In this document: one piece after another, positions 1 to 64,000 of the stretch
Numbering within the stretch: the first letter of the stretch is position 1
How the letters are laid out: each line of letters starts with the position of its first letter
DNA from: Lingula anatina
Taxonomy: Eukaryota > Animalia > Brachiopoda
Assembly: GCA_051362555.1 (NCBI GenBank)
Contig: CM120640.1
Coordinates: 61,792,788-61,856,787, forward strand
DNA length: 64,000 nt
Direction: 5' to 3'
The notes under the pieces: model-generated
Database searches by the model: none
Told to the model about the DNA's origin: nothing
Seen by the model: only the letters and a program-made list of their open reading frames with translations
Position numbers and translations under genes: made by a program

Positions 1-1077
1 ACAAGATGATAATTTTATGACAAGGTAATATTTGGGCAGTACGCGATTTTTATTACACGCCCGTACAAACTCTCAAAAGTCCAATTCGTCTGATTGAAAT
101 GTTTCCATAAGTTGAGGTGTGTCTATGTATTTGGCTCTTTTTTACTGGTAACAGAAAAGACAGTATTATGTCTCACAATGCTGTGTTCTTATAGCTTTAA
201 AACCAAGTTCAAATTTATAAGGCGTCAATAGGCTTCACCAAGACGAACATGGGTATATACCGGTAGCAATACAATAAGAAATATATTGCAGTTGGTTATT
301 TTTATGATAAAACTGTTTTATGTGCTGTTAAAAACAGGTGCATACAGGTATGTAGATACATATCTTTTCTGCAGCATTTATGATTTTCGTGCCTGGCATC
401 TACTGCATAGTTTTAGTAACCGCTTAAGGGTAGCTGTAACTGTTTGCATACCAACGCGCATAATCGTGTCTACAACTAAAATTGCACCTGGGTGTGTTTT
501 TATACGCAAAGAAGTCTTATATAGATTTAAAACTCATCAACCACTTAAGATAGATGCCATGTGCTTTTCGTCGTAGTAGTTTTCCACTGTACATGTGCTC
601 TCCATACTTCAGTTCACATTGCGGTTGAACTGCCCGTTTAAGTCCGTTGACGTGGAACAGTAGTAGAATTTTGCCAAAGTAGTAAACGTCCTTCCACTAT
701 CATGAATACAGATCCACTGTACGTAAACGCTCCCTCCAAATCAAGTTATTCAAGTATTCATTCCAGGCCAGAGTGTTATTAATATGATAAAGTATAAAGT
801 GGGGGCGTTATAGGGTCACGTCCTCGTCTTTGTCCTGTTTTATTACACCTGTTTTCGCGGGTGGTGGTTGTTAATGTCGAACTGCTTGTCTTTCAAAATT
901 TAAAAATGAACTACGTAAATCGTCTTTTTTTGACACAATGGCTCTTGGTTACCATTCAACCTAGCTGACAGTTGGTCTAGCCTTATTTCCATGTGGTATT
1001 TTTGCTTTTTTGCTAACATTAAGAAGGGGGTGTGGCCAACATTTACTTGAATCTTGTAGTTTTTGTCGTCGTGTCTT

Positions 1078-1976
1078 CAGGCCTAACCAACTACCAGACT
1101 CGGCACCTACGGATCCAGAATAAACCGGTATATCAGACCACACTACCCGTTTTCAAGGTGTGTGTCAGATCGCATTACAGAGTATCAGCCACCACACCGA
1201 TTTTGCCTGGTGCGCGATGTGATAGCGATGATCGTAGTAATAGATAGACCCCGAATCAGCGAGGGTTATGTGGCATACACGAGTGCGAAGCACGAGTGGA
1301 TGTCACATAACCCTCGCTGACGAGGGATCTATCTTATTTAGACCACGGGTCCATTAGCGGGTTATAACGCATTCATGCGAGACGTGCGGTTATGCGAGTT
1401 ACACCACGTCTGAATCTTTTGTTCTTCACTTCCAACGTGGTCTAAAGCGGGCTTGGAAAGTAGTGCATCTCATCTAGATTCATGCGCTGCTGCAATTTTC
1501 CCTGTTTATGCTAAAAATCTGACAATACCGCAATTTTTAACATAAAATTTAGGTTCGAACATAGCCAATGATGTTTTGTAAATAAGAACTTGCAAACTTA
1601 TATATTCATTTAGAAAAGTAGACCTAATTTTGATAGCGGAAGCATATTCTGTCGGGGGTTAAATATTTTCTGGACGAGATTCAGTGAGTCGTCTGTCGCC
1701 ATGTTGTCACTCGGAACTACTCCGATGTCTCCGCACTCGACAATAGTATGGAGATTGCGGAATGAGCCAAGGATTCCATGTTGTTGTATTCATACGACTC
1801 CAACTTGACGAAAACGAGGCGCGATACCCGGATGACAGGTAGGCTTACAAAATTTGTGATGGGGTATGATACTCTGTAATGCGATCTGACACACACCTTA
1901 AAAACGGGTGGTGTGGTCTGATATACCGGTTTATTCTGGATCCGTAGGTGCCGAGTCTGGTAGTTGGGTAGGCCTG
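1078..1976. mobile_element. Non-autonomous TIR element (MITE), ~110-bp TIRs, 5-bp TSD; hAT5-like
   Basis: 1078-1187 (CAGGCCTAACCAACTACCAGACTCGGCAC...GAGTATCA) is the near-perfect reverse complement of 1867-1976. GTCTT is duplicated at 1073-1077 and 1977-1981. A second family member lies at 18104-18719. The superfamily is inferred from CAG termini plus a 5-bp TSD. Confidence 0.85.
1242..1446. repeat. Long imperfect palindrome with a GCGAAGC tip plus a second short IR pair, nested in the MITE
   Basis: Arms AGATAGACCCCGAATCAGCGAGGGTTATGTGGCATACAC and GTGGATGTCACATAACCCTCGCTGACGAGGGATCTATCT span 1242-1334 around CACGAGTGCGAAGCACGAGTG. TTTAGACCACG (1337-1347) pairs with CGTGGTCTAAA (1436-1446). 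Confidence 0.75.
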
Positions 1977-4900
1977 GTCTTAGTGCGTAGCATTTGTCAT
2001 ATTTGAAAATACACACTTGACTAAGCATCCAGGCCAAGTAGACTGTCGTGCCAATGTCATTCTCTTCACTTCGAATTTGTGAAAACAACTGACCCGCTGG
2101 GAGATCACTGCGTGCAAGACCACTCACCGGGTGGGGTTTGTTTTTTTTTTTCAAATGTCTTGTCAAACCACATGAATTAGTTGATGAATGAGAGTAGCGC
2201 TTAATCGTTTGAGAAATGGCGCCAAGACGTGCTTTTGTGTTGTGGTTACTTTATTAAAATTCAACGTTCGTACATGTAAGGTTGGTTGACATTTAGTTTT
2301 TCCTTCTTGTTCCCTTTTAGTCATTTTGGGTGCAAGTTCCTTCAGTGTTGAGATATTTGTTTATTGCATATCTTTCATCAGTCTCCGCCGACACAAGCAT
2401 ATACAAGGACATATTAAAATATTTTAACGGACTTCTATACTGATGCAAAACCCAAACCGCGGTGTGCGGATACCTGGAAAAAATTGTTAGATCTGGAGAA
2501 ATCTACAGGCCGACCCTGTCTTGCTAATGCTACGTGTTGAGTGACTGTGATTTTCTGAAAATTCCTGGAACAAATCTGGAGTTACAGGCCAAATAATTTT
2601 ATCAAATACCCCGCCAGACAGGGACTGCTTGTGCTACACAGCAAATTAAAACGAAAGAATTCTCAGCTGACTCGCACACCGAGCCAAAAGACTACAGGAC
2701 AGACACTCAATGCATTCAACAGCAACGACCATGCTGGCAGTATTTCACGCAGCAAAGTTGGCATTTTCTGCTCACATCGAGAATATTCGGATTGAAACCA
2801 TTGTTTTTATTTCAAATTAGGTGCAAAAGATTTGTGCTTAAATTTGGAATATTTAAATGTTATAATGACTGAAAATTAAAATTTGTTTTGTATGACGACT
2901 ACTTACCAAATGAGGATTCAATTTTAACAGACGTAAACAAAATCCCCTTTAAACGTGAACTTGTTTTTCATTTCATATTTACGCATTTATACATGTTTTT
3001 TTTTTTGCATCTTCAACGATGCAACTGTTTCAATTCGATGTGTTTCTAAACTTGTACAAAGTAGTCATTATCTATTCAATTTCTTAGAGCAAATATGTAT
3101 TTTGGAGGTAATTAACTTGAAAAGAAAATTACATCTGTAGTGATATGCATATGTTATGAAAACCTTAAGACGAGTGCGATTTTGAACTGTTCTTGAGACG
3201 ACTGAGAGGCCCTTGGCACTGTTGAGGTGTATGAAGCAACTTGAAGTCATGCACAAACGAATAGTAGCTACCGGTAACGTCGAAATGTTTGAAAACTCCA
3301 CATAATTAGTCCTTGATTATAGCCCAAATAGTACTTCTCTGACTTCAGACATTATCTATCACAAGTTCTTTTAAGTCTCATGTTCATGATAAAGCATATT
3401 TTTCTAAGTATATTATCCAGAAGTTAATTATCCTATCCTCAAGCCACATGAGTATGTCCATTTTTTCTGCTAAGTGGTTATCTACTATTTGATTGATGCG
3501 CAATTTCTCTCCGTTTGCTATTTTTAAACCAGGCATATTCTGGTATTGATTTACATTCAACTTCACCATTGTCTTAAAAGACAATTTTAGGTACAAATCT
3601 TATTTTAAAACACTATTTAAAAAAAAACATAAAATCGTACACTAAAAGATAAACTTTTTCCAAAAATCGTCGCCCTTTAAAAACGATGACCTTACATGAA
3701 TTTAAGTTAGAAAATCATCCGGGACATGATGATTTATTTTTTTAACAGAGTGTAAGCCTAACATCTCCCGACAACAGATACAATTGTCAAGAAAAACATT
3801 TTAAGGTCATACATGAGACTGTACTGTCAACAACGTACTAATAAAACCAGTGACAGTCGGAGAATGCCACTGTACGTGACTGCCTTAGAGCCGTGAGGAA
3901 AGCCTCAAATAACGCTATCTTATAGAGTGATGCCCATTAGATAATTACTGAGTATAGTTGATGTTCAGGTCCACAAGGGCGGTGAATAGGGCTGTTTTGT
4001 TAAATCATTGTGTCTTGCTTGTGCGAATCGTTGACCCGTAAATCGTCATTTTGCTTGTAGGGCCTTGTCCAAGAATCCATGACTTTTAGGTAAAACGTTA
4101 TTCGATGACAATGACAGACATGGTCTCAATGACCTAGCCGTCTACTAGCTTCGAGCAGAAAGTGCAGTTGGACTGGCACCGACTCACATAACCGTCGTTA
4201 GCTGCGGGATTTATTCGCTAAATCTATCATTTCAAATACATATTTCCAAAGCGGGCCTAACCGATTAAGACGGTTATAAAGCAAAAATGATTTCCCTAAT
4301 ACTGCATCTATTTTATCCTGAACACCAAGACACCCCTTACACGAATCAGTTGGGAAAGTAAATATCTAATGATTTTTGAGATCAACTTTGTGAAAAAAGG
4401 CGCATCTTTTTTTTTATTATTCGTCTCGATTTTTCGCCGTTTTTGTGTAACAAAATACCACGGACTAGAATTGGCTAGAATCGTAGGAACAATTGCTTGC
4501 GAAGTCTTTTATTTCTAGTAGGGGAGGTTCGTAATGAGGACCCATCTTTGTAGTAGTTATCGTGTTTATATACCATTCTCTCCAAAGGTCAAATGTAAGG
4601 ACTTGTGCTCTATACATAACAACACGTTTTCGATTGTTTTTAGTTTTGCACATTTTGATAAGACCCACTTTAGCTGTTGCATAGGTAGATAAGTGTAACT
4701 ACAATCACAGGCTAAACAAGACTGTGACACCGATCTCTCTCGTAAGACCTAACGAAAAGAAACAAATACTATCCCAGTGACAACTCGTGCACAGATAGGC
4801 AATATAAACGTTGCCAACGCGGTCGTGAAAGGTGGGTCGTGTTCTTATTATGTACAATGCTGCTCGCTATTTGAAGATGTCATTGCTTATGAAGACCGCT

Positions 4901-7900
4901 GTGCAACTAAAATATCACAATGGCGGATGCTTCTCAACTGTCGCAATCTTCACATAATCCTCAATGGGGTTGGTACACCTGAAGAATTGGGTCGTTTTGT
5001 TAAATGGATTTGGAAGTGGCAGCAACCCTTTTCTTTTAAAGTCATATATGCGTAGTCAAGAATTTCTCTATCACAAGTCAATCAAGGGGAAACTAGAATG
5101 TTTTTTAAGAATTGTTCTTGCCGCGGTCTGACCCCAAATTACATTAGGAGTGGCTGCATTCAACGTTACCACCAATTACTATCACTATATAATACTATTC
5201 GAAAACCACCCCTGTTTTCGCCTGTCATTTTGTCGTGCAATGTGTAATCTCACTTAATGGGAAAAAGGCATGTAAACAGCTTGTAAGGCCTACAGTATCA
5301 AGTCCAATTAGACAAAAAAGATGAATTTATTTTCTTACCAGATAAACAAACGGTCCACACGTTATGCCCATCTGCTGGACATCCCATCTAGCTGGGATCA
5401 AATTATGTCTGGATCCAGCAATGGCTCTTGTCGGAGTCTCGACACCTGTTTCTTATCACCCGCCTGCACTTCTATTTGCACTGCTTGATTATGGAATGTT
5501 TTATTATGCTGGTAGTCAAATGTTGACAAAATTTTGAGGATGAGTGAGAGAATTTTTTTTTAAATCAGAAAATTTCTTCATTTTGTTAACATAACTTGCA
5601 TTTGTAAATTTGTCACGAAAAGAGAAAGATAATAAAAAGGGAACAAGACTAAAAACAGTTTATGTTTCATAAAGTTTTTCCTCATTATTTTAGCAAATAA
5701 ACAATTTTTCCATCTGCCCTTCCCGTTTGTCAGTTCCACACTGCCGGAAAACAAAGTAATAAAGCAGAAGGATGAAGGGAATTATACAACCCCTATATCA
5801 TTTCACAGCAAATAAATTAACATAGCTAAAAAAGCCGTGACGCGGCCATTCATTTCAAGTAATTTCCTGTCAGTGTTAATATTACTTTTTATCCCTCAAG
5901 ATTAAAGGGGTATTGTTCCTGTGGTTTTTAAGTGAGCTATTAATGCGCCATGTGCCTAAGATGTTAAGGGCATTGTGATTTCTTTCTTTTTATCAGCTCT
6001 GTTATCAATGATGTTTTAATTTCATTGTTTCAATAGTCTTTTACGGATATAAGTTCAGCGTGTTTCTGTGCTTTTTCTACAGTGAAACAACATATAAATC
6101 TCACTGTGGTAGCATTGAGTATCACTAGTTTGGGTCAAACACGCAGTGCAATAGAAATCCACAATGATTTACATTCCAAAGATTGTGTTTTCTACTTTCA
6201 GCTTTGCAAAATGTTACACGCTAAGGAAAATATTTTGACCGTGAGGAAATACCACAGTGACTTATACATTATATCGTGAAAATGGGAAAAAAAGGTGTGT
6301 AGCACTTCGGGTTAAGTGTTTTCTGTTTTGTTTGGATTTATGGCAATGACCAATAAACGCAAGCCTAAAATTTCAATTATACTCTGCAAATTATTGTTGC
6401 CGTTAACAGTGATTTGAGCATGCTTTATCAAGGTTGTTGTGGTAATGTCGGTGGATGAGAATCTACAAAGAATGATTTTGTAAGTAATACCCTGCTCTTT
6501 TTTCTGTTATTATAGCAATATACATGCAATGTAATGTGATAGTAATGAGACCACCATAGTCTTAGTGCAAAAACCAAAATGTTGTTAAGACTATTTCGTA
6601 CATTAAGCTTAACCTGCTCCGTATAATAATGCCGAGAAATGAGTAACCCAGCTTTTAGGAAGTCAGCGCGCATAAGTGTTTTAAGCTGTTTTAGTGATAC
6701 AGGTGTGCACGGACACAATAGGAAAATACATGTGCATGTTGCATTATATAATATGATAATTATAAGGTTCCAAATTACGCTTTACAAATATTTTGATGAA
6801 TAGTCATTAATAATTTAGAAAATTATGCCATATCATAAATCTCGTAAACCAAGTCTAGAAAATGCTGCTTTCTTTTTCGCCTTCTGTTTTTGGTTAGTAT
6901 ATTGTTTTGAATGTCAGCCCCTAAACTATGTTTATTTATCAATTAGCCACTGAATCATGGTGTGAGCTGCTGGACCGTGTGCTTCTTGTCGTAAAAAATT
7001 ACAATTTAAGTGGTAAAACACTTAACCTGGAAAACGCACCTTATTTATGGCGGCACAACTGTTTCGACCTCCATCTCTGCCACCCAACATTGCAGGCTTT
7101 TTTTATAGTGAAGGCCTAAAGTCTAAATACAATTCCTCTGTCGACGTTCTTTTACTAAATAATTAATCAGTTCCACGTATTAGCCGCCTGCAGGGATTCA
7201 ATCCTACATCAAGTCGCTGCGTTATTGCACTGGATTTAGTCTTGCTATGTCAACCGCTAACGGTTCTAGCGATCGCTTGGTCAATGCGGAACTATGCATG
7301 GTAGGTTTAGTATGTCTTTTTAAATTTGATCACGTATAACTCAATGTTGTTAAAAGTAATAAGACATTTAACGCAAGCCTTTCTGAGTCGAGAACATAGA
7401 GAATTTCAATTCAATCACCGCACTCGCCTTTTATTTACATTAGGTGCATTCTTTTTGTGGGATTGACTAATGCTTTTTTTGCGTTACTGTTGTATAAAGA
7501 TACGTCGAAGAGATCAGAGCATTGGTTTATCCTGACAGACATTTTGATTGAACTGAAATAGAAATATATCATCTAAAAACATCTCCAGCATATTGGGATG
7601 TCACAAGCTAACTTGTCAAGCTTTACTTATTACTAGGAGTTGTGATCCGAAACTTAAATATTTTATGTATTGAAAACAGAAGGGATTTTAACTGGGCGGT
7701 AGATGGAAGCATGTTACCAATACATGTAGTTTGAAACAAATCCTCGACCATTTACTAAAACAGTTATGAGTAAAATATTGAAATTATTGGTGAAATGCAT
7801 TAAGTGTGATTAACTCTTCCTAAAATAGAAAAATTATACAATGGTCTGAAGAATAGAACGCAAGTAAAGTAATTACACAAATAAATAAACAAATAAATAA

Positions 7901-8750
7901 AGATGATAAACAAGATGACTTAACACTATGATACTCTATGCATTAGAAAAAGGATAATAGAGAAATAAGTGGAAAACGGACTACAAACAAAAATATTACG
8001 TGAAGTCACTTAAATTGTTTATGAATTATTAAATGTCTCCTCTCTTGCTGAAGCGAATAACGCTTCAAGTATAACGTCGTCATCAATTGTCCACTCATGC
8101 ATAATTGTTGCCTCTATACTTGACGAATCACGCAATACCGATCTTCTATCACATAACTTAGCTGACAATCGATGGGCAAATGACACTTACGCATAATTCT
8201 CAACAAAGCAGTACAAACAGAACAAAATGAGCAAAGCAATATGTATGATGTCTTGCGTTTATTTCCTTTTTGCAACCAGAGAAAACACTACCAGAATGTT
8301 AATGGGAGACGCAAATAGTGAGGTACTTTACGGTACTTGAGGAAATGGCATACTTGCATTTGCAATCTATTGATTTATGTCAAAATCAGCGAGACATCAT
8401 TGACACTGCGCATGCTTGAGTAAACAGATCGTGGCTGTCACGAACCAGGCAACTTACACACCGGAATATCAAAGGTCATATGATGGCGAAATGGTCTAAT
8501 CCGCGTAACTGATTCATTTCTGTGACATCGTTTTATTATCGATATCATTTATTTTACTAGCTGTCTAAACTTCTTTGTTTTGATAAACCGAAACGGCACC
8601 TCAATTTTTCGATAAGAATGCCTACCTGTGGAATGTTACATACCGAAGCACAATGCTGTAGAAAAACTGTCACCAACATGTGAGTATATCAAAAGCAAGG
8701 TGGTTTTAATCATGCAAGCTCAAATTATTCCTATTTTGCAGAAATACGAG

Positions 8751-14078
<5,328 letters not shown>

Positions 14079-14485
14079 ACAAGAAAACACGGGATTATTT
14101 AACCCATTACTATAAATACCTCACTTAAATGAGACATGATGTAAATGCAGAATCCACTTCGAACTGTAAATATTAGAATGTAGAAGAGTGTGTTTATAAC
14201 CTCTTTGGTATGTTATACTGCGGAGTTATTAGTGTAAATTTTCAATTTATTACTTAGGTTAAAAATGCAACCGAAGATATTCCCATGGGCTTCTAAAGAA
14301 AATTCTGAGAAGACCCCTCATTAAGACCCCATGATGGCACACAATAGAGAACCTTTACATTGTGTTTTGTTTCTTCGCGTTCATGTGAATAACCCCTGCG
14401 AAGTAAGCCTGAAAAAATGTACCAATATTTGGAATAATATTACTGTTGGCATTTATATTATGAACTGTGTTTTTGATATAGATAA

Positions 14486-14748
14486 CAGGAGCGGATCCAG
14501 GATTATTTGTGTGTGTGTGTGTGTGTGAGGGGGGGGGGGTCCGCGGACCCTACCCTTCCCCCCTCCTGGCATGGGGTTAAAGGCCCGCTAAAATTTGGTA
14601 TTTTAGAGGGCGAAAAGTGCCATTTGGTACAGTTTAAAACAATAATTCAGGTACTAGGTAGTCAAAATTCTAATTTCAACAGGAGACCATGGGTGTGATT
14701 TTTTTCAGAATTCGAAGGGGGGATCAGGACCCCCTGAATCCACCACTG
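14486..14748. mobile_element. Small hAT-like MITE (CAGGGGCGGATCCAG-type ends) with an internal (TG)n/poly-G tract
   Basis: Left end CAGGAGCGGATCCAG and right end CTGAATCCACCACTG. Flanks GATAA/GACAA match 4/5, a degenerate 5-bp TSD. Same terminal motif as 41509-41676. Confidence 0.6.
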
Positions 14749-15449
14749 GACAAATATTTATGTTTATGTCAAGTTTGAAGAACAAGTTAGTTATCTTTGA
14801 TTACGTGATTTTTAAATTTGAAACAATCCTGTCGATTGCGATTTACGATTTTCGATTTAAGTACGGGATATATAGTATCTCCATGATGACAAAAATATGA
14901 TATTAATTATATTTTTAATGAGAATTTATAATTTGCCCACGATGATCCATAGACTTAACAGCTGGGGATCAAATAAATAAATATATAGACGTTACTTCGA
15001 ACGAAAAATAGCAAAACAGAAAAATATTCAATTTCATATTTTTTTAAAATAAGAGTTATGGATCTGTTGCAAGGGGGGGTCTTTACATATGTGCAGTTGT
15101 ATTTTCATCCCTTACTTGTGAATGGCACGAAAGACGAAACAGTTGATGTCCCTTTGACATGTGCTGGAGTTCCTTCAAAGTACGCCTGCTGAACGTTTGG
15201 TCAATTTCATTTGTAAAGAAGAATTAGGGTAACTTACTACAAACGGAAAGGAATCGACTTTTTGTCGAGCATTGTAACTGGTCAACGATGCACGGGGAGC
15301 TGTTAGTATAGTATGCACGTGCACGTGCTATAAAGATTCCAGACTCTCTGCCTTGATCATTTACAGTGTGTGATACCTTTAAACACAAACCACTGTGATA
15401 AGCTATGTGAAATCAATACAGTGGAAAAAAAGAAAAGTGAATATATGTG

Positions 15450-15450
<1 letters not shown>

Positions 15451-15487
<37 letters not shown>
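15451..15487. repeat. (TG)n microsatellite
   Basis: Direct reading. Confidence 0.9.
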
Positions 15488-15489
<2 letters not shown>

Positions 15490-17159
15490 TATTGCGATTG
15501 TTATCCAAGCTCCTACCTACATGTACATATATATGTACAGAACATCTAACACATTCGGTCTACCACGCTGCAGTACGTGACAAATAAAACAGTACCCGTA
15601 CATGCCTAGGAATTCACCAAGGCCGAGGCAGGGTGAATGTAGGGTTCTCAGGGATAAATAGGGATAAATAACTGTCCAACTTCGCCTTGAAAAATAACGG
15701 AAGCTAAATAGTGTTTGTGGAGAATGAAGAGCGTTTGTGGTTATAAGCAATGATTGCTTTATTTACTAATATATACTGTATAGTCTGAAAAACCAGGCAG
15801 GGTCAATTGTAGGGTTACAGGTGATATATTAGTTGCTATCCCGGTTGCAATCTTAGCATGATTTTTAAACAGTTAATCGTGTAATGGTGAAAGTGCATGA
15901 GATTATTACAAATGTACAACAAGGGCGGGATTGTCCAAATTAACCACCTGCTGTATCCCCTACTGTAAGGGGTTTATTTACACCCGTATCAAAGCGATAA
16001 CACACAACAATAGAAGTACCTGGTGTACATGTCGATAATATTTCATAAGAAGACGTATGTTGGTCTAAACGGATCATTAACGGATCATAATAGCAGGGAC
16101 GGTCGATCAATGATTTGTAAATATACCTAATAAAATACATGCAACTCGATTAATATGCAGATAATTTTTTGCAAAACCAGCACAAAAAGACAGCCCGGTT
16201 TAAATACAAGTAAGTATTTGTGTAATAAATGGTTTAACCCCTGTATGTTCTGCGCACTACTTAAGGCCGCCAGTTAAAAACATGTCACAAGCACTTATCA
16301 CAACGTAAAATAACCACACAAGCGGAGCCAAAGTTTTATTGATGACCTTGCAACTGAATGCTGATCAAATATTCTTGTCGTATGCATGTCTCATAAATCC
16401 TCTCAGATCCACCCTAGGTAAACATTAATGTTGTCTCTAAACATGTCATTTACTGGTTAATTTTTGGGTTGGTGGGCTATGCTGTACGCGTGCACCCTGC
16501 ATGAAGACCTTAGGACTGTGACCGCATTAGGGATATCTTACCCTCTGGTACTTAGCCACCCAATTCAGTCAAAGATTTACATGGACGGATTAAATCTGAA
16601 TTTAAAATCTCATTTTAAGAGTTTTAGTATGTCGTATTCTGATATGAAAGTGTTTTATCATCATTGTTTCTCATAATATCACAGACACATTGGTTACCGA
16701 TCAATTGATAAAAATATATTTTATTTAAACCACATGATAAAATAAAGCTTTTTTCCTCTTTGCCGAAGCCTAATTTACAGTTACGTACATTTGAAACATG
16801 TTCAATTTCTAAAGTAGTATGCAATACCATAACCTAGAATAATCCAGCAAATTTTAAAGAAATAGTCCAATCTTTTTTTAAGAAAGAAAGAAATAAGATA
16901 TGAATATTTCTGAACAATTCTTTTGAACTATTATCTCCCAACATAAGAAATTGCTGATTTGCAAAACATATCACGGAAATAGTGAAGAAAATATCAACCT
17001 TCTACTTTACTTTCAAACACACACACCAAAAACGGATTGGTACTTCATGAAAAATATTAAATTCTCCTTCAAAATCACAGCCAATAGTTTCAGTGATTGT
17101 ATTATTCGATTTGACTTTACAGGTCAGACCTCAGAGGCAAAACAATTATATATTCAAAA

Positions 17160-21990
<4,831 letters not shown>

Positions 21991-24593
21991 GCTGATATAT
22001 AAATATATTCTTATATTTTTACTTCACCTATATTTCTTGATGAACTGGTACTGGTATCCCAAGGAAATGGCATCCACACTCATTATATCCCTGATATTGC
22101 ACTGAACTCGTTCATACCGTATATCGGTTAATATAGGCCCCCTGGTTATTTTCTTTGACGTTGGAAAGATCAATCAAAACTGCAATGTAATGAAGTTTTT
22201 GATAAATCATTATTTTGGTAGAGGCAGACATTCTATAATTGACTTGACAACTAATATATATTTTCATCATTATAAGTGGAATTTTAACACCTTCTAGAGA
22301 AAAATTTCGAGTGAACAAGTAATTGCATGAATCAAATCGAACACCGGATGTGAAATGAACTTTAATGTTTTTGGTAAAAGAATGAATGTCATCTTATATT
22401 GTTATTAGCATTCCGTTTTTATTTTTCATTTTTATTTAGGATTCAGTTTTAAATAACCGTGCGATTAATAGCCTCCCGGGATTCTTTCCCCTTGACGCTC
22501 TTTGTCGCGCTGGCGGTCGTTGCAGCATATATTTCAAAACAAATTGACTGCAAATTAGGGACGATTTTGCACCTTCCATTTCCGTGACACGTTTTCATAT
22601 CATGTACCTATTATTTCTACAAGTATTCTCTGCCCTAAATGCGTAAAGAAGAAATGTTATCTTACCATGTTGTTGGAAAAACTGCTTTTCTTCTCCGAGT
22701 CCATGTCTTTACTCCCGTTCACCTCCAGCTAAAAATGACCACTCAGCTTCGCGTCTTACACCACTTGACGTCACATAACATCACACTTCTGGCACAATTT
22801 TGGTCTCATCCGGTACCATTTATTGATTCATTTAAATCCTCAAACATACATGCTTGTACATGTACATCTTGGGGATACATTTATTTACTATATGACAGTC
22901 ATCTTGAACTTTATGAAAGAAAGTAACACAATTCTTACAATTTAATTGGTAAAAATAAATAGTAAAATTGTATTTTTCAAATAAGGTCATTTTTATATCA
23001 CCTTTTTAAGGGTGTTGGGTGGTTTCCAGAACATATGTTTTTCACGTGGTTCAGGTGTTCGCCAACCAGTGTATTGCCACAAAGATGTTCTTACCATCCA
23101 CAGATACTCTAGGAGCGAAGACGCTTCAAAGGCTGCAAACTCTACTAGAATTCAACTGCAAAAACAACATGGTTCCAGTCCTGTGCGCGAAAACGCTGAA
23201 GGTTCGCATCATATTCTGGTATAGAACAACTATTTTATGACACACTGCTACGCTCAGCTGAATTTGCAATTTGTATGCAAAATTTTAAAATCGTCCTTAC
23301 AGGTGTTATCGAACTATGGGGACTTACGAAAGAACCATGCTATGCCATACTCATACTAGGACCAACCCAAAAAAATCTACCCAATTGAAATCACCACATA
23401 TTACGGAATATAGTAATGCTACAGCCAAGTTAGTTGGTTAACTTGTACTGGTCCCTGACAAGACGTTTTTCTTTTCACATTCTTTCACACTGGTCAAAAC
23501 TTTAAACTGGAATATTAAATGCCGGTTCTGTGCATTTAGATCTTAGCCACTTTCACAAAGATGAAACTCAGCTGTCAAACGAGCAGATTTATGAACTATA
23601 GATATACACACCTGTAAACCTGTATTACGTTTTGCAATCTCCTTTAAAATGTTTTACATTATCATTTACTCTATTTCTGTGTTAAATTTTTACCTGTTTT
23701 AAAGGCTGTTAAAATTTGGCCCATGGACTACATGTATGGTGTCAAATGAAGACTAACTTTGAATGACGGCAAAATTAAAGAATTTACTGTCACATAAAGG
23801 GCCACATCATTGACTCTAGACCCTATTGTACTAAGATTTGACACGTGTAAATACACACCTTTGGCTTTATCAGAGCGTATCGCTAAACATACATATCACA
23901 ATCACACAGAGAACTCATAGAAAAGATACGACCAATTGTTGCAGATTATTTTGAGCACCGTGTGGAATATTAATGTGGCACTTTGCTCTAACGTTTAATA
24001 CATCACCTACAAAGCAAACATGTCAATCTGATAGTTTTTGTGTGTGTGTCTATTATCTGTGTCCCTGGTTGTGTGTCATAGTGATTACATGAAAAAAGCC
24101 CTCCCTATCTCTGTAGCAGGAAAAAAGACTGGAGATTGCCGACTTTAGTCTGCATCATCCACACATTTTAGCAAGCGATATTTTGATACTAAGTTGTTTC
24201 CATCTGATTTGATAAACCTTACCAAATAAAGAAAATGTTCATTATACGACAACAACGCAAGGCACAGATTAGGAACCTATTGGTACTTATGATACAATTC
24301 ATCACATTTCTATATATATAATAGAAGGTGAAATAACAAAAAACCAAAGTTTAACTTAACCAGTATACAGACCAGACACTATGAATATTAATAAACAGTT
24401 CAGTGTTATAATGGAGTGAATTGAGCTGTTGATAGAAACTTGCTGCCTATTACAGGTACGTTTTATTGGTGCCTAATGACACGCCTGGTTGCACTGTTGC
24501 GCATGCGCATTTGTTATAATATCATTCAATTATAAGTTGTTGGTTGGCACTTTTCCAGGGGGAAATACAGCGCAGCTAGGCCTGAGAAGCAAG

Positions 24594-27399
24594 ATGTCAA
24601 TTTCTTTTACGTTAGTCTTTTTTGCCTTTTTGGGCTGCAGCACGTTGGTGAGATGTGCATATCAAGACGATCCATTTTATTACGACAAATTTCCAGACGG
24701 CTTTCTGTGGAGTACAGCGACATCCTCCTACCAAATTGAAGGTGGATGGAACTCTTCTGGTGAGTGTTATACTGGTATACTATACACAAAGTATGCCGTT
24801 AATGAACGATAACAATTAAAACGTGTGGGTATTATAAAGCTTGTAGCACTAGATAACGGACATATACATCTTTGGCAGTTCCCATTAGCTTTCTGTGATT
24901 TAACGTCGCAAAAATGATGAACTCATGTTGGCATTGCCTTATTTAAATATCCAATTTACATTGTGAATGTGTAGGACTTAATCCAATCATATGGTGATTA
25001 AGGATATCTTTCTGTCTGTCAGTGATGGTCGTTTTGATACTTTTGGTCCAGTCTGTACTCCGGTATGTACCACAGTACAAGGACCACGCCAAAGGAATAC
25101 TTGACATAAGTAAACACACTTAATACAATCCAAACTGGCTCTTCATTCTTATCACAGAGATTGAGATGTGTCTATATACAGTGGTTGAATAACAGCACGC
25201 ACTTGTTTAAGTAATATATCAGTCAGTGCGTCCTCATCTAATTCCCTTGGTTATCGAAATGGCCTCAGAAAGCATGGAATACGTTACACATATGGGATAT
25301 TCCTTCCGTCACCTTTGGTACTTCCAGTGTGTTTCTTTTGCTTTTTGTACATTAATGTTTTGTCTTTTATAGTCATTTTGAAATAACTTGGCTTCCTTTC
25401 GAGTTGTCCTAAATTACACTGGACTTTAAATTTCATTAATTTTTCTCGTAACTACGTATTTAGCTAAGTGCAACATTTAAGAATTTCCATTTTCCCATAT
25501 GAAGTTTAAGCTGATAAGTTTGATGTCTCAGTCCATTTTCAGCTATCTGGACATAAGATTTTAACTGTTTTATTTAACTGAGATGACAATTTCCCTCCAG
25601 AAAAAGGTGAAAACATCTGGGACCGTTTTACGCACACCTGCTGTCACATAGAAGATAATTCCACTGGGGATGTTGCGTGTGATAGTTATAATAAGATCCA
25701 AGACGATGTCCAATTGCTGAAAAATCTCGGGGTTTGTATCATAATGTGACATCGCAAGTTGTCTTGGAGGGGGGCGGGAAAGCGAATGAATTAGAAATTA
25801 AAGAGAGTGTTTTGGGATTTGTTAGGGTAGCTTGACTTAGACTGGGCTCCCACAGATTTAGATCGATCCAACTCCCCCCCCCCCCTTACAGCTTTTTGTA
25901 GGCGGGACAGACATATAAGCCGGTTAAGCTGACAGCAATCTAGTGAGATTCTCCAGGGGGATAGATCGATCTAAACATCTGTGGGGATGGTCTCTTAAAT
26001 ACGACATGCTTAAAGTATTGATAATTTAATTAATAATAAACAAAATATAGAAATTGGCGACTATGTATAAAAGAGAGTTATTGCATCCATTTCGAATAGG
26101 GCATTTTGTTTTAAATTAAGAAAGGGCATTTTGTTAAAAAGCAACATATTAAAAAACATGCAGAGTTATTTTAATTTTTGTTTATTGCCAACAGGTTTCG
26201 CATTACCGGTTCTCCATTTCTTGGTCACGAATCATGGCTGATGGAACGAACGCCACATTAAAAAGCGGGGGTATTGATTATTACAACAGACTTATCGACG
26301 CACTTAAGGAAGCCAACATAGAGCCAATGGTGACGCTTTATCACTGGGACCTTCCACAGGCACTACAGGACATCGGTGGGTGGGAGAATGAAACGCTGGT
26401 TGGCTACTTTAACGAGTACGCAAGGACATGTTTCAAGAACTTTGGGGAAAAGGTAGAATCTGCATTTTGTTTACGAAACTATAAATTTGTTTTTTTTTTT
26501 TCATTTCTAAACGTTAATATTTACGTAGGTGCTGGTTTGTGCTTATACTTCTTAAAGATTTTAAGAGGTTGGGAATGTTGTCAAGGAAACTATTACCATT
26601 TAATTATGGCATATAAACTTGGTTTTCAGCATTTATTTCAGATGTATTGATATTGTAGGAGCACATATGAGAAACGTTCTATTGAGCAAATGTCAAATTG
26701 TAATGTTCTTTATTTGTTACAGGTAAAGCTTTGGTTGACATTCAACGAACCATTTGTTGTTGTGTGGGTGGGGCTAGGATTTGGGGCACATGCCCCTGGA
26801 ATCTCTGACAGACCAGGGGAGGCACCTTACAAGGCCGCTCACACCATTATTAAATCACACGCTGAAGCATGGCATACTTATGATGACGAATTCAGATCGA
26901 CACAGAAAGGTAGAAATAGAAAAAATATATTACGGATAAAGATCAATCGCATGATGTGCATCAAACTTCGGGCTAAATGTAGCATAAGAATATAAAAAAT
27001 TCAAATTCACTGTAAATTTCTAATAGTCTTACGTATACCATAATACACATCTCATATATTTAAGGTCGCATCTCCATCACACTGGATTCTGACTGGAAAG
27101 GGCCAAAAGATCCAAACAGTGCCGATGACAAAGCTGCCTCCGAGAGGGCCATGCAGTTCAAGCTCGGATGGTTCGCGAATCCAATTTTCAAAAATGGCGA
27201 CTACCCAGATGTAATGAAGGAATTGATCGCCAATAAGAGTGCTGAAGAGGGTCGAAGCACATCAAGGTTACCAGAATTCACGGATTCTGAAAAAGCCAGA
27301 ATAAATGGTATTTTGAATTTAAGTAATCATATTTCTGTATAAGTATATATATTCATTTACACTTTAGTGTCTGGTACTGTCGAATTACAAGTATGCAAG

Positions 27400-27456
<57 letters not shown>

Positions 27457-28681
27457 GTAACTAAGCTACCAGCGCCTGCATTCTTATTAAGGTCAACATT
27501 TATTGTTACGACATTTCTTACCTTACACCTGCAAATCATTGCGTTTTAGGTACATTTGATTTCTTTGGGTTAAATCATTACACGACTCAGCTGATAACCA
27601 CCAAGTACCGCATTGACAAAAAACCAAATTATGGTTCTGACATGGACGCTGAAGAGAGCCAGGATCCCAGCTGGCAAAGGTAACACTTTTTACAACAGAG
27701 TCTTTAAATTAATATATAATTAATTTTGGGATAAACATGTCAAACACACCAACAGTATTTAGCTTATGTCATTTTCAAAAGTTTTATTCAAGATTATAAA
27801 TACAAGTATGTGTGGCTGATAACATGGACACCTCACACCTCGTTGTTTTCAACAGTTGCGTTGTCTCCTGTGGTGAAATAAATGTACAGTATGCAATCAT
27901 ATAAAACGATTTTAAACGTTTATGTTGCCGTACCAGGGCCGGATCTTCCTGGCTGTATGTCGTACCGTGGGGTCTGAGAGCACTGCTGAACTGGATAAAG
28001 GACAATTACGGAAACCCAGAGTTGTACATTACGGAAAATGGCGTTTCCGATCGGAATGCATCTCTACAGGACGACCACAGAGTGGAGTTCTACAGGAACT
28101 ACATCAACAACGTCTTGAAAGGTACCTTCTTCTCTTCTCAATCTTCCCGTATTCGTGCAGTAATCTTAACAGTGCGAGGATTGCAGTGATATATGACCTC
28201 GTTATATTTTCTTGTTCAAGAAGCCCCTGGTACTATATCAGTAATCACTATGATTTAAGTTTATTATTCATACAAATAACAATACATTATGTTATTTCTC
28301 GTATTTACGATTGTTTCCATGGTGCTCAATAGAATAATCTTTATTTTTACAACTTATAATTCAGCCATCAACAAAGACGGATGCAACGTTAAAGGCTACA
28401 CTGCCTGGTCTCTAATGGATAACTTCGAGTGGGCGGCAGGTTACAAAGAGAAATTTGGACTCCATTACGTCGATTTTTCGGACCCTGCCCGACCACGAAA
28501 AGCAAAGAAATCTGCCGAGTTCTACAAGCAACTTATTAAAGATAATGGTTTTAATGCTCCTACTAGTGCTCCTACTAGTGCTAGTCCTACTAGTGCTCCT
28601 ACTAGTGCTGTTGGGCCCCGTCACCGCGCCTCTTCGGTTCTGTTTATGGTTGTGACATTATTAATCGAATTTCTAATGTGA
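24594..28681 (+). CDS. GH1 beta-glucosidase copy B; signal peptide, PTSA-repeat stalk, GPI-like tail
   Basis: Exons 24594-24759, 25601-25731, 26195-26452, 26723-26909, 27065-27307, 27550-27679, 27937-28121, 28365-28681. [23 protein letters not shown] and [10 protein letters not shown] are intact. Probable 5'UTR intron ~24456-24558. Confidence 0.93.
25849..25985. mobile_element. Short inverted-repeat element (probable MITE remnant) in intron 2 of GH1 copy B
   Basis: CCCACAGATTTAGATCGATC pairs with GATCGATCTAAACATCTGTGGG. No clean TSD was found. Confidence 0.45.
27402..27452. repeat. (TA)n microsatellite
   Basis: Direct reading. Confidence 0.9.
28556..28609 (+). repeat. Coding 12-bp tandem repeat (CCTACTAGTGCT = PTSA) x4 in the GH1 copy B stalk
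   Basis: [18 protein letters not shown] is encoded by near-identical 12-mers. Confidence 0.85.
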
Positions 28682-29779
28682 ATTTTTGAAAAAGCGTAAT
28701 AACGCCCATATCAAACGTATGAAGCATTATTTTGTCCAATTTTGCCATGTGAAGCAAGATCATTATCTATTTTTCAATGCACGTTTTAAAGCAAGTCGTT
28801 CCTGGTAGGTAAATTACTTTTTCTTATTGTCTTGAACATATTGAATTGAAAAAAAATTAAGTTGTTTCACTTTCTGGGCCCAAAATCCTTATAACATTTC
28901 TTTTTTTATATATTTTTTTAATTATGATTATTATCGAAGTAGAACTATTAAACACAATCGAACTATACCTAAAAGTTAAGAGCGCATATGCAAAAAAGTT
29001 GCACGAGGGCGTGTGTTCTGCGTCACAGAATAGGGTCCAATACAGCATGATGAAATTTTGACCTAATGGTGTAAAAATCCTTGTCAAAATAAAAAGAGCT
29101 TTCGTTTGTTTGAATGAATCATTTTATAGACGAAAATTAACTCAAGACTTTTATAACAACAAGCTTTGCGATCAGAGGTTAAAAACTATTTAGAATAATC
29201 TTGGTGCGAACTTACCGATCCTGCTGCCTTTAGACTAAATACCAGTGCGTGATTTAATAAAGAAGTGCTTTAAAAGTGACTGGAATTTTTCTTTTCTAGT
29301 TTATAGTTTTTATATTGCTATGATATGACTTTTTTTAACTACACTCGAGCTAAGAATGATGACAGTTTTTTGGAATTTTCGTTTCAAAGTTTAATGGGAT
29401 TTTGGTCACAAAACCTTTAATAAAGCTGACTGTAGCATTTACCAATGAACGACTTACAAAGTGGATTTAACTCCTCGTGTAATGTTAAACAGTTGGTTAA
29501 AATTGTATTTCCTATATAACAAAACTAGATAAAATGGCGGCTACATGTGCACTTACACCGTCGTCACTGGTGATTGTGATTACAAAGCAGTTTTGTTCTG
29601 CACATTTGCGTGGTGCCAATGCTTCGACTTAAAGCCTCATAGAAGTTGAGAAAAAAAATCAAAAGGACAATGATGTTCGCTTTAGAATGAAGAGCAGGTC
29701 GTGTCATCTTAAATGGTCAATAGACCCCCCTTTACACAGGAAGGTAACATTTGATCCTCATTTGTGCGACCACGAAACT

Positions 29780-29938
29780 GACCAGGGCCCCGTAACTCGA
29801 AAGCATCGCGCATTGCGACCGAGCGCAAGCGTTTCGATTCCATAACTCGCCCATACTCGCCCCATATAATACATTGTAGCCTCTATTTGGTATCGCTATT
29901 CGCAATAACCGATGATTTCGAGTTACTGGGCCCTGGTC
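29780..29938. mobile_element. Short MITE with GGGCCC-type termini (PIF/Harbinger-like)
   Basis: GACCAGGGCCCCGTAACTCGAAAGCATCG pairs with CGATGATTTCGAGTTACTGGGCCCTGGTC. The superfamily is inferred from the termini only. Confidence 0.55.
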
Positions 29939-30129
29939 GCCGTTGTATGGCCAAAGGAGATACACTGTACGGTGGTCGATCATATCGTGCAAGGGTGGTG
30001 GGCAGGACGTTCACACATCACCGTGGATGCCAAGGACCCGTTACACCGGAACATTTTGAACCCCTAAACCAATTGCTCTGAGGTCGCGGTGAAGCCTAGC
30101 CATCTTGCTATGACCGACATACACCACCT

Positions 30130-31420
30130 GGTTTAGTTTGGTTTGTTTTCCATAACGGTGTGGCAACATAAACAACAAATAGTAATGCACGATAAAAACA
30201 GACACAGAGTTTATAACCAAATGCTGCTGATAACTAAATTATACATGTAGGGCCTACAAAACTGCGAATACGCTTTGAACACAAAATCTACAATAACTTC
30301 CACGGGACCTTCATGTAGCTCATATACTGTAAACTATTAAAGTTGAGCTCATACGGCTTTCTTTAGTCAGAGGGCATTCAAGTAGTACATGCCTCTCTAT
30401 CTGCACTGATATCCAACAAACAGCCTATCCTCTCTAGTAATATGGGTCAATCGCCCAGTCTCTTTAGCCAGCTTATGCGACGGAGACGTGGGAACATTAA
30501 CCTCTTGCACTCTGGGATATCAATGGTTTGCTTGCATACACTATGAGCTGACAATTGAGGATATTGTCTCTCGGTACACAATAAATATGCATCAACTTTT
30601 TGATGAAATTGGCTTCCTTGACTCCGTTTCCCAACGTCTGCAGATTCCAATACACTTGTTATTTAAAGGCGTTTGTCCTACTTGTTACAAAGAAGTTCCA
30701 TACACAATTTGAAGGGTCATCTATAACCCCTCTCCTCTGGGAAATAAGCTTTGACATTTGCCCCATTTTGGCCGCCCTAACACGGGATCACCACATAACC
30801 GGTCTCGATTAAACAAACCAGGTTAAGAGAAGTGGCCCGTACACGCAATAGAGTTTTGACAGCAGTCGTACATGTATATTGCTTAAACAATTGTCTAGCC
30901 AAGACTCGCAGCTATATAAGGTCGCCGGTAAAAATAACATTTCAAAAACCCTTCTTTTGGCCAAAAATCACTTCCACATTTTAGTTCACGAAGGCAAAAA
31001 AATTTTCAAACACGGTATCTCTTTGGTCTGCACTGGTTATCTAGTAGCACACTTTGTAAACGGCCATCTTGTGTGAATAAAAATACCTCAATATCACCAA
31101 TTCTTATAGGGGCTTTATCGCCTACCTCTTCATTGATGACCATGAATTCAGTTTTAGATTGATTTATTTCTATTTTCGAATTTTCACAAAAATCGACAAG
31201 GATACTTATTTTTCTAATGGAATTTTCTCTACATGTTGCAAAGAAGATCGTGTCATGCACTTTAATAGTGAGTGGAGATTCTCTAAAGATCCATCTGGTT
31301 TACATTTATTTTTGGGATGTCCGTTAAACTGGCTAACATACAAAGTGAACAGAAGACAGATTGTAGGAGAACCCTGCATTACACCTGCACACGTCATTAT
31401 TCTTGCAACAACTGGAATCA
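30130..31420 (-). mobile_element. 5'-truncated, decayed non-LTR retrotransposon (LINE) ORF2 fragment
   Basis: Frameshifted minus-strand peptides: GVMQGSPTICLLFTLYV (RT GVxQGxxxS motif), KISILVDFCENSKIEINQSKTEFMVIN (late RT), HKLAKETGR (cf. SHRLxIETGR), ERHVLLECPL (C-terminal zinc-knuckle end). An AAAC-like tail lies near 30130-30150. Confidence 0.75.
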
Positions 31421-32373
31421 TCCATGTCCAAGTACATAGCAGTCAAAGTTCCAACTATTCGCTCCCACACCATGAAGTTTTCAACTTTAAAATGAGCGAG
31501 GAGACTTTGGGGGACTTTTGGAGGACTTGTCTAACGTCTTCTTTAACAGCTGCGTGACAGGCTTAAATTTACGACTAAGTTAAGACTGGCATAAACACTA
31601 GTCCAGTATGGTGCAACTGGCTTAATTCTCGGGCTTATCGTTTTGTCTGTTGGAGCAATCGGGGACTGAGCTGTACATGTTTATGATGTAGCCTACGAAA
31701 TGACCAAGTGTCTGAACCCAATGCAATGTTTATCACGCTTTAAATATCGTGTGTCATCCACAGATGCTCCTTCTTCATATATGTTCCAAGTTCAAATATT
31801 TTACGTTGACATCATTTAATAACGGTTTAAGACATCATAAGGATAGACGGCTGTTGGGTTATTTATTCAAGACAACTAGGTACAGCGAACTTTGTGATTT
31901 AATGCTTAGATAACATTGTTTGATGTTATATGAGGTCAATTATAAATGCATGCTGCTGAGGGTGGCGATGGTGATGCCATTTGAAATCCGTATGATTTGA
32001 TGTCATAAAATATAACTGAGCATCAAAAGGCATAGGTTAGCCACTGGTATATACGCAACGGTGAATTACTGTAACTGATGTTATGTCTTCCCTCCTTACA
32101 CATACCACTACTCAATCCTTTGTGAGCTAAACATGCTTTGTGCAACAATTGAGGTACATGTATACAAGTCTCACATAAAGACACTGTTCATATCGCACTG
32201 CGGACCTCCCCCCCCCCCCCAATACTGATAAAGGTTTGATGGTTAAGTATTAAGTCAATAAACTGAAGAGAAGGAGCACCGAGCCGCTCGACAGAGATTA
32301 CTCTCTTTTCAAAACCAAAAATCCCGATCAAAAGTTCTTTTCCTGGCTCTTTTTCCATTTCTATACAAAAAGG

Positions 32374-35300
32374 ATGTTTCTTGGAACACTGGTAGCAGTC
32401 TTAGGGCTTTTGGTCTGCCCGTCGTTGCAATCCTGCTGCGGTGATGACGATCCATTTCTCAACGACACCTTCCCCAAGGATTTCATGTGGAGCACGGCCA
32501 CGGCGTCCTACCAGATAGAAGGCGCATGGAATATAGATGGTAAAATGTCATGTTAAATTTTTCTTACCACTCAGTTCAGTGTTATTCCTCAAGGCACATT
32601 AGAAAGAGTTGCGGCATGGCTAAGTCTGCTAAGATAATATAATTCCGGGTACGATGACATTTTCCCCGATGGGAAGTGCATGCAATATCAGCAAAGTTTT
32701 TTTAAATTTCTTAATATTACAGACTTGACATTTAATATGGAATATTTCAGTTTCGAAGGTATACCTAGGTAAAAATACGTTCTTTTTTCATAAAACTCCG
32801 ATCTCATATAAGATTTGTGAATGTAAAAGTGTGCAGTCAGGTGTGTCACTACCAATTAACTGACTTTCATGCCTGTTGCGCTGCTACATTATGTAATTTG
32901 CAGTGATTAAATTGGGTAGTGTTCCTTTGGGCTGATCAAAGCTTGGCTTAGGCAAAGCTTGGTTCTGTCAAAAAAATATCCATATTTCGGCAACTACTGC
33001 ATAGAAGAATTTGAAATTTTGCATGCAAGCGGTCAGTTTTGCAGTGCGTAAAATGAGCCAAGTAGTGCATTACAAATTTGTTAATCTAAGGCAGAATGGC
33101 GCGAAAAAGACAACCATAACCAGACAGATCATAGCGCCAAACGGAACGGTCCCCACAGTTTTATAGAGTAATGCCCAGACTGATGTACCTGCACAGAGGT
33201 GACCCCCAATGTATCAAAATTTTACCTACAGGGTACAGGACCCACTGTCTTTCGGTATACGCTGCTGCAACTCAACAAAAAACACTTAGTCCGTTCAGAA
33301 CGAGGGGTAAATTGCCACTAAAATGCATTTTTCAAAGCCCTTAGCGAACACTAAACTGGTTTTAGCAGGTAAGAACACCAAATGACCTCCGAGGTACCCA
33401 CTGTATACAGCAAAACATCGTCGTCTGTTTCTCTAATGATTTGGGGGCCATGAACGATTCTGGGTAGAACACTGAAACTGCGTGGTTTTCTTTATTGAGG
33501 TCAGATTTCACCTGTACCGCCCAATTAGTCAAAACAGAGTTTACAGATATCCAGAAGAGGCCTACGACGAAGCATATGCCGGGTCTAAAGTGACAAGGGT
33601 GATTGACAGCGTCAGTATTTGGAGTAGATTCCACATTGGTGCCAAAACACCAACGGTAGTCATCGACGAAAACCTGAACCAGATCAAATAAAGGCATAAT
33701 CTCGGAACCACTTGACTATCATTTGATAGGGGGCACCTTAGGAACAATTCTAGGTTGCACGATGAGGTTGCAGGTTCACACAGAGCACTTTTAATAGCAG
33801 ATAACTTACAGAACCAAGGGAATGAGCAGCTACCCTGGTCATCAAAATCGCCACATTTGAACCACATAGACAATATTTCGGTAGACCATTACTCACCAAT
33901 CAACTGCCTACATGTCCTACAACAAAACTGGACCAGATTGGACAATTTTAGACCGATGCCTGGAATGCTATTCCAGATTGACCTCTTAAAACCTACCCAC
34001 AAGAAATGCCTTGCCGCTTGAGAGCGCTGGCAACAGCCACGAAGAGGCCAGGCGTAACAACGACCATTACTGTGAATAGCAACTGACATGAGGGTCTTTT
34101 GTGGAGCGTATTACCCTTTTGCAGACGATAATTTGGAAAATATGGAGATCTAAATTATCTCTTTTAATGGGAGTCGTATGACATGGAATAGGCAACGTGT
34201 TTTTGTTTGCTTCTCTGGCGAATTCCATTAATGAACTGATGTCACAATGACATCAAAGAGATAATTTAAAGTTATTAAAACACGATTTTAATCCTTATTT
34301 TCATTTATCAGTCAGCAAAATAGGAAAAAACTGATAAAAAATTATTTCGAAAAAAATATTCCATATTAAATGTCAAGTCTGTATATTGATATTATATATT
34401 CCAAAGCAAAAAAAAAAAAAAAAAAAGAATAATACCAGAAACAAAACAGAGCTACATCACGCAGACAAGCTTTCGTAGCATGTTAATGTGCTTCAGAAAT
34501 TTTTTACAATTTGGTGTTCAATATTCATTATTATCAAAGTATCTCAAAACAATCAAAAAAGATATGAGAACCTTAGATTGTTATACATTTCAAAAAAAAA
34601 AAAAAAACAGAAAAAAAGAAATACACAGCGCCTCATTTGGCGCTCCCATTATGAATTTACATTGACTCGTTTTCGAGAAATCAGAAATGGCTGTTATAAC
34701 CAGGACATTGAATTAAATGTTATATCGTTTAATTATTGTCCAAAAAATGAGTTTGAAATAAGTGCTTTATTTTTCACCAGTTAATTAAATATTAGGTATC
34801 TGTTTGCTTTTATTATTTTCTCGGACTCTGTAAGCCCCACTGGAGTAAATACGCTTTCAGTTACCCCTCGGTTGAATGCTTGGTCATATAACTTGCATCG
34901 AGCCTTACCAAATGGGTTTCTGCAACTGTAATAAAATGATTTAAGTAAACACATACAAATGCAATCGACTTATGGGTATCTGAGTTACAATTATTATTAT
35001 TTCTTTCATGTAACATTGCCCGAGTTCCACTGCCCGTGTTATCTTAGCAAGTATAACTTATCCAACCTACACACTACTTCAACAAAGTTTAAAAACGGTT
35101 ATACTCTCAATTCCAGGTAAAGGTGAGAACATCTGGGATAATTTCACACACAGTTGCTGTCCTATTGAGGGTAACGCAACTGGTGACGTTGCGTGTGACA
35201 GTTATCATAAGTACCAAGCTGACGTAGAAGCCTTGAAGTTCCTTGGGGTAAGTTATAATTTTTTTCATTTGCAAATAATGACAAAAGCCACTCCAGTTGT

Positions 35301-38300
35301 GCAGATGCGCCTCTGTAATTTGAAACAGATGCAATAAGTCGTTGTTACAAACGCCATCGTGAAGTAGTATTGGGTGGATTCACTTAACATTTCCTCAATT
35401 TTTAGAATACTTGACTAGCTTTACTATATAAAATGAATTGTATGTTTCATTAAAACTGGTTATGCGCGATTTATTATCAAATACAGAATAATAGTGTATT
35501 TAATGCAAACGCATTTTTTATGATCAACAGATATTAAATATCTGAAGATTTGAAAAAATATTTTCATATTCACCAAATAAGTATTGTTTTAATAAAGATC
35601 TATATCCATTTATATATTGATAAACTAATCTTTTTTAGGTTGAATTCTATCGTTTTTCTATATCCTGGTCCCGCGTTATGCCAGATGGCACAAACGCTAC
35701 TATCAACCGTAAAGGCATCGAGTACTACAAAAACGTCCTCCGATCTCTTAAAGCTGCCAAAATCAAACCCATGGTGACGCTTTACCACTGGGATCTTCCC
35801 CAAGCCCTCCAGACCAAATATGGTGGTTGGGTAAACGAGACGCTGGTTGGTCTGTTCAAAGAATATGCCAGGCTTTGTTTTAAGGAGTTTGGGGACGATG
35901 TACGTAATTAGTTGAGCCTTTTTCATTTAGACTGACCCACTGTGAATTTAGTTATATAGAACATTTATTTAGTCTACCTGAGGACAAGCATCAAATTGTT
36001 TTTTTTTTTCTGATCAAAGCCGATGAGCTTTCGCTTTCCCTTGTTCGTTATCATAAGAAAGGAGGTAAACAAATTTAAATACACTGTAGTTTTCCAAGTT
36101 TACGACTCTAAATCGCCTGTTTCTTGAAATAAGTATTACATTGTATATAAACCAAGAATTAAAGTTTGGTATTGTTGTTGCATGTATCATCAACAACTTG
36201 CAATAGCCATTGACATAACCGCATTGATAATGCAATTGTTGTAAACAGGTTAAGTGGTGGATCACGTTTAACGAGCCCTGGGTGGTCACATTCCTGGGAT
36301 ATGGGGCTGGGCAAGATGCCCCTGGGATCAAAGACCCTGGATACAGTCCTTACAACGCCGCACACACCATTATCAAGGCTCACGCAGAAGCTTATCACCT
36401 CTACCAAGAAGAGTTTAATCAAGATAAAGAAGGTATTTTATCACTGTTATTAATTTACTAGGTGTCATGGACTGCAGTTCAACGTTTACTCTTTATTGAT
36501 ACAGAACTAAGGCACTAGGTACTTGTATGTTTTATTAAACGGTGACAAATTCGGACACGGCCATATATCGTGTCCTATGTCACGTACACAGCTGACCTTT
36601 ATCAGTTGAAGATGAAACACTTGAACGATAACACGTGCCTACATGTACTTGTAAAAAACTAATGAAATACCAGTCACTACCAATGATAGAGCAAAGAAAA
36701 GTCAAGAATAGAGTTTAAGCAAATTTACCTTTTGTGAGAATCATTTCCTTCATCATCATCACTTTTCTCCAAGAAATGGCTCATTATTCGCTTTCTAGAA
36801 GCTACCGACATTAACAGAGATATTGTGTCAAAAATTCCCTTGACAACATCTGACCGCAAAGAGTACAATTTTAAAATTGCCACGAAGTGTCACACCGTCA
36901 AGCTACAATGTGACGAATAAATAAATAAATAGATGGAGATTCCAGGTTGTGAACAAAGGCTATTGATTATATCAATATACTATCCATATTCTAGGTAAAA
37001 TTTCTATAACATTAAATGCGGACTGGTATGAGCCTAGAACATCGGGACAAGAGGACAAGAAGGCAGCTGAGAGAGCGGAGCAGTTTCAGCTGGGTTGGTT
37101 TGCTCACCCCATCTACGTCAACGGTGACTACCCTGAAATCATGAAAACACAAGTTCAGAAAAAAAGTACTGGTACATCAAGACTGCCAGCATTTTCAGAG
37201 GAGGAAAAGAAAAGAATAAACGGTATGATACATGTAGAATTTTATGCAATGTCCCATTTCTTCATCGCTTTGTATAAGAAAGCATTCCCATTTAAAACCG
37301 GGTCATTTTATCTGTATTGTTTCAATTAGAACACAGTGCTATTTGCATATTGTTGATTTTCATCTATTTTCTATCCAGGTACGTTTGATTTCTTCGGCTT
37401 GAACCACTATACCACACAGTTAATTAGTAATAACGCCACTGGCAGAAATAAACCTGACTACTCTCTAGACCAGGAAGTGGATTCTACACGTAACTACCAA
37501 AATTGGCCAAGGTAAAAATCTCAAAACATTTAACTTGAATACATGTTTTTTTTATATTATTTTTTTAATTAATTGCCTTTTTATTGATGTTTATCTGTTA
37601 CAAGTGTTGTTGATGTTTTTGAATTCTAGCTGAAATGCTGGTACTGGTACCTCTTTCCTACTGGTACAGTTGGATCACGTTCGTACTGTGATATATTTCC
37701 TTATGTTTTTTCTTTGTTCTAGCTCTGGGTCTGTGTGGCTGTACGTGGTACCATGGGGTCTGCGGAACTTGCTGAAATGGATAAGAGATGAATATGGAAA
37801 CCCGAACGTCTTCATCACAGAAAACGGAATGTCTGACAGGAACCGAACATTCAGTGGGATTATGAACGATACACACAGGATATTCTACTACAAACACTAC
37901 ATCAATAATGTACTTAAAGGTGCGTATGCAACAGCAAATCTTAATATTTAAGGAGTCTACTGTTTAATGTCTCTGAAAATACATGTAACAATTGCACCAA
38001 TGCCAATGGTAAGTGCAGCAATCCTTTTCATCTTGCCAAACTTCAAATACCTTTCAACCATTAAGATTGAAAGTTTAAAAAACATTCATTATATATATTA
38101 AACCTAAATCACATGACTGACCTCATTCCTTTATTTCAGCGATCAAGAAAGACAATTGTAACGTGATCGGCTACACTGCGTGGTCACTGATTGACAACTT
38201 TGAGTGGTCACGTGGTTATGAAGAAAAATTCGGCCTCCATTTTGTGAACATGTCTGACCCTGCGCGGCCACGAGTTGCAAAGGACTCAGCAAGATACTAC

Positions 38301-38438
38301 AAACAGATAGTGAAGGACAATGGCTTCCCTGAACCTAGGCATGCCTCTTCAAGCGCATTTACACTCGATTGCTTCTGGTCGGTGTTTTCCTCCGGCGTAT
38401 TAACGACTTTCATTTTCCATCTGATGAACAAAATGTAG
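32374..38438 (+). CDS. GH1 beta-glucosidase copy C; signal peptide and hydrophobic C-terminal tail
   Basis: Exons 32374-32539, 35117-35247, 35639-35899, 36249-36432, 36995-37222, 37379-37511, 37723-37919, 38140-38438. [23 protein letters not shown] and [10 protein letters not shown] are intact. Tail: [21 protein letters not shown]. Confidence 0.93.
32720..34381 (+). mobile_element. Tc1/mariner DNA transposon with a decayed transposase, in intron 1 of GH1 copy C
   Basis: 28-bp perfect TIR CAGACTTGACATTTAATATGGAATATTT at both ends, with a TA TSD (32718-32719, 34382-34383). Internal remnants: [10 protein letters not shown] (cf. FSDESRF), [34 protein letters not shown] (cf. QDNAPxH), [16 protein letters not shown] (cf. 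WPxxSPDLNPIEN). Stops are present and catalytic residues are mutated. Confidence 0.88.
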
Positions 38439-39381
38439 AATCCTAGATAGCTTGATGAAGACAAACATTTAAACAAACTACAAATCAATGTCTTGGTAAG
38501 GTATTTTTACAGAGCGGTTAAATAGTACAGATAAAACTACAGATAAAACTACCATATGTAAAATGTATTTTTCATGTGATATGTCTGCTTTGTTTTAAGT
38601 AGGCCTACCAATGTTAAAATTGTATTTTTCACAAAGAAAATCTAAGTCATTAATAATTTAATAATTTTCATATTTAGTTTTGACATTTGAAGTGGATGGA
38701 AAGACAAAAGTAAAAAACAGAAGGACACTTTAAAACTGTTATACCGCTACTCAGTACATGTAGTCGACAAATTCTACTTCGTAAATAGACATGATATATT
38801 TGTATTCGAAAAGAAATCGGCTTTGCCTGAACATATCTAAGCACATCATGTGCATCAGAATACAACATCGCCATATGAAAAATAAATGCATGATAAAAAA
38901 CCATACACCCAGCGTCACGCATTTTTGCACGCCCCGCCCCCTCCGAAAAGATATAAAAGTATAGTCAGATGAACACCATTTTAATATACAGAAATAGTCG
39001 TAGAGCATTCTGTAAAAATATTCGATTTTTTTTTATTTGCAAAAACCTCCAAGTTCTATATTTAAAGGGTCCACAAATCACCGGAGTAGAGATAGAAAAA
39101 GGCAGAGAGAAGTAGGCATTAAAATATGTCATTGTGACAAAGTGCGTTAGGTGCGTTCAACAGTTTTGTTGACGGCAATCAACATTGCTACATGTGTATT
39201 AGTCCATGAGCCAGACATTTTTTTGGTACCAAAAAAGGGCCAAATTCTCATAGTGATTTTTAGTAAGGCCTATGTCTCTAATGCCCAAATATGTGTGATA
39301 GCCTTCTCATACTGGTAGCTTTTTGGGTGCTATCACACCTTATATAACCCCACCCCTGCAGCAGCAAGGACTTTTTCTAGA

Positions 39382-40520
39382 TGGGGGTAGGGGAGAGAAA
39401 ATGCTTACTATATCTATATGGTAACAGGTATATCAATACATTGTATATACTTATGGAGGCAAGGGATGGGACAGTTTATTTCAAAAGTCATGAATGCATG
39501 ACAATTAGTCAAGGGTCATTGATAATGGGTCAAAGGTCACAGGAGGTCATTTTTGGGGATTTTTCATAAATTAAAGCCAAAAAGTTTTTTTAAAATCATT
39601 ATTTAAGTAAGAATATGGTATTTCGTGAATGATTTGTAAAGATGGTATAGTCTTATGCTTATGAGCAAAGTTTGGAGCCTCAGCTGTCTTATTTCAGAAA
39701 ATTATGTTAAAGAATGTGAACCTAATGACCAAAATATGCCATCTCTGAAAGTGGGGGTAGGGGAAAGAAAATCCTTGCTACATCAATCTGGTTAGAGATA
39801 TATCAATGCATTATATATTCTTATGGAGGTAAGGGATGGGACAATCAATTTCATAAATCATTTATGCATGACAGTAAGTCAAGGGTCATTGATAATGGGT
39901 CAAAGGTCACAAGAGGTCACATTTTATGGATTTTTTATGAATCAAAACCAAAATCTTTAAAAAAATATTGATTAGAGAAAGAAATTGGTATTTGGTGAAT
40001 GATTTGTAGACATGGTATAGTTAAACACTCATGAAAAAAATTTGGAGCCTCAACTGTTTTATTTAAAAAAATTATGTAACTAGTTAAATGTGAACCTTAT
40101 GGTCATAGTTTGCCCTCTTTGCAAGTTGGAGTAGGAGAGAGAAAATGCTCGCTACATTAATATGGTGAAAGATATATCAATGCATTATATATCCTTATGG
40201 AGGAAAGGGATGGGACAATTAATTTCTAAAATCATTTATGCATGGCAATAAGTCAAGGGTCATTGATAATGGGTCAGAGGTCACAAGAGGTCAAATTTTA
40301 TGGATTTTTCATAAATTTAAACCAAATTCTTTAAAAAAATATTGTTTGAAAAAGAAATTGGTATTTGATGAATGATTTATGTTTATGGTATAGCATCATA
40401 CTTATGTAAAACACTTTGGAGCCTCAACAGTTTTATTTTAAGAAAATTATGTAACTAGTTGAGTGTAGCCTAACAGTCAAAATTTGCCAACTTTGAAAGT
40501 GGGGGTAGGGGAGAGAAAGT
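39382..40520 (+). repeat. ~370-374-bp tandem repeat array (3 units + partial) in the left TIR; mirrored at ~43255-44391
   Basis: A TGGGGGTAGGGGAGAGAAA-like motif recurs at 39382, 39752, 40126 and 40500. GTCAAGGGTCATTGATAATGGGTCA recurs in each full unit. Confidence 0.88.
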
Positions 40521-41508
40521 GCTCATCATTTGAAGGCAGTAGAAGATACAGCAACAAAATGCACATATTTATGCAGCTTTGGAAGAGGACCTTAATTTCT
40601 TGATTAAGACACCTGTAGAGAAAGTCATGTCTCATTAGAAAAAGGTCGAAAGGTTAGCCCAGGTCGAATTTTAAGCTTTCTTATAAATATAAACCTTAAC
40701 ACCATTTTTATATTATTTTTGGGTTTAAATGTATTATATTTAGGGATAACTTGATATAATATAATTATTTATGACTAATGCATTAAAATTTGAGACTGTA
40801 TATACCCATTTTTCATACATTTTATTCACATTTGGTTACTTTTCCTAAAAAAAGCCTACGCACACTGTTTATTTTGATTCCATAATCAAGGGAAATAGGT
40901 ATTGTTTTTAATACTAGCATTCAGAAACATACCTTAGTCTTTTGATTATATTTTTGATGGATTTTAAATTTTTTTATCATAATGAGATAGTCCATTGAAA
41001 AAGACAAAAAATTAAGCCTGCTTCATTCTGATCTCAGGAGGAGATAAAGGGAAACAAATTCAGACTGGTATCCGGTATGAAGAGCAGATATGAAAATTCC
41101 TTCAGCCTCATTCTATCTTAAACCCTAAAAATTGAATCACCTCATGCCTGTAACCATGCCACCAATGCCACAACAAGGGAATTTAAGTACCATTTAGTTG
41201 AAATTAATATTTTGAAAGACCTGTATCCAAATATTGCCCAGTCTTTTCGTGAAATTGAACATTTCGCAGATATTATTCTTCTTTCTATACATATTTATAT
41301 TCAAGATCTGCAGATTCAAGATGGGTAGTTTGTGTTCTGAATGTATGGTAGTCCTGAGAGAAAACGCAGTGAAGTCCACAATAGGCTATTCTATTATTCT
41401 ATTCTATTATCCTATTCTATTATTCTGTAAAATTTCTAAACTTACACCAAATTGTCAAAATTTTATTAAGGGGGCACATACACATTATACTCAAAATTTC
41501 TTCAGAAT

Positions 41509-41676
41509 CAGGGGCGGATCCAGAGATATTTTCTGAGAGCCTTCCAAATTATATTTGTTGATCCATCCTCTATTTTTGACCGTCTTCCGACAGAAAAAAT
41601 TAGATACCCGTCAATGTAAACTTGAAAATCTGACCGTCTTCCGGAAGACCCAGAAGACGGCCTAAATCCGCCCCTG
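41509..41676. mobile_element. 168-bp hAT-like MITE nested in the foldback spacer
   Basis: TIRs CAGGGGCGGATCCAG / CTAAATCCGCCCCTG, with a perfect 5-bp TSD AGAAT (41504-41508, 41677-41681). Confidence 0.8.
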
Positions 41677-44600
41677 AGAATGGCAACAGATTTATGGCTA
41701 GGTGGCATTTAAGGTCAAACAGAAGCATGTTTATTGTCCTTAGATGCATCAATTTTCACATTGTCATAATTTAATTTATTATTATTGATCTTTTGAGGAG
41801 GGCGGGTTGCAAATACTACACACATATTCACTAACAAATATTTACAGGATTTATAGGATGGCAGAGGAACTAAATAATAAGTGGAAAGAAGGCAGATCAT
41901 TTTTCGGCATGGACCCTGCTCCGTGATATGAATTTATCCATGTACACCATAGGCTGATCAAAGATTGAAGTAGGCTTCATAGCACATATAACATTATCAT
42001 GTTGATTGTTTATATGTGTTTTGTCAAATTAATCAATTATTTGGTTGAACATTCTAATTTAGCTATTACATGTAGTAATTAAAAGTTATCCATCAGTTGG
42101 ATAAAATGTTTTATCCATGAGCCAGCCCAGTCAGTACTTGGGTACTAGTATACTGGTAATAATTATTGATATAATAATCTTTTCTAAACCGATTTGAAAT
42201 ACATTCACTTTCTTACTGTGTATACTGTAACAGAAGTTTTGACGTCTAAATCTGCCAATTAAAGTTCATTTATTAGTTGGAAAAAAGAATGTGAAAACCA
42301 AACTGCTTGTAGAAGTTTAAGTTTCTGATAAGATTTTATACTTTTTACTTATTTCAAATCAATGTTTTCACTTACACAGTGACTTACATAACATGCATTG
42401 CTATTTTGGAAATAACTGTTCTTTCAATTTTTACATTTTGCTTAGATGAAAAACTATCCATTGTGTACACTGAATTGACAGGCACTTTTAACTGCTGAAC
42501 CTCAGATACAGTCTGATGTTGAACAGCATAATTTTGATTATACAGTCATACAAATTTCAAAATTTTATGTATGCTTTAATTAAATAAAATTTTAGTTATT
42601 TCCCTAAATATGTTTTGCAAATAACAAATATGTATCACCATTAAATCATCCAAACGTTTTCATCTAAATGTTAAAATTTTCAGATATTGCTTAGATTTTT
42701 ATGCTGTAAAGTGAGTGTGGGTGACCATTGACCATTGACCAACCACTGACCCATTAATGCATGATAATGTGCCCTCTTTAAAAAAGTAAACTTGATGAAC
42801 ATCTTTTGGATACAGGCTATGGTACAATAGCTTTGCATCTTACTTCTTCCAAATTGAATGAAAGTAAAATTTCACTTCCTGGCTCCTTATAATAGAAAGT
42901 TTTCACTTCCATTTTGAATTGAAGTTATATAATATGCAAATAAAAAAATCTTAGAATTAAAGAAGGGGCCTCAGACTCGATGAACTAGTCTTTAATAGTC
43001 ACACAGCATCTAGTTATACCCAAAAGTATTTCTATAATCGAAAATGTTCTCTTTTAATGGTGTTTAAGTTCATATTTATGAAAAAGCTTAAATTGTTGAT
43101 GAAGTTTGGCCTCAGCTGACACTATTGACCTATTTCTAATGAAGCATGACTTTGTTTACATGTCTTAATAAAAAAAAATGAAACGTCCTTTTCCAAAGCT
43201 GCATAAATATGTGCATTTTGTTGCTGTATCTTCTACTGCCTTCAAATGATGAGCACTTTCTCTCCCCTACCCCCACTTTTAAAGTTGGCAAATTTTGACT
43301 GTTAGGCTACACTCAACTAGTTACATAATTTTCTAAAATAAAACTGTTGAGGCTCCAAAGTGTTTTACATAAGTATGATGCTATACCATAAAGATAAATC
43401 ATTCACCAAATACCAATTTCTTTTTCAAACAATATTTTTTTTAAGAATTTGGTTTAAATTTATGAAAAATCCATAAAATTTGACCTCTTGTGACCTCTGA
43501 CCCATTATCAATGACCCTTGACTTATTGCCATGCATAAATGATTTTAGAAATTAATTGTCCCATCCCTTTCCTCCATAAGGATATATAATGCATTGATAT
43601 ATCTTTCACCATATTAATGTAGCGAGCATTTTCTCTCTCCTACTCCAACTTGCAAAGAGGGCAAATTATGACCATAAGGTTCACATTTAACTAGTTACAT
43701 AATTTTTTTAAATAAAACAGTTGAGGCTCCAAATTTTTTTCATGAGTGTTTAACTATACCATGTCTACAAATCATTCACCAAATACCAATTTCTTTCTCT
43801 AAACAATATTTTTTAAAAGATTTTGGTTTTAATTTATAAAAAATCCATAAAATATGACCTCTTGTGACCTTTGACCCATTATCAATGACCCTTGACTTAC
43901 TGTCTTGCATAAATGATTTATGAAATTGATTGTCCCATCCCTTACCTCCATAAGAATATATAATGCATTGATATATCTCTATCCAGATTGATGTAGCAAG
44001 GATTTTCTTTCCCCTACCCCCACTTTCAGAGATGGCATATTTTGGTCATTAGGTTCACATTCTTTTACATAATTTTCTGAAATAAGACAGCTGAGGCTCC
44101 AAACTTTGCTCATAATCATAAGACTATACCATCTTTACAAATCATTCACCAAATACCATATTCTTACTTAAATAATGATTTTAAAAAACTTTTTGGCTTT
44201 AATTTATGAAAAATCCCCAAAAATGACCTCCTGTGACCTTTGACCCATTATTGATGACCCTTGACTAATTGTCATGCATTCATGACTTTTGAAATAAACT
44301 GTCCCATCCCTTGCCTCCATAAGTATATACAATGTATTGATATACCTGTTACCATATAGACATAGTAAACATTTTCTCTCCCCTACCCCCATCTAGAAAA
44401 AGTCCTTGCTGCTGCAGGGGTGGGGTTATATAAGGTGTGATAGCACCCAAAAAGCTACCAGTATGAGAAGGCTATCACACATATTTGGGCACTAGAGACA
44501 TAGGCCTTACTAAAAATCACTATGAGAATTTGGCCCTTTTTTGGTACCAATGGCTGAAAATCAGGGGTCTGGCTCATGGACTATATATATATTCGGATTT

Positions 44601-45799
44601 ATCTATAAAAACGGAGAGCTGTTACCTTTTCAGAAAAAGGTGTAGGCTTTGCATGGATAATTAACTCAAATCCATCCCTAAATAAGATGAATATGACACG
44701 TTATGCTATCTGAATCACATTAGAATAAATATCGATGTAAACTGATTCATATTCACTGTATAATGTTGACACGTAGGCCTACTGGAAAGTCTGCTGTTTT
44801 TTGCACCTTAAACTAAGACCTGACGTTTTTGATAAGACTTTTCAAAGCACTGTGATGGTGCAATCAAATTCAAACCAAGAGGTCTCAATAAATTTTTCAT
44901 ACATTTGAATAACGTCTTGGTATCTGCTTTGCGTTGTCTTGTTGACCAAGACCAGTGGTTGACTTAGATCAAAATATGAAAGGTAAATAAACGTTGAAGT
45001 TATTTTCCTAGGTGCCATGACTTGCAATGGACATCTCGTTTGTACTATTACTGCACAGAGGAATGAAATATTTCTCTGATATATTTTGCGATAAGTCTAA
45101 GCATCTTGGTCTTTGTGAACCCCGATGGATTATGAATTTATCAAATAGGCTAGCTATCGGTGAAACATCCCTCTTCTGCCGCACAACAGACGCAATTTCG
45201 ATTTTCTCACACTCCCACTATTTATTTATCGACGACTTTATTTTCTCTAAAACTGAAATCCGTTTAATCGTGCTATATACTTTCCAGAACTTTTCGTAAT
45301 TTCATACAAAATTAAGTTTCATCATTTTACACATTTTAACTTTGGGCTTGTCCTTAAAGATGAATTTACATTTCAATTGAGTGGACTCATGTGAACTCAT
45401 CATAGGAAGCAAGCATTATAGTGCATCTATATCCCGATGTTATTGGCGTTCAGTAGGCCTATACAGTAATTAAAGTTGTACCGGAATGTGGTCAACAGGG
45501 AACTCACATCTTTCTGAGTGTTCAAAATATAATGTTGAGATTTGTTGTTGTTAGTAAATGATAACTTGTATCAACCTAGGAAAAATGCCATTTTGTAAAG
45601 GAATAAGGAAGACCTTGCGTTAATTTCCAATGGATTATTCAACGTGCCGAATATGCACAATCACTCATCGCACACCTTTCACACGTGCTTCTAATTGTTA
45701 GATAACAGACAGCATAAATATAACAGTATAGATAAATTCTGTATTGAACAATTAGCTTCCCAAACAACTATCAACCTATGCAACCACCACGGAGACTGA

Positions 45800-50131
<4,332 letters not shown>

Positions 50132-50961
50132 TAAGCACCCCTGCGTTCATTTGACGTGGTCAAGTAACCAGTTGTAATAAAATTATAGGCCTAAAGTTTG
50201 CTGTGATTAAATTTCAGTTATTTGATTCAGTTTTCACATAAGTTTTCTGTTTACTTTTATATGACACAGTCATGCTACATTTAGTAGTGCGACTATCAAC
50301 ACTGTTGATACTTATCAAGAAATTTATTCTAACCTGTGTTAGAATTGAGACAGCTATTTAATATCTGACATCTGTCAGTTTAGAAAAACTTATTGGGTTA
50401 CTCACTGATTGTCAAAACACTTGATTAAAAACAAGAAATTAAAACCGTGACATACATGTATACTGTGTAATATACCGTTAACAAATTACATGTATACAGT
50501 TATCTGGTGTGTTATGCGATGGCATAGAATCTAAGTGGCAAAGAAATTATCACAATCGTTAAGTAGTTCGTCATTTTATGTACTCTATCCCCGCTCGCCT
50601 TACGGCAAATTTTAATGCTTAAAGGGTAATGATACACAACGTAACGTAAGAAGCATGATGTACATGTACTTAACCTATCAGTTTTATCGCGATTTATTTG
50701 GCATCTACTTTGAAATGATAGACGTGGGGTTTTAAGGTGTGTTAAAGCTACAGTGTGGGCGATTTTTTAGATAAAAACAGCAACAGTAGGGGTTTCCCTG
50801 GGATCAATTTTAAATTTTAACCACTTACCCAACCAGGGCCCTATTCTTGTCTGTTTGAAGAAAAATGTATTTACACAGTTACACTGATCAACCCAACGAT
50901 AGCTAAATAAATATTAATTTAAAATACGACCATTTTCTGACACACACATATACACACATAA

Positions 50962-50963
<2 letters not shown>

Positions 50964-51006
<43 letters not shown>
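50964..51006. repeat. (GA)n microsatellite
   Basis: Direct reading. Confidence 0.9.
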
Positions 51007-51009
<3 letters not shown>

Positions 51010-51280
51010 AATTGTTGTCCGGCTAGAGAAACATAACAAGTAAATAATTACAGAATCAATATTACTTATTTTGATTAGCATTTTTTTGTATTATTTTCAA
51101 GAAAAACATATGTACTACAGTACATTTAGGTGAAAAATATATATGCATGGTTTTCGTCCTGAAGTGTAAAAGTGTTCTGCTCATACAAGCATCATGATGT
51201 CTACATGACTACATAAAATGCCAGTTTTGTGCCCCTCAATCAATGTCGACATGATTACAGTATTTACATGTAGAAATTAG

Positions 51281-53139
<1,859 letters not shown>

Positions 53140-54244
53140 GGTGTGTGCGGCGGAGAGAGATGGGAACTTTACCCACCCAAAATATTGCTTTAGTGTATAC
53201 ATGTACAGTGTACCGATATGTTGTGGCATAGATTTAGGATTTAGTAAATCAAATCAAAAGATATATAAGGCTCTTATTTCAGAATAGCCATTGGAACGAA
53301 TAAGTTAACACATGTAACATTAAAGTCAGTGTGTATAATATTTTTTATTATCATAACTGACTTCCTCCGGATTAATCAATTTCCAAATAGTTTTTTGTTC
53401 TCAGGTTTTACATAAATCATTAGCATTCACAGCGTTTATGTAGTGAGAGTAGAAAAGACAGAAGTCATTATCTAGGGATGGTGTATATTCCCACTTTTAT
53501 TGTTTTTTTTTATTTTACAGTGCCTTATACAGCAAATACAAAAAGCGCCGATGGTTTTGGTCCATGGTTTTGCAAAGACGTTTGTTTATATTACACCCAC
53601 AAACTGCACTAGCACTTACAACAAATGATTATAAAAATAAGTTTGCATCAAATTATTATACAATTTTCTCCGAATTGATCTCATGTAGCAAACACTGTGA
53701 TTCTAATATATTTCTTCTCAATATACATGTACCAGTATATAAATATCATCACACAACAGGTAAGCATAATCGCAGAGGTAGGCGTTACGGATCTTCGCAC
53801 ACAAAGTACTTGTCAATCCTGATATTTTATTATTCATTGTTTACAAAAATGAAATATTTATTACTAAACTAAACCTTCTTCAATTAACGAGCAATGGAAT
53901 GCCTATGCGAACTACTTAAATCGCATGCAGTATTTCGAATTCTAAGGATTTTAATTATCTGATTCATGAAAATATCCTGCAAAGTTGGAGACAGTTGCTG
54001 GTTTAACATCGGCCACTTGATGAGTCCCTCGAGACGTTATGAACTGCAGTTCCTTGGTAACTCTTCTTGCATATCTTGGATGAAAATAATTAAGTAAATA
54101 TCCAATTATTAAACTTTAAAAAGCGATTTCAAACTCGGTAAACAGATCTATCAATTACTCTACGATTCATTGCTTAATTTTCCATTCCGCAATTTTTTAT
54201 CTCTACTTTTTCATCAATCCAGTGAAACATATTCATTTCTGGCT

Positions 54245-54300
54245 TGTGTGTGTGTGTGTGTGTGAGAGAGAGAGGGGGGGGGGGGGGGGGGGGGGGGGAG
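54245..54300. repeat. Compound (TG)n(AG)n(G)n tract
   Basis: Direct reading. It lies in the putative 3'UTR intron of the TIL gene. Confidence 0.85.
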
Positions 54301-54320
54301 GGCGCATTAACCGCCTACCT

Positions 54321-57300
54321 TTAGCCTTGTTGGCCTTGGATTCCTTGGAGTAGAGACATCATCAAATTACCGTTGTTGCCAGTACTTGTGGTGCTGCTTG
54401 AGAAAGTGCTGCTGGACCCTATATTTGTCAAGGCTGACAACGCTCTACCCAGAGTTCCCAGAGGGCATTCTGCCTGTGCTATGCACCTGTTGTTGTGGAA
54501 GATAGGGGTGGGGTTTGGGCACGCGCAGCCTTGATTGAGCGCCCTGTTATTGTTAGAATTCGGGCTTGGATTATCGCAAGTGGGAGTGACTGCAGGCGCA
54601 GTGTTTGTATAGATCTGGCCGTTGAAGCAGGTTATACCTGAAAATGAAAAAGTAAAGAATCAGAGTAACGTTTGAATCACGGCTGGTCTGTGTTATCTGT
54701 TCAAGTTTAACTTATGTAAATTTAAACAACGAGTAAAATGCTTTAAGTGTGAATATCTATAGATGTTTCATTACTCGCAATTTCTCTTCAAGATTCTTTA
54801 TCATTTTAGGTAATTAAAACACACAATCAGAATAATTAAGCTCTGAAAAATACGAAATGTATTTATTAGTAAATAGTACGTCATAAGGTGGCCATCAGTT
54901 GTCTCCAAGTTTACATGTAAACCATTAAACGAGCCCAAAGATTGCACCGTTTTGATGCAGCAGGCACAACCAATAAAATGTACCCGTTGCGCGTAACCCC
55001 AAGAAGTTTGATGCAGTACACTGTGTGCGTTTTAGTACAGTAGGCCTACATATAACAATCAAAATTATCAAACACGACAAATATATCTACTGTAGGTAAC
55101 ACCTTAACCATGCGGTTGGGGTATTAAAACCACTTACGTATGTTGCACATGTACATTTAAGACCACAAAGCTGGGATTTGAGATTTAATGTCTAAAAACC
55201 AGGCATAGGGAGGACAATTGGGACAACCAATATACATACAGGCAAGTCACCTCTTCCAACACTGACTTTTGAATCTACCGCACACGTCGCACTTAATACC
55301 GCCATGCACACATGTACTCTTTTTTTTTTCATTCCCAACCCACCCATGCTCTGATTATAAATTACTAGCCTAATTCGAAAACACACGGAATTGAGCATCC
55401 ATCGCACTAAGATGTCAGCAATATTTGAGAAATGTGCTATACATCTACATGTATTCTCTGCTCTACGTTGAAACTCCCATCTCAGTCTAACCCAGCCTAA
55501 CCCATTGAGCCCCCATTATGTCCTACAGGCTTGAACTATTTCAAAATGCCTTTTTTTTTCATACCCCCGGTCTGCTCAGCCTGGTTAACAGGACACTCTT
55601 GTAGGCGCTGGCAAACGCCATTTTTATTGAGGATTGGCTTATCAGCCGGGCACTCGCATCTTTTAACGCAATTTTTCACGCAACGAGGGTTGGGTTCGTC
55701 ACACGTTTTGTCGCAAGCAGAGGCGCAGGTTTTGTATTCCTGGTTACCAGGACATAGCACTAGAAAAGAGATCCTAGATTTATGTATTTGACCACATCAT
55801 TTTCTTTTGACAATAGTAAGACATTTGGGGGGTCATTTAGGACAAGCCAAATGAAAAGGAAACTGCTGTTCTATCAAATCCTGTATCATTCCAACCACTG
55901 TCACATGTACATAAATGTAAATATAACCACCGAAATTTAAGGGTTACATCACGCATTCTGAATCATCTATCCTTAACAGCTTTAACTTAAAAGTCTAAAT
56001 ATAATCATTTGATTGATTACATGACAGATAATTCCACTCACTATCTGTAAAAACAGCCTATTGATTTTATATAAAAGAAACTGATTAACCTAATTTTCAT
56101 CCTTACTTCTAGCGCTTTTCAGTGTATTGTAGATGGGGTGCGGAGAGAGTAATTTAGGCCAATGGATAAGTTACTAGTACGTATAGCAGAGGCTAAGGGG
56201 TAACAGAATCTATGGGTACACTTTCGCTTTAAAATGGACATTTGGTATGTTTACTAGCATTTACCACTGTCGCCCCCTATGACCCTGCTGTTCGGACCAT
56301 AACCAGATTAATAAGTTTTTAGAATAATTCACGGCTGCAAACAAAAATATCGTCTTTAGTGTGTTGAGACTTCTTCGAGGAAACGGATTATTTACCACTG
56401 TTTGTTGAGACGCCCCCTTGCTGCTGCTGCTGCTGTTGCTGGCCTCTGAAGTTTGTCAACAGTGACGAGAATATGTTAGTATTTGTGTTAACTACTCCAC
56501 TAATTCCAGCTTGGTTTCTTCCAGCCGATCCAAGAGGACACTCAATGGCAGGTTTACACTGTCCAGCATCTTCAAAGGGCCTATCGAGCGGACAGACGCA
56601 GCCTGGCACGCACCCGGTAACTTGGCAGACTGGGTTAGGACTGTAGCACGTCTTGTGACAGTTGGTCGCACAGCTATCGTACATCTGGCCAGCGGGACAC
56701 GTTATAGCTAGAATACACGACAATTCAGGTCATCTTCGTCTAGGAAATGTTAGGAGGATTCAATGTCACATAAGATTTCATTCTGTGTCTTATATTGTTT
56801 AACAATATACTTACTACAAGTACAAATAAAAGGCAAAATAATAATAATGGTATGACAACTTGTAGATAACTATATCGATATAGATCGATAGAGACACAAA
56901 TAAATAGGTATAACAGTTTGCCTTTAAAGTCCTGAGACTTGTGAGTAGTTAGTACGCGTGTTATTTGGAATAAATGGACTGCATTGCTATCTTTCTAAGT
57001 TAATATTTGAATACATGGAAGACACTAGAACACATTGGACTTTGAAACACATGCCCACAAAACGTGCAAACTAAAATTAAAATCTTATTATATTTCTAAG
57101 AAGTTATTGAAGCCTGTTATATAAGTTTTCTGCTGTACTTACAATTGTCGCTAATAGTTCCAATGGAACCAATATTTCCTGCATTTTCATTTTTGCTAGC
57201 GTCATCGCCACTAGTGCCCAGAGTGCCTTGGTTATTGTTGAAGCCTTGAATGTTATTAATACCTAGGTTATTGTTTAAGCCTAGATTACTGTTCAGCACT

Positions 57301-58899
57301 TGATTTGTATTAGCGCCTTGACCACTGGTTCTTAATCCTTGGGAACTGGTTTGGTTTTGGTTTGTTTTCCCACCTAGAATATTATTATTAATACCTTGGT
57401 TGGAGTTAAAACCTTGATTATTAGTATTAGTTTCTTGGTTATTTATGTAATCTTGGTTAATATTAAAACCTTGATTTGAACTGGTGCCTTGGTTTGTGTC
57501 GGTAATTTGATTGCTAAGTCCTTGGTTTATGTTAGTGGTTGGGTTATTGATAGGCCCTTGATTATTGTTTGACCCTCCAACTTGGGGAACTCCAGTTGAT
57601 CCAGATGTAGTTACACCAGAATTTATGTTTAAGTCCTGGTTGTTACTGAAGCCTTGGTTATAAGTGGCCCCATGGTTATTTAAGCCCTGGTTTGTATTGA
57701 CGCCGTGGTTGTTGAAGCCTTGGTTTGTGTTGGTACCTTGGTTGTTATTGAAGCCTTGATTGTTATTTAACCCCCCAATAGAGCCAGGCTGAATGATGCC
57801 TGTAGATCCAGATGTGCTTACACCTTGATTTGCGTTTAAGCCTTGGTTTTTAGAATAAACTTGGTTATTGAAGCCTTGAATGTTTGTTAAGCCTTGGGTA
57901 TTGGTAGTGCCCTGATTATTAGTAAAACCTTGATTGATGTTACCTTGGTTTGTGTTGATACCTTGGTTATTAAAGCCTTGGTTTGGGTTGATACCTTGGT
58001 TATTGAGACCTTGGTTTGTGTTAGGACCTTGGTTGTTGATGAAGCCTTGATTTGTGTTGGTACCTTGGTTGTTGATAAAGCCTTGGTTTATATTGGTACT
58101 TTGGTTATTGATGAAACCTTGGTTTGGGTTGGTACCTTGTATTACGCCTGTAGATCCAGATGTGGTTATACCTGAATTCACGTTAAAGCCTTGGTTGTTA
58201 TTAAAGCCCTGGTTATTTATCGAGCCTTGGTTATTGGTTAAGCTTTGACTTGTGCCGGTGGCTTGATTATTGTTAAAGCCTTGATTATTGTTGAAGCCTT
58301 GGTTTGTCGTACTGATACCTTGGTTGTTGGTGAAACCTAGATTACCACCTTGGAAGATTCCAGGCTGAATAACTCCAGATGAGCCAGACGTGGCGACACC
58401 TGAAAAGGAAAATGACGGTACTCATGAAATATTAACATGTACGTGTCTTTGTAGTATAAAACATCGTGTTTGAACCTGAAATAATGTGTTTAACATGGTG
58501 ATATTGAAGGTGAACTGTAAATGAAAAGAAATATCAAGTCCAGTATGACTGGCAAACCACCATGTTTCACCCTTAAATTTATCTTCATTCTTTCATCAGA
58601 ACTTTAAGCAAATAAACGCATCTGTATTATCACCAAGGAAAATATAATCCTGCAAATCATGCACTGTACTTACTGTATAGACAAAGTTAACTTGAGATTT
58701 TTTCAATGTATATATAAAGCGAAACATGTACAATGTTACATCGTGTATGATACGTCCTGTTGCCATGTACTAATAAAGTCAATCGGAAAGCAAGACATAA
58801 ATAATAAAAGGTAGATGTAACATGAAATTCTATTAATAAACGCACCCCCACACTGCCATAAACACTAGACATTGTTATATACATTCTGTCCGAGCACAC

Positions 58900-58932
<33 letters not shown>

Positions 58933-61900
58933 TTATACATCTAACATTTACCCAACACAGCAAACAATTGCTAAACATACCGATTTGATACAATCACTCT
59001 ACTTCCAAATGCAAGCTAAGCTTTTTGCTAATGGAAACTAGCATTACTTATACATGTACCTGTGGAAGAACTAGACTGGCTGTTGGTTTGACTAGTTTGA
59101 CTATAACCAGGACACTGCTCTAGTGCTATGCATTGACCATTATAGAGAACTGGTTTGTCTGTAGGGCAAGCACAACCCGGGTTGCAGCTGAGACCGCAGT
59201 TTCTGTTTGGATCATCGCAAGTTGGTGGACAGGAAGATGCACACAGTGTATAATACTGGCCATTGCTACATGCTAATAAAATCGATCGAAAAGCAGGAAG
59301 TAAGATCAGCAGAAATAAAGCAAATAAGCAGTAAACCTCCTAATAAATGACTAGCACCTTACCCCACAATTGTGACGTTCACTGCATCGCTTTCTATTCT
59401 AATTTTAAATATAGCAAATACACAAAGCTCAAAACGAATATATGAAATTATGAAAATGATACGAAAAACCATATGAAGCAAAAAATCTCGGGTCTTTCTA
59501 ACAAGCAGGAAAATAGCGCAGTACACCGCTACAACTGCTGGTTGACACAAGGTATACTCACTTTGAGAACCCTGGGTGGATGATGTACGTCCTGGAGTAC
59601 CCAGGGGGCAGCTGTATTGGTCAACACACTGGCCGTTGTGTACAAATGGCCTCGAAGGCGGACACTCGCACCCAGGAATACACCGAGGTTGACACTGCTG
59701 GTTACTGTAACATGTGCGAGTACAGCCAGATGAACAGGTACTGTAGACTTGCCCACCGGAGCATTCTGGAGAATGTTAAAAAATGAATATCATGTGAACA
59801 CATATAGAATGTCTATAAATGTGAAGACGATCTGTTCATGTTAATACGGGTAAAAACAGAAGTGAAGTAATTGTTGATTGAACAATGCGGGCATCCTTTA
59901 CCATGCTTCGGGTCCCCACTATAACAGAATGCAATTGACATTTGACGAAAATGTATACTAAGAGCATAGTAGGAGGATAAAAAAATTTCATTTCTACTTT
60001 TCCACCATATTTCTAATTAAACTGTTTCTTTACACGCTACGTTCATTTAACAGGTCGACTTGTTGATTAAACAGGGATATTGGTCTCGTATTGGGTCACG
60101 TCTGAAATTGAATTGCAACGCTTGCTTACGCTGGCTGACGCCACTTCCACTAAGGGTCATCTGGCACTCCATCAGGGTTCGACATTGTCCGTTGTGGAGA
60201 TAAGGCTTTGTGCTGGGACATTCACATCCAGATCGACATGGGGCGAAATTGTTGCAGTTTTGGTTCTGGTTAATGTTGTAACACGTTTTCACATCGCACT
60301 TTGACAGGCACTGCGTGAACGTTTGACCTCCACTGCAAGCTATTAGAAAAGTAAAGGACAACATGAAAGGCATGTGAACAGATAACAATTGGTCTATCAT
60401 GTAGGCTCGACGAATTTATCAAGCAACAGGAGCAAATGTGTCTGATACATTGAACACTGTTCTACTAAGACAACTTTAACACTTTGTTCTACCAACTTTT
60501 ACACTTCAAGTAATCATGCAGTCTAGTAAAGCATGGAACGATGGCACTAGCAAAAGGGAGTAACTGTATATTAATGTCGCATTAATTATCTTGCCAGCGA
60601 CGCCAATCTGTAAAACATTCACATCAGAAACAACATAGCTGGCAACATACCATTCCAAGACCAAGACCCTTGTTAAACCAATTTCATTCATTTTATGAAT
60701 TGATCGACGTCAAAAAGTTACAAAAAAGCATTGTAAAACAATTTTGTATTTCTAAGGGTTTTCAATGAGCCAGCAGTACACCTCATTAACTGATGGACTA
60801 GTTTCAGACTGTTCAAATGTGTTGAATGCTACAGAACAAGAAATACATACACTGGGTGGAAGCGCCACTAACACCACCTGTGTTTGAAACACCACCTGCT
60901 CCAGAGAAAAGCGTGGCACTGGCACCAGCAAAATTGATACACTGTATCTGAGAGTAACATTGGTTATTATGCCAGTACGGTTTATCAGCGGGACAAGCGC
61001 ATCCAGCGCGACACGCCAAATTACACGGTACGCCAATATTGGGTTGCAAGCATGTGGATGAGCATTGAGAAGCACACTGCTGGTAGATCTGTCCGCCAGT
61101 GCAAGCTGTAATGCAACAAAAAAGCTAAACGTTTAAACATAGTGCAACCCATACTACAAAGAGTCTTATAATCCTACAGTGCATCTATATGATTAACGTT
61201 ATATATAAATATATATAAGAATATCACAATTTCAGGTGAACTCTGTTTTAAACTTTACAAGTGCTTATGAAGGAAAGACAAATAATCTGCAAATACGCAT
61301 TCAAATTCACGGTATACTGTTAAACAACGAAAAATGGAAAAGCTCAAGCCCAAAATCCTACAAATAGTCAAATCACTATTACAAGCAATGAAATCATGTC
61401 GTGGCGCATTGAACAAGTTTAAATAAAGTAAATGCCTACACTGGGTTGAAATACCACTTGCGCCACCATTATTTAAAACTCCGCTGGATACAGTAAAAAG
61501 TGTAGCACTGGCGCCAGCAAAGTTGATACACTGTTCCTGAGAGTAACATTGGTTATTATGCCAATATGGTTTATCAGATGGACAGGCGCATCCAGCGCGA
61601 CACGCCAAATTACATGGTACGCCTATGTTTGGTTGGTAGCATGTAGATGAGCACTGAGAAGCACACTGCTGGTAGGTCTGTCCGCCAGTACATGCTGTAA
61701 TGGAATAAAGCAGAAGCAAATAAGCTCAACTACAAGACACTGTGTCACCTGTCAAACAGAATTCTCAATAATGCAGAGTAAAGCTCATGCACTAGCGAAA
61801 CACGCGAAATGAATCGCAATAACATTGGCAATTATGCTAGTATGTTTTATCCGTTAAGCACTGAATGCGTATACTACTGGACAGTAGTAAAATAAATAAT

Positions 61901-64000
61901 AAGAAAGATAATATCTGAGTAGTATTTGCTACCTCGCGTAACATCAGCAACAACTTCGTCACACCAGTAATACACTGAATGGATATACATACACTGAGTT
62001 GAAACATCACTAGCTCCAGAGAAAAGTGTAGCACTAGCACCAGCAAAATTTATACACTGTTCCCGAGAGTAACACTGGTTATTATGCCAATAAGGTTTAT
62101 CAGATGGACAAGCACATCCAGCACGACACGCCAAATTACACGGTACGCCAATGTTTGGTTGCAAGCATGTGGATGAGCATTGAGAAGCACACTGCTGGTA
62201 GATCTGTCCGCCAGTGCATGCTGTAAAGCAACAAAGCAGAAGCAAATTAGCTCAGCCACGAAAGAAATGTGCAAAAGAAGCCACTTGTCAATAGAATTGT
62301 CGCTAATGTGAAGTATAGCTCCTGCACAAGCAAACAAATGTACAATGCATTGGGAAATAACATTGGCATTTATGCTAGTATGTTTTACCAGTGTAATGTC
62401 AGTAAGTGACAGCATGCAGGGAGTGTTTGGTAGAGTAACTTGAGTTGATTGACATGCTCTTATGGTATTTATACAACTGCGCATAATATAAACGAGGGAA
62501 AAGGCCGCTAGATATTGCATGAGGTAGAAATAGAAATGAAGAGACCGGCACAGGTAACAACTGGACAGTAGTTAAATAAATAATATGAAAGATAATATCT
62601 GAGTTGTATTTGCTACCTGGCTTAACATCAGCAAAAACATCGTCACACCAGTAAAACAATGACTGAATATACATACACTGAGTTGAAACACCACTAGCTC
62701 CAGAGAAAAGCGTGGCACTGGCACCAGCAAAATTGATACACTGTTCCCGAGAGTGACATTGGTTATTATGCCAATAAGGTTTATCAGATGGACAAGCACA
62801 TCCAGCACGACACGCCAAATTACACGGTACGCCAATGTTTGGTTGCAAGCATGTGGATGAGCATTGAGAAGCACACTGCTGGTAGATCTGTCCGCCAGTG
62901 CAAGCTGTAAAGCAACAAAGCAGAAGCAAATTAGCTCAGCCACGAAAGAAATGTGCAAAAGAAGCCACTTGTCAATAGAACTGTCGCTAATGTGAAGTAT
63001 AGCTCCTGCACAAGCGAACAAATGTACAATGCATTGGGAAATAACATTGGCAGTTATGCTAGTATGTTTTACCAGTGTAATGTTAGTAAGTGACAGTATG
63101 CAGTGAATAAGAGCAGGGAGTGTTTGGTAGAGTAACTTGAGTTGGTTGATATGCTCTTATGGTATTTATACAACAGCGCATAATATAAACGAGGGAGAAG
63201 GCCGCTAGAGGTTGCATGAGGTAGAAATAGAAATGAAGAGACCGGCACAGGTAACAACTGGACAGTAGTTAAATAAATAATATGAAAGATAATATCTGAG
63301 TTGTATTTGCTACCTCGCTTAACATCAGCAACAGCATCGTCACACCAGAAAAACAATGAATGAATATACATACACTGAGTTGAAACACCACCAGCTCCTG
63401 AGAAAAGTGCAGCACTGGCACCAGCAAAATTGATACACTGTTCCCGAGAGTAACATTGGTTATTATGCCAGTAAGGATTATCAGATGGACAAGCACATCC
63501 AGCACGACACGCCCGATTACACGGTACGCCAATGTTTGGTTGCAAGCATGTGGATGAGCATTGAGAAGCACACTGCTGGTAGGTCTGTCCGCCAGTGCAT
63601 GCTGTAATGCAACAAAGCAAAAGCGAATAACCTCAGACATAGAAAAATGCGCGAATTAATAGAATTGTCGCTATTGTAAAGTACAGCTCCTGCACAAGCG
63701 AAAAAGTACAATGGATTGGCAAATAACATTGGCAGTTATGCTAGTATGTTTTACCGGTAATACACTGAATGAATATACATACACTGAGTTGAAACACCAC
63801 TAGCTCCAGAGAAAAGCGTGACACTGGCACCAGCAAAATTGATACACTGTTCCTGAGAGTAACATTGGTTATTATGCCAATAAGGTTTATCAGATGGACA
63901 AGCGCATCCAGCTCGGCATTGTCTTGTACACGGTACGCCAATGTTTGGTTGGTAGCATGTGGATGAGCATTGAGAAGCACACTGCTGGTAGGTCTGTCCG
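54321..64000 (-). CDS. Multi-TIL (trypsin inhibitor-like cysteine-rich) domain protein with an Asn/Gln/Gly-rich low-complexity region; 5' part outside the window
   Basis: Phase 1-1 exons (minus): >64000-63783, 63601-63374, 62904-62677, 62220-61993, 61694-61440, 61105-60851, 60339-60130, 59765-59562, 59272-59060, 58399-57143 (NQG-rich), 56707-56396, 55759-55565, and terminal 54637-54321 (TAA). TIL exons have the 10-Cys pattern C-x8-C-x3-C-x3-C-x8-C-x3-C-x3-C-x-C-x11-C-x5-C (spacing varies in the downstream exons; the last has only 6 Cys). Confidence 0.85.
57143..58399 (-). repeat. Coding low-complexity repeats (NQG[F/L/T/I]N[N/T])n with recurring GVxTSGSTG spacers
   Basis: The 354-aa ORF 57117-58181 extends in frame to the acceptor at 58400-58401 and contains dozens of NQG motifs. 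Confidence 0.9.
58901..58930. repeat. (TAT)n microsatellite
   Basis: Direct reading. Confidence 0.85.
60851..64000 (-). repeat. Recent tandem duplication of exon+intron units (six near-identical TIL exons, period ~410-700 bp)
   Basis: Exons of 228 or 255 bp share CTGGQxYQQCASQCSSTCxQPNIGVPC. Introns 62221-62676 and 62905-63373 are near-identical. Confidence 0.9.

What the first reader, a model, noticed from the sequence alone, without database searches (positions are those of the whole stretch)
60851..64000. Near-identical tandem TIL exons differ most at the predicted P1 reactive site
Seen: six recently duplicated TIL exons are almost identical, yet the C5-C6 loop reads CNLAC (4 copies), CNRAC (63374 unit; TTG>CGG, two changes in one codon) and CTRQC (63783 unit). 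Older downstream domains read CNNFAPC, CQPRC, CGLSC, CQVTGC and CVKNC. Established: in canonical TIL inhibitors (Ascaris CPLMC chymotrypsin/elastase inhibitor and CTREC trypsin inhibitor) P1 is the second residue after C5; Leu gives chymotrypsin/elastase specificity and Arg/Lys gives trypsin specificity. Inference: one polyprotein is expanding a multi-specificity inhibitor array, possibly under diversifying selection at P1.
Basis: partly seen in the sequence, partly recalled or inferred. Interest (0 to 1): 0.72.

Follow-up and report, generated by a model that had tools for sequence, protein, structure and literature searches.

The report
Brachiopod inhibitor array with swapped loops
A lamp-shell (Lingula) gene strings together many near-identical copies of a small cysteine-rich domain whose predicted protease-binding loop comes in a few distinct versions, likely giving one protein several inhibitor specificities, a pattern already known from other multi-domain inhibitors.

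Summary
The six exons and their loops (CTRQC, CNRAC, CNLAC x4) are real, spliced, phase 1-1 TIL exons of a Lingula anatina gene. The title is half right. The loop holds 9 of 43 nucleotide changes, but these are 2 of 29 clustered events (P=0.47). P1 is no more variable in protein than three other positions, and loop pN/pS is 0.69. The real signal is a block: unit U0 differs from U2 at 10 of 15 loop bases, synonymous ones included, while its flanks are nearly identical (pS 0.03). A second block-like loop (CTLPC) occurs in three other samples. The exons are mosaics (24 of 36 site pairs fail the four-gamete test), and exon order differs in another sample's RNA. Best reading: a likely multi-specificity inhibitor array homogenised by gene conversion, with old loop types kept distinct, not fresh point mutation at P1. 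Other tandem TIL proteins show the same Leu/Arg/Lys toggling, and multi-P1 inhibitor arrays are in print. Inhibition is untested. New member of a known kind.

The parts
63783..64000 (-). TIL exon U0 (cut by window end), loop CTRQC, P1 codon AGA at 63922-63924
63913..63926 (-). Divergent loop block of U0: 10 changes in 14 nt against the majority of units, including synonymous Cys and Arg codons
   Evidence: scan P<1e-4 against each other unit; a contig of run X5 fits the same block
63374..63601 (-). TIL exon U1, loop CNRAC, P1 codon CGG at 63513-63515
   Evidence: the CGG change is also in contigs of runs X1 and X3
62677..62904 (-). TIL exon U2, loop CNLAC
   Evidence: model pLDDT 74 with TIL fold matches
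61993..62220 (-). TIL exon U3, loop CNLAC
61440..61694 (-). TIL exon U4, loop CNLAC, longer G/S linker
   Evidence: both borders used in RNA of X18
60851..61105 (-). TIL exon U5, loop CNLAC, longer linker
   Evidence: U5-like ends spliced to U4-like starts in X18
60130..60339 (-). Older TIL exon, 5-residue loop CNNFAPC; likely multi-copy in sample X18
   Evidence: bin depth about 20 against 6-8 on the bins of two downstream exons, and joints back to unit exons
59562..59765 (-). Older TIL exon, loop CQPRC (Pro at predicted P1)
59060..59272 (-). Older TIL exon, loop CGLSC; bypassed in X18 RNA
   Evidence: 4 reads join the upstream exon to the next one, depth 0 here
57143..58399 (-). N/G/Q/T-rich low-complexity exon with two in-phase donors: long form 1257 nt, short form 58319-58399 (81 nt)
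   Evidence: open frame, 27% N, 17% G, 13% Q; short form in 5 X18 reads; long form not shown by a joint
56396..56707 (-). Older TIL exon, loop CQVTGC, with poly-Q linker
   Evidence: 8 of 8 shown differences in X18 are synonymous
55565..55759 (-). Older TIL exon, loop CVKNC; no X18 reads in its bin
   Evidence: depth 0 in bin 55596-55919
54321..54637 (-). Last coding exon: 6-Cys reduced TIL-like domain lacking C2, C3, C5 and C6, then S/T/G/Q tail and stop
   Evidence: covered by X18 reads, 9 of 11 shown differences synonymous
63692..63753 (-). Decayed TIL exon remnant in the intron after U0 (others at about 63042-63075, 62324-62391, 61820-61851, 60525-60597)
   Evidence: 71-84% identity to the C-terminal half of the unit exons

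Best explanation
This is the 3' part of a spliced Lingula gene for a likely secreted chain of TIL domains, likely a multi-headed serine-protease inhibitor, whose near-identical exons are mosaics likely homogenised by gene conversion and unequal crossing-over, while a few old versions of the predicted reactive loop likely escape homogenisation because they differ in specificity. Shown: phase 1-1 TIL exons, splicing, purifying selection on the framework, mosaic exons, block-like loop differences, four loop types (NLA, NRA, TRQ, TLP), and different exon order in another sample. Inferred: secretion (the 5' end is outside the window); canonical substrate-like binding with the second residue after C5 as P1 (recalled rule); Leu loops against chymotrypsin, elastase or subtilisin-type enzymes and Arg loops against trypsin-type enzymes; selection as the reason the loop blocks persist. 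The N/G/Q-rich exon and the domains with altered loops would act as spacer or matrix anchor.
For: TIL identity and fold. Splicing in X18 with GT-AG ends on the minus strand. Framework pN/pS 0.14, and synonymous-biased differences between samples on older exons (8 of 8, 3 of 3 and 9 of 11 shown rows). Mosaicism: 24 of 36 informative pairs incompatible. Divergence peak: U0 versus U2 has 10 of 17 differences in 15 nt with pS 0.03 outside the loop, and none of the 10 pairs without U0 shows a cluster. The TLP-type contig of X1 has 5 of 9 differences in codons 24-30 (fixed-window P=0.008, scan P=0.057; places inferred). Such a peak is the published signature of selection under gene conversion (PMC3924837, passages). 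Amino-acid variation is concentrated in the loop across samples. Among TIL hits without a VWD domain 52 of 86 parsed loops have K/R/L/M at P1, against 1 of 11 in VWD proteins (P=0.002, domains not independent). P0060, P0061 and P0065 alternate PLI/PRI/PKI in tandem. Arg or Lys at P1 confers trypsin inhibition on silkworm TIL inhibitors (PMC10004685, passages).
Against: No activity data. The commonest loop, NLA, has Asn at P2, seen in 2 of 86 relatives against 58 of 86 for Thr or Pro. The best sequence and fold matches include VWF and mucin TILs, which are structural; VWF TIL2 has the similar loop CNEAC. The loop region of the model is low-confidence (pLDDT under 50 at residues 23-26). Several older domains have Pro at P1, altered loop length or lack the loop disulfides. 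The peak rests on two loop haplotypes, and a short conversion patch from an older paralogue gives the same picture without selection. The N:S ratio in the loop is not higher than outside (P=0.45). In the expressing sample every read laid had Leu at P1. In P0055, 15 of 15 near-identical pairs share the same loop.
Confidence: 0.48

Rival explanations
1. The loop blocks are neutral: short conversion tracts copied from older TIL exons or paralogues happened to land on the loop, and selection does not keep them.
For: Only two block haplotypes are known, and events touching the loop are not in excess (2 of 29, P=0.47). TRQ and TLP loops occur in other poly-TIL proteins, including a Lingula paralogue with TRQ (P0056). 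Conversion is rife here.
Against: Both blocks centre on the loop and no block is seen elsewhere in the 10 pairs without U0. No donor within 2 mismatches lies in the window. The TRQ block likely recurs in X5 and TLP is seen in X1, X3 and X18.
Confidence: 0.22
2. The protein is a structural mucus, shell-matrix or adhesive component; TIL domains are disulfide-bonded spacers and the exposed C5-C6 loop is simply less constrained.
For: Top PDB matches are VWF and mucins. The gene holds a 418-residue N/G/Q/T-rich segment, a poly-Q stretch and a 6-Cys reduced domain. TIL domains occur in flatworm adhesive proteins (PMC8621496, passages) and in a different, Kunitz-bearing Lingula shell protein (PMC13425148 supplement rows). 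Loop pN/pS is below 1.
Against: No VWD or C8 domain among the exons in the window. P1 stays within Leu/Arg while its neighbours change. Relaxed constraint does not explain raised synonymous divergence at the loop.
Confidence: 0.2
3. One reading: recent duplicates under positive selection for new point mutations at P1.
For: Arg appears at P1 in two different codons (CGG, AGA), and codon 26 has the most base changes. CGG arose on an otherwise unchanged NLA loop. Positive selection at reactive sites is reported for Pot II repeats (PMC2259423, abstract).
Against: Loop pN/pS is 0.69; P1 has only two states and is no more variable than three framework positions. The AGA sits in an old block, not a fresh mutation. 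The CGG change was not seen in the X5 contigs or X18 reads laid.
Confidence: 0.1

Closest known systems
MEROPS I8 / TIL canonical inhibitors (Ascaris C/E-1 1EAI, AMCI 1CCV, BSTI 1HX2)
   Same: Ten-Cys pattern, three-residue C5-C6 loop, Leu or Arg at predicted P1; profile hits BSTI at E=4.5e-8 and AMCI at 6e-4; fold Z 5.1-5.3, rmsd 2.2-2.8, 50-54 aligned.
   Different: Those are single-domain peptides with shown activity. This is a chain of at least 12 TIL or TIL-like domains with low-complexity linkers and no shown activity.
Multi-TIL insect inhibitors (Plutella PxSPI28 with 17 tandem TILs; PxSPI32 with Ala and Lys P1)
   Same: Tandem TIL domains with different predicted P1 residues in one chain (PMC5309989, passages).
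   Different: Here the domains are near-identical mosaics with block-like loop differences, an N/G/Q-rich exon and exon order that differs between samples.
Unnamed tandem-TIL proteins P0060, P0061, P0065 and Lingula all-TIL paralogue P0056
   Same: Near-identical tandem TILs toggling Leu/Arg/Lys at P1 (P1 differs in 4 of 6, 3 of 4 and 3 of 4 near-identical pairs, P2 in none). P0056 has a TRQ loop.
   Different: Only 40-48% identical to the unit; no exon or population data; P1 ranks 1st to 4th among their variable positions.
Potato type II (Pot II) multi-repeat inhibitors
   Same: Tandem inhibitor repeats with a conserved cysteine scaffold and a variable reactive site (PMC2259423, abstract).
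   Different: Unrelated fold; omega above 1 reported there, not found here.
VWF / gel-forming mucin / SCO-spondin TIL domains
   Same: Best sequence and fold scores (E=8e-13 for whole VWF; Z 5.6-5.9).
   Different: They sit in VWD-C8-TIL-E assemblies. None is seen in the exons inside the window.

Membership tests
TIL domain (Pfam PF01826) | Ten cysteines in TIL spacing; score above the Pfam cut-off | tested here: met
   6 of 7 ORFs scanned pass the 24.5-bit cut-off (25.7-37.3 bits); alignment A1. The last domain has 6 Cys only.
TIL domain (Pfam PF01826) | TIL fold | tested here: met
   Model pLDDT 74 in 1 of 5 models. All 8 chains with Z>=5 are TIL-bearing entries, Z 5.1-5.9. Z under 8 is modest by the tool's own note.
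MEROPS I8 canonical inhibitors | Three-residue C5-C6 loop with a Leu/Met/Arg/Lys-type residue second after C5 | tested here: met
   All six units, and CGLSC and CVKNC. Not met by CNNFAPC, CQPRC, CQVTGC or the last domain. That P1 is second after C5 is recalled; the paper I tried to check it in was not held.
MEROPS I8 canonical inhibitors | Tight, substrate-like inhibition of a serine protease | not testable with these tools
   Needs an assay.
MEROPS I8 canonical inhibitors | Secreted (signal peptide) | not testable with these tools
   The 5' end lies beyond 64000 and no genome is held.
VWF/mucin/SCO-spondin/zonadhesin D-assembly proteins | TIL next to VWD and C8 domains | tested here: inconclusive
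   None among the window's exons; the 5' part of the gene is unseen.
Reactive-site positive selection (Pot II type) | dN/dS above 1 at the reactive site | tested here: not met
   pN/pS 0.69 for codons 25-27; N:S not higher than outside. Low power, and recombination weakens the test.
Selection-maintained divergence under gene conversion (opsin type) | Homogenised flanks with a narrow divergence peak at the functional site | tested here: met
   U0 block, scan P<1e-4 with flank pS 0.03-0.06 to U1 and U2; TLP contig P=0.008 fixed window, 0.057 scan. Only two haplotypes.
Selection-maintained divergence under gene conversion (opsin type) | The peak residues change function | not testable with these tools
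   Needs an assay.

The most novel reading that the evidence does not exclude
Lingula keeps a polymorphic, recombining repertoire of protease-inhibitor heads in one gene: gene conversion homogenises the exon framework, selection preserves whole old reactive-loop cassettes, unequal crossing-over changes their number and order between individuals, and cassette splicing adds or removes the two older heads with canonical P1 residues (CGLSC, CVKNC) and the N/G/Q-rich spacer.
Probability: 0.2. Interest if true: 0.65.

Novelty: new member of a known kind. Interest (0 to 1): 0.4.

Why it matters
Multi-headed inhibitors with varied P1 are well known, so the kind is not new. If the reading holds, this locus is a neat natural test set: domains with an almost fixed scaffold and four natural loop types, in which loop sequence can be tied to specificity. 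It would also be an intragenic case of the divergence-peak signature of selection under gene conversion, in a phylum for which my searches found no paper on TIL domains (0 papers with Lingula + brachiopod + TIL domain). It also warns that per-codon dN/dS on such arrays counts one conversion block as many selected mutations.

Tried and rejected
No whole genome is held, so units beyond 64000 could not be read directly. A single-unit protein search among longer proteins gave 0 hits of 278 candidates, the representatives search 0 hits and a single-unit PDB search 0 hits; no full-length protein of this gene was found, and proteins over 2000 aa were not searched. The Atlas gave no answer. No RNA holder was listed in the run index; raw reads were laid instead. 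Three of four RNA runs (X12, X14, X15; about 6 in 100 of each read) gave 13-25 reads, largely on intronic pieces, and are uninformative. A protease-domain complex prediction returned no verdict, so docking is untested. No donor for the U0 block was found in the window: 3 hits at 3 mismatches, none closer. Assembly error was rejected: CGG is in X1 and X3 contigs, and an X5 contig has the 8 letters plus 2 gaps that U0's block predicts; two of the eight letters are not printed in the table, so this is inferred. Contig depth was not used as copy number. Identity with the TIL-bearing shell protein XP_013385661 was rejected as unlikely: it has Kunitz domains, and its TIL-like peptide is not in the translations. 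Two look-ups of earlier findings returned nothing. The AMCI structure paper was not held.
Full report
Setting. The window is from the brachiopod Lingula anatina: a neighbouring acetylcholinesterase exon is 100% identical over 99% of its length to the named NCBI protein. No whole genome is held. The finding lies in the 3' part of a minus-strand gene whose 5' end is beyond 64000. Inside the window the gene has six near-identical TIL exons (U0-U5), five older 10-Cys TIL exons, an N/G/Q-rich exon and a last exon with a 6-Cys reduced domain and the stop. The internal exons seen whole are phase 1-1 with AG/GT borders, so any can be duplicated or skipped in frame. Pfam TIL passes its cut-off for 6 of the 7 ORFs I scanned; the seventh is the low-complexity ORF.

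Observation. Over 63 alignable codons there are 43 site-allele changes, 9 of them in the three loop codons (binomial P=1.6e-4), and P1 has the most, 4. But the changes are not independent. Clustered by unit they are 29 events, of which 2 touch the loop: a 10-base block in U0 and a dinucleotide in U1 (P=0.47 for at least 2). In protein, 12 positions vary, each with two states. P1 differs in 8 of 15 pairs, position 16 in 8, positions 3 and 49 in 9. pN/pS is 0.14 outside the loop and 0.69 in it. So P1 is the most changed codon but not the most variable residue, and there is no omega above 1.

How the units evolve. Only the introns between U1, U2 and U3 are close (94%). The others are 72-80% alike over their 3' parts, with a 120-nt 5' part at 91%, and two are unrelated. 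Synonymous distance outside the loop runs from 0.03 (U0-U2) to 0.44 (U4-U5). Of 36 pairs of informative sites, 24 show all four gametes, which points to exchange among units. Five introns hold decayed pieces of a TIL exon at 71-84% identity, so exons are also lost. Against this background U0 stands out: 10 of its 17 differences from U2 lie in 15 bases, including the synonymous Cys6 and Arg codons (scan P<1e-4 against each of the five others), while none of the 10 pairs without U0 shows a cluster. The window holds no donor for the block.

Other samples. I laid contigs of three DNA runs and reads of one RNA run on 131 bases of U2. The table gave 37 rows and appears to omit some, and 24 of the contig pieces were listed with 74 more not shown, so the counts are approximate. 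Four loop types appear: NLA; NRA (CGG change in X1 and X3, not in the X5 contigs or X18 reads laid); TRQ (one X5 contig with the 8 letters and 2 gaps that U0's block predicts); and a type not in the window, TLP (one contig each in X1 and X3, about 9 of 25 X18 reads). The eight listed X1 pieces all cover the 31-mer 62801-62831, against 5 versions among the window's six units, so more copies or alleles exist. The TLP contig has 5 of 9 differences in codons 24-30 (P=0.008 fixed window, 0.057 scan; places inferred from matching depths). Over codons 10-41, amino-acid variation is denser in the loop: 3 of 3 versus 7 of 23 for P2-P1' (P=0.046), 4 of 4 versus 6 of 22 for P3-P3' (P=0.014), and 6 of 7 versus 4 of 19 for P5-P4' (P=0.005; the windows were chosen after seeing the data). 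Synonymous variation is denser too (9 of 9 versus 13 of 23 codons), and the N:S ratio does not differ (7:11 versus 6:13, P=0.45). That fits an older loop inside younger flanks rather than faster protein change. In X18, 0 of 25 reads had the base that CGG needs.

Expression. Of four RNA runs only X18 covered the gene (178 reads from about a quarter of the run). Joints with minus-strand GT-AG ends link U4 to the CNNFAPC exon (3 reads, bypassing U5), the CQPRC exon to the N/G/Q exon (4 reads, bypassing CGLSC), and an internal donor of the N/G/Q exon to the CQVTGC exon (5 reads). Joints that go back link the CNNFAPC exon to U4-like (5 reads) and U1-like (2 reads) starts, and U5-like ends to U4-like starts (6 reads). 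Loose ends show further exons not in the window (13 and 14 reads), and depth on the CNNFAPC bin is about 20 against 6-8 on two downstream exon bins. The simplest reading is a different number and order of exons in that animal; back-splicing or unseen upstream copies are not excluded. Of the 40 of 105 difference rows shown, those on three older exons are mostly silent (8 of 8, 3 of 3, 9 of 11); on the CQPRC exon one linker codon changes and one is silent.

Function. A profile of 11 domains hits VWF and mucins best, then BSTI, LL-TIL and AMCI. The U2 model (pLDDT 74 in one of five models, residues 23-26 under 50) matches mucin, VWF, BSTI, Ascaris C/E-1 and AMCI at tied Z 5.1-5.9. The fold therefore cannot separate inhibitor from structural TIL. 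The profile found 42 longer proteins among 1424 candidates. Among those without a VWD domain, 52 of 86 parsed three-residue loops have K, R, L or M at P1, against 1 of 11 in VWD proteins (P=0.002, domains not independent), and P2 is Thr or Pro in 58 of 86; domains my pattern did not parse were left out. TRQ and TLP are thus typical inhibitor-like loops and NLA is atypical at P2. Three hits (P0060, P0061, P0065; the first and third nearly the same protein) alternate PLI, PRI and PKI in near-identical tandem domains, whereas P0055 repeats one loop.

Mechanism. Shown: a spliced multi-TIL gene under purifying selection, with mosaic exons, block-like loop types and exon order that differs between samples. 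Inferred: the protein is secreted; each intact head presents its C5-C6 loop like a substrate; Leu heads block chymotrypsin, elastase or subtilisin-type enzymes and Arg heads block trypsin-type enzymes; conversion and unequal crossing-over homogenise and resize the array, and selection keeps distinct loops (0.48). Rivals: neutral patches from older paralogues (0.22), a structural matrix or mucus protein with a relaxed loop (0.20), and positive selection on fresh P1 point mutations (0.10).

What is known. Passages of PMC5309989 describe a 17-TIL moth protein and a two-TIL protein with Ala and Lys at P1. Passages of PMC10004685 show that Arg or Lys at P1 gives silkworm TIL inhibitors trypsin activity. 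The abstract of PMC2259423 reports reactive-site positive selection in Pot II repeats. Passages of PMC3924837 describe the divergence peak under gene conversion. A passage of PMC4567993 gives the TIL disulfide pairing. Passages of bioRxiv 2024.10.04.616518 place TILs in MEROPS I8 (supplements not seen). Passages of PMC8621496 note TILs in flatworm adhesives. Section 8, passages and supplement rows of PMC13425148 list one TIL plus Kunitz protein in the Lingula shell. A term search of the main text of PMC4595640 found no mention of TIL or trypsin inhibitor (supplements not checked). A search for Lingula + brachiopod + TIL domain gave 0 papers; the listings showed no title on this gene.

Verdict. 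It is a new member of a known kind. Interest 0.4.

Noticed in passing
window 57143-58399 (-): A 418-residue N/G/Q/T-rich open frame with NNNQGF-like repeats has an internal in-phase donor at 58319; X18 RNA uses the short form in 5 reads, so the low-complexity segment is likely an alternative extension.
   Followed up: partly
window 59060-59272 and 55565-55759 (-): The two older TIL exons with canonical three-residue loops (P1 Leu and Lys) are the ones missing from X18 RNA; skipping and deletion cannot be told apart.
   Followed up: partly
window 63692-63753, 63042-63075, 62324-62391, 61820-61851, 60525-60597 (-): Decayed TIL exon remnants inside five introns of the array.
   Followed up: partly
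window about 62419-62480 and 63075-63125: Intronic pieces that attract reads from RNA runs whose ends run on into unrelated sequence; likely a fragment of a dispersed repeat.
   Followed up: no
window 12607-13473 (+): Acetylcholinesterase exon, 100% identical to the named Lingula anatina protein.
   Followed up: partly
window about 17578-18108 (-), 26153-28678 (+), 48200-49560: Several open frames that read like glycoside hydrolase family 1 (lactase-like) exons on both strands, suggesting a small gene cluster; the family name is from recalled motifs, not from a search.
   Followed up: no
window 39382-40524 and 43252-44391: Two arrays of a 374-nt unit, about 3 copies each, apparently in opposite orientation; possibly the ends of an inverted-repeat element.
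   Followed up: no
P0057: A relative joins several TIL domains to a C-terminal tyrosinase-family domain (PF00264).
   Followed up: no
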